A DNA stretch of 64,000 nt from Octopus vulgaris (Eukaryota), in assembly GCA_951406725.2 (NCBI GenBank), contig OX597823.1, positions 3,472,001 through 3,536,000 of the forward strand, written 5' to 3'. Below the pieces are notes generated by a model. It was given only the letters and a program-made list of their open reading frames with translations, did not search any database and was not told the DNA's origin. The stretch's first letter is position 1. Each line of letters opens with the position of its first letter. A program made the translations under genes and the position numbers. Shown here piece by piece: positions 1-64,000 of this stretch.

Positions 1-3000
1 ACTCATTCTTACTAGCTAAGTGAACAGGAGCAATGTGACCTGAAGTGTTTTGCTCAAGAATGCAACACGTCGCCCAGTCAAGGAATTGAAACCACAATCT
101 TACGATCGTGAGTCCAACACTCTTACCACAAAGCCATGCACCTCCACACACAACCAGCTTCTTTCAGAGTCTGTCCACAAATCCACCAATAAAGTTTTGG
201 TCAACATGGGGTTAAAGTAGAAGACACTCACCCGAGGTGCCATGCAGTGGAAGTGAACCTGACGCCACACAGTTGAGAAGCGTTTGAACCACACAGCCAT
301 GTCTACTTAGAAATATCAAAGCACTTTCAGCACAAGAACAAAATGCCTAAGGCTGTTGTTGAGAAACAATATCCCTCATCACAAGTACAAGTCTCTCACA
401 CACAGCATCCATCTTTTATAACTTGCTTTATTCTAGTTAATGTTCCAGTGATAACAACTGGCTCCATCATCATCATCTTTTCTTACTTCTTTATTGCCCA
501 CAAGAGGCTAAACATTGAGAGGACAAACAAAGGGATTAAGTCGATTACATCAACCCCAGTGCGAAACTGGTACTTTATTTATCGACCCCGAAAAGATGAA
601 AGGCTAAGTAGACCTCGACGGAATTTGAACTCAGAACGTAGCGGCAGACGAAATACCACTAAGAATTTCGCCCAGTGTGCTAACGATTCTGCCGGCTCAC
701 CACCTTTTCTTATACAACTCGTCTTTTGTTATACAGAAGCTCATCAGAGTGTGGAGGTCAGTTGGATGTGTAACGTTAACTTGCATGGAAAAATGAAGAA
801 CACTTGAGAGAGAGGTGAAGCATTTTAAGTCTCAACCAATGTGTGTAAGGGGGGGGAGACAGACAGAGAGAAAGTCTTGTAAATTGATGACACCTGTTTC
901 GTAAAGAAGTACCATTTGTTACATTCTGAGAAGAGGTTCTGTCACATTATCACCAAGATTTTTATCTCTCTTTCCAGCTACTCCCACCTACCATTATATA
1001 ATGAGAGGTTAGTCTTCTATCTCTTCCGTAGCAAATCACTTGTACGTATTTCTCTATTACATTCTAGCATCTAAAATCTGACATAAAACCCCTTCTCCTT
1101 CTTCTACAATCCCACTCACTCGAGTGAGAGACTTTTTTTTTTTTGTTCTTTGTCTTGTGAGTTACCTGGCACTTCATTGGTGCTGGTGCCACACAAAAAT
1201 AAACCCAGTTCATTGTGTAAAGTGACTGGCATTAGGAAGCGCATCCAGCCATAGAGGCCATGCCAATGATGATGACACTGAACCTCCAGCATGAGAGATG
1301 GAGGTTAAATGATGATGATGGCAAGGAAGACATTGAAGAGGTTGGATATCAGGAAGTTGACTTCAGACAAGATGACACAAGAGTCAAAGGTTGGCAAAAT
1401 GCCATACAGAAAATCTACCAAAGCCATTTTATCAAAGGAAAAACAAATCAGATGTTAAATCTGTGATCATGATGAACCTAATTACATATGCACACACTGT
1501 GTATGTCATCATCATTTAACATCCACCTTCCATGCTGGCATGGGTGGGACAGTTTGGCAGGAGCCTGCACCAGGCTTCTGTGACTGTTTTGGTAGGATTT
1601 TTACAGCTGGACGCTGTAACGCCAGCCACTCAGCTTGTACAATGAAAGACAAAAATGACAGCTAAGGAAGAAAGAAGTTTGTTGACCACAAACACTCACT
1701 GTCTTCATAACAGCTGAAACAGGAATTTAATCATCATCATCATCGTTTAACGTCTGTTTTCCATGCTAGCATGGGTTGGATGGTTCGACTGGAGTATGAG
1801 AAGCCAGGAGGCTGCACCAGGCACCAGTCTGATCTGGCAGTGTTTCTACAGCTGAATGCCCTTCTTAACACCAGCTTTTTACGTGCCACCGGCACAAGTG
1901 CCAGGCAAGGCTGACAATGGCCACGATCGGTTGGTGCTTTTTACGTGCCACCGTCACAGAGGCCAGTCGAAGCGGCGTTGGCAACGGCCACGTTCAGCTG
2001 GTGCTTTTTACGTGCCACTGGTATCACAAGTACAATTTCCATTGATTTTTGATCAATTTCCAATCAACAATTTTAAACTTTCATCCACACCAACTCATCT
2101 CACCTTAAAACAGATTCCTTTATGAAATAAAAATTTCAGAAGTGATACTGGCAAAAAAATTTCCTTTAATTTCGAAAATTTAAAATTTGTTCAGCCCACA
2201 ATTTAAAACCTTTTACAAATTTTAAACACTCACCATCAACATCATTTTTTTTTTTTGCTTGCATGGGTCAGGTGGAATTTAGATGAAGAAGATTTTCTAC
2301 ATTTCCAAGCAAGGTAATATTTCCCCATGGCCAGACATGCCTTTCACAGCAGACTGGAAACAAACATCATTGCTTCTATGATGATGATGCTCGTTTACAG
2401 CCATCATGAGGAGTTGAGACAAAAGAAGACATACACACACATATGTACAGAGGCATGCACACACACACACATATATATTTACTCGTACTTGTTTCAGTCA
2501 TTTGACTGCGGTCATGCTGGAGCACTGCCTTTAGTCGAACAAATCAACCCCAGGACTTATTCTTTGTTAGCCTAGTACTTATTCTATTGGTCGCTAATGC
2601 TGAACCGCTAAGTTACGGGAACGTAAACACACCAGCATCGGTTGCCAAGCAATGTTGGGGGGCAGGGACAGACACACAAACACACACACACATATATACA
2701 TATATACAACAGGCTTCTTTCCGTTTCCATCAACCAAATCCACTCAAAGGCTTTGGTTGGCTTGAGGCTATAGTAGAAGACACTTGCCCAAGGTGCCATG
2801 CAGTGGGACTGAACCCGGAACCATGTGTTGGTAAGCAAGCTACTTACCACACAGCCACTCCTGTGCCTATATACAAGTTCAAAATTTACAGAAAGCAAAG
2901 GACGAAGACAGGTGAGGGAACCACAAACAGGTGTATCAGTTTGGTGCATGAGAAGAGAGGGAAAGGTTTTTCTGTTTTGAGCTACACACTTTGACAGAAA

Positions 3001-4799
3001 AAAAAATGCCGGAATTAACAGTTCAACACGATTATACATATATACAATGGCCTATTCAGTTTGTGTTTGCCAAATCCATTCACAGGGTTTGGTCTGCCTG
3101 GAGCTATCATAGAAGACACCTGCCCAAAACGCCATGCAGTGGGACTGAACCTGGGACAATACGATTGAGAAGCAAGGGTCTTAAACACACACCTACACCG
3201 GCCCTTATACAGCTACTCCTGTGCCGAGAATCCTTAACAAATTTTCAAAACTCACCATCATTTTGTGATCCCAACACTGTGGTCTCATCATCCATGTCTT
3301 TATCTCATTTTCTAGTTCCATCACAATTACTTAAACCTGCCTTTATATAATGTGAGGTAGCCATGGACCTCCTCTACAGCAATAGAGCTGTTCTAGTCTC
3401 ATCATCATCGTTTAACATCTGCTTTCCATGCTAGCATGGGTTGGACGATTTGACTGAGGACTGGCGAACCAGATGGCTGCACCAGGCTCCAATCTGATCT
3501 GGCAGAGTTCCTAACACCAACCATTCTGAGAGTGTAGTGCCACTGGTACGAGGGCCAGTCAGGCAGCACTGGCAACGGCCACGCTCAAATGGTGCTTTTT
3601 ATGTGCCACCTGCACAGGATCCAGTCCAATCTTCATAATTTACTTCTTTAGCAACCAAATTATTCTGTCAAATATAATGCTTATTTATTCACATTGATTG
3701 GAATTAATCGTGTATTATCTCCTAGCTTCAACATTTCAATGATGTGATTGCATATTTCTAGAATGACTTTGTTGGGTAGGTGTGAGAGGCTGGATCTGGT
3801 CATTTTGAACCTAAAACTTGTAGAATATTAGGGCCTGAAATGGACAGCTTAGGTGCTAAAGGATTATTCTCTCAACAGTTAGTATAAAGTCAAGGGTATT
3901 CTTTAGTCTTAGGAGTATAGAAACCTCGCTAATGCTAGCGCCATGGATAAAGCACCAAGTACACTCTGGAAAATGACTGGCATTATATGTTTGCTAACCC
4001 TGTATTTCCTCTATATTAAGAAACCTCTTCATGTTCTTCCTTCATCCTTCATCTTATGCTCTCTAAACTCTGCCAATTTGTTGTCTATGGCAGTAGTGAT
4101 GATTCTTCTATTCACCAAATGATATCAGATCAAAATTCACCAAATATGTACAAAAGAACAGAGTTTAAAGTAGACATAATTAAGCTCAGCAGTTTTCTGA
4201 TAATTCCTTTTAAGATGTGTACAGTTAATGTTTGCAGCGCTAATAGTTACTAAATTGGTTCTTTACATTGAAGAATCAAAAATTTCAGTACTAAATTGCA
4301 GAGGATTAAATGACGGACTAAATTCATAACCTAGCTCCGTTTCCTGGTAGGAACCGACTCCCTCCTAATTACACGACTACTGCTCTTGAGAACAACATGA
4401 ACATCACATAATCTCAGTCTCTTCTCCAATAAATTTGCTGTTTTCTACCAAATTATAAGAAATCAATAACAAATTTTTGTTTCTGTTTAGATTTTTACTT
4501 GTTTATAACTTTTTTTTTGTTTTTTAGATTTTTTATTTCTGTCTTTTTTTAACCCATTTGGTTTATATATATTTTATTTATTCTATTTATTTGATGGAGG
4601 TAGTGAGGGAAACAACACAATTATCTGAAAATAGCATTTTGGATAGAAAAAAGTCTTTTAAAAGATTCAAACACTCTGAAAGAATCTCAACAAGCAAAAA
4701 AAAAAAAGGAAGAAAGAAAGAAGCCTAACATAGAACAACCTATATAGAAAGAATACAGGAAATTCTGGTCGCTGCCAGGTCGGGGGGGGGGGATCCGAA

Positions 4800-5111
4800 A
4801 CAGTGAGAGGAGAGAGAGAGAGAGAAAGAATGAAAGAGAGAGAGAGAGAGAGAGAGTGTTGAAATGAAGGTTAGAATTAAGACTGACGGACTGACAGATT
4901 GACAGAATGGATTGTTAGAAGTGTTTGGGGGAGAGGAGGAGAGAAGGGGAGAGGAAAAAGAGAAGGAAGAGAGAAGGGGGAGAGGAGGAGAAATAGAAAG
5001 AAGAGAGAAGGGGAGAGGGAAAAGAGAAGGAAGAGAGAAGGGGGAGAGGAAAAAGAGAAGGAAGAGAGAAGGGGGAGAGGGGATTTAAAACTGTTGTGTA
5101 ATGTGTCGGTG

Positions 5112-5147
<36 letters not shown>

Positions 5148-5373
5148 AATGAAAGGAAAGGGAGCAGAAATAGGAGAGAAAGTGAAAGAGAAAGAAATAG
5201 AGAGGGGGAAGAGAGAGAAACAGAAAGAAGGGGAGAGATATAGAGAGGAGAAAGACAAAGAGGGGGGGTGAGTGAGGGAGGGAAAGGGGGAGAGAGAAAG
5301 GTACAAAAAGAGAGAAGTGGGGGGGGGAAAGAGACATGAAAATGCATGGACCGGAGCATAGAAAGAGGAAAAT

Positions 5374-5413
<40 letters not shown>

Positions 5414-5540
5414 CAGCGATAGACAAACAGACAGAAAAAAAAGTGAGACTAAGACGAGACACGGAGAAAGAGAACCAATGTGTAAAGGAGGAGGAGGAGG
5501 ATGGAGGTGATGGTGGGAGGAGAAAGGAGATGAAAGGGAG
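4800..5540. repeat. GA-rich polypurine / (GA)n low-complexity tract
   Basis: Almost purely A/G on the plus strand, with a repeated AAGAGAGAAGGGGGAGAGG unit. Confidence 0.9.
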
Positions 5541-5790
5541 GCACCGAAATGAAGAGCATTTGAAGTGTGGATGCAAGTTTGTTTCAAACATTTCTATTCA
5601 GTAACAGACGTTCCCCCCCCCCCTCCGGATCGATCTCGAGTCGTGAATATAGGATTACAAGAGAAACATACTCGGCAGATGAACTTCCGGCATCTATTGA
5701 ATGAGAGGAGATTAGGAAAGGGAAAAGAGAAAACAACAGACAGACACACCACACAACACTAGATCAACACGTGTGAGCATGTAGACAGAC

Positions 5791-6066
<276 letters not shown>

Positions 6067-6123
6067 AGATAAATTAGACGGGGCTGATTTTGTGAATGAA
6101 ACAAACTAGATCTGCACACTAAG

Positions 6124-6158
<35 letters not shown>

Positions 6159-7360
6159 TATGTACATAGAAAGAGAGGGGTAAAAGAGAGAGTGCATGTG
6201 CACAGACAAGCTCTATGTATATATAATGAGAAACAGCAGAATTGTACATCCGCTTTTCCATGCCTATGTGGAATGGGCAGGACATTATGGTTCGATTCAC
6301 TGTCCTTGCAGACATGTCAAGCATGGCTTTTATAACTGAATATCTATTCTACCGTCAACCATTTTACAGAGAGCATGAGGTGCACCGTTTTATATAATAG
6401 TACAAAATATGGATTCTGAGAATTGTTCGGCCGTCACAGTAAACTCGTGCAATGGATTTGGCTAGCAGTCCAAATAATGATCACAAAGTAGGGTAAAAGT
6501 GCCGTCCAAACAGAAACTCCAAAAAATCCGAGCGATAAATTATTCTGGGAGTATATAAAGCATGAAATCAAGAGATTCATTAAACGTTATTGATGCCTAC
6601 ATTGCGAAATGGCAATAATCCCTTGTAGTCACATGGTCAAAGAAATCTATATTCACCTCTCATATTTCATGACTCTATACAGTTTATAAACACATCGTCG
6701 TCGGCATCATTAACGTCTGTCTTCTATGCTGACATGAGTTAGATGCTTTGACAGGAGCTGGTAAGCCTAGAAACTACGCAAAGCACCACTCTCTACTCTG
6801 GTATGTTTTTTTACAGCTGGATGCCCTTCCTAATGCCAACCACTTTACAAAGTGGACTGGGTGCTTTTTATGTGACCTCAGTGAGGTCACCATATATTTT
6901 ACAAGACAAAAAAATTCCTCAACTGAGAGAGGGGGTAGTGTTGAAGGAGGTGGCCTTGTGTCAGGTGATGAGAAGTTAACTATAACAGAGAGACAGAAAC
7001 AATTATCTTGTTATGGAGAAGACACTTGGTTATCCGCATCAGAGAGAGAAAATGAAAGTAGCAGAGAGCGAGAATAAGAAAGAGCAAGAGAGATGGCAGC
7101 AATGTACTAGGACATATACAGATATGTGCACATATATGTATATATACGTACACATATATGTAATCTTGCCTAATATATTCATAAATCAAAATGACCCTCT
7201 TTGATACAAAAGGAAACAACACACAATGCTGTTTAAGAAATAACAGTTTAGAAATTTCAAGAGATGTGAAATAATTTGTTTTTAACAGCGGAACGTCAAG
7301 TAGATAAAGCTATCTCCTTGTAAATATTGTGTAAATATTGGGTTCAAAAATCCTTAGAAT

Positions 7361-7406
7361 TGAAAAAGTCAAAGGCTGTCCCATGAGACAGCCTTTGACT
7401 TTTTCA
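7361..7406. repeat. Near-perfect 46-bp palindrome
   Basis: TGAAAAAGTCAAAGGCTGTC-CCATGA-GACAGCCTTTGACTTTTTCA, with 20-bp perfect arms. Confidence 0.9.
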
Positions 7407-7891
7407 CCTATTCTTTACACATTATGGTGAGCTGGTAGAATTGTTAGCCTGCTGGACGAAATGGTTAGCAACATTTCCTCTGGATTTACATTCAGAGTGA
7501 CTTATCCTTTCAGGGTTGATAAAGTACCAGTTGAGCACTGGGGTCAATCAACTAGCCCCTTCCTCCCAAATTTCAAGCCTTCTGCTTACTGTAGAAAGGA
7601 TTATCTATAGATTTCTCTACTTCAAGTTCCACTGTTAAATGCAAATTAATCAACATAAAATATTAAACAATGTATATATACATATATATATTTCTTTACT
7701 AACCACAAGGGGCTAAACACAGAGGGGACAAACAAGGACAGGCAAAGAGATTAAGTTGATTACATCGACTCCAGTGCGTAACTGGTACTTAATTTATCAA
7801 CCTCGGCGGAATTTAAACTCGGAACGTAGGGACAGATGAAATACGGCTACACGTTTCACCCAGCGTGCTAACGTTTCTGCCAGCTCGCCAC

Positions 7892-7944
<53 letters not shown>

Positions 7945-7948
<4 letters not shown>

Positions 7949-9185
7949 GCCATTCCATAAACGTGGTTTTTTTCAATTGCATGAACTAAAAGTCGGAGGA
8001 TGGGATAAACTAGCTGCATCAACTTGCTATAAAAGCAGGTAGTAATTTTACCTTGTACTTATTCTTAGTGCAAGTTTTGAGGAGTGCAGTTCAATTTTAA
8101 CAGTTATTTTTCAAGGCTATAATGGAAGTGACAAAGGGGCATATTTGGTATATTTTGTTTTATTAGTTCAATAAAAGCAACAACGCAATGAAAAGTGCAA
8201 GGAATATTAATTCAGTATATGGGGATCGGACAATAAGCGTAAGCCAGTGTCAACAGTAGTTCCAGAAATTCCGAGCCGGAAACTACAGCCTAGAAGACAA
8301 GCCTCATCCTGGAAGATCTGTAGAGCTCAACAAGGACGTCCTGCAAAACCCTGGCGGAACAAAACCCCATCGTAGCTGTTGAGGAACTAGCAGAGAAGCT
8401 TAGATTTGGTCATTCAACCATTCATCAATGCATGCTATCGGAAAAGTCAGCAAATTGGGTCAATGGGTTCCTCACAAACTTTCCGTGTCTAATTGCACAC
8501 TGTCACTTCTCACGAATGAACTTTTTATGGACCCGAATAGTGATAAGAAATGGGTTCTCTATAAAAATGTCAAGTGACAAAGACAGTGGGTAGGGAAAGG
8601 AGAAACACCAGCACCCTAGGTTAAAGAAGGTCTTCACCTATGTACGGTGTTGTTATCTGTTTTGTGGGATATGAAAGGTTTAGTCCACTTTGAACCTTTA
8701 AACCCAAACCAAACGATAACAAAGGAGATCTACTGTGAGCAGCTTCATCAGCTTGAGTCCAGTGCTAGAAGAAAAACGACCATCTTTGCTTTCAAGATGA
8801 AAGGTGATCTTCCATCAGGATAATGCTCAGCCATATACAGTGAGGATGACATTCCAAAGGCTGGAGCAGTCTGAATGGGAAACCATGCCCCACCCACCAT
8901 ATTCACCAGATGCTGCTGCATCTGACTATCATTTATTCCCCAGTCTTCAAAATCAATTGGACGGAAAAAACATGAATTCTGTAGATGAGGTCAGAACAGT
9001 ACTGGAGGAGTATTTTTGTCACAGACAAGTGAATTTTGGAAGAGGGGGCCTGGCAAGTCTACCAGATAGATGGAAAAGCATTGTAGAAAATGAAAGAGCA
9101 TATTTTAGATTAAAAAAGAACTTTATCTTAATTTTGAAAAATAAAAGAAGTATAAAAAAGCTGTATTATTCATGGGAGGATCCAA
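7945..9185 (+). mobile_element. Decayed full-length mariner (DD34D) transposon
   Basis: Pseudo-ORF from ATG 8122 with stops and frameshifts: HTH region (ARNINSVYG..FQKFRAGNYSLED), WVPHKL, DKKWVLYKN, FHQDNA, HPPYSPDAAASDYHLF. Degenerate TIRs TTGGGCCATTCCATAA / TCATGGGAGGATCCAA. Abuts a (TA)n tract on the left; length ~1.24 kb. Confidence 0.9.
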
Positions 9186-9920
9186 TGCACATACATACAT
9201 GCACACATACATGTTCATCATTGCTACTTTATACTCTCACATGAAATGATATATCTTAAAATTGTCTCAGTTCAATCTGTAACAAGATATATCAAGGGCT
9301 AAGGCCTTCCGGAACTGAATTTACAGCACGTAACATGATAAATAACAACAATAACCGTCTGTAATTACACATTTAACCTGAAAGCTAATGGATACTGTCT
9401 GTTCTTGTTTAACATCTGAATATCAATTTACTAAATCCCATATATTAAACTAACATTTTTTTAATAATAAATTTTAGATCCATTACTTTTAATAAATCAA
9501 CATCATCATTTAACATGTCTAGTTGACTCTTTCATGCTGGCACGGGTCAGACAATTCAACAGGATCTGACAAGCTGGAGGCCAGTTGAGCTTCAATGTAT
9601 TTGGCATGATTTTAAGAGCTGGATGCCCTTCTTAATGCCAACCATTTTGCAGAATGTATCGAGTACATTTGTTCATAGCACTGGCACTAGTGAGGGACAC
9701 TACATAACCTACAAAACAAGACACCCTGATTGAGGCAGAGAGGTATCGAGCAAGGTGCCTTTATGCCACGTGTTGACAGGCATAGGTGTCTTTCTTTAGA
9801 GGAGATTACATGGCCACCCAAGGTGGATAAAGAGAAAAGAGATGGTGGTGATGAGGTGCCAGGATGTATCTTTAAGGTTCAAGGAAAAAGTGGAATATAA
9901 GAGATAATATGTGTATGCAT

Positions 9921-9956
<36 letters not shown>

Positions 9957-9959
<3 letters not shown>

Positions 9960-10455
9960 AAGACCTGTTGAGGCAAGTGAAAATCAAAACAAATCAAAAT
10001 AGATGAACATCAATGGAATTTGTATCTTTGTGGTACCAGTGCTGGTGGCACACAAGAAAACCAGTACCGCATTGACTGGCATCCGTGCTGTGGGCACGTA
10101 ACAAACACCATCCGATCGTGGCCGTTCGCCAGCCTCATCTGGCACCTGTGTCGGTGGCACATAAAAACACCATCCGAGCGTGGCCGTCTGCCAGCCTCGT
10201 CTGGCACCTGTGTCGGTGGCACATAAAAAACACCATCCGAGCATGGCCGTTCGCCAGCCTCGTCTGGCACCTGTGTCGGTGGCACATAAAATCACCCACT
10301 ACACTCTCGGAGTGGTTGGCATTAGGAAGGGCATCCAGCTGTAGAAACACTGCCAGATCTGACTGGCCTGGTGCAGCCTTCGGGCTCCCCAGACACCAGT
10401 TGAACCGTCCAACCCATGCTAGCATGGAAAGCGGACGTTAAATGATGATGATGAT
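9957..10455 (+). mobile_element. RTE 3'-UTR copy (or SINE sharing it) with internal ~58-bp tandem repeats
   Basis: Same start and tail as 10805-11379; about three GCACCTGTGTCGGTGGCACATAAAA units at 10140-10290. Confidence 0.8.
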
Positions 10456-10462
10456 ATTATAT

Positions 10463-11377
10463 ATGATGCGATGGATGTGTAATATCAGTGTGCATACTCG
10501 ACAGAGTGTAAGTACCTTCAGAAAGAAGCATTAGATGTGGTGTGCAATAGAGACGACTGCACTGGTATGGCCAGGTGGCGAGAATGGATGAGGATAGCTG
10601 TGTGAAAAAGTGCCACACCCTAGTGATTGAGGGAACCTGTGGAAGAGGTAGACCTGGGATGTAGTAGTGAAGCATGACCTTTGAACTTTAGGCCTCACCA
10701 AGGAAATGTCTAGTGACCGAGACTTTTGGAAATATGCTGTGCTTGGGGCGTAACCAGCCCACTTAAGTGTACCTTTTCCTTCTTTGGACACTAAACTCTA
10801 CTTGCGAAGACCTGTTGAGGCAAGTGAAATCCTAATTCAAATCAAAATCGATGACTGGCATCCGTGCTAGTGGGGTGCAAAGAGTACCATATGAGTGTGA
10901 TCGCTGACAGAGCGGCTAACCGGCTTCTGTGCCAGTGGCACATAAAAGGCACCATTCGAGTGTGATTGTTACCAGTGTCGCCTTACTGGCATTTGAGCCC
11001 CATGCTAGTAGGGTGCCAAGAGCACCATCCGAAGATGATCATTGCCAGAGTGGCTAACTGGCTTCCGTGCCGGTGACATGTAAAAGGCACCATTCAAGCG
11101 TGATTGTTACCAATGTCGCCTTACTGGCACCTGTACCAGTGGCATGTGTAAAAAGATTCAAGCGAGGTCGTTGCCAGTACCGCCTGACTGGCCCCCGTGC
11201 CGGTGGCACGTAAAAAGCACCAACTACACTCCCGGAGTGGTTGGCATTAGGAAGGCCATCCAGATGTAGAAACTCTGCAAGATCAAGATTGAAGCCTGGT
11301 GAAGCCATCTGGTTCGCCAGCCCTCAGTCATTTGTCCAACCCATGCTAGCATGGAAAGCGGACGTTAAACGATGATG

Positions 11378-11379
<2 letters not shown>
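10463..11379 (+). mobile_element. 5'-truncated RTE-clade LINE: ORF C-terminus plus long repetitive 3' UTR and (GAT)n tail
   Basis: Frameshifted MMRWMCNISV..RRLHWYGQVARMDEDSCVKKC..EGTCGRGRP..KHDL..DRDFWKYAV runs directly into GAAGACCTGTTGAGGCAAGTGAAATC...AGGAAGGCCATCCAG...CCATGCTAGCATGGAAAGCGGACGTTAAACGATGATGAT. Confidence 0.85.
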
Positions 11380-11418
<39 letters not shown>

Positions 11419-13302
11419 TTCTTTTACTTGTTTCAGTAATCTTGACTGCGGCCATGCTGGAGCACTACCTTGTAGGGTTTTAATAAAACAAGTCAACCCC
11501 ACAGCTTATATTTTAAAGCTTAGTACTTATTCTATTGGTCTCTTTTACTGAACCACTAGGTTACAGGGGTGTAAACACACCAACATCAGTTGTCAAGTGG
11601 TAAGGGGGTGGGACAAACACAGACACAAAGACATACATAGATACACAGACACACACGTGTGTGTGTGTATGATGGGATTCTTTCAGTTTCCGTTTACCTA
11701 TCCACTCAAAAGATTTTGGTCAGCCCAAGGCTATAGTGGAAGACACTTGCCCAAGGTGCCACACAGTGGGACTGAACCTGGAACCATTTAGTTGGGAAGA
11801 AAGCTTCTTACCACACAGCCTCGCACGCATGTGTGTGTATGCCCACATTTTTTATATATACATATATTCTATTTAATAATATCTGTAGTTTTATTTTGGG
11901 TAGCTATTGGTTACCTTGCATACCAAGTCTTGTGTATACATAAAGCCTACGCGCATGTTCATAGATTCCACTTAATTGCATAATTCTTATGCAATAAACT
12001 GGATTCTAATAGTAGGCAATAAATTACAAGATTTTAAAACATCGTTTTCATACATCTTTCACTGGTAAAGTATAGTGTTTTATGTATCTGTAACAATTAA
12101 AATAATTGTGTGTTCGTGATAGTCATGTTTGACCTTGGAAAGTACTTCGACTTGTCGTTCGCTCTTACACACTAAATACTCGCTCTAGCTTTTACGCAAT
12201 TATATCTTATATGTACACAGCTCTGTCAATAACAACACACGGTGCTACAGGACAATATGTCGCCAACGTTGTCGACAATGTGTACGCTGAAATTCCCCAC
12301 TGTTAAAAGTTAGGCATTCTTTTGGATTTTGATCACAAATGAAAAGTGTATAGCGTTTTTGACACTGTTACAGGCCTTTTGGTAAGAGCCTAAGGCCTCC
12401 CTCTCGAGAGGAAACCAGACTCCAGCTCAGGATGTGAATACTTGAAAACGTCCTCTCCTCCAATTGATGTTGGAAATCCCCACACGCACACTTCCTAAAG
12501 ATCTTCTTCATGGCTCAGAAGTATCATGGATTCAGTGCCGAAGAACGATAACGGGACAATGAAAAGTTTCTTCGGCCTGATGGGGATACTAGACTGACCC
12601 AAGCGCCTATGAATGTGGAGTAGCAGACCATACTGTGGAGCAAAGCTTCGTCTGCCCTCTTCTACCCAACACCTGCAACTGAAAAGACTTTCCAGAGTTC
12701 AATAAAAAGACAAAGAACTGTGTAGAGAAAAGAGGAAATCGTCATACAGTCATTAGGCTTCGAAAAATCGAAGAAAAAAGATCGCGTACGAAATAAATGA
12801 TTCTAGAAATTGCAATACATTTCTGTAGGATTCAAAACCATTACCGAGATTGATGGTATTCATTTATCAAACACAAAATTCAAAAACATAATTAAAGAAA
12901 AAATTTAAGTTTATGCTTATCGAACTGTAATAAAAAAAACCCCGAAAGTTTTCAATTAATAAAAGCATTAACGAACAGAAAGTGTCCAACTTTCACATTC
13001 CAAATATCGATTCTTAAACGATCCACCTTATATTTTATTTATTTTCATTTTTATTTTTTTAATAATCAAACAACATTCAACAACTGCTGCAGGCGAAACA
13101 AGAGAAGCACAATTGTAAATTATGATATAACAATTTTTTAACGCTTTGTATACACGTAATTATGTTCCACCCAGTACAATCTAATTACATATATATATAT
13201 ATATATAAGTTCAGCAAAAATTTAGATTCAGATCAATATGGTACTTAAGTTAAAGGCACCAGAATTTGGTATGGTGTTATCCATATAAATCAAATGGGGT
13301 GA

Positions 13303-15553
13303 TTATAATCAAAATAAGCAACAAGGATATCCAAAGGTAGTGTGGTACAATCGTTTCGTGCTACTTCATTTAATTAAACAATGTAAGTATTACATCAGTT
13401 TTAAAATGTTGAGCAATGTTGGCAAATGGAATAATTATAAAAAATGAACATTGTCAATTTAATTTTTAAAATTCCATATAATAATAATAATTGTGTACAG
13501 TGCTCAGGTGCACTACAACTCATCTAAAGTCTATATATAATCAGGTGTAGTTTCGGCGGATTTCGGAAAGCATGAGGGCCTTAAAGGATGCAGTGTCATG
13601 GCAGTCAACAACTGACGCAGGCAGTTTATTCCATGCTTCAGCAACTCTGAGCGTGAAAAAATGTTTCCGAAAGTCATGGGAGCTGTGTTGTTTTCTGACT
13701 TTGTAGGCATGTCCACGTGTGTTAGACACATAGAGATCAAAAAGGTGTTCAGTGTTGTTGTTGGTGAGGTGGTTGATAACTTTGTGGGTGTTTACCAAGT
13801 CCGTCGCCAGACGCCAGAGCTTCAGTGAATCCATGCCCAGGGAAACAAGGCGCTCAGAATATGGTAGGTGTCTGATGGACGGTATGCGTTTGGTTGCACG
13901 TCTCTGGACAGATTCCAGGAGGTCAATGTTCTGAGCAAGATAGGGGTTCCAAACTGATGATGCGAATTCCAAGTGTGGTCGTACCATAGCTGTATACAGT
14001 TTTAAATAGATGGCTGGAGAGCGGCTAACAAAAGTCTTGCTGAGTGATGCCAAGACACCCTCGGCCTTCTTGACAATTTTAGAGATATGCTTTGTCCAAC
14101 GCAAATCACTGCTGACAGTGATGCCTAGGTCACGCTCGCAAGAGGATTTCTTGATATCAGTGTTGTGGAGGGAGTATGTGGACGCAGGGTTTTTCTCCCA
14201 AAATGCATGGTGGTACACTTGTCCACAGCCAGTTTCAGTTGCCAGTCTGTGATCCATTGTTGCATTGTGTCTAGGTCTGATTGCAGGAAAGAGTTGTAGA
14301 CATCAGGATCTGTCCTCTTGATTTCAAGGTACAGCTTGATGTCGTCTGCATATTTCAATACTGTGGCATTCTTTAAATTGGCATCTATGTCATTAATGTA
14401 TGCCACAAACAGGAGGGGACCAAGGACAGATCCCTGTGGTACACCCGATGACATCTCATATGGTGTAGAATGCTGTCCTAGAACTGTGACAACCTCCTTT
14501 TGGCTGAGAATGAAGGATTTCAACCAGTTAAAAAGGTCATCCCTCACACCCATTGCAGAGAGTTTCACCATAAGCCTTTTGTGTGGCACAGAGTTGAAAG
14601 CCTTAGCAAAGTCAAGGTAGACAACATCCACCCATGAGCCACTGTCAGTGATCTGAGTAATGTCCTCAAGGAACTCGACAAGCTGATCACTGCAGCTGAA
14701 GTTAGGGATAAATCCATATTGTGAGGGTCGGATGAGACTGTGAGAGCTCCAGAAGTTCCAGAGTGTTTCTCTGACACACGATTCCATCAGTTTTGCAATA
14801 CAGCTAGTGAGACTGACTGGGCGATAGTTGACAGGTGATGTGCGGTTGCCCTTTTTGAACAGAGGAATGACACTGGCAGTTTTCCACTGCTCCGGAGTAA
14901 CACCATTGTTGAGACAGTACTGGAAGAAAATAGAAAGCTGGTGTAAAAGGAAGTACCTGCCACGTTTGAGAAGCAGGTATGTAACTCCATCGAGACCAGG
15001 GGAGGTATAGTTGCGCTTACTTTGAAGGTGATGTCGCAGCATTGCAGGTGTAAATTCCATAGTTGTTATGGAATTTTCTGTTAGAGATGGTGAAGATGGT
15101 ACATTTTGACTTTCAACAGTGAATATGTTTGCATAGCACTCGGCAATGAGTTCTGCGCATTCCTTGGGGTCGTCAGTGATCTGGTTTGTGTGAGGGTTGC
15201 GAAGAGGGCCCACTGGAGAGTGAGGTCTCTGCTTCGAATGCACATATTTCCAGAAAACCTTGCTGTCAGGATTGGCTGCTATGCACTGTTCAAATTCAAG
15301 CACTGCTTTTTTTGTCACTTGCTTGAGATGGTTGGAAGATTTATTCCGCTTCTTCCTGTTGGTGTCTGATTTATGCAACTTGTATTCCTGTTCAGCAGTC
15401 CGACGTTCCTTCCTGGCAAGTCGGACCGCTGAAGAGTGGCTGAAGAGTGCTCTACATTTTAAAACTGGTGTAATACTTACATTGTTTAATTAAATGAAGT
15501 AGCATGAAACGATTGTAACACACTACCTTTGGATATCCTTGTTGCTTATTTTG

Positions 15554-15558
<5 letters not shown>
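13303..15558. repeat. ~110-bp inverted repeat (13303-13415 / 15449-15558) enclosing the CR1 fragment; the unit sits between (TA)n tracts
   Basis: The reverse complement of 13303-13415 matches 15449-15558 with about 4 substitutions. The left arm extends a further ~94 nt (13209-13302) to the TA tract. Confidence 0.85.
13478..15438 (-). mobile_element. 5'-truncated CR1-clade LINE (complete RT domain plus C-terminal region, short 3' UTR, (ATT)n tail)
   Basis: ORFs 14125-15378 and 13541-14257 are joined by a 1-nt frameshift in an A-run near 14190 (HFGRK/NPASTY). Motifs: NYRPVSLTS, YLDFAKAFNSVPH, SGVPQGSVLGPLLF, YADDIKLY, VRPHLEFASSVWNPY, LESVQRRATK, WNKLP. Tail at 13478-13491. Confidence 0.92.
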
Positions 15559-15592
<34 letters not shown>

Positions 15593-15888
15593 CACCAAGA
15601 GACATCTCATGGATGCTCAGGTATATATTACCAGTGGTGTTTCTGGGACCTTAGGGGTTTCAGTTCTCTCAATATCAGGCCCCCACCTCGTTGCAGCTTT
15701 CATCCCAGTAGCAGCAAACCAATTGTCTGCCCTGTTATCCAAAGCTACTTAATGGTCATCTCTATAAATTCAGTAATGGAAATGATGTTCCCGCTTTTTG
15801 CTGCAGCAGGAACTCCAAGCCGAGTCAGAGCTTTGCAGAATGAACACTCAAAGAAAAAAGAAAGAAAGAAAGAAACAGGCAACCCAAT

Positions 15889-16306
15889 TCAGTTACCTCG
15901 CAATGTACTTGCGAGTCATGTTTCTACACTATTCCAATAGCTCTTGATATTTAGCGGGTCATAGTGCTAGTGCATGCATATACAGCTGCGTGCATGCGTG
16001 CGCACATACATGCGAGTACTGTCCAAATCTCCGACCAATCACATACAGCTAGTTGGCATTCAATTGGCGTATCAAGTTTCGGGCATTTTGATTGGGTTTT
16101 GGATAGAAAATTCACAAAAAAAGTCACTTCTATTGATTTTTTAATTGCTTTGCGGGGTGACTGGGGAAATGTAAAGATGTGCACGACCACCCTTGGACGG
16201 TTTTGAATGAACATAGACAGTGCGAGACCTCTAACAGAAAAATTGTGGATTTGTATAAAGGATACACACACACACACAGACATTTTGCCATTTATATATA
16301 GAGAGA
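15889..16306 (-). mobile_element. Probable non-autonomous Helitron
   Basis: The minus strand starts A|TCTCTCTATATATAAATGGCAAAATGTCTGTGTGTG (5'-TC) and ends with hairpin CTCGCAA-gtaca-TTGCGAG (15897-15915) followed 4 nt later by CTGA (CTRR). No TSD. Confidence 0.6.
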
Positions 16307-17800
16307 TATTGGCATGACAATCATTCTGACTTTTTCCCTTCAGACAAGGGTGTCAAACAGGGGGCCCATGGGCCAGATCTGGCCTGCAACCATGTTCAGC
16401 CTGTCCTCTTTCATAAACGAAAAGCATGTTTATTTTTAATAGTAAAATATTTTGCTAGCACGCATTCAAAGTTATAATATATACTGACCCCATTATTCAT
16501 TTACTCTAAACCCACGTTATAATGAGTTTTAGAAATAATAGCCCCTACCCTCAAACATCCTTAAAACCTGAACGAATGTGACATGAGGTTTTCTAATTTA
16601 CATTAAGTCTTCAAATTATCCAAGGTTACCAAAACTCAAAACGTCCCGACAAAAACTTTCACACTTTAAACTATTATATAAAAAAACAAATTGAATAAAA
16701 AAAAAAAAGAGTCATGGGATTAATTAATTAATTAATCACCGGTTAATGTAATCGATATTAAGTTAAAGCAACGAGATAGCATAGATGCGTCGTTTGTTTC
16801 TAAAACTGATGTATGGAAAAATAGTATCTCACTCATAATCTGCAAATTCAGTGAAGTAGTGGAAATAAAGGTTGTGGCATGGCAGACGTACACAAGTGTG
16901 ACGTCCCCCCCACACACACACACACACACCGACTTTGTTTCCTCATAACTTTAAGAAAAATTGATATTTTTAGTGAAATTTTCTACAAATACCATTGCGA
17001 TGGTGTAGATTACGGGCGCAGGCGTGGCCACATGTGAGCCCATCGTATACATGTAACCTGTTGAGGTTTCTTCTGCACTGTGGGGCGCATTCGATTCTAT
17101 TATATCGGTCCCTACCCACTAGGGAGTAGTGCAGAAACGATCGTTGCTCTAAATAAAGCTTCAACTACACTCTGTCTTCAATATCAATCATTTAAAATGT
17201 GTGTGTGTGTGGTTGTTCGCCCACCACCGCTTGACAACCAGTGTTGGTGTGTTTGCGTCCCCTGTAACTTAGCGGCTCGGCAAAAGATCAATAGAATAAC
17301 TACCAGGCTTTAAAAAAAGTACTGGGGCCGATTCGTTCGACTAAAAATTCAAGGCGGTGCCCCAGCGTGGCCACCGTCTAATAACTGAAATAAGTAATGG
17401 TGGGCGCGCACACATCCCTACTGACATACATCACACGAAAATGTGAAACCGTTAATCCAGTCACGCTTTCTCTCTCCGTTTTCTTTCCTCACACAATTTC
17501 AAGTTTCGTTTAGCCGTGACCTACAAAGATGTCAAATTTTCCCATTTCTCTGGAGGTTGAAAAAATTATTATGAACTGCCGGAATCGATTTCGACCCTTA
17601 TTGAGGTTCTTGACCAACTCCAGACGAACAAGGAGTCATTTTGTTAATATATATATATACATATACTTAGATAACTTAGATATGTTTCGACCAAAGATTG
17701 GTCCAGGCCATGTCTAACTTAATAGCACCACCTGATAGGATTATTCGAATCCTGTTTAAGTCAAGTTTTGTTCAAGTAGTGAGTTCTTGTTGGGTATATA

Positions 17801-18258
17801 TCATCATCATCATCATCATCGTTTAACGTCCGCTTTCCATGCTAGCATGGGTTGGACGGTTCAACTGGGGTCTGGCAAGCCCGAAGGCTGCACCAGGGCA
17901 GTCAGATCTGGCAGTGTTTCTACAGCTGGATGCCCTTCCTAACGCCAACCACTCCGAGAGTGTAGTGGGTGATTTTATGTGCCACCGACACAGGTGCCAG
18001 ACGAGGCTGGCAGACGGCCACGCTCGGATGGTGTTTTCTTATGTGTCACCGATACAGGTGCCAGACAATGCTGGCGAACGGCCACGCTCAGATGGTGTTT
18101 GTTACGTGCCCTCAGCACGGAGGCCAGTCGTTGCGGTACTGGCTACGGTCACATTCGGATGGTTTTCTTTTGTGCCACCGGCACTGGTACCACAAGGATA
18201 CAAATTCCATTGATGTTCATCTATTTTGATTTGGTTCGATTTGATTTGATTTGATTTG
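17801..18258 (-). mobile_element. RTE 3'-UTR family copy; further copies at ~1732-2060(-), 3400-3630(-), 19813-20196(+), 30655-30949(+), 48120-48340(+), 54020-54380(-), 57750-58070(-), 59097-59447(-), 61465-61665(+)
   Basis: Near reverse complement of 9985-10455; all listed copies share variants of the CAGCTGGATGCCCTTCCTAACGCCAACCAC core and, in most cases, the (CAT)n-CGTTTAACGTC end. Confidence 0.8.
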
Positions 18259-19384
18259 ATATATATATATCAAATCTTGTACTTTCACAGGATTGGAGCT
18301 TCTAATTCGCATACCATAATACTGAATATTAAGGGTCTGTCAAGTTATGATATGTATGTAAAGCTACGTGTGTGTGTGTGTATGCGCGCGTGACCGCTTT
18401 TCCCCCCGCATCCGATTCCGATATAACCGTCCTCTACACCACCCGAAAGATGTTTGTACAAAATTTCATTAAAAAATATCAATTTCTCAGAAAGTTACGA
18501 AGGTGTGGCTGTGTGGTAAGAATCTTGCTTCCCAACCACATGGTTCCGGGTTCAGTCTCACTGCGTGGCACCTTGGGCAAGTGTCTTCTACTATAGCTTC
18601 AGGCCAACCAAAGCTTTGTGAGTGGATTTGGTAGACGGAAACTGAAAGAAGCCCGTTGCATATGTGTGTGTGTCTGTTTGTCCCCCCCCATCCACCACCA
18701 CCACCATCGTTTGACAACCGATGTTGGCAAAAGAAACTGATAAAATAAGTACTAGATTTACGAAGAATAAGTCCTGGGGTCGAACTGTTCGACTAAATGC
18801 GATGTCCCAGCATGTCCGCAGTCAAATGACAAAAAAAATTAAATAAAAGAATAAACAGTGGTTCACACCTGTGCAGCTATTGGCAAATAACACCTGTTGT
18901 TTATTCGTTAAGTCTCAAATCAGCTCTGACCGACCAGACTTATGAAGCAGAGACAATCTAGTTTTGCATTTCGTCTTTTTAAACACCCAGGACTACTCTG
19001 TTCAACATGTCCTTCCTTATTTAAGCTGTAGGGTGTGATTTGGCTACTGTCTCTAGCAAAGTCTTTGACCATGTCGAGGTTCCTTTGGGTCCCGTCCTTT
19101 TAACATGTGAAAACAGATACTTCCAGAATCGCTTTATTCACATAAAATCAATTTTTATGACACACCTGATGACTTTTTGTCATCACTGAAAAAAATTGAT
19201 GAAATGAAATGCAAGCAATTAATTAAAATTAACGTTATTAGCATCTGTAATTAACCAGCAACAATTTCGAGTGCTTTAAAAAGTTATGAAATCATCAGAT
19301 ATGCGATGCAACGGAATCGACACTGTATACCATTCAATGAGTTTACAGACGAGAATATGAAGACAATGATTCGTGTGTGCATAT

Positions 19385-19796
19385 TACTCTTCACTCTTTT
19401 TACTTGTTTCAGTCATTTGACTGCGGCCATGCTGGAGCACCGCCTTTAGTCGAGCAAAATCGACCCCGGGACTTATTCTTTGTAAGCCCAGTACTTATTC
19501 TATCGGTCTCCTTTGCCGAACCGCTAAGTGACGGGAACGTAAACACACCAGCATCGGTTGTCAAGCAATGCTAGGGGAACAAACACAGACACACAAACAT
19601 ATTCACACACACTTATATATATATGCATATATACGACAGGCTTCTTTCAGTTTCCGTCTACCAAATCCACTCACAAGGCATTGGTCGGCCCGGGGCTATA
19701 ACAGAAGACACGTGCCCAAGATGCCACGCAGTGGGACTGAACCCGGAACCATGTGGTTGGTTAGCAAGCTACTTACCAAACAGCCACTCCTGCGCC
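19385..19796 (-). mobile_element. tRNA-derived SINE family A, full-length copy; others at 2478-2867(-), 11419-11825(-), 18500-18850(+), 45216-45637(-), 59912-60285(+) and many fragments
   Basis: Head GGCGCAGGAGTGGCTGT(G/T)TGGTAAG...GGTTCAGTCCC (A/B-box-like), then a CORE-like CCTTGGGCAAGTGTCTTCT segment (variant in this copy), internal (TG)n and tail CCAGCATGGCCGCAGTCAAATGACTGAAACAAGTAAAA. Confidence 0.85.
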
Positions 19797-20931
19797 TATA
19801 TATATATATATGCACCCATGCCAACCCCCTTGCTTGCAAAGACATGTTGGGGCAAGCGAAATCGAATTGAACCAGCCAGGATCCCTGGTCTGGTGGTACG
19901 TAAAAAGCACTATCCGACTCGTGGCCGATGCCTCCACTGGCTTCCGTGCCGGTGGCACGTAAAATACACCAATCCGACCGTGGCCGTTGCCAGCCTCGCC
20001 TGGCACCTGTGCAGGTGGCACGTGAAAAGCACCCACTACACTCACGGAGTGGTTGGCGTTAGGAAGGGCATCCAGCTGTAGAAACATTGCAGCCTGGTGC
20101 AGCCTTCTGGCTTTCCAGATCCCCGGTCGAACCGTCCAACCCATGCTAGCATGGGGAACGGACGTTAAACGATGATGATGATGATGATGATGATGATATA
20201 TATATATATATATACACACGCACACAGAGGTATACACACATATGCACACACATATATTACACACACACACACACACCTACAATGTTGACATCAATGTCAA
20301 GTGACCGAACAAAAGTTAGGGCATAACTACAGATTGATGCCCCACAACTTTTATTCTTCGTAACTTACCGAAAAATGCACCTTTTTTTTAATGAAATTTT
20401 GCAGAGATGTGCTATCAAGTATGGCTATATTTATAACATAAAAATACTTCTTTGAAAAAGTTTAGGGTCATTCTCGCTCCCTCCTAACTTTGTTTCCTCA
20501 CATCTCTTCTTAAAATGTGTTTTTAAATGACATTTCGTAGAAATCCGTTTTGGAGAGGACAGATAATGATATGTTGATATTTCAAACACAAATCCCGAAG
20601 AAAACAAAACAAGCAAAAAGCGCCAACGAAAATTGATGATGAAGAAGTTGGGGTGAGAACTGCCCGAAACTCATCCAAACTTTTTTCTTTCTCAAATTTA
20701 ATCAGCATAATGGTAATCTACATCCTCGAAAATGTTTTTCTGCAAAGTTTTATTGGGAAATGAAAAAAAAGTTTCGAGGAAACAAAGTGAGCGGGGCACC
20801 AATCTGTAGATATTACAAGTGTTAGATAATTTATATAAACATACATACACAAGCTGTGTGTGTGTGTGTGTGTAATACATACATGGAACCATTATGCCTA
20901 ATTTTGCCGGGCAAATACATACACACATCAG

Positions 20932-20967
<36 letters not shown>

Positions 20968-21210
20968 AATGCACATCCAGACATGGCAACAAAACATGCA
21001 CACACGCACACACACACATTCCCCATTCTCTCACATGACAATGATACACGTGTACACAATACGATTTGTCTTTCGTTTTTGTTTGTTTTTATCGTTTTAG
21101 TCAATAGAAAAGTCGGTGTCTTTGACCCTTTAAACGGCCTCCAAAACTGAAAGGAAGAAATCTTCAAACCAGAAACCCTGACCCAATTCCTTCTATAGTG
21201 CGGAGTCCGC

Positions 21211-21430
21211 GGATCTTTTCGGTTTGAACGGCAGTTTTTTCTAGCGGTGTCATAATTATGACCCTAGTATTGATCTATTGCATTTCAATCTGTGTTAGGG
21301 TTAGGGGGAAGAGTATCTTTTTTTCCTCAGAAATGTAAATAAACCCAATCTGTTTCTTAAACTAGGGACATATTCATACGGCACAGAATGTTTTCACCTC
21401 AATAGACGTCATTGATTGGTTGAAATTGCA
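21211..21430 (+). mobile_element. One-ended MITE fragment with a TIR related to the 55.1-kb element
   Basis: Begins GGATCTTTTCGGTTTGAACGGCAGTTTTTT, similar to the 55100 TIR. No matching right end; it runs directly into a locally duplicated segment. Confidence 0.55.
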
Positions 21431-21667
21431 AATAGCCACTAGTTTTGTGAATGAACACTGAAAGGCATATTAACTTAAGAGAAAGTAATTATACCCTTCA
21501 TGTAGCTCTGAGTTGATTATCAGTGAAAGTCGACAGGTGGAGAGAGAGAGACACAAACACACACAAACACACACACACAGATATATGTATGTATGTCAGG
21601 TGTAGCTTTCCAACATGGTTTTGAGTTCAATTCCACATCATGATGCCTTAGACAAGTGTCTTCTACT
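21426..21667 (+). repeat. Local direct duplication of 23326-23578
   Basis: TTGCAAATAGCCACTAGTTTTGTG...GACAAGTGTCTTCTACT occurs at both loci; this copy has two small deletions. Confidence 0.9.
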
Positions 21668-24600
21668 TGTTGTCCCCTCTGTGTTTAGCCCCTTGTGGGT
21701 AGTAGAGAAATAACTCATCCACCTGAATGGAGTAAAGCAATGTGAAATAAAGTGTCTTGCTCAAGGACACAACATACCACTGGGAATCAAACCTACAACC
21801 ATGAGCCAAACACCTTAACCACTAAGCCATATGCCTTCACCCTACCACTCAAATGGGTTAAGCCAATGACTTATTTTATGAAGTCTGAATGGACGAAAAA
21901 CAGTAAAAAGAAAAAAAAAACTTTAGAAATCAAAAAGAAACTTCTTGACAAAAGGAAACAAAACAAAGAAAAAAAAAAGAAAAGGTATTTAGTCTGGCAC
22001 TGTGTAGGTGCCTGCCAACTGTCATCATGATATCATGACTTATTCTATATACACTTCCAATATAAGGTCAGGGCCTAAAGAACAAGCCCTCAAATATGAG
22101 GGTGAATACAACTGATTAATATTTGACAGATGCTGTATTTGATAAACTAAAACATGCGCAGGCATATTAGATGTGCCCCAATTTCAACAGCACCATATGA
22201 GGAAAAACTACTTTTAGTGAACTAAAGCATGTACTATTTAACGCTTTAGCATTTTAAACCAGCCATATCTGGCCAAAATAATCTGTTTTACCTTCAAACT
22301 GGCCAGATCCAGTCCCTCTACAATATTATTCTAAAAATAAACAATCACGTCACTGCAAACTCAACGCTTCAGGATAATGCAGGACAAATTCAAATCAATG
22401 TGAATAAATAAGCAAAGACCTGGGATGATTTATATTTGGTAAAAAATAGCTTGTACACCATCAAATATGAAGGTATATGATCCAGTGGTTAGGGTGTTGC
22501 ACTTGTGATCACTATATCATGAGTTCAATTCCTAGACCAGGCTGTGTGTTGTGTTCTTGAGCAAAATACTTCCGTTTCATGTTGCTCTAGTGGGTGAGAA
22601 AGTGGCGGAATTGTTGAAGCATCGGTAGAAATGCTTTATAGTATACCTTCTAGCTCTCTACATTCCAAGTTCAAATCCTACCTGAATAAATTGGCTAAAT
22701 GGCTGCTACACAAGGATGCTACGAATGGCCCTGAATGTGAAATGGCAGCAGCATGTGACAAATGAATGCCTTTATGGAGACCTGTCGAAAGTTAGCAAGA
22801 AAATCTGGCAAAAGACTGAATTTCATAGATGGAAAATGTATGGAAACTTCTGTGTGTGTGTACACACACACGTGTGTGTATCTGTCTGTCCCCAACGGTG
22901 CTTGATAACCAATGTTAGTTTGTTTACGGCCCTGTAACTTAGTGGTTCAGAAAAAGAGGCCAACAGAATACCAACCTTAAAATAAATACTGGGGTTGCTT
23001 TGTGTGACTAAACCATTGAAAGCATTGCCCCAGCACGGCCACAGGCCAAAAAATATAAAAGATAATTAAAATTACCCAGTGATATTAACAAATTAGTGCG
23101 TTATTTACTTTGACAGGACCTTTTGCATGGACTGACAGTACATAAAAACTTTCTTATTAATATCATTGATAGAGGAGAACCATCTGGCTTGGCCACGAGA
23201 ACTGCTGCAATCATGTGACTTTGCTCAGTTTTAAGCTCTTCAGTGACAGACACCTGGCAACATTCTGACAACCAAATCTCCTGTCAAAAATACACAGAAT
23301 ACCAGTGCCTGTTGAGGAACTGATGTTGCAAATAGCCACTAGTTTTGTGAATGAACACTGAAAGGCATATTAACTTAAGAGAAAGTAATTATAAAAAATT
23401 ATACCCTTCATGTAGCTCTGAGTTGATTAAAACTATCAGTGAAAGTCGACAGGTGGAGAGAGAGAGAGAGACACACACACACACACACAGATATATATGT
23501 GTGTATGTCAGGTGTAGCTTTCCAACATGGTTTTGAGTTCAATTGCACATCATGATGCCTTAGACAAGTGTCTTCTACTATAATAGTTTATAGTGTACAA
23601 TTTATGTACAGAGGCTGTGTGGTTGATGGCTTTTCAGAAATGCAAGTAGGCATGTAGTCACTACAATCAATGTGGAATGTTCACAACTATCATCATTATT
23701 TAAATATCCATCTTCCATTTTAGCATCTGAAGGTTTCAAGGATTACATCATGCTTGAAGATCTACTTCAGCATGGTTTCTAGAGATGTCCCTACTAACAC
23801 CAACCCCTTTACAGATTGTACTGCATACATATTTTTCCATGGCCCCAGCACTAGTGAGGCCACATTGTAGCTTGCAAGACAACGGTTCTCGAGGTACCTT
23901 TATATAGGAAGATGACAGGTTGAAGTACAATGGAAGGGGGCCCAGAACAGAACAGGTTTTTGCTGTAGGGGAGCTTCATAGATATTCACATTATAGAAGT
24001 GTGGGTGAGAGTAATTAGGGTAGAACCAGAAAAAAAAAAAGATAGAACAAGGGTTATGATGTGTCAAGGCAGATCCTCAAAGTACAAGAAGGTGAATAGT
24101 TGTAGGAACTGAAGAACAAGAAGTATGGATGAATAGAGGAGGCATAAACATGTACACTAACACATATCATTCTTCAGGCTACACTAAAAAATGCACTCCA
24201 GGACTGAAGTCTATGGGTTAACCATTAAGCAGAATAAGCATGTGCTTAGAGTATCAAGGGAAGAAGGGGGGGGCACCACAGAAATAGTAAATGGTTTACA
24301 GCACAAAAGAAATCACTTTAAACTTGCTAAAATAATATCCAAAGTGGTTTGTATTATTGCAAATATAATTTCAAAATGTCCATGATGTCATAGTGAAGAG
24401 TTTGCAATTCAAGAAAGCAGAAGAAAACTTTTCAAATTTGAATAAAGTGCAAGTAGATACAAAATAGACATTATTTTCCATCGAACTGTTTTGTCTTGTT
24501 TCATTTTGAAAAATAAACATTTATTTTATGGTTTATTATCTCTAATAATAATAAATGCCAAAACGAATGTGTGTGTGTGTGTGTGTGTGTGTCAGTGTTT

Positions 24601-27005
24601 CACACTTTGACCCCCTCTCTCACTATTCAATGACACTTCAACTATTCCTCCTGCTGGGATGAGAGTAATAGTAGGCATAGAGATGGTGAGGATGGTAGTA
24701 GACTGACGGTTGTGATGGTAATGGGGGTGATAGTAATAGTATGAACTGTAGTTGTGGTAGAGGTTGAGGCGATGATGGTGGTGGTAGCCAAGGCGGTCAG
24801 GGATGATGGTAATAGTAAGTGATGTGAAAGACAGTGGTGATGGTGGTGGAGGGAAAGGTGACAAAGTCAAAGGTATTGATGATGGTGGTGTCAGAAGTCT
24901 GGTGTATGTATGGCAGTTGTGGTGGTCATGGTTGGAAACAATCAATAGAAAAAGAGAGAAAGAAAGTAAAAGGTTAAAGAGAAAAAAAAATTGTAATGCT
25001 TATCATGCAGCTTTGCAATAAGTTCCAAGTCGACAGATTATATCCTTGTTTTGATGAAAATTGTTGATTGCTTGAAAAATATTGAAGTTTATTAAAATTT
25101 AATATGTACTCAATGCATGAAGTGTCATTGTTGGGTCCAAAGCCCAATGAAGAGCCCTCCACCACAGGAGCCAGCTTAAAAGTCACCCAAATAGGGCAGC
25201 TTTTAAGCTAGTTGTTTATATATCTCTTTATTGCCCACAGGGGGCTAAACATAGTGGGAACAAACAAGAACAATGGGATTAAGTCGATTACATCGACCCT
25301 GGTGTGTAATTGGTACTTATTTAATCAACCCCAAAAGAGTGAAAGGTTAAGTTGACCTCAGTGGAATTTGAACTCAGAACGTAAAGACAGACAAAATACT
25401 GCTAAGCATTTCGCCCGATGTGCTTACGTTTCTGCCAGCTCACCACCTTTAGTTGTTTATATATTGAATTATACATATGGTGGGGGGGGGGGCAAAATCT
25501 TTTAAGCACTTAGGACCTCATGGGTCTTAATCCAGCCCTGAATCTACAAGAATATGGTATAAACCAAACATTATTATATCAAAATGAACATATATCACCA
25601 GCTCACATACTGGTATTCACCTCCATCTTTACCTTTCTAGGTAGTCTAGTGGTGGTCTACCCTTAGGCAGGTCCAATGCATGTAAATCTTCTCCAGCACT
25701 CTCTCAATATGACCTTGGAGGGACCATGTCCTCCTTTGCCTCTCTTAAGCAGACTACTGGACCTACAGCCATCCTAGATTTAGGATGAGTACTGGAATGG
25801 TTTCCTGTTGCTTTCTCCGGGCAGGTGGGATTTGAACTCAGAATAGAGAGAGCTGAAAGATATACTGTAAAACTGTTAATGAGCTAACCACTCTACTGCT
25901 CTCCCACCCACCACAGCAATGAAGTGAAATGAAGTGTTTTGCTTAAAAGCACGGCACAATGCTTAGTTCAGGAATGAAACCCACAATTTAGCAATCGTGA
26001 GAGCAACATCCTAACCACTAGGCCTCAAGCTCTATCCCGATTACTCCCACTTGATCTTATGAAAAGCCAATGTTGTTATGTGTCTCCTCTACAACAAACT
26101 TGTTCCCATCCCTTCCATCGTATTCTCAGTCCTCTAAACCTAGTACAAAGCTATCTCACTCTCTATTATACTCCCAACCAGTGAAGAGGAGTCCTTTTGT
26201 CTTATGAGTTACATAATGGCCTCTCTTGTGCTTGTCCTGTGGAAGAAAGCATCCATCGAGTATATTGTGTGAAGTGGCTGATGTTAGGAATGACATCCAC
26301 TTATAGAAGCCAGGCCAAAAGTGAGACACGAACAAGATGTGGTCTTCAGATTCGTTGCATCCTGCCAAACGCTCCAACCCATGTCCGTACGAAAGACAAA
26401 GATTAAATGATGACACAGTGCATTTCTTCAAACTAACACATTGTAAATAATCAAACAAATATATTGAAATAACACATAATAAACACATGGAGTGGTGAGT
26501 TGTGTTGACGTAGGAGGAGTGACAAAGTCCTATAGATTCTATGGTGTCAGATATTTCTCTTGTGATTGGCTAATGATGTGGTGCTACATTGATCCAACAA
26601 CCTGTGCAACACACACACACACACAGCCATCGTGGGATTTGAACTCAATGTAAAAGAGCTAGAACAAACATTGCAACACACTTCATCCAACACCTCTAGC
26701 GACTGTGCCAATCCACTGCCGAGATTGTGTAACAACTGCTTCTGGTTTAGGCAACGCAAGGCCAGCAATTCTGACGGAGGTGGCAGCGATTTAGTGGATG
26801 CCATCGACCTCAGCACTTGACTAAAATTTTATCGACCCCAAAAGATGAAAGACTAAATTGATTTCGAATGATTTGAACTCAGAACGTAACGAGCCGGAGA
26901 AATACCACAACGCATTTTTGCCGACGCTCTAATCATTTAAGTAACCTACCTTTAACAATAATGTTTGCTTCATTAACCACGAAGAGTTCGCGAAAAACGT
27001 TGTGG

Positions 27006-27061
27006 ACGGTACAGGACAGTACAATGTGGGGTCACGGTACAGGACAGTACAATGTGGGGTT
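27006..27061. repeat. 28-bp tandem duplication
   Basis: ACGGTACAGGACAGTACAATGTGGGGT(C/T) x2. Confidence 0.9.
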
Positions 27062-29679
27062 ACATAAAAGGCATGTTAACAGTGAATAATTCCCCCAAAG
27101 AGGAAGAGTTTCTAAGGCTGCTCACAGAAACCGCACAAAATCACAGAGGCCCTGACCGTTGGGGCAAGTACTCTCTCTACATCGTCTACAATCATTAGGA
27201 CCATTCTTGCTCCATTCACTCTTCTTTCAACAAAATTGCTGGGACACAGCACTTCCCTCTCCTTCACGTGAAATGACAATATCTTATTAATCATAAGGAG
27301 TTACAAAAGGTGAGGTGGTATCGTCAGGACAGTTAATATCATCGGTGTTTATTTTTATTAAAAGTTAGACAAAACGAATGGTCGTATTATATTCATTCAA
27401 TCCCAACACGAAACAAAATACGGTAACGCATTTAGTTCGCTGCTGTTGTGTCTCAATTACCGTCCTTGTTTACGTAACAACAACAACAATAACAACAACA
27501 ACAGCCAGGTGTGACGAAGGAAGAATGAAGGCCAATAACCTAGGCTTTGGCGTAGTTACTGGTTTCTGTGTATGTGGGTGTGTAAAAGAGAGAGGGCTTA
27601 TATGCGTGTCTGTGTGTAAGAGTGCATGCGTGTGATTGTGCGTTTTTTATCTGTGTGTGTGTGTGAGATAGATAGATAGAAAAATAGATAGAAAGATAGA
27701 GATAGATAGATAGATAGAGAGATAGATGGATGGGTGGGATTTGGATGGAGAGAGAGAGAGAGAGAGAGAAGGGTAGAAGGAAGATATATTGCAGGGAGAT
27801 TTGTTACGTCCCACCAAATTCTCTTTAGCCCTAGGTCAGGCGAAAAAACCAGCTGCAACCGAACACCATTTGTCAGTGGACCAGGTGACAGCAACACGGG
27901 AGTTATTTACATTGAGAGATGAAGGGATGGAAGAGGAAACGGAGAGGGAGTGAGGAAGAGTGTGTGTGAGTGGGAATGAAGAAGAAGTGAGAAGGAGAAA
28001 GAGCGAAAGAGTGAGATGGAGAGGGAGGGTAAAAAGACCTCGTGTTTGTGAGAGAGAGAGAGAGAGAAGCGAGAAAGAGTTTGTATGTCAGACAGAGAGA
28101 GAAGGGGGTGAGAAAGACTGAGACAAAGAGAGAGGGGGAAGAGGACAGTGAGAAAGAGTGAGTATGTCTGAGAGAGAAAGAGAGGAGACAAAGCGTGTGT
28201 GTGTGTGTGTGTTTGTTTTAGTTGACAAAGAGAGGGAGAGAGAGATATATATTATACAAGCAACCCAGTTTCTAACATTAGACGGCGATAGAGAGATTTT
28301 TTTTAAAAAAGAATTCTCAACTAACAGAAATCTAGAAAAAGACGAAAGTAAAAGTTGTAATACATACATAAGTAAATAATATTCAAAAACGGCACCACCC
28401 CAAAAACTAGAGAGAGAGAGCAATGCGACGAATATCTGTTGCTGTCACAAGGTCATAAAAATAAGAGAGAAAAGTAGATTGTTTGAAATTTTAATATATC
28501 TGTGATACGGATTTATTTTCTCGATACGGAAGGAGCAAACCGCTACCAAATTTGAACACGGGATTGAAAAAGGTTGAAACAAGTCTGCGAGGTAATTTGC
28601 TGGGAATTTATTTATCAATAAGGAGATAATCCACAATGCTAATACATTAAGAGTTTACGGGGAAAACATATTTGGGACGCCAGCAGCGGACTATAAGCGT
28701 ACGAAAAAAAATAAAGAGTACGCTATACGAAGGAAACACTACGAATTTTGTTACACAGAAATGCGCGAGTGAATATAATATGTTAGTGCGCGCGGGCGTG
28801 CATTATGAATGTGTATGTCCGTTTGTGTTTAATGTTACGTATAAATATATCCTTTTCACGTCTGCTTTCCGTGCTGGCATGGACTGAACGTTTTGACAAG
28901 ATCCAACAAGTTGAAGGACCACGTCTTGTTCCAGTATCTGTTTTTTTACATGGTTTCTACGACTAGATGCACTTCCTAATGACAATCTCTTTTATTTGTA
29001 AAAAGAGGAAATAATCTCAATAATTCTCTGAAATTAACATTTCACTAAGGAAAAGACAGACAGATTGCATGGGTACAAGTTGACAGCAGTGATATATGTT
29101 TCAGCCTCAATAAGTGTCATCAGCACAGCAGTTGTCCGACTTTGACCCCCAGCAGAACTAGTCACTTAGTCATCATCCTTATCATCATCATCATTTAATA
29201 TCCATTTTCCATGCTGGCATGGGTTGGGCAGTTTGACAGGAACTGGCAAGACTGGGGCTACATCAAGCTCCATTGACTGTTTTGGCATGGTGTCTACAGC
29301 TGGATGACCTTCCTATTAGTAAACACTTTACAGAGTGGACTGGGTGCTTTTTACATGGTGCCAGTACCAACAGAGTCACAAAGTACCTTGCAAGACAAAA
29401 ACTCCTCAAGTGGGAGTGGGGAACAGTACTGAGTGGGACAGTTTTGTGTCAGTTGAGAGATTAAAAGTATGGAGGGATATATACACACACAAAGAAAAGG
29501 GACATTTATAGCTTGGGTTATTTACATAAATGAAATGCAAACAACCTAGGAAAAATAACACATAGTAACCATCTATTTCAACAACAAAGATGAATAATGC
29601 TATATTAAATACCAAAATTATCTCTGGGAGAGAGAGACCAATCACAGATTGAGACTACTTAACACAGTCCCTGGTGTTT

Positions 29680-29973
29680 GTTCCTTCTCTAGCCATGGCT
29701 GGCTCATAAGGGTCAGTTTCCTGGTTTCATTGGCATATAGGTTCCCCACCTGGATGGGACGCCAGTCTGTCGTAAGTGAGCTGTTAGATGCAGGAGGAAA
29801 GAGTGAGAGGAAGTTGTGGTGAAAGAGTCAGCAGAAGTTCGCCATTACCTTCTGCCGGAGCCACGGGGAGCTTAGGTGTTTCGCTCATAAACACAGAGAT
29901 CACCCAGTCTGAGATTCGAACCTGTAATCCCTCGACCACAAGTCCGCTGCTCTCACTAGGCCAGGTGCCTCTA
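29680..29973 (-). mobile_element. Distinct tRNA-derived SINE
   Basis: Minus-strand head TGGCCTAGTG...GGTTCGAATC (A/B boxes), body with GACTGGCGTCCCATCCAGG. Confidence 0.7.
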
Positions 29974-30034
29974 CAACACAGTTCCTACATCACTTTAACG
30001 ACATTTTATAACTATCAGGAGAAGGTTTAAACAC

Positions 30035-30330
30035 AAGCATATATCTTGACTTGAGCAAGGTCTTTGACAGAATCAGCCACAACATTCTGATATTAAAACT
30101 GTCAAATGTTGGAGTCTGGAGAAAACTGTTGCACTGTATCACACGTTTCCTGGTATGCAGAGCCCAACATGTTTTGATTGATGAAATCTGCTCAAGCCCA
30201 GCAAAAGTCATCAGTAGTGTACCACAAGGGCCAGTTGGGACCAGTATTCTTTATAGAATACATAAACAATATCAGAAATGTCGTCAGACAACAGAATAAA
30301 AAGTTTCATGGATGATGAAACTTGAGAAAG
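30035..30330 (+). mobile_element. Degraded CR1-like RT fragment
   Basis: YLDLSKVFDRISHNILILKLSNVGV...SSVPQGPVG, followed by an FMDD remnant. Confidence 0.75.
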
Positions 30331-31353
30331 TTACAAAGAGAGAGAATGACCAGTTCCAGTCTGTTTGCCAAACGGTAGGGAAAATATTTTGCTAAATGAA
30401 GCAAAAACTGAACCTGTGCACTTTGGAAAAGAATAAACAACCATATTCTCTTTCCTTGAGACAAAATAGCTCCGGGAATCTAGAGTAGCCACATAACAAC
30501 AAAGTTATATGGCTCACAAGATGAGCTCCTGGATTCTCAGAACTTTCCAATTCAGAGAGCCAGATGTTATCAGCCATTTCATCTTTTCTCTTCCTTTATA
30601 CGGACATACCTAGGATATTGTTACTCTACATATTAAGTATAATATTGTGAGAATTGAGCATTCGAGCGGGATCGTTACCAGCATCGCCTTACTGGCACCT
30701 GTGCCGGTGGCATGTGTAAAAAAATTCGAACGAGGTCGTTGCCAGTACTGCCTGACTGGCCCCCGTACCGGTGGTACGTAAAAGCACCCACTACACTCTC
30801 GGAGTGGTTGGCATTAGGAAAGGTATCCAGCTGTAGAAACTCTGCCAGATCAAGACTGGAGCCTGGTGCAACTCTGGTTCGCGACCCCACAGTCAAAATG
30901 TCCAACCCATGGTAGCATGGAAAGCAGATGTTAAACGCCGATGATGATGAGCCACTGTGAAGGGCAGTAACAAAAGCATTAAATGGTATAATAGGATTTG
31001 ATTACAGGAGCCATTTCAAAATCTCAAACTTTGTTCCTTTCATCACTACCATGAGCACAACATCATCTGCACAATAAAGGGGGGAAAATACCAACTGACA
31101 GTATCAACCAAATGATTTTACCATCAAGTTTAAAAATCACTCAAGCCTTGAACCCAATGTCATGCACCCCACACACAAATCAGACTCACAGCATATAAGC
31201 ACATTGGGACAACTATTTTACCTCAACTTGCTTAATATAAGCTTTAACATTATCCCCAATCAAATCCTTCAAAATGGTACCTGGACAAATTCCTCCACGG
31301 GATACTTGAGAATACTGCTTCACATGGATGTGTTTTAGTCAACAACAATTCAT

Positions 31354-31774
31354 ACCTATTTCTTTACTACCCACAAGAGGCTAAACACAGAAGGGGACAA
31401 ACAAGGACAGACAAACGAATTAAGTCAATTATATCGACCCCAGTGCGTAACTAGTATTTATTTAATCGACCCCAAAAGAATGAAAGGCAAAGTCGACCTT
31501 GGCGGAATTTGAACTCAAAACGTAACGGCAGATGAAATACCTATTTCTTTACTACCCACAAGGGACTAAACACAGAGAGGACAAACAAGGACAGACAAAC
31601 GGATTAAGTCGATTATATCAACCTCAGTGCATAACTGGTACTTATTTAATCGACCCCGAAAGGATGAAAGGCAAAGTCAACCTTGGCAGAATTTGAACTC
31701 AGAACGTAGCGGCAGACGAAATACCACTAAGCATTTCGCCTGATGCGCTAACGAATCTGCCAGCTCACCACCTT
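31354..31774 (-). mobile_element. SINE family B head-to-tail dimer
   Basis: Two ~185-nt bodies joined at GAAATAC|CTATTTCTTTACTACCCAC (~31540), with one complete head. Confidence 0.85.
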
Positions 31775-33320
31775 ACTTGAGTGGGCTATGGTGAAACAAA
31801 ACGTGACCTAATCATGACCCAATGAACTTTCACAGGAGGGTATATTAAGATAGACATTATTTGCACACACACACCATTTTACATCTCTTTTCCATGTTGA
31901 CAAAAGTAAGGCAGTGTTCAACAGGATTCAAGGGCTTGAAAGACAATGTTTTGCTCCAATATCTCATTTTTGGCTTCATTTCAGCAGCTGGATGCCCTTC
32001 CCAACAGAACACCAACCATTTTGTATAGTGTGCTGTGTACATTTTTTCATGGCACCAACCTTATAGAGGTTGCTTTGCCCATCAGCAAGACTAAAGAGCC
32101 TTCTCAAGCTTTGCATTGTCATTGCTTGAACTGATTACCAACAATTTACAGAGAGTACTGAGTGCATCCTGTGGCACTAGCCACAGTTGGGGGTTGCCTT
32201 GCACCTCAGCTTACAAAGTGAAAGAAAGCCCTCATGGTGGACAGGAGAAATATACTACCAGAGGATGGTAATGGAGAGAATAAAAGAAGCAATGGTGTTG
32301 GAGTAATGGAGACAGAGAAGAGGAAGAGGGGAAGATTATTGTCAGGGATTAGTGTGAAGGAGAGAAACAAGGTAGTCATGGCAATGGGGTGAGTTGAGTA
32401 GGTGGACTCAGTGATTGGGTGGGTCAGTCTGTCTCTGATACCAGAATGAGCTGGGTGGTTCACCAGGTTCGAAAACAGTCCTTATTGGAGTTACACAGAT
32501 CTATTGTTGAATGGATGGTAGGGGAGAGACTAGGGCAAGGGGTAACAGAAGGGTAAGGTTAATGAGAGAATGAGAGTCACAGAGTGAAAGAACAGTGGGG
32601 GAGGGTTGAACAGAAGGTGATGAGGTGCTACCTTACATTACATATGGGTGGACAGAGTGATGCGTTGAGGAGAGATATAATGATGATGGTGAGGTCAGGG
32701 CATATCCTCAAGGTCACATGCCCAAGAGACTGTGCTGACAAAGAAATCAGGGACAATGAGTGAAGTTTGCCAGAGTGCAGTCTCTTTCGACTCAAGTATC
32801 ATAATCTGGAATGGAAAGAAAAAATGGTAGCAAAATATAAATGGTGGAAATATGGGGAAGGAAGATATTCAAAATGTACATATCAAGTATATCAGAGGTG
32901 ACATGGTGAGTAGAAGAGATGATTAGGGAGATGAAAGGGCACAGAATAGGCACAGCGGTTGGAGAATGGTGTGTGTAGACTTGAGGGTATAGAGTGAGCA
33001 ATACAAAGAGTGATAGGATGCATGCACCACAAAGCAAGAAGAATTGAGGAGCACAGGCATTACACGGGAGGTCTGGTTTTCTGCAGCATGACAGCAGCAT
33101 TTGACACAGTTTTCCATCATCCCCTTCATCAGATGCAACATCTTGAGGTCATTTTCATTGCTTTATTCTAGATCTTCCTCAGTCCCCTCTTTCATAAGTT
33201 CTGTTCAGTTTCAGTGCCTCCCATTTGCTTACATCACAACCACATCACACACCTGCACCATCACAGTCTCCCCTCTCCCCTCTTATACCCAGTTTGCTTC
33301 TCTCTTCATTTATACTTTGT

Positions 33321-33359
<39 letters not shown>

Positions 33360-33362
<3 letters not shown>

Positions 33363-33625
33363 CATGGCACATTTCATGAAGCATGCTCACCTCATTTCCT
33401 TTTAGCCTCCACATCTCCACTGAAGGCCAACATCTAGTTGCCATGCAGCTGTCCACTCCACACATAAACGTAATACAATCTGCTCTTGACTGAGGGAAAA
33501 GCTCTTTGTTGCAAACAGAACAGCTCCATGAACATTCTCCAACCTGTTGTTATTCTGGCTAGCACACTTTCAGAACTCTCACTGCTAAGTTTGGCCATCT
33601 AGGTAACAAAAGCTAACAAGGGACT
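33360..33625 (-). mobile_element. Degraded RTE LINE fragment
   Basis: Minus strand gives FCYLD..SESVLARITTGWRMFMEL, homologous to the 34.8-kb and 37.1-kb fragments. Confidence 0.55.
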
Positions 33626-34789
33626 CATCTGGGCATTTGAGAGGATTTCTTTCCAATGTGGTCTTAAAAGTTTATTGCCCTAATCCACCTACTGCATATG
33701 ATATTCTGCCTTCTGTATAGGCCAGCCTATGATACCTCTACACCTTTTGTTACCCATTGTTTGACAGGATCTGACAATCCCAGAGACTGTACCAATCTCC
33801 AATGTCTGCTTTGGTTGAAGGTTCTTCCTAACATCAACCATTTTACAGAGTATATTGCTTTGATTTTTTCAGGGCACCAGCACTAGAGAGGTTGCTAAGT
33901 ACTTTGCAATACAAAACAAGCCATGACTGAGTGGGAGTTTAGTAGAGAAGGAGGTGGCTTTATACTCAGTGATAGAGGGGCAGGAAGAGATGTGTTGCAG
34001 TAGAGGGGAGTCATGGCCGCCTCACATTATAGAAGGGTGGCTGAGAGTGTCAGAAAGTTTAGACAAGATGGCAGTGACAAGGAATCAGAAAATAAAGAAG
34101 GATGGATGGGTAAGTTTGTGAAAGTGTGAGAGGAGAGCAAATATAGCTAGAGATGGGGGAGGAGGTGTTTGTAGTGAATGGTTAAGAGCAGAAGTGGTTG
34201 ATGGTAAATAGGAGTTTTTGAAGAAAGCGATAAGAAATAGAAGTGGCTCAGGAAAAAGGAGACATTGGGTGATAAGTAGAGAAATAAAGAGAGGTAAATG
34301 AAGGGTGGGTGGCCTTCAGTAGCAAAATGTGAGAGAATAGAAATGATGTATGGCAGTAATAAGATGTAACTCATGGGAAAGGCAAAGTTCATCAATGTCA
34401 CAGAATGGGTAACTAGTGGAAAATAAAGGGGAAATGGGGTGTGTGAGAAGGGGAAGTGGTTCAAGAAGAGGGATAGCTGGTAGCACAAAAGGGGGAAGAA
34501 ACAAGTAGATCTGCTCTCATAAAATTACATTGACTGAATATTGCCATGATTAGAAGACTGATGGAGGGATGGGAAACAAGGAAGATGAGGGAGTGGAGAA
34601 GGCTTGACAAAGGTAGATTGTGGTGGGACACAGTTGTGTGCGTATATAGATGTAAACAATGCTTCCAGGACAACAATGGCACTGCCTGGTGTGTAGAAAA
34701 GATGATGTTGAAAGCTATGGCCAGAGAAGGTTAAAATAAATGATAAACTTTGTATGTGGCTGATGCACAGGTAGAATAAACATTAAGAA

Positions 34790-35290
34790 ATAGTATAGTT
34801 GCTAGAATAAAAGCAAGGTAAAGAAAGTTCAGAGAGATATTACCTCTGCTGGTAACAAAAGGTCTCTCTCACTCAGAGTGAAAGGCAGATTGTATGATAC
34901 TTGTGTACAAAGAGCAATGCTACATGGTAGAAAGACATGGGCCCTAAATGCAGGGAATAGATGAAGACTAAAACAAAAGAAAGTGAGAATGCTCTTTTGG
35001 ATATAAAATGTCAGTGTGCATGTATGACAAAATACAAATATGTTGAGAGAATAATTAGGCATAAGAGGAATGAGAGGGAAGACTGCACTGGTATGGTCAT
35101 GTAATGCGTATAGACAAGGGCAGCTGTATAAAGAAGTGCAAAGCACTAAATTTGGCTGGAACCTGTTGAAGAGGGAAACCCAGGGAAACATGAGACAAAG
35201 TACTGAAATCCAATTTCAGGATGTAGAACCTCACAGAGGAGTTGACAAAGGACAATGATGGCTGGCAATTGGCTGTGCTCCAGAATACCT
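34790..35290 (+). mobile_element. Degraded RTE LINE C-terminal fragment
   Basis: ARI..RKFREILPLLVTKGLS.RVKGRLYDTCV..MLHG.KTWA and RLHWYGHVMR remnants. Confidence 0.75.
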
Positions 35291-36249
35291 GAACGGGACA
35301 GCAAAACTGAAATCCTAAAAGGATTATCACATACATATGAAGTGCCAACTAGATATCTCTCATCTCCACTATCTATCTCCTTGGAGATACCACTAATTCA
35401 TTTTTACTATCATAAATGTGAGCAACCATGTAGCTCTTCTACAAGAACCTCCTTTACTCCAACCTCATCCCTCATACCTTAACACTCATCTAACATAAAG
35501 ACATAGTCTCCCACTCTATTTCCTCAGATTTGTAGACTTGTGAGCAACATAGTGACCTCAACACAGCTGGTGGCAGGAAAAAAAGCACCCAGTGCACTCT
35601 GTAAAGTGACTGATGTTAGGAAGGACACCCAGCCATAGAAACCACACCATGGCAGACACTGGAGCAAGATGCAGTCCTTGAACTCATCAGATCTTTGTCC
35701 AACCCATGTCCAGCATGAAACATGAAAGTTATATGGTCGTGATAATACACGTTTTATATTCTTCTATACGCTGGATATACAGATTTTACAAAGTGGGGAT
35801 AGACACAACTGTCTTTACATGATGTACTTCAAATTACTCCACTAAACATGATACTCCAATTAAATACAAACTCTCAACAACTTCCTAAGACTACCACAAA
35901 CTCTCAATGGCTCCTACAACCTTTTTTCTCATCCCAACCAAAATGCTACTTTATATAAGAGTTCGGCTAGTCCATTCTTCCAATCCCACAGAGGTGTCAA
36001 TGACTATCACAACATGATACATCTATATACATATATATATATATATATATGTACATGATTATCAACCTAAGTGTGTGTGCATGTGTGAGGTTTGCAATGT
36101 TCTCCAGTGTGAAGTTGAGAGGTATGAAGGGTTCCAGAGTGTGAGGCAGCATATCGGAGAGAATCCAAACATTGTGGCTGAGAAGGGTCTATGAATGAAC
36201 AATGGTAACTTGCACTTAATGATTCTAAAAATAAAGAGGCTTGGAAGTG

Positions 36250-37460
36250 CTACTATGAAAGACTATTAAAAAGTGGAGAATGCATGGGAAAAGAGAGTTT
36301 TCCTAATGAAGATGCAACAGAAGGACCAGCCATTCGGGTAGACAGCAGTGTGGTAAAGAAATTAAGGATATCGATGCAAGGAAAGCCCCTGGACCATTAG
36401 GAATTACTGCTGAGTTGTAAATGAGATGAGGTGTAGTTTGGTTTTAAACCAGGAAGAAGTATTACTGATGCCTTTCTCCCGTAGAAGTATTTAGCTAAAA
36501 GCAGCTGTACTTAGCACTTGCCAACCTGTAGAAAGTCTTCAACAGGTGACTTTTGAGAGCCATTTACAGAGGAACAGTCAATAAGATGAGAGTTAGCGAC
36601 AAATACTGCATCATATTTGGTGTGCATGTAGGGGGGGGGTTCATCAAGGTTCAGTTCTCAGTCCTCTTCTACTCATCGTAACCTTTCAGGCTTTAATAGA
36701 GGAGTTTGACACCGAATCCCCATGAGAACTCCAATATGCTCATAACCTTATTCTTATTGATGAATCTATAGAAAAATTAGAAAAAAGAAATTTCAGGTGT
36801 GAAAGGAAAACCTGGAGCCAAAAGATCTTAAAGTTAATTTAGCAAAGACCAAAGCTTTAGGAAGTAGAAAAACAGACAACGCAATTCCATCAGGGAAATG
36901 GCTTTTCTCAATATGTAGGAAAGAAATAAAAATTCCATACAGTGTACCTAGTAAAAGACAAAAGGTGCAGAGGAATTACATGAAAGTAGACTTAGTATGT
37001 GGTATAAATGCAGGTATAATAAGCACTAAGAGTGCATCAGGAGGATTTTCTCATATGTCCAGGAGGATCCCCAGAGATAGATAAATTCTGTTGCCGAGAT
37101 GATCAAATTCCCAATGGAGGAGGACAGTCTGAAAGTAGAGTTATTGACTAAAAATAGTATGGAGAAAGTTCAGAGAACTTTTACCACTGTTGGTAATAAA
37201 AGGTTTGTCTCTTAAGAGCGAAAGGCTGACAGTATGATGGTTGTGTGCTAAGTGCAATGCTATGTGGTAATGAGATAGGAGGCTCTGAAGCAGAGGTTTT
37301 GTAAAGACCAAAAAGAAAGGAAGCATGCACGATCCGCTGGATGTATAATGCTAGTGTACATGAATAAAGGAGCAGAGATGTGCTGAGACATATAAAATGG
37401 GCATAAAAGGCATCAGATGTGGAGTGCACTGGTATGGCCATATGCCTGGATGAGGGCACC
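36250..37460 (+). mobile_element. Old degraded RTE LINE (RT and C-terminal region)
   Basis: Remnant motifs GVHQGSVLSPLLLI..QAL.EEF, a YADD-like TATGCTCATAAC, LKVNLAKTK, WRKFRELLPLLVIKGLSL, MIRWMYN-like and LHWYGH-like segments, with many stops and indels. Confidence 0.75.
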
Positions 37461-37909
37461 ACTTAATGTGGAAGGAAGATTCAGATGATAGGTGATACAT
37501 GGCACTCAAAAAGAGCCACTCATTACCATGAAATTGAAGTTCCAGAAATGTATGTGCATGCTCACAACTGGCCCCATTCCCAATTTATTTCTCTGAAGCC
37601 TTCCCCACTGCTTCATTTCCCCTCAAACGACATCCATCCTTCATTAACATTGTCTCTTCCTACTCATATTTCTACCCTTTCTGTTCTACCAGTTATCTCT
37701 CCATTTCCTCTCAACTTCTTATTGACACCTATATCTAATATCTACTACTGCTGCCCCCCACCACCACCACACTTTCACCCCTATGTACACCTGACCACCC
37801 CCACCTTTATCATCACTACATCTCTCACTCTCCCCCACTGCTTTTGTAATCTTTACCCACCCACTCCCGTCTCTCACACTTTCCCTATCTATTGTATTCT
37901 TCTGCTTTT

Positions 37910-38092
37910 AAATCCGTGGAACAAGCTGCCAGATGAGGTGAAGATGCCGACGACCGCTTTGTTCAAAGCCTCCCTGGACCTCAAGTGGCCTGAACTCTTT
38001 ACATGAACACCACCCTGTACTTAACTCCATGTCCCCCTACATGGCCTTGCTATTTGCTTTTGAGCCAAATTAACTAACTAACTAACTAACTA
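37910..38092 (+). mobile_element. CR1-like LINE 3' end with (TAAC)n tail
   Basis: NPWNKLPDEVKMPTTALFKASLDLKWPELFT*, a short UTR, then TAACTAACTAACTAAC. Confidence 0.7.
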
Positions 38093-38097
38093 AATCC

Positions 38098-38300
38098 TTC
38101 TGTATGGTGGAAGGCAACAGCATGCAAAGCAGAAAAAAGTGCTTCAAAGACACACTGAAAACCTCAGTAAAAAGCTTTTTAAGATCAACTCTGACACCTG
38201 GAAAACACAAGCACAAGACCACCCCTACCTGGCGAAGAAGCCCCAACGGAGGTGTCCTCTTACAAGCAGAACAACATAGCAGGAGCACAAAAAGCACATG
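38098..38300 (+). mobile_element. Degraded RTE (BovB-like) ORF end; similar small remnants at ~22700-22815 and ~51285-51375
   Basis: RKKCFKDTLKTSVK here; GCYTRMLRMALNVKWQQHVTNECLYGDL at 22.7 kb; ASGRRSVGHPKLHYRDVC at 51.3 kb. Confidence 0.6.
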
Positions 38301-39164
38301 ACTGCGCAGGGCCAGAGTGAGCTCTTTGCCCCTAGTCCCAACAGACCACCAGGGCCCAACCTGCAAACAAAGCCTTCCATGCACAAACTGGACGGATGGG
38401 CTACACCGAGTCACACTCTACCCTGTCTCCTCTCATATGATGTCCTTCATCAACAACGACAGATGAATTAATCCTTGTCAGTCATCATTTCCTTTCCCCT
38501 GAGCTACTTCTACTGACATCCATCACTCTTGTCTCCTTCCCCACCAACAACAAACACCTCCACCCTTATTTACTGTTCACTCTTATCCCTATCTTTAACC
38601 AGTTCTCATTTCCCCCCTCTCTCACACACACACTCACTTGCAACCTTTACTCATGCACTCTTTGTGATCTTATGACCCCTACACTTTCTTTTATTCACCT
38701 TCTTGTACATTGAGGGTACACTCTGACACCTCATCACCATCTTTATCACTATCTTCACCTCAATTGCTTCCACCTACCCTTACATAATGTAAAGTAACCA
38801 TGTTTTTCCTCTACTGCTGTGTCCCTTCTACCCTGTTTAACTTCTCAAACATCCAATATAAAGTTACTCCCTCTATACCTTACCCCACACCACTCGATCG
38901 AGGGGACTCTTGTGAGTTGCACAGCAACCGCACAAGTGCTACTGCCACGAAAATGCACCCAGTACACTGTAAAATGGTTGGCAGAGCATCTAACTGTCGA
39001 AACCATGCAAACACGGACATTGGAGCACAGAGCTATTCTCTGTATTGCCAGATCCTGTTAAAAACGTCCTACCCATGTGAGCACAGAAGACGGATATAAA
39101 ATGATATTGATAGCGATGCGCGTGTGCGTATGTGTATGCACACGCACTCCTTATGGTACATGTG

Positions 39165-39217
<53 letters not shown>

Positions 39218-39220
39218 GTG

Positions 39221-39254
<34 letters not shown>

Positions 39255-39353
39255 ATTATATATATATACATGATTATATATATACATGTGTATATATATA
39301 TAATGATTATATATATATATATATATATTTTTATTATATATATATACATGTGT

Positions 39354-39394
<41 letters not shown>

Positions 39395-39529
39395 TTGTGT
39401 GTATAAATGAGTGTATATCGTTTATGTATATATAGACACAAACTCATGATTTGTATATCTATATATACACGATATATATATGACATAATACGTGTCATAT
39501 ATATGACATTGTTTGTATGTATGTATGTG

Positions 39530-39567
<38 letters not shown>

Positions 39568-41071
39568 ATATGTATTTGCGTATATAAATGCGTGTATATC
39601 GTTTATGTATATATAGACACAAACTCATGATTTGTATATCTATATATACACGATATATATGACATTGTATATATATGATATATATATATATGTATGTATA
39701 TGATATATATATATTTATATATACACACACACACACACACGTATGTAAAATGTAGGTGCGTACGTACACACTATTTCACCACCTTTGTTCACAGACATCT
39801 TCCATCTCCGGTTATTTACGACACGTACCCCAGCCGTAAAAATCTCGGAGTGCCGAAGTACCTGGCGATCTTATAAGCCATCAGGTCGGGTCGACAGGCC
39901 AGATCAATCGATAGACAGACAGATATATAAATAAATGCAAACAGATTGAAAAGCAAACAAATAGCTACCAATCTTTATTGCTACTACTATTATCATTATT
40001 ATTGTTACTATTTTTTATGTATTCGCAAGGCCCTCCCACCCAGTCTTAACCCTCCACCACATCTTCAACTAGGACAAAGAACTTGCAATTTATAAAATAA
40101 TATTATGACGCATACACGTAGACTTTTAACTTGTATTTATATTTTTACTCCACAGATTTTCTCAAGCATTCTACCCCGTTTGACGGTTTCCGTCTTTTTT
40201 AGATCCGGCTACTGAAAAACAGAAATTAAATTAAAACGATTTGGCTTTATTTTAGTTATTTTTACTTTTTAGTTGCTCTGTAATAATGAGAAATGAGAGA
40301 TAAATTTAATTATATATAATAACAATTATTGCTTGTTTGTTTGGTTGATTAATCAGGAGATTTTAATTGGACGAATAATGATTTCTCGTCTGGGATTACC
40401 CATGAATGAAGAACCAAGTGAAACACAACAACAGCAATAATAATCACAATAATAATAATAATAATAACAGCAGATCAAATAAATAAACACTGATTTTTCT
40501 TTTCTTTTTTTCTCAAGTTCAGCATATCTATACAGAGATAACCAATATAAAAATAATAAAAATCAAAACAGCTAATAAAAGCTCTAATTAAACACACATG
40601 CAAGGGGAATGTGTTCACCAGACAAATGTCTGCATGTGTTTTAGTGTGTGTATATACTAAACAATGTCTACATGTTTATTCGTGTGTGGTGTGTATGTGT
40701 ATGTACGTACATGTGTGTGTATGTGTATGTTAGTGTGTGTATATACTAAACAATGTCTACATGTTTATTCGTGTGTGGTGCGTATGTGTATGTACGTACA
40801 TGTGTGTGTATGTGTATGTACGTACATATGTGTGTATGTGTATGGACGTACATGTGTGTGTATGTGTATGTACGTACATGTGTGTGTATGTGTAAACAGT
40901 AGACGGATATCAGCATATGCGTGTTTATGCAACGGAGAAAGTATATAGATATATATATAGGTACTAAAATACATAATGTGTGTCTAAGGGTGTATGTATG
41001 GTGTATACAGAGTGAAGGGGTATCTTCGTCTTTACGGTCCTAATTTCAAATTTGTCATTTAATACGGTCCT

Positions 41072-41105
<34 letters not shown>

Positions 41106-41513
41106 TTCGTTCTCAGTTCCTACAAGCTGAGAGTTTTGCTAATTTTATTTTTTAATTAGGTTGATTATTTTGATTTTGCTCTGTTAGTTATCTATTTATT
41201 CGTTTCAATTAAGACTTTTAGGTTTATTAATTGAATTTTTTTAAGGCGAACGCCTTTAACGTAAGACTATTTCTATAGCCTACGGTTGTTCCGCTGTTCC
41301 GTGTTCGAATTTCGCTGTGGGTCGACCTAACTTCTCTTATCGTTGATAAACTACCACCACTAATTACAAGTGGGGGGAGGTCACCTTAAGAAAGAAAAAA
41401 AATCAATTAAGGAAGCTAAAATTCTTAATTGGAAATAAAAATCGAAATAATCATCTCAATTTTTTTTTATATTTTAGCAAAACCCCTGTTCCTAGAGAAC
41501 CAACACACACACA

Positions 41514-41580
<67 letters not shown>

Positions 41581-41837
41581 ATTGAAAAGCCAATTTTAAT
41601 TCAGGACCATAAAAAGTGAAGTACCCGACTGTGGTGATGTGTGTTTGTTTATAGTTATGTATGTACACATTTATTTCCGAATACGTGTAGTCTTCTAATG
41701 AGGGTGTATAAACACAATAACATAAAAAACAACAAAAAAAGCATTTAAAAAGAGATTAATTCTGGGGTGTAAATACGTGTATTGAGTTTATACGAAAGTA
41801 GGTATACTTTTTATAGATGGGCTGCTTACGTGATTAA

Positions 41838-41879
<42 letters not shown>

Positions 41880-41884
<5 letters not shown>

Positions 41885-42221
41885 AATGTGTGTGTTTACA
41901 TAGGACTGAATGGGTTTATGGCCAAACCTATAGACATGTTTGTGTATGTATAAGAGGGAAGGATGTGTGTGTAAAACATATACACGCCTGTTTACAAATA
42001 TCTATGTGTATATGTGGGTATGTTTACATAGGAGAGAATGGCTAGTTTATGACGAACCTCTAGAATTGTTTGTGTGTGTATATATGATGGTTGCGTAAAG
42101 TGTGTGTGTGTGTTGGTGTAATATATATACTCACACGCCAGTTTGCAAAAGTATACGTAGATGTGTGTAAAATATATACACGCCTGTTTACAAATATCGC
42201 AATTAAGCTTATCCGTGTGTG

Positions 42222-42257
<36 letters not shown>

Positions 42258-42530
42258 GGGAAGACTGGTTGGATTTATGAGCTGCCTATAAATATGTTTG
42301 TGTCTATATGCGTTCAAAAAGTGTAAAGTGTGTGTGTATAATATATATACACGTATCTAGTAGCTGTTTACTAATACAGTATATTAAGAGCTTATCCGTG
42401 TGTGTGTTTACATAGAAGTGAATGGGATTATGACCAGTCTATAGAAATGTTTATATCTATACGGGTTTTAAATGTGTCTAGTGTTTGTGTAAAATGTATA
42501 CACACCTCTGTTTACAAATATAGTAATATT
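41880..42530. repeat. Degenerate tandem repeat (units roughly 130-200 bp) near the 5' end of RNF11 intron 1
   Basis: Recurring GTTTACATAG(G/A)..GAATGG..TTATG..CTATAGA and ACACGCCTGTTTACAAATAT motifs. Confidence 0.6.
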
Positions 42531-42946
42531 GTAAGCTTTTCAAAAGGTGTGTAAATGGAATACAGATTTAAAGGGGGGTATCCTAGCTTTTAAAGTCTTA
42601 AATTCGAAGTGGTCTTTTGATAGAGCTTTTACAACACACACATATCTATATCAACACACTGGACTGTGATGTGTGTATATATCTGAAACAAAGAATCGCA
42701 TTTACACATGCTTATATACGAGATGAATGAATCTGTCTATTCCTACTGTTTATGGATGTAAAAAAAAACACCCTTCTGTCCACACATACAACATATATTT
42801 ATACACACACACACACCACACACACAAATATATATATAAATATATATATGGGGGGGGGGGTTATCTTCGTGCATGTGTTAGGGGTACCTTCATACTTTTG
42901 AGGGGTGTTTCGTGAATAAGAAGAAAGAGAGAAAGAAAGAACCGAC

Positions 42947-43054
42947 CTGATAGGGTGGTGGAGGTCCGAGAGCTGGGTCTGATCCATCGTTACTGTCGCT
43001 ACCTCTCAATAAAGATATATCATCTGCATTCGGAGTCTTTAAACAGTTGCCCAT
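42947..43054 (-). CDS. RNF11: First coding exon of RING finger protein 11 (RNF11) ortholog; remaining exons not found in the window
   Basis: Translates MGNCLKTPNADDISLLRGSDSNDGSDPALGPPPPYQ, closely matching the vertebrate RNF11 N-terminus as I recall it (MGNCLKSPTSDDISLL...PPPPYQ). It has Gly2/Cys4 acylation sites, a DxxLL motif and a PPxY motif. ATG context is AAAATGG, and the exon ends in a phase-0 CAG|GTCGGT donor at 42946. Confidence 0.93.
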
Positions 43055-46000
43055 TTTTTTTCCTTTTTCGTTTGTACTTTTCAATGATGGCGATTTACTT
43101 AAAATAACCAGTTCCTCTTAACAATAAAGCTGTCGGTTTTTAGTGCTGCTCTGGCTGTTTTGTTCCCCTGTGGTTTGTGTTTTCTTTTTTTGGTTTCGTT
43201 ATTTATCAATGGTATTATTGTGGATGGTATCGGTGGTAGTTATAGATGTGTGTGTGTTATAAGTGTTTGTTTGTTGGTGGTCGTGGTGGATGTTGTTATT
43301 GGGTGTAATAATAAAGGTACAAGATCGAGAGGAACCATGATTGGGCCTTGAGAGAGGAGAGAGTAAGAAGAGTGGAATGGCAAATAATAAACAAAACAGA
43401 GCAGCAACAACAACAACAACCAGCAGAGAGAATCGGAACTGAGCAGAGAGGGAAGTATCTAGACACAGAGACTATGTGAGACAGAGAGAGGCGTAGGTAG
43501 ACACGGAGAGGGCAAAGGAGAAGAAAAACAAAGGGTTAGGGGGAAAAGAGGGGGACATGGAAGAAGAAGGGGTCGTGGAAGCATAAGAAAGGGCCATAGG
43601 AGAAGAAAAAGGAGTCATAGAAGAAATGGTTAGGGCAGAAGAAGAAGAAAGGGTCATAAGAACCGGATAGAGAAAACAACAACAACAGTGAGCAAAAGGC
43701 AGGGAGACGAGAGGAGACTTTGGTCAGTTGAAAGTCTGCTAATGTTTTGTTTTGATAAATGTTGTGGTGGGTCTCCTCCTTGCTGCTCCTCTTCGTCTCT
43801 GTTTCTTCTTTCTCTTTTTGTCGGTCAACCCTGCATCATTGTCGAGACGCAGTCCGTGAGGTTAATGAAATGTTTTTACTTGTTACTAATTACTAAAACA
43901 TCAAGTCAGTCATGTCAAGTCCGTAGAAGTCAGTCAAGGCGAGTAGCAGTAGTAGCAGCAGCAGTAGTAGTAGTGGTGGTGCTGGTAGTTGTAGTGGTAG
44001 TAGTGTCAGTAATTATAATAGTAGTAGTAGTAGTAGTAGTATTGCTGCTGCTGCTGCTTTGGCTGCTGCTGATAATAATACTACTGCTCTTATACACACA
44101 CACACATATACACACAAGAAGGTTTACATACACCACGCGCGCGCACGCACATATGTGTATACATAAATACACGCACACACACACACACACATATATATCT
44201 ATACGTTTATACATATGTATGTATATATATGTGTGTGTGTGTATGCATTTATATCTATCTATCTCTCTTCTCTCTCTCTCATATGTGAGTGTGTGTGTGT
44301 TATGTATATATGCATTGAGGAATCACTGGAAACCTATTCATTGTTTATAATATTCGACACAATGAAGCAGGCAGTCGGGTGGCGAGAGATACCCGAGACA
44401 AGTAAAGCGTCGGGTTGTCTCCATTACGTTATTTTATTTCACCTCTTACCGATATGAGTTCAAATCCTGGTATCGCTTCGTCTTTCATCGTTCTGAACAG
44501 ATCGATAAAATTAGAATTCCCGTTTGTGATTTCTTTAATTGTTTTTTTCTTCTTTCTGTCTTGCAATGCTCAGAACAGGACTATAAGCCAAGTACCATGC
44601 ATATGTTCGGGTCGATAATATTGAGTTCACATATGCACACTATTTGATATATTTGAATGGACCTTCGTAAATCTGCAGACGTGACTGTCTGCTATAAATG
44701 CCAGCCAGATAGCTCTTAAATTGCAGCCAGTCAAGTTAAATGGTGTAGTTACTAACTAGTTCTACACACTCCATAAGAAGACGGGATGGTCATGGCTGAA
44801 AGGTCTTTGATTATAGGTCTGCTCGTCCTGATCTGACTTGGTACTAAATAACAAAGCATTAAGGAAGAGAAGAGGGAAACATCTGTGACGACTTGGGTAC
44901 AAAAAGGAAAACAGTGAACAATTTTAGTTTATTAACTCTGAAAAGTACCAAACCGAAAGCTTTGACAATTTACAAAAAGGTAATCTTTTTCAAAAGCACT
45001 TGTCCATGTAGAGGTATCTTTAAAGAATTCCTGGCTTCCCAGAATTCACCAACATTACTTCTGTGCTGCCCACGTAGCCTGTCCTTTTTATGGCTCTTTC
45101 ACAATTCTCTTTCCTGGTTCTCTTTCCTGGTCTTGTATGCTGTGGGTTTCATGTTGGTGCCTTCCGCTGTCCTGGCTTTCTTTCTCCGCCTGATTTCTTG
45201 CCGTTTTCAGTCACATTACTCTTTTACTCCTTTACTTGTTTCAGTCTTTTGACTGCGGCCATACTGGAGCACCGCCTTTTAGTCGAGCAAATAGACCCCA
45301 GGACTTATTCTTTGTAAGCCCGGTACTTATTCTATCGGTCTCTTTTGCCGAACCGCTAAGTAACGGGGACATAACCACACCAGCATCGGTTGTCAAGTGA
45401 TGTTGGGTGGGGGGGGCAAACACAGACACACAAACATATACACACACACATACATATATACATATATACATATACATCGGGCTTCTTTCAATTTCCGTCT
45501 ACCAAATCCACTCACAAGGCTTTGGTTGGCCCGAGTCTATAGCAGAAGACACTTGCCCAAGGTGCCACTCAGTGGGACTGAACCTGGAACCATGTGGTTG
45601 GTAAGCAAGCTACTTACCACACAGCCACTCCTGCGCCATTGTTTACTCTTTCCCAACAAGTTGTAGGGCCCCTGGGTAACTACGACTCTGTTGGTTACGA
45701 TGATAAGGGGTTCAGGTGATCCAATCAACAGAATAGCCCGTGCAGGCAATTAATGCACAAATGGCTGAGTACTCCATAGACACGAGTCCCTTTAATGCAC
45801 TTTTCATTGAGACTCAGCATGTCACAGAATACTACTCATTTTTGCCAGCTGAGCAAACTGGAGCATCATCATCATCATCATCATCATTTGGGTTCGACTG
45901 GAGTCTGGGAAGCCAGGAGGCTGCACCAGGCTCCAGTCTGGTCTGGCAGTGTTTCTACAGTTGGATGCCCTTTCTTATGCCAACCACTCCGTGAGTGTAG

Positions 46001-46210
46001 TGGAGCAATGTGAAATAAATGTCTTGCTCAAGAACAAAATGCATCACCAGGAATTGAACTCATGACCTTACTACCATGAACCAAATACCTTAACCACTGA
46101 GCTACACACCTTCGTTCCTCAGTTCTATGGACAATGAATTCATTATTAGAGACAAAGTAGTTGAATCGTTAGCATATCAGAATAACTGCTGGGGCAGGAT
46201 GGCTTCTGCA

Positions 46211-46387
46211 GTTCTGTATTTAAGAGATGAGGAATTACGTACATTATTTACATTTGATGGCTATTTGTCCTCATCTTGTTTGTTGTTAACCACTACGCCA
46301 TATGCACATAGGCATATGGCGTAGTGGTTAAGAGTGCAGGCTACTAACCCCAAGATTCCAAGTTCGATTCCAGGCAGTGACTTGAAT

Positions 46388-46427
<40 letters not shown>

Positions 46428-46564
46428 TCAAAAAAACCCTTAGGAATGAGAACCCTGGTTCGAAATTTCCCCAGGACACCTGATGAAGGCTGGAGGGTAT
46501 ATCAGCCGAAACGTTGTGTTAACAACAAACAAGATGAGGACAAATATCCGTCAAATGTAAATAA
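46211..46564 (+). mobile_element. Solo non-autonomous Penelope-like terminal-repeat element with tRNA-like head, hammerhead and inverted arm
   Basis: 47-bp inverted repeat 46244-46290 / 46518-46564 (2 mismatches), with a ~33-nt extension on the left arm only. tRNA-like head 46311-46381 is shared with the sequence after the GIY-YIG ORF. (AAT)n at ~46389-46425. Confidence 0.8.
46475..46520 (+). ncRNA. Minimal type I hammerhead ribozyme (PLE type)
   Basis: GACAC-CUGAUGA-A-GGCUG(gaggguauau)CAGCC-GAAA-C-GUU^-GUGUU. Stem I is GACAC/GUGUU, both core boxes are intact, stem II has 5 bp, and stem III is the loopless palindrome AACGUU. Predicted cleavage is after 46515. Confidence 0.8.
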
Positions 46565-47022
46565 AGCATTGTTGCTGATTTTTTATATTCACTCCTACTG
46601 AGGTCCCCTTTTATTCTTCAAAAGGCATTAAAATAAAGTACCAGTCAAGTACTGGGGTCAATGTAATTGACTATCCCCTTTCCCACAAATTTCTGGCCCC
46701 TTGTGCCTAAATTAGAAACAGTCCTAGCAGGATCATTGGCATGGCAGGCAAAAGGCTTAGTGGTATCACTTCTAACTTTTTACTTTCTGAGTTCAAATTC
46801 CACGATGGTCAATTTCGGGGAGGGGGGAGGTAAGTTGACAACCCCCAACCACCCACGTTCAACTGACACTTATTTTATCAATTCTGAAAGGACGAAAAGC
46901 AAAATTGGACTCAGAACGTACCAGCAGACGAAACACCACTAAGGATGTCACCCGGTGTGCTAATGTTTCTGCCAGCTTGCCGCTTTAGGCTCAATATAAT
47001 AATCTTTTCTACTCTAGGCACA

Positions 47023-47398
47023 AGGCCCGCAATTTTGGGGGAGGGGGCCAGCCGATTAGGTCAACCCCAGTATGCAACTGGTATTTAATTTATCGATATC
47101 GAATGGATGAAAGGCAAAGTCGACCTCGGCGGAATTTGAACTCAGAACGTAAAGACAGGCGAAATACCTATTTCTTTACTATCCACACGGGGCTAAACAT
47201 AGAGGGGACAAACAAGGCCAGACAAATGGATCAAGTCGATTACATCGACCCCAGTACATAGCTGGTACTTAATTTATCGACCCCGAAAGGATGAAAGGCA
47301 AAGTCGACCTTGGCAGAATGTGAACTCAGAACGTAACGGCAGACGAAACACAGCTAAGCATTTCGCCCGGTGAGCTAACGTTTCTGCCAGCTCAGCCC
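47023..47398 (-). mobile_element. SINE family B head-to-tail dimer (a separate partial copy lies at ~46850-46986)
   Basis: Same junction GAAATAC|CTATTTCTTTACT at ~47167; the distal unit has an alternative tail. Confidence 0.8.
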
Positions 47399-47489
47399 CT
47401 GAGGCTCAATAAAATAATATCAATCAAAGACTGGAGCCCAGTGTGGTAATCTCCTCTCACTAAAATTGCTACTGCTAAAATTAGAGAGA

Positions 47490-47690
47490 ATTCTTCTTCT
47501 TCTCCTTCCTCTTTGTCTTCTTCTTCTTCTCCCCCTCCTTCTTCTTCTTCTCCTTCTTATTTCTCCTCCTTCTTTTTCTCCTTCTTTTTCTCCTCCTTTT
47601 TCTCCTTCTTCTTCTTCTTCTCCTTCTCCTTCTCCTTCTTCTCCTTCTTCTCCTCCTTCTTCTTCTTCTTCTTCTTCTTCTTCTTCTTCT
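47490..47690. repeat. (TTC/CTC)n polypyrimidine microsatellite
   Basis: Read directly. Confidence 0.95.
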
Positions 47691-48931
47691 ACATGCGAAT
47701 TATTCTGAACTACCTATGAAAACCGGTGGAGCACCTTGAGCCTTTCTATATAATTGCTCATGGCTGTGTGGTTAAGAAGCTTGCTTCCCTCCCAACCATG
47801 TGATGTCAGGTTCAGTCCTACTACACAGCACTTTGGGCAAGTGTCATCTACTACAACCCCAGGCCAACCAAAGGTTTATGAATGGATTTGGTTAACAAAA
47901 ACTGAAAAAAGCCCATTGTATTATATCATCATCACCATTATTTAACCTCCGTTCTCCATGCTGGCACAGGTTGGACAATTTGGCAGGAGCTGACCAGCCG
48001 AAGGGCTGTTCCGGCTTCATGACTGTTTTGGCATGGTTTCTATGGCTGGATGCCTTCCTAATGCCAATAAGTACTTGGCTTAAGTACTAGGGTCAATTTG
48101 TCTGACTAAAATCCTTTTTACATGCTGGTGGCACGTAAAAAGCACCCACTATACTCTCGGAGTGGTTGGCGTTAGGAAGGGCATCCAGCTGTAGAAACTC
48201 TGCTAGATCAAGATTGGAGCCTGGTGCGGCTGTCTGGTTCGCCAGCCCTCAGTCAAAATCGTCCTATCCATGCTAGCATGGAAAACGGACATTAAATTGT
48301 CCAACCCATGCTAGCATGGAAAGCGGACGTTAAACGATGATATGTGTGTGTGTGTGTGTTTATGTCTTTTAAATCTCTTTACACATGTAAATTTGTAAAT
48401 TACTTAGTATTTAAGTAACAGGGTGACTCGTAACACCTACACAAAAAAGTAATCAGACTCTGAGCAAAAACACAATTGGTTCAAACTAAATGGTAGTTAG
48501 TAATTTGGTTGACCGCAAGAAAAGTATTTCCTCCTAAAACAGCCAAAATCTGGATTATTTCCAGAATTTTCACGAAAATGTAAAGAAAAAAAAATTATAA
48601 AAATAAACCCATTTGATATTGCTTGGATTTGGTCAATAAAGATCTTATCATTTCAATGTCTGTCAATGACAGCAGACTTTGTCTTCTGACAATCTATTTT
48701 ATGCCCCCACCCCCAATTTATATTATCTGGATTGTTTGTATAGAGCTAATGGAACACCTGCACAAGTGCGCTCCACTACGACTTTGTTTCCTCATAACTT
48801 TCTGAAAAATGGGTATCTTTTAATAAAATTTTCTACAAATACCTTTCAAATGGTGTAAATTACAATCATTTTAGAATTTAATGAAAAAAGTAAAATTGGT
48901 GGTCACACACACACATCATGACACACACGTA

Positions 48932-49824
48932 CATGGTCTGATCAATAAATATCTGGACTGTTGCCATAGTAACGAAGCTAAAGCACACACACAGTAAAGC
49001 CACTTGGTACAGATTGACCTTGGACTCTGCTGTGCACATGCACTAAGTTTTAAAGTTTTAGCTCACTTTCACTGCTTAAGCAGTGCTTGGAAGGAAGGTG
49101 TGTAGCGTTTGGTGGTCGCATTGACCACAACAAAAAAAGTTGCCATGGCAATACCTGCTCAGAGGCCTATGCAACGTTGCAGAAAGTGTATGGAGAGGAG
49201 TGTATGAACCACCCACAAGTGTACGAGTGGTTCAGATGTTTCCAAGATGGCTGAAAAAATGTCAATAGTGACAAACGTTTTGGGAGACCCACAACCAGCA
49301 GAACTGAGAAAAACATCGCAGTGCATGTAGCTGTAAGGGGAAATCATCAAATCACCATCCATGAGTTATCAGGGGATGTGCAGATTATTTAAGGTTCAGT
49401 TCAGTCCATCATAACTGAAGATTTGTGTGTCAGACTCATGTCTGCTAAATTTGTGCCAAAACTGTTTTCAGCTGACCAAAAGGACACTTGGGTTTCAATA
49501 ACACAAGATCTCCTTAATTGTGTTGAGAAGGATGAAAACTTTTTGAAAACTTCTCATAGCCTTCTGAGCAGGTATCGCCAACCTTTTAGCAAAATTTGAT
49601 GCAGATTCTCAGCTCAACTTTCTCTGTCATGGTCAATGCAACAATCACACACTACACACCTTCCTTCCAAACACTGCTGTAAACAGAGGAAGTGAGCTAA
49701 AGCGTTAAAACTTAGTGCACATACACAGCAGAATTTAAGGTCAATCTGTGCCAAATGACTTCACTCTGTGTGCTGTAGCTTCATTACTATGGCAACTATT
49801 CAGAAACTTATTGATCAGAGAATG
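48932..49824 (+). mobile_element. Mariner-derived non-autonomous element with very long (~240-270 bp) inverted repeats
   Basis: TA on both sides (48930-31, 49825-26). Ends CATGGTCTGATCAATAA / TTATTGATCAGAGAATG. Arms ~48932-49170 and ~49555-49824 are reverse complements. The centre encodes mariner N-terminal remnants KVYGEECM..VYEWFRCFQDG..GRPTTSRT and SAKFVPKL. Confidence 0.85.
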
Positions 49825-50184
49825 TACATACTGACACACACACACATACATATGTATCTCCAAAATAAAACTAGAAATTTGGAAAAAAATTTTGCAAGGT
49901 GTGTACTTGCTCAGCAAGTATTTTTTTTTTTTTAACTTTTTTCTTATTACATCTAATATGATTATAATGTATGCCATCTGAAAGGTATTTGAAGGTATTT
50001 GAAGGAAATTTCTTTTAAAAAATACCTATTTCCCAGAAAGTTGTTAGGAAACAAAGTGGGTGGAATGCACACCTATGTAGATATGCTGAGGTAGCCACAT
50101 GATTAATAGTACATCAAATTTCTAAGTTCATATCCTGTTAATTCTCCCAGAGTCACCATGATACATACTTGTGAATATAAAAAC

Positions 50185-50741
50185 TGGCAACGACGAGGGT
50201 TCCAGTCGATCCGATCAATGGAACAGCCTGATCATGAAATTAACGTGCAAGTGGCTGAGCACTCCACAGACACATGTACCTATTTCTTTACTACCCACAG
50301 GGGGCTAAACACAGAGGGGACAAACAAGGACAGACAAACGGATTAAGTCAATTATATCGACCCCAGTGCATAACTGGTGCTTATTTAATCGACCCCGAAA
50401 GGATGAAAGGCAAAGTCAACCTCGGCAGAATTTGAACTCAGAACGTAACAGCAGACGAAATACCGCTAAGCATTTCGCCCGACGTGCTAACGTTTCTGCC
50501 AGCTCCACCCCCTTACCACAAACACATGTAGCCTTAATGTAGTTCTCAGGGAGATTCATCATGATGCAGAATATGACAAGGCTTGATCCTTTGAATTATT
50601 ACAACTCATTTTTGCCAGCTGAATGGACTGGAGCAATGTGAAATAAAGTGTCTTGCTCAAGAACACAGTGCATTGCCTAGTATCAAACTCACCTTTACGA
50701 TCACGAACTGGATACCCTAACCAATAAACCATACACCTTCA
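50185..50741 (-). mobile_element. tRNA-derived SINE family D hosting the family B insertion; related pieces at ~1-145, 21715-21840, 45680-46112
   Basis: Shared GGAGCAATGTGAAATAAAGTGTCTTGCTCAAG segment and GTGGCTGAG(C/T)ACTCCA(C/T)AGACAC body. Confidence 0.65.
50279..50515 (-). mobile_element. tRNA-derived SINE family B monomer with 15-bp TSD, nested in an older SINE; other monomers at ~485-706, 7690-7893, 25222-25449 (-) and 62890-63095 (+)
   Basis: Head GAGCTGGCAGAAACGTTAGC...GAGTTCAAATTC and central GACTTTGCCTTTCATCCTTTCGGGGTCGAT, which resembles the Meta domain as I recall it. TSD CCACA(G/A)ACACATGTA at 50264-50278 / 50516-50530. Confidence 0.85.
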
Positions 50742-51704
50742 TTTGTAAATATATTGTTCAGGCAAAGGTGTTGAAGTGATGTACAGCTAGACTAAATGTT
50801 TGGAGGTAGAGGTTACCTTGAGGTGGCCGTAGATTAGGAAGTGGGACCCCTCAGAAAAGCAAGGCTAAAAGAGGGCATAGTGCTAACTGGACTTGATCAA
50901 CTCTGGTTGGGTCTGGATCACCTGGGTGAGAGTGTTTGATGTTGAAAGACTCAAAACACCTAATGACCCCAGGAAACATCCTTGACGATGTGTCCAGATG
51001 CATCACAGAATGAGGTTGAAAAACCTGTTGTTGTTGTTTAACCCAATGTCAATCCTGTTTGAGTAAATCTATGATTGAAGATATCCCAGCCATGACCATC
51101 ATGTTTTTTTGTATATCAGAGACTACCCTGTACATTGTTCCCTTTTTTACTTGAGTTGTATGGTGTGGTTTTTGTTTTGTGGGAGATTTGGTTGTTATTT
51201 CTAGCAGATTGAACGACCATGCAGAGACTCCCTTGTTGGTTTTATTTTGTGTTTTTATCAACTTTGATTTGCAGCACCCTTGGGTCAATGGCATCTGGAA
51301 GGAGATCTGTTGGCCATCCCAAACTGCACTACAGGGATGTTTGCATGCAAGATATAAAGGTGCTAGACACTGATATAGAATCCTAGGAAAAGGTTTGTAG
51401 ATGACTGAGAGAGGTGGAAGGGCTGCCCTAAGTTGCTACCTGGAGACAGAGAAGAGAAGATGTCGGGTATTTCATCAGAGAAGTGAGCTCACAGACAGGA
51501 GCACAGCAATACCATAAGCCAATGAACTTGTCCAGATGTGACCTCTACAACAGAGAATATCACACTAGCATTGATCTTTTCAGCCACGAGTAACACTGCT
51601 TCTATATGATAAACACTACACCAAGCATGTAGCCCTCGGTCAGTCTTGACCAAAATATGTCTTAGAAAGACATTACAATGAATACAATATTCTGTAGCTG
51701 CATA

Positions 51705-52105
51705 GGGCAGTGAGCCGGCAGAATCGTTAGCACGTCGGGCGAAATGCTTAGCGGTATCTTGTCTGCTGCTACGTTCTGAGTTCAAATTCCACCAAGGTCA
51801 ACTTTGCCTTTCATCCTTTCGGGGTCGATTAAATAAGTACCAGTCAAGCACTGGGGTCAATATAATTGACTTAATCCATTTGTCTGTCCTTGTTTGTCCC
51901 ATCTGTGTGTAGTAAAGAAATAGGTATTTTGTCTGCCATTATGTTCTGAGTTCAAATTCCACCGAGGTCAACTTTGCCTTTTATCCTTTCGGGGTCGATT
52001 AAATAAGTACTAGTTATGCACTGGGATTGATGCAATTGACTTAATCCTTTGTTTGGCCTTATTTGTCCCCTCTACATTTAGTCCTCTAGGGGCAATAAAG
52101 AAATT
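51705..52105 (+). mobile_element. SINE family B head-to-tail dimer
   Basis: Same junction on the plus strand, AGTAAAGAAATAG|GTATTT(T)GTCTGCC at ~51923. Confidence 0.8.
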
Positions 52106-52164
52106 AACATTCTGTAGCTGTTGCTAAGTGTTACTACAACCTCTAACTGCACGGTCTCCTCATT

Positions 52165-52540
52165 TTAACCCTTTTGATACCAACCTGACTGAAACTGCCC
52201 TTGGTTCTATAATAAAAACTCCCTGTGATCTAAATTAAAACCTTCCATCAAAATTTCATATTTAATTGATGCTTCAAACACCAACTTAATAATGGTTTCA
52301 AACTTTGGCACAAGGCCAGCAAGTTCAGGAGAAGGGGTTGGTTAATTACATTGGTCCCAATACTTACAAATGGTACTTACTCTATCGACCCCCAAAAGGA
52401 TGAAAGGTGAAGTTGACCTTGGTGGAATTTGCAACACCAACTTAATAATGACAAAGTTGTTTCACTAAATTCTTCATTATTTTAAAAATTGATTGTACCA
52501 AGGAGTGTATTTCAACCAAAATATGGTAACAAAAATGCTT
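52165..52540. mobile_element. piggyBac-like MITE (TTAA|CCCTTT start) interrupted by a truncated SINE with an 18-bp TSD
   Basis: Left end TTAACCCTTTTGATACCA, degenerate right end TGGTAACAAAAATG. AACACCAACTTAATAATG is duplicated at 52277-52294 and 52433-52450 around a SINE fragment. Possibly related MITE remnants at ~3645-3862 and ~22238-22414. Confidence 0.55.
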
Positions 52541-55099
52541 CTGCATGGTCTTCATTGCTCAGAATTCTTGGTTGTGTTGCTGTTCTGCCGAAAACCTATA
52601 TTGCATACTTGTCTCTCCTCTTCCTATTACTCATATTGTGTTTCCTTCTCCAGATCCTTCATTAACTACCACACCCAATTCTTTTATTCATCCCTCTGAA
52701 ATTCCCTCTCCATCCATATTTTCCCTGAAGTCACTGAACCCGGAACCATGTGGTTGGGAAGCAAGCTTCTTACCACACAGCCACACCTGCACCTCTGTAA
52801 TGTATATTTTTAAAGAATTGTAATTTCTGGGTGTTGAAACTATAAAAGTCAAACTAGGCGAAAAGTGTGCAAATATCCCCTACCCACTCCATTTCTGTTA
52901 TTTATTCTATTTTCTTCAGGACCTTAATCTATGATGCTTGAAAAAATCACATCCAAAGAAATTACAGTTTCTGGAGCCCTGAATCATTTCCGATTGTGTT
53001 CTATAAGAATGCGTCAACCCTTTTTGTTTCCACTTAAAAAACACATACTCTAACATAAATGGACACATATGTTATGTGTATATATCCCTCTTTCTCTCTC
53101 TCGGAGAGGCACAAGCACCTGCATACACATATACACACACGGCAGTAACTTCCGCCTACCAAATTCAATCACAAAGCTTCGGTCGGCCTGGGGCTATAGC
53201 AGAAGACACTTGCCCAAAGTGCCACGCGGTGGGACTGAACCCACAACCATGTAGCTAGGAAGCAAGCTCCCTAACTACACAGCCATGCCCGCGCCTACTG
53301 ATATATGTATATATGGTGATAAGTACCAAAGCTTGATAATTGTCGAGAGATTTCTCTTTACATGAAACCATTGGTAGCCCTGTTAACCCACAAATAGAGA
53401 ATATTTACCAATGCAGTGTTGAGCAATCATACTCACTGTTCAATATTAGCATGTGTGTGTGTGTGTGTGTGATGAATAGATAGGGATAAAGTATCCAGGC
53501 AGGTATTGTATGATCCCTTAGTTATAATCCATTCTGGATTAGCACAGTTGAAAAGAGCATCCAAGATTAATTCCAGTGAGCAATCCTACTATAATTCTTA
53601 TGATGGGTGAATCCTGGGATTGTTTCCCCAGATTACAAATATTTTGCCAAGTGTATATCTAAGACAATTAAAATGAATATGGGGATTAGTACATCTGCAT
53701 ATTGCTTTATTCCCACAGTCCCACATATTGTGTATTTGGTTTAAATTTGTCCAACGTACGTTTCTGCTGTATCAGAAACTAGCAATTGCTTTTGTATCTA
53801 GCTACTTTTGACTGGTTTTTAGTCTGTGCAACTCTATTCACTGAAATGAACTAAATGTATGTAGGCTTGGCTAGCACCATTCTGCTAGATTATTATAGTT
53901 TTTGAGTGAAAAGAATGTGAGGGAGAGATATGGAAACCTGATATGGCCATAAGACTGCTATAAGATTGACCACACCCTGACCTGAAATGAGAATACTAGA
54001 CCTTTAATTTGGTCAAAATCATCATCAACATCATCATCATCGTTTAATGTCCGTTTTCCATGCTGGTATGGGTTGGATGCTTCAACTGGGGTCTGGGAAG
54101 CCAGGAGGCTGCATCAGGCTCCAGTCTGATCTGGCAGTGTTTCTACAGCTGGATACCCTTCCTAACACCAACCACTCCGTGAGTGTAGTGGCTGCTTTTT
54201 ACGTGCCAGGGGAAGCTGGCAGTGGCCACGATCGGTTGGTGCTTTTTACGTGCCACCAGTACAGAAGCCAGTCAAGGCGGCGCTGGCATTGGCCACGTTC
54301 GGATGGTGCTTTTTACGTGCCACCGGCACTGGTATCACAACTACAATTTCCATTGGACATTTGTTTTGATGTTGTTGTACTTGACTCAATAGGTCTCCTC
54401 AAGCATAGCAGGTCACCCTACAATCCATGGTAGGCACAGCAGGTCGTTCTGCAATCCAAGGTACTTTGGATGGGCTAAAACCCTAGCCTTAAGTGGATTA
54501 TTAATTAGTGATCGTCAGATATTATGTAGAACTACTGGCTATTAAATGAGATGTAATTAAATATATAAGTTATGAAGAACTTATTTTTGAGTCTAAATCG
54601 AAATTTTCTAGGCATAAATCAAGTTTTAGATTATATGCAGTTTTGCTGTTCTATATGTGTTGCAAGAATTTTAAAAAGTAGTTTTACTCATGGAGAATTG
54701 TGATTACTACTTGAACGTCAAACCAGATTACTATGTAAATCCAGGCACCTCCTATTTACATGTTGGTCCCCTCTGTTTACATAGGTTCCTTCTATGGAAA
54801 TATTTGAAAGTCCTCTTGCAGACCTTCAAACATCTTAAAGTTTGTTTCTGTCGACTCTTAAACAACTGGTGTTTAGCCACGAAGATTAAAGTTGCATAGA
54901 TGGCCAACCAGTCGAAAGTGACTGGATGCAAACGCAATTGCTAGTTTTTCTATGCAGCAGAAACATACGTCAGACTAATTAAAACCAAGTATGTTGTATA
55001 TTTGACAGTGGGAATAAAGAATAAGCAGATGTACTGATCTCCATATTTTTTGTAATTGTCTTATATATATGTATGTATATAAATATATAAAAAAGTTTT

Positions 55100-55290
55100 G
55101 GATCTTTTCACTTTGACCGGTTGATTTTTACTTCGTATACTGGTAGAATGTGTTTATAAAACATCTTTTTCTCTTGGCTTTCTTGAGAAAATTCTGCAGT
55201 TTGTAACATATTTGTTGTTTAACGAAGTTTAAAATTTTTTAGTTACATAGAAATTATTTTAAAAATCTGTCGGTCAAAGTGAAAAGATCG
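55100..55290. mobile_element. MITE with ~30-bp TIRs and 8-bp TSD (Merlin/Mutator-like)
   Basis: GGATCTTTTCACTTTGACCGGTTGATTTTT ... AAAAATCTGTCGGTCAAAGTGAAAAGATCG, with AAAGTTTT duplicated at 55092-55099 and 55291-55298. Confidence 0.8.
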
Positions 55291-58200
55291 AAAGTTTTAG
55301 TTAAAAAACTTTATTGCGAGTTGTATGGACTCAGAGCAGCCTGGTGAGGCATGCGCTTTACTTCTTTCAATATTAGTTGAGAGAGACGAAAGCGAAATGC
55401 ATTGAAACTATTTCATCAGCCTCTGACATAATATCGATTCTCCAACATTTTCAAATGGGTTTCACTAGAGTTACCTGCCCTTCATTGGAGCTCTCCTCTC
55501 AATCTTCAAAGCGGCGCCGCCATTATCTCTCGATCAAACTTTGCCGGATGAATTATACTTTCTCAGCTTCAACCACCGTTTATTTTATCTCTCTTACAAA
55601 TTTCCTCGCTAAATTCCATTCCCTTCGTTTCCTTTGAGCTTCAACTGAAGTAAGTATCATTTTCATGCGTCTTTCTTCCAATTTCTACCCGTAAAACCCT
55701 CCCATGCCGGTCCAATGTGAAAGCAACGTGGAATCGTCTCTTCACGAATTCCTTTCGTTTCTTCTCCAATTTCTTCGGTTTTCCACAATAAAATCTTGTC
55801 TTTTCAACTCTATTTTCTACGCATTTTAATGAGCAGAGGCAATATCTTTCAGGCTAGTCCGTTATTTTGTTTCCACCCTTTTCAGATCAAATTATTAAAT
55901 CTTTTCTTCACAACTACGCAACAATCGACAAGAAACTTAATTTGTATTCTTCTAATTACTTCTAATTACTAATTAGTGACGATAAAATGTATTTAGAAAT
56001 AACTGCATTTGTTTATAAATTTCAACAGATGAAAAGATTTAATTAGGTTAAATTCCCATCTGGTTTTCACATGTTGATTAAATGCTTTAAATTTCAGTTG
56101 AAATACGACGAAATAATTGATTAAAGTCGGATTCTTGGTCAATTCCTGCTATTATTTCCCTCTCAGTTCACGCACCGTAAAATATTGTACAAGAACCGAG
56201 AGTCTGCAACTCTGATAATATTCCTTGTTGAAGCCATTTCCATTCGATTCCACTTTTATTGCAATTCTTTCTGTTCGATATGTCTAAGATTTCCTTGTGT
56301 TTTTGGTCAAAATAGATTATAAATATCCCTAGCGAACGGACTGCAATTTATGAGATAAGCGAAATTAATTATTATTATTTTTTTTTTTGTCTTTCCGGCG
56401 AAGAATTTCTAATATTGGTGATAGGAAATGGCCCAGGTGTTGGCCACGTTTGTATTTTCCACCCCAAATAAATTGTAATGGATGCAACTGAAATGAAAAG
56501 GCATCCTTCCAAAGCAGACATTCAGAGTTAGCAGCCACCCCTCCTTTTTTTCTTTTGCATTTAATGTTTATAAACAAGAAAATACCATTCTGGTATTTAT
56601 GATATTTGTCTGCAGTTTCCACTGGAGAAATCAAAGTCCCGTGTTCGTGGACTGTTTTTGGTTTTACTAGGGGTGAATTGAATCTGTTCATAAACACCCA
56701 CCTCCGGTACAAAACGGAAAGAACCACTTAAACACGCAGGAATCCCTGAATGTCTATAAAAATTGAGAAGTCTGGATGTTTTGATCTTCATAAAACATAC
56801 TGTGGAGCGGTAATTAAGTCAGTTAAATTAGTCTTAATAATCACAGATTCCTTCATTGGCTCATAAAGTATTTACACTGTGTGTGGAATCCCTGAAAGTC
56901 GACTAAAATTCCTAATTGTGATGTTTTATATTTCTGAAATAGACCATAAAACAGTAATAAATTTGGTTTAGTAGTCACTGATGATTATTTGTAAATTAGG
57001 TGATCCTCGCCTCTCGTTTCTCTCTAATCCCTTCAGTTTGTACCCTGAAGTCATTCATTTCAATCAACAACCAAAACTGAACAAAATCTTTATTTTGTTT
57101 CCTACCAGTTCCTGTAAACTTAACAATGTAATAATAGTACTTTCGCTGTTTCTAGAAAGATCCTTCTCTCTTGTTTCTGCCAGTTTTCGTTATTTCGAAG
57201 TAGCTTCAATGATTTCCCAGTTGTATTATTACGATGAACATTAATCCCTACTGTTATTCCTAATTTTACATTTTCTCGAATTTATTTAAAACCTTTGACA
57301 TTTCAAAGCTCTACGGTCGGTCAACGAGCTAGAATTAGCAACCAGGTCTTTCTCAAAATCACACCTCTTTAAAAGGGAATGGCTCGTTGGGTAATGCACT
57401 CTTAGATACATTGGGCAAAAAAACAAAACAATAGTAATGACAGCTGGAACACCTTTGATTGCAGGTCTCCTCAGTTGACATGCGGTTAAACAACAGCATA
57501 TGGCATTTATTTTACAAAACTAATTAAAGCTGACTCCATTGTAAAGTGATGTTGATTCAATGATGAAAGGCCTTTGTATTGTTGTTTCTGAAAACTAGAA
57601 ATGTGGGGGTTTGAATTTTCGTAAAGATGAAACTTTAATTGCAAACAAAATATATTTATAATTCTTCAAATGCCAACGAAATTATGTTTATCCACTCATA
57701 TTTGTAGTTTCTATCTACTGAAGGCTTGGGGCAATTCCACATTAAGTTTCATCATCATCGTTTAACGTCTGTTTTCCATGCTGTCATGGGTTGGACGGTT
57801 TGACTGAGGGCTGGGGAGCCAGAAGGCTGCACCAGGCTCCAATTTGATTTGGCAATGTTTCTACAACTGGATGCCTTTCCTAACGCCAACCACTCCAGGA
57901 GCGTAGTGGCTGCTTTTTACGTGCTACCAGCATGAGAGCCAGTCAGGCGGGCCTGGCATCGATCGCGTTTGGATGGTACTTTTTACATGCCACCGTCACA
58001 AGAGCTAGTCTGGGGGTACTGGCATCAGCCACGTTTGGTTGGTGCTTTTTACGTGCCACTGGCATGGGAGCCGTGGAGCCATGAGATTGTGTATCTTTTA
58101 TCTTGTTTCAGCCATTGGGCTGCTGCCATGTTGAGGCACCACCTTAGAGGGTTTATAGTCAAATGAGTCCAGCTCAGTACTTGCTGAACCACTAAGTTTT

Positions 58201-60564
58201 TTTGGGGTTTTTTTTGCCTAAACCGTGTAAGTTATGAGGGCATAAACCAACACCAGGTATCAAGAGATGGTGGGTGACAAACGTAGCACAAAAACACACC
58301 CACAGAATATATATATAGTGAGAGACATGATGGGATTCTTTTCAGTTTCTGCCTATCAAATCCATTCACAAAGCCCAGGGCTGTAATAGAGAACACTTGC
58401 CCCTAAAGTGCCATGCAAAGGGACTAAACCTGAAACCATATGGTTGAGACATAAACAAACCAACACCAGTTGTTAAGCAGTGGTGGATATAAACGCAAAG
58501 GTCACACACATGATAGGCTTCAACACAGTTTCCTTTTACCAAATCCACTCACAAGTTGGCCTGGAGCTATGCAGTGGGACTGAACCCAAATCCATTTGGT
58601 TGGGGAGCAAGCTTCTTACCGTATGATATAACAAGTTAAAATCAAAAAAAAAAAGCATGTCCATTTTTGATGTAACTCATCACCATTTGAATATGGTGTG
58701 TTAAGAAAATGTTCTTAGACAAATGGTTGGAAATCCTGAAAATCTTTGTAAAATCTGAAATGCTGTTGCTTCAGTTTTTTTTTTTTAATGATGAAAATGT
58801 CATCCCACTTAGAACTATTGTTATGCACCTGTATTTATAGGCATAATTTCAGATTAATGATCCATGACTTTGTTCCCTCATAACTTTCTGAAAAATGAAA
58901 TTTTGCAGAAATACATTTTCAACGATATAGATTACTGTTGTGTTGATAATATAAGAAAAAATTTAATTGATTTTTTTTTTTTTTTTTAACTGAGTTTCGG
59001 ATTGTTCTACCCGCATCCTCCCAACTTTGTTGTCTCATAATTCTCTTTAGAAAGCATATTTTTAAAGGATTTTGCATGTATGCATTTCTGAGAGTGGTCA
59101 TCATCTTCATCGTCGTCGTTTGACGTCCAGCTTCCATGCTGGCATGGGTTGGACGGTTTGACTGAGGCCCAATCTGATTTGGCAAAGTTTCTACAGCTGG
59201 ATGCCCTTCCTAACGCCAACCACTCAAAGAGTCTAATGGGTGCTTATACATTCCACTGGCATAAGGGCCAGTCAGGCAGTTCGAGCAACGACCACGCTCA
59301 AAAGGTGTTTTCTACGTGCTACCTCCACAGGAGCCAGTCCAGTAGCACTGGCAACCACCACGCAGGAATGTTGTTTTTCACGTGCCACTGGCACATCATC
59401 GTTTAACGTCTGCTTTCCATGCTAGCATGGGTTGGACGATTTTGACTGTGTTTCAAGTAAAGGATCTCTTCTTCTGTACAGCTTTGAAGGTGAAGTGAGT
59501 GCTACTCTGGAATTTCACCTGTGTTCATCATGACTTGCCTGATGACCTCAGGCAAAAGACTGACTTGATCAAAACAAGTACACACACTGGTCTTTTTTGT
59601 TTTCATCTATCAAATCCACTCAAGTTGTTGCTTAGCCTGGGGTTATAGTAGAAAATACTTGTCCCGTGTGCTACACTGTGGGATTAAACTTGAAACCATG
59701 TGGCTGCAAAGCAAATGTCTCAAGTACTCTGCCATATCTGCTTTGAGAGAAAAAAAAAGATATTCATTTTTAAAGTTAACTCTTTGAAAATTGATCTAAT
59801 TAGCGACTACTACACTTGAAATTTACATAATTAGCAACTACTGCTACTCCTAGACATGTTGCCATGGAAACATTCAATGCATTTGGTTTTCGTTTTTCTT
59901 CCTGAATGCATAGGTGCAGGTGTGGCTGTGTGGTAAGAAGTTTGCTTCCCAACCACATGGTCCTGGGTTCAGTCCCACTGTGTGGAACCTTGGGCAAGTG
60001 TCTTCTACTATAGCATCAGGCCAACCAAAGCTTTGTAAGTGGATTTGGTAGATGGAAACTGAAAGAAGCCCTTTGTGTGTCTGTTTGGCTCCCATTACTG
60101 CTTGACAACCAGTATTGGGGTGTTTATGTCTGCGTAACTTAGCAGTTCAGCAAAAAAAGAATGATAGAATAAATGTCCGGCTTTAAGAAAAAGTACTAAG
60201 GTTGATTTAGTCTACTAAAAAAAATTCAAGACAGTGCCCCAGCATGGCCAGTCTAATGACTGAAACAAGCGAAAGATAAAAAGACATTCTTTGGCTGTTG
60301 TTGTTGTTGTTGTTGTTCCGTGTGCATCCTCAGCTCAGCTTGGCTCCATCACTTGGTGGTGGATAATACCTGTTTTCCTTCCTATCATATTTATGATAAT
60401 CAGTCTACAACAAGATTATCTCTGACTTATGTATTAGAGATTAATGCTGGTATTTAACTCTCTCATATTCACTATAACCACATTTGATAAATCTAAGATG
60501 ACTACACAATTGTTTACATCAAATTTTGTTTACATTACAAAACAAAACACACAAAGATATGTCG

Positions 60565-60601
<37 letters not shown>

Positions 60602-60898
60602 TTAAAGCCCATTTTCCCATGCTTTCATATGTTAAATCGGTGGTTTTCAACCAGTGTCCACATGACCCTAGGCATCCATATAAGGTCTTGTCATTAAAAT
60701 TTATCTGCAATAAATCTGTTGTGCCCCAGCATGGCCACAGCTTTGAAGCTGAAACTAGTTAAAGAGTTAATTTCACAAAATATTTTATCAATTTTTATAC
60801 AATTCCTAATATTTGATTATAATGATATGATAGGAATTTTTTGAGCATCGACTGGCTATGGGGTGGGAGTGGGGGGTCAGTCCGAGTAAAATGGGGAG

Positions 60899-61122
60899 CT
60901 GTGTCTTTTCATCTGGTGTCACTTTGTCAAATGTCTTTTCGTCCACGTGTTTTGGTCTGATGATTTCACATCAATAAGATTCTCAATGATTATTTTGATT
61001 TCGATGTTCACCTTGTTTTCTAAAGAGTTTATTTAAAATTGGACAAAAAGTCATTAGGGGGGGGGGGAATCATTGGACTAAAAGATGTGGACAAAGTGAC
61101 ATCGGACGAAAAGTCGGGTCAC
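60899..61122. mobile_element. Degenerate MITE with ~45-bp inverted termini
   Basis: CTTTTCATCTGGTGTCACTTTGTCAAATGTCTTTTCGTCCA is an imperfect reverse complement of TGGACTAAAGATGTGGACAAAGTGACATCGGACGAAAAG. Confidence 0.6.
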
Positions 61123-61384
61123 GGTAAAATAGGAACCAAAGAGGTCAATGGGTAAAGAAAAGTGGTGAGGGAGCAGTGTTTTAGATGAAATTTGTTGAGG
61201 CATATTTCCTACAACTGGATGCCCCAAGTGTTTGCACACTCTCACCTGTTTCTCCTACTCTTCAAAGACAAAGTTATTCCAGGTGTTGCACAGCAAACTG
61301 AACATGAAAGCATGAAGAACAGGGTTGCCAAGGAAATTGTTGAACACTTGTCACGCTTGGTCTTCAACAAACTCTATGACAACA

Positions 61385-61417
<33 letters not shown>

Positions 61418-63427
61418 ACGCACGCACACACACACACACAAATAATGTATATATAAATAAAAAGCACTGGTACTGGTGCCACGTAAAAAGCACCCAGTGC
61501 CACTCTGTAAAGTGGTTGGCATTAAAAAGAGCTTCCAGCTGTAGAAACCATGCCAAAACAGACAATGAAGCGTTGTGTGGATCCTTGCCAGCCCCTGTTA
61601 AACCATCCAACCCTTGCCAGCCCCTGTTAAACCATCCAACCCTTGCCTGCATGGAAAATGGTCATTGACTGATAATTTTGAAATATATACATTGTTTTAG
61701 CATTCGTGTTTCCATATTTGGACAGGTCAGATAGGATTTGTTGAGGTAGATTTTCTGTTAACCCTCACCTCTTTCCAGGCAAGGTATGTTTTTCACAGAA
61801 GACTGAGCAAACAGCAGCACTTGTATGATGGTGATGCTTGTTTACAACCATCATGTGGTGTCAAGTCTAGGGTACACACACATATGATGGGCTTCCACAC
61901 AATTTCCATTTACCAGATCCACTCAAGGTTTTGGTCTGCACAAGGCTATAGTCAAAGACACTTGTCCAAATTGCTTTGCAATGGGACTGAACCTGAAGTC
62001 ATATGGTTGGGAAGCTACTACTTAACCACACAACCACCTTTTACACACACACACACACACCTTTTCTAAAGCTTCAGTCTGTTTGAAATTGCTTTCACAT
62101 TCTTGTACTCTTCTTCATTATTTTCACAATCACAATGTGATATACTTGGTTCTCAGTATGTTTTTTTTTTCTTTTATTCAAACTGTTTTGAACTGTATGT
62201 ATGTGTATGGGTGCAGGTATAGTTGGTGTGGTAAGAAGGTTGCTTCCCAGTTCCATGATTTCAGGTTTATTTCCACTGTGTGGGACTTAAGGTTAGTGCC
62301 TTCTATTATAGTTGTGGGTCAGCCAAAACCTCGTGAGTGAATTTGATAGATGTGAACCGAAAGAAACTGGTTGTGTATGCGAGTGTGTTAATGTTTCTTT
62401 GCCTTGACATTGGGTGGTTGTTGTTGTTGTTGTTGCAAATTGAGTCACTGCCATGCAAGTGAGTGTCCTTCATTTCTGATCCTCTGTTGAAAGCATGTCT
62501 GGTCAAATGGGGACATTACCTTACTTGGAAACAGGAAAGATGTCCAGCTGTAGAAAATCTTCTTCAACAAATTCTGTCTGAACACTGGAGGCAGTGAAAA
62601 GTGGATGCTAAAACAATGATGATGATGGTGATTATTGAAGGATGTAATTAAACCAATCCTTTGAAGTACTGAGCACCAAACAAAAATATTTCAATGTACT
62701 TCTATAATTCGTCATCACCTGCACAATGACTGCTTGTGTAAATATAAACATATGCTAGTGTACTGATGTACTTCATTATCAAAAGTTTCGTAAAAGAACC
62801 ACTTATGGGTTCAATCCCACTGCACTGCACCTTTGTCAAGTGTCTTCTACTATGGCCCAGGCTGACCAAAACCTTGTGAGTGCATTTGGTTGGCAGAAAC
62901 GTTAGAACACCAGGCAAAATGCTTAGCGGTTTTTCGTCTGCAGTTATGTTCTGAGTTTAAATTCTACCGAGGTCGACTTTGCCTTTCATCCTTTTGGGGT
63001 CGATAAATTAAGTACCAGTTATGAACTGGGGTCGATGTAATCGACTTAATCTCTTTGTCCTTGTTTGGCCCCTTTTGGGCAATAAAGAAATAAGAAACTG
63101 GAAGAAGCCCATCATGCTTCGTGCAGATACATCTTGGAAAGCCATATTAACTGAAGTATTTATCCTGAGGTTCTGCTTATAGATGTACTGTATTAAATAA
63201 CATTGAAATATTATCAGTAGCAGAAGAAACTCCTTTGGCAGTGGTATGGCTACATGTGCATTTCTGCCTCTTTTGGCTTTGTCAGCAGCATGTGCCCATT
63301 AGAAACTGCATGCTAAAACAGAATCTGTTGTCACTGATATAGGAAAACAGTGATTGAAAAACCACTAATGTTGCAGTTAGCTGGTCGACTGAATAAAAAT
63401 TTATGTGCAACAGAAGTAGTATTATTT

Positions 63428-63887
63428 CTCTCTGAAAAGTTACAAAAGATATGCGGCCCATATGACATCAGGACGGTATTCAAGAGTAATACAACACTTC
63501 GCAAATATCTCCTTCGAGTAAAACCATCAATAGAAGAGAATATGACCAAGAACTGCTTGTATTCCATCCCATGCAGCTGTGGTAGGTTATACAAGGGTGA
63601 AACATGCTGTCCCCTCAAAATAAGGGTAGATGAACATCGCAAAGCTGTGACACGTGGAGATATTGATAAATCGGGTATAGCTGATCATGTATGGAAAACT
63701 GGAGACCACCTCCCCCTGTGGGATGAAGTTAAAAAAATAGACAGAGAACACCACTGGAAAATACGGAAACTAAAAGAAGCAGAACATATGCTAGGACACA
63801 ACAACCTCCTAAGTAGACCCAAGTGCAGATATGAGTAGCATATGGGAACCAGTATTAAGGAAGGATAGGAAAATATTAGATTTATAA
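63428..63887 (+). mobile_element. 5'-truncated Penelope-like retroelement: end of the linker plus GIY-YIG endonuclease
   Basis: ORF 63350-63838 contains LSEKLQKI...VFKSNTTLRKYL...CLYSIPCSCGRLYKGET..PLKIRVDEH...SGIADH...RKLKEA, the typical PLE GIY-YIG layout. A 1-nt frameshift after SRP restores SADMSSIWEPVLRKDRKILDL* (stop 63885-63887). The first ~25 codons of the track ORF look like unrelated flank. Confidence 0.9.
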
Positions 63888-63917
63888 GCCCTAAAATTCA
63901 CTCCATAATTGCCCACA

Positions 63918-64000
63918 GGCATATAGCTTAGTGGTTAAGAGTGCAGGTTACTAACCCCAAGATCCCGAGTTTGATTCCAGGCAGTGACCTGAGTAATAAT
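63918..64000 (+). promoter_or_regulatory. tRNA-derived Pol III-type head (A and B boxes) in the 3' region of the Penelope-like element
   Basis: TAGCTTAGTGG (A box) and GTTTGATTCC (degenerate B box). 68/75 nt are identical to 46311-46385, and the (AAT)n tract starts at the window edge as in that copy. Confidence 0.7.

Follow-up and report, generated by a model that had tools for sequence, protein, structure and literature searches.

The window examined here comprises 64,000 nt of Octopus vulgaris DNA (assembly GCA_951406725.2, contig OX597823.1, positions 3,472,001 to 3,536,000 of the forward strand). It contains a head-to-head insertion at 46208-46564, bearing the one-sided tail of Penelope elements, and the right arm of this insertion joins a tRNA-like head to a predicted hammerhead ribozyme. 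This arm belongs to a dead copy, now truncated, of an abundant Penelope-like element (PLE) that codes for protein. A preliminary description had placed an A box at 46317-46327, a B box at 46362-46371, an (AAT)n spacer after the B box and a hammerhead at 46475-46520, and had reported no run of four T residues (T4) before 46579. All of these were recovered on re-reading, the spacer occupying approximately 46386 to 46424, the ribozyme falling where described, and the first run of T4 or longer lying in flanking DNA. Two features had been overlooked: an inverted left arm spanning 46208-46305, and the ATG that opens the ORF at 46446, ahead of the hammerhead. The second head reported at 63918 is likewise present (68/75 nt, 91% identity), 30 nt past the family stop codon TAA at 63885-63887, and the hammerhead anticipated beyond base 64000 does follow it, but with its GAAA mutated (L031). 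The features are as follows:

46208..46243, minus strand: optional PLE tail of ~36 nt (L132 ext positions 1-36) at the second 3' end site, where the inverted left arm ends
46244..46290, minus strand: left arm, 3' part of the pseudo-LTR (pLTR; tail positions 94-140, 96%), beginning 2 nt past the predicted hammerhead cut
46286..46305, minus strand: short fold-back copy of head positions 2-21, overlapping the left arm by 5 nt at their junction
46303..46314, plus strand: decayed terminal palindrome, with the putative RNA start ~7 nt upstream of the head (46304)
46311..46385, plus strand: tRNA/SINE-like head with A box and B box
46386..46424, plus strand: (AAT)n spacer of variable length, which would be 5' UTR
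46446..46564, plus strand: first 39 codons of the PLE ORF (ATG at 46446), to the first 3' end site; the frame runs on into the N-terminus in long copies (e.g., L130, L124)
46475..46520, plus strand: minimal type I hammerhead within the ORF, predicted cut after 46515
46579..46584, plus strand: T6 run in flanking DNA outside the element
63428..63887, plus strand: GIY-YIG end of a second PLE copy of the same family, 5'-truncated and frameshifted
63881..63888, plus strand: TATA-like box that shares bases with the stop codon, lying 30 nt upstream of the putative start at 63911 and 43 nt upstream of the A box
63918..63992, plus strand: head of the second copy's 3' pLTR, with (AAT)n and the mutated hammerhead continuing past the window end

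No target duplication was detected flanking the window insertion, the longest shared word being 5 nt. Elsewhere in the window, a 22-nt match (95%) to the head start at 21814-21835 (minus strand), with no tail near it, may be a fragment or the A box of another SINE; a frameshifted non-LTR retrotransposon ORF with an RVT_1 match at 13541-15489 (minus strand) served as a T-run control; and a fragment at 8801-9244 (plus strand) resembles a Tc1/mariner transposase by eye, without a Pfam match.

The unit is almost certainly the pLTR of an EN+ PLE of the Penelope/Poseidon type. The order runs from the stop codon with its TATA-like box across 30 nt to the head, then through (AAT)n, the ATG, the hammerhead and a pair of 3' end sites into the rest of the ORF, which encodes RT and GIY-YIG domains in ~830 codons, a length estimated from pieces. 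A 569-aa open frame (L092) matched RVT_1 at E 2.7e-6, slightly short of the Pfam cut-off, and homologues carry RT and a few also PF01541; the endonuclease piece in the window gave no Pfam match, and its motif was read by eye. When the best 30 of 150 scored matches (4,613 candidates) were taken as endonuclease loci, the ORF was followed directly by the head in 28, and the remaining two retained the downstream part of the repeat. In the partial tandems (L241, L242, L249, L250) the same head precedes the ORF, and the pLTR includes the first codons of the ORF. The head is thus a built-in part of the terminal repeat, as had been proposed, and its presence behind the endonuclease in these 28 loci excludes a one-off SINE insertion. 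A single ORF with RT and C-terminal GIY-YIG is shared with the EN+ Penelope/Poseidon PLEs described to date (Poseidon_Ac, PMC11167929; Adineta Pen2a, PMC3846280; PMC4209133; PMC8557442), as are partial-tandem pLTRs, a minimal hammerhead overlapping the ORF start, a 5' palindrome and target duplications (PMC11167929; PMC3846280; PMC4209133; PMC8557442). An inverted 5'-truncated arm with an optional tail of 30-40 nt on one arm is also reported as common to EN+ PLEs (PMC8557442; PMC3846280). Assignment to the Penelope/Poseidon clade is suggested by this architecture, the tree having been built without a named Poseidon or Neptune reference.

The family was present in 17 of 120 fixed-position 10-kb stretches (1.2 Mb) of the 2.8-Gb genome, which extrapolates to ~40,000 insertions genome-wide (roughly 23,000-63,000). 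RT or endonuclease sequence was found in 2 of these 17 insertions and N-terminal sequence in 1, and no intact young copy was seen among the loci examined. The nearest relatives (P0001-P0007) share 53-68% identity. Neither metagenomes, searched for loci with P0003, nor viral contigs, searched with A1, returned a match, and a search of the genome collection gave 4 loci that were of little use. Head, tail and N-terminus occur under four organism labels, in contigs of four DNA-like runs whose depths were not read as copy numbers.

Within the hammerhead, stem I pairs 46475-46479 with 46516-46520, and the core CTGATGA (46480-46486), stem II (46488-46507) and GAAA (46508-46511) follow the minimal type I form as described (PMC4209133). 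Because long copies show that ATG 46446 opens the ORF, the ribozyme lies inside coding sequence, much as reported for the anole element (PMC11167929). The core pattern is intact in 98 of 172 copies, and stem II varies between 4 and 7 bp, with differing sequence, across 11 control loci. The core was not more conserved (0.927 versus 0.950), and unconstrained folding did not yield the full hammerhead fold.

The tRNA likeness of the head was evident in several comparisons. The combined A and B box score exceeded 40/40 shuffles in each of three family copies, and the heads of L225 and L088 scored z 4.6-7.8 against seven tRNA genes of the same genome, with 0/300 shuffles reaching the score in each case; the best tRNA match of the family heads was Arg (z about 7-8). 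A resident SINE head (L220) matches the family head slightly better than the tRNA genes do, at ~70% over 66 nt. With ARAGORN, neither the window nor any of 26 control loci yielded a tRNA; L286, a near-typical head, the unit and the window were scanned against Rfam with no match to a tRNA or hammerhead; and the head did not fold into a cloverleaf. Conservation was 0.956 for the A box, 0.966 for the B box and 0.949 for the sequence between them, such that the boxes stand barely above their neighbours; weak conservation is expected because the copies are dead, and it yields no support for transcription by Pol III. Processing of the head by RNase P was weighed and dismissed, since no acceptor stem forms in the fold or by eye. 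The same genome also harbors resident tRNA-SINE families (L220:3024-3300, L184, L172, L215 and L181:5570-5850) with heads resembling that of the element, and these are a possible donor lineage.

A comparable arrangement was encountered once more, in an intact tandem PLE from another source (L286; JGI1357J11328_10009043, 2440-2900) with 38% protein identity to the family. It has both boxes, preceded by TATAAG and followed by an AAT-like spacer and a hammerhead, and is the A/B-box case among 29 control endonuclease-hammerhead spacers. The distance from TATA to A box is 38 nt, versus 41-43 nt in the octopus family. Its tRNA likeness is weaker than the family's (z up to 4.6), and another control (L304) has a box score nearly as high, with poor boxes. 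T4 runs number 2 per 2,791 nt in L286, both close to the ORF start, the fewest among 12 control ORFs of at least 1,900 nt in a comparison that was made post hoc. In a FastTree tree, box-less L282 and L283 are nearer to the family than L286 is, which tentatively suggests that the L286 lineage captured its tRNA head separately. This element also shows strong avoidance of the TTT codon (TTT:TTC 8:17, versus 101:62 in other T/C pairs).

Copies of the octopus family tend to end close to the start of the head. Among 79 arm starts, from sets that were not chosen by ORF and that are search-biased, probably toward pairs, 51 lie at -8 to +4 relative to the head start, 8 farther upstream and 20 within the head. 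In the fixed-position 1.2-Mb sample, 5 of 6 clean arms that reach the head start stop at -8 to +1, the rearranged junction of L181 being omitted from this count. Short fold-backs on the terminal palindrome mark many of the junctions, and several junctions begin at the G at -7, 13 nt upstream of the A box. RNA-seq depth across the head start drops by 33%, 47% and 57% in three runs, compared with a range of -8% to +29% in the ~270 nt that follow; the most frequent 5' loose end is at -8 (297-369 reads). No start, end or cleavage peaks were present in these reads, which are unstranded and whose organism label may differ from that of the window; 69-74% of the reads run into unlike flanks, and the signal looked like that of old copies being transcribed passively.

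A TATA-like box lies 30 nt upstream of the putative start G. Type 2 Pol III genes have been described with a TATA box at -31/-24 (PMC7279448), and the position in the octopus element fits that of a type 2 Pol III promoter, yet it suits Pol II geometry equally well. The sense strand of the 2,632-nt majority state, counted without the AAT spacer, contains 13 T3 and 31 A4 runs and no T4 run, and the nulls for the 2,169-nt frame gave 3.3 and 2.6 expected T4 runs (P 0.021 and 0.050). Counted per copy, the rate is 0.38 T4 runs per kb, versus 4.0 per kb in 22 other long ORFs of the same genome. A mean of 3.5 per kb was obtained for 41 control ORFs from 79 related loci, at least four of which (L294, L323, L324, L345) are on long branches and may not represent the PLE frame; the 5 of these 41 that are free of T4 are all under 1,420 nt. 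Two controls without boxes, L325 and L324, are equally T4-depleted (P 0.005 each), low-T ORFs of the same genome often have few T4 runs, and the depletion in the family is considered modest.

Because the copies break off ~13 nt short of the A box, a TATA-like box is placed at -30, T4 runs are missing and a second family is similarly built, the head could be a promoter in use, with the element transcribed by Pol III and inserted by two-site internal priming. On these features of the sequence, we regard the chances that this is so as about even. Under such a model, RNA would start at the G ~13 nt upstream of the A box and, since T4 runs are missing, would continue through the ORF and the next repeat. 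The PLE protein would then prime reverse transcription at two internal sites near the ORF start, one for each end of the cut target; two internal priming sites have been demonstrated in vitro for the anole element (PMC11167929). Synthesis of cDNA from these sites to the 5' end of the RNA would generate solo arms of ~270 nt with no short RNA, the two cDNAs would fold back or join at the terminal palindrome, and ORF-bearing copies would arise when read-through RNA is primed in the repeat downstream. That such an uncapped RNA is translated is assumed. Counting against Pol III are boxes that barely exceed their neighbours in conservation, T4 depletion that also occurs without boxes and RNA-seq in which starts are missing. 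Pol III is also thought to be too weakly processive for autonomous elements (PMC10886601).

The same PLE anatomy could also be served by Pol II acting from the TATA box, with the head representing a captured SINE fragment in the 5' UTR whose boxes are unused or function only as a chromatin boundary. Such a reading accommodates the TATA-like box upstream of the pile-up of 5' ends, the lack of clear excess conservation of the boxes and the resemblance of the head to that of L220, and a capped RNA would be easily translated; further, TATA-like and initiator-like words were noted by eye ahead of the hammerhead in several control PLEs. Against it stand a start that sits where a type 2 Pol III promoter would place it, a sense strand devoid of T4 runs and a second family with similar spacing of TATA, A box and B box; transcription by Pol II is judged possible, though on balance doubtful.

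The preliminary description had instead taken the short copies to be a Pol III-driven SINE or retrozyme, self-transcribing and self-cleaving, that is re-mobilised in trans by the PLE protein. Short copies do outnumber ORF-bearing ones (14 of the 17 randomly sampled insertions lack ORF sequence past the tail), each solo copy contains the A and B boxes and no internal T4, and pLTR sequences are described as able to act in trans (PMC3846280). Moreover, 14 of 62 short arms begin no more than 8 nt after the predicted hammerhead cut, with none in the 5 nt before it, a pattern that hints at cleaved RNA as a template; the alternative is a 6-nt palindrome with which this pile-up coincides. Against a separate element, a comparison of 36 ORF-linked with 34 solo repeats, from which 24 solos originating in tail-selected searches had been dropped, revealed no solo-specific subfamily, as only 2 of 140 tail columns differed at P<0.03, neither of them diagnostic, and divergence was similar in solo and ORF-linked repeats (0.077 versus 0.087). 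The solos terminate at the two internal sites of the PLE, and they appear from these comparisons to be identical with the PLE's own repeat rather than a non-autonomous family amplifying apart from its partner. They also lack the upstream TATA-like box and the ORF sequence 3' of the end sites, and such downstream sequence is reported to be required by the anole protein (PMC11167929). Nor do the copies line up in the tandem arrangement by which retrozymes are defined. Most are inverted pairs, with a few headless direct repeats (e.g., L149), and whole units arrayed head to tail were seen neither in the loci examined nor in the 17 random insertions. No unit-length back-joint of the kind expected of circular RNA was found among the matches listed for the fragmented RNA-seq. 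Since internal priming on a full-length RNA would give exactly the solo unit, a separate short RNA would not be needed, and the independent SINE or retrozyme is regarded as improbable.

The inverted pairs carry further marks of PLE insertion. Of 69 outward-facing pairs, 61 have the tail on one arm but not the other (P about 1e-11), as does the window copy. Flank repeats of at least 8 nt accompany 31 of 65 pairs, compared with 3.5% after shuffling, although some of these are chance matches in AT-rich sequence. Paired arms have 46 variants in common, where 1,000 shuffles averaged 29 and reached 46 at most, a slight excess consistent with a common source. Palindromes at the 5' ends of pLTRs are general in PLEs, including those without a reported tRNA head (PMC3846280), and the pile-up could therefore be purely mechanical, with cDNAs joining or folding back at the palindrome, RNA starting upstream through host read-through and the repeat having no promoter of its own; this agrees with junctions centred on the palindrome and with RNA-seq reads that look like passive co-transcription, but it is very improbable, as arms with an unrelated partner or flank also start at -8 to +3 (L064, L072, L078, L084, L375, L410) and most copies pass hammerhead stem II (-8.1 kcal/mol), which is stronger than the hairpin at the head start (-5.4 kcal/mol).

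To return to transcription by Pol III, its widest form is offered tentatively, as a possible history rather than a probable one: PLEs would have captured a tRNA/SINE head at least twice and switched to Pol III, giving rise to an autonomous protein-coding element with a 2.7-kb Pol III mRNA that lacks T-run terminators, is translated cap-free and, by priming internally, scatters tens of thousands of promoter copies that resemble SINEs through the genome. To our knowledge, transcription of autonomous retrotransposons is ascribed to Pol II, or to Pol I by co-transcription, and Pol III normally serves short non-coding RNAs only. If the proposal is true, a natural Pol III-driven protein-coding element would put this limit of Pol III to the test and would offer a direct route from an autonomous element to SINE-like repeats. 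Some ~40,000 insertions with the appearance of SINEs are fragments of Penelope, a point of importance for repeat annotation, and the sharp 5' end and one-sided tail constitute an in vivo record that fits two-site priming of PLE insertion.

The preliminary description had also suggested, with reserve, that the combination of a tRNA head and a hammerhead was undescribed. This was mistaken: the schistosome elements Sm-alpha and Sj-alpha have a tRNA-derived head followed by a hammerhead and are reported to be transcribed by Pol III (PMC2770079; PMC6765202). These differ from the octopus unit in being non-coding, SINE-like and often tandem, and the accounts cited do not present them as the terminal repeat of a protein-coding element (PMC2770079; PMC6765202). 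The novelty lies in an A/B-box head that sits where an autonomous element has its promoter. The octopus family departs from EN+ PLEs in this head and in its lack of sense-strand T4 runs; the promoters described in the EN+ PLE accounts cited are of internal LINE-like or TATA/initiator types. In the TRIMp3 elements (Cassandra, Helenus, Ajax), a small-RNA-derived Pol III promoter, possibly captured from a SINE, likewise resides in the terminal repeat (PMC10886601). However, these are non-autonomous LTR elements of 0.3-1.3 kb whose autonomous partners are argued to need Pol II, and Pol III is taken to be limited to short passengers (PMC10886601). Animal non-LTR retrozymes share short hammerhead units related to PLE pLTRs (10.64898/2026.07.22.740005; PMC7761336), but they are described as head-to-tail arrays and without promoters (10.64898/2026.07.22.740005; PMC7761336). 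The octopus family, in contrast, occurs chiefly as inverted pairs and bears A and B boxes. Among the papers listed in literature searches, none describes a PLE with a tRNA-derived Pol III promoter in its title or the start of its abstract, and Repbase, Dfam, subscription journals or supplements may hold the family.

Two further observations concern the repeat and its relatives. The (AAT)n spacer within the repeat has expanded to 0.4-1.2 kb in some copies (L011, L029, L030, L049), so that the element seeds long AAT microsatellites. Additionally, fragments of other, distant PLE-like families occur in the same genome (L376:5552-6526 and 9364-9657; L209:3106-3507; L418:5143-5639; L097:742-1836, minus strand).
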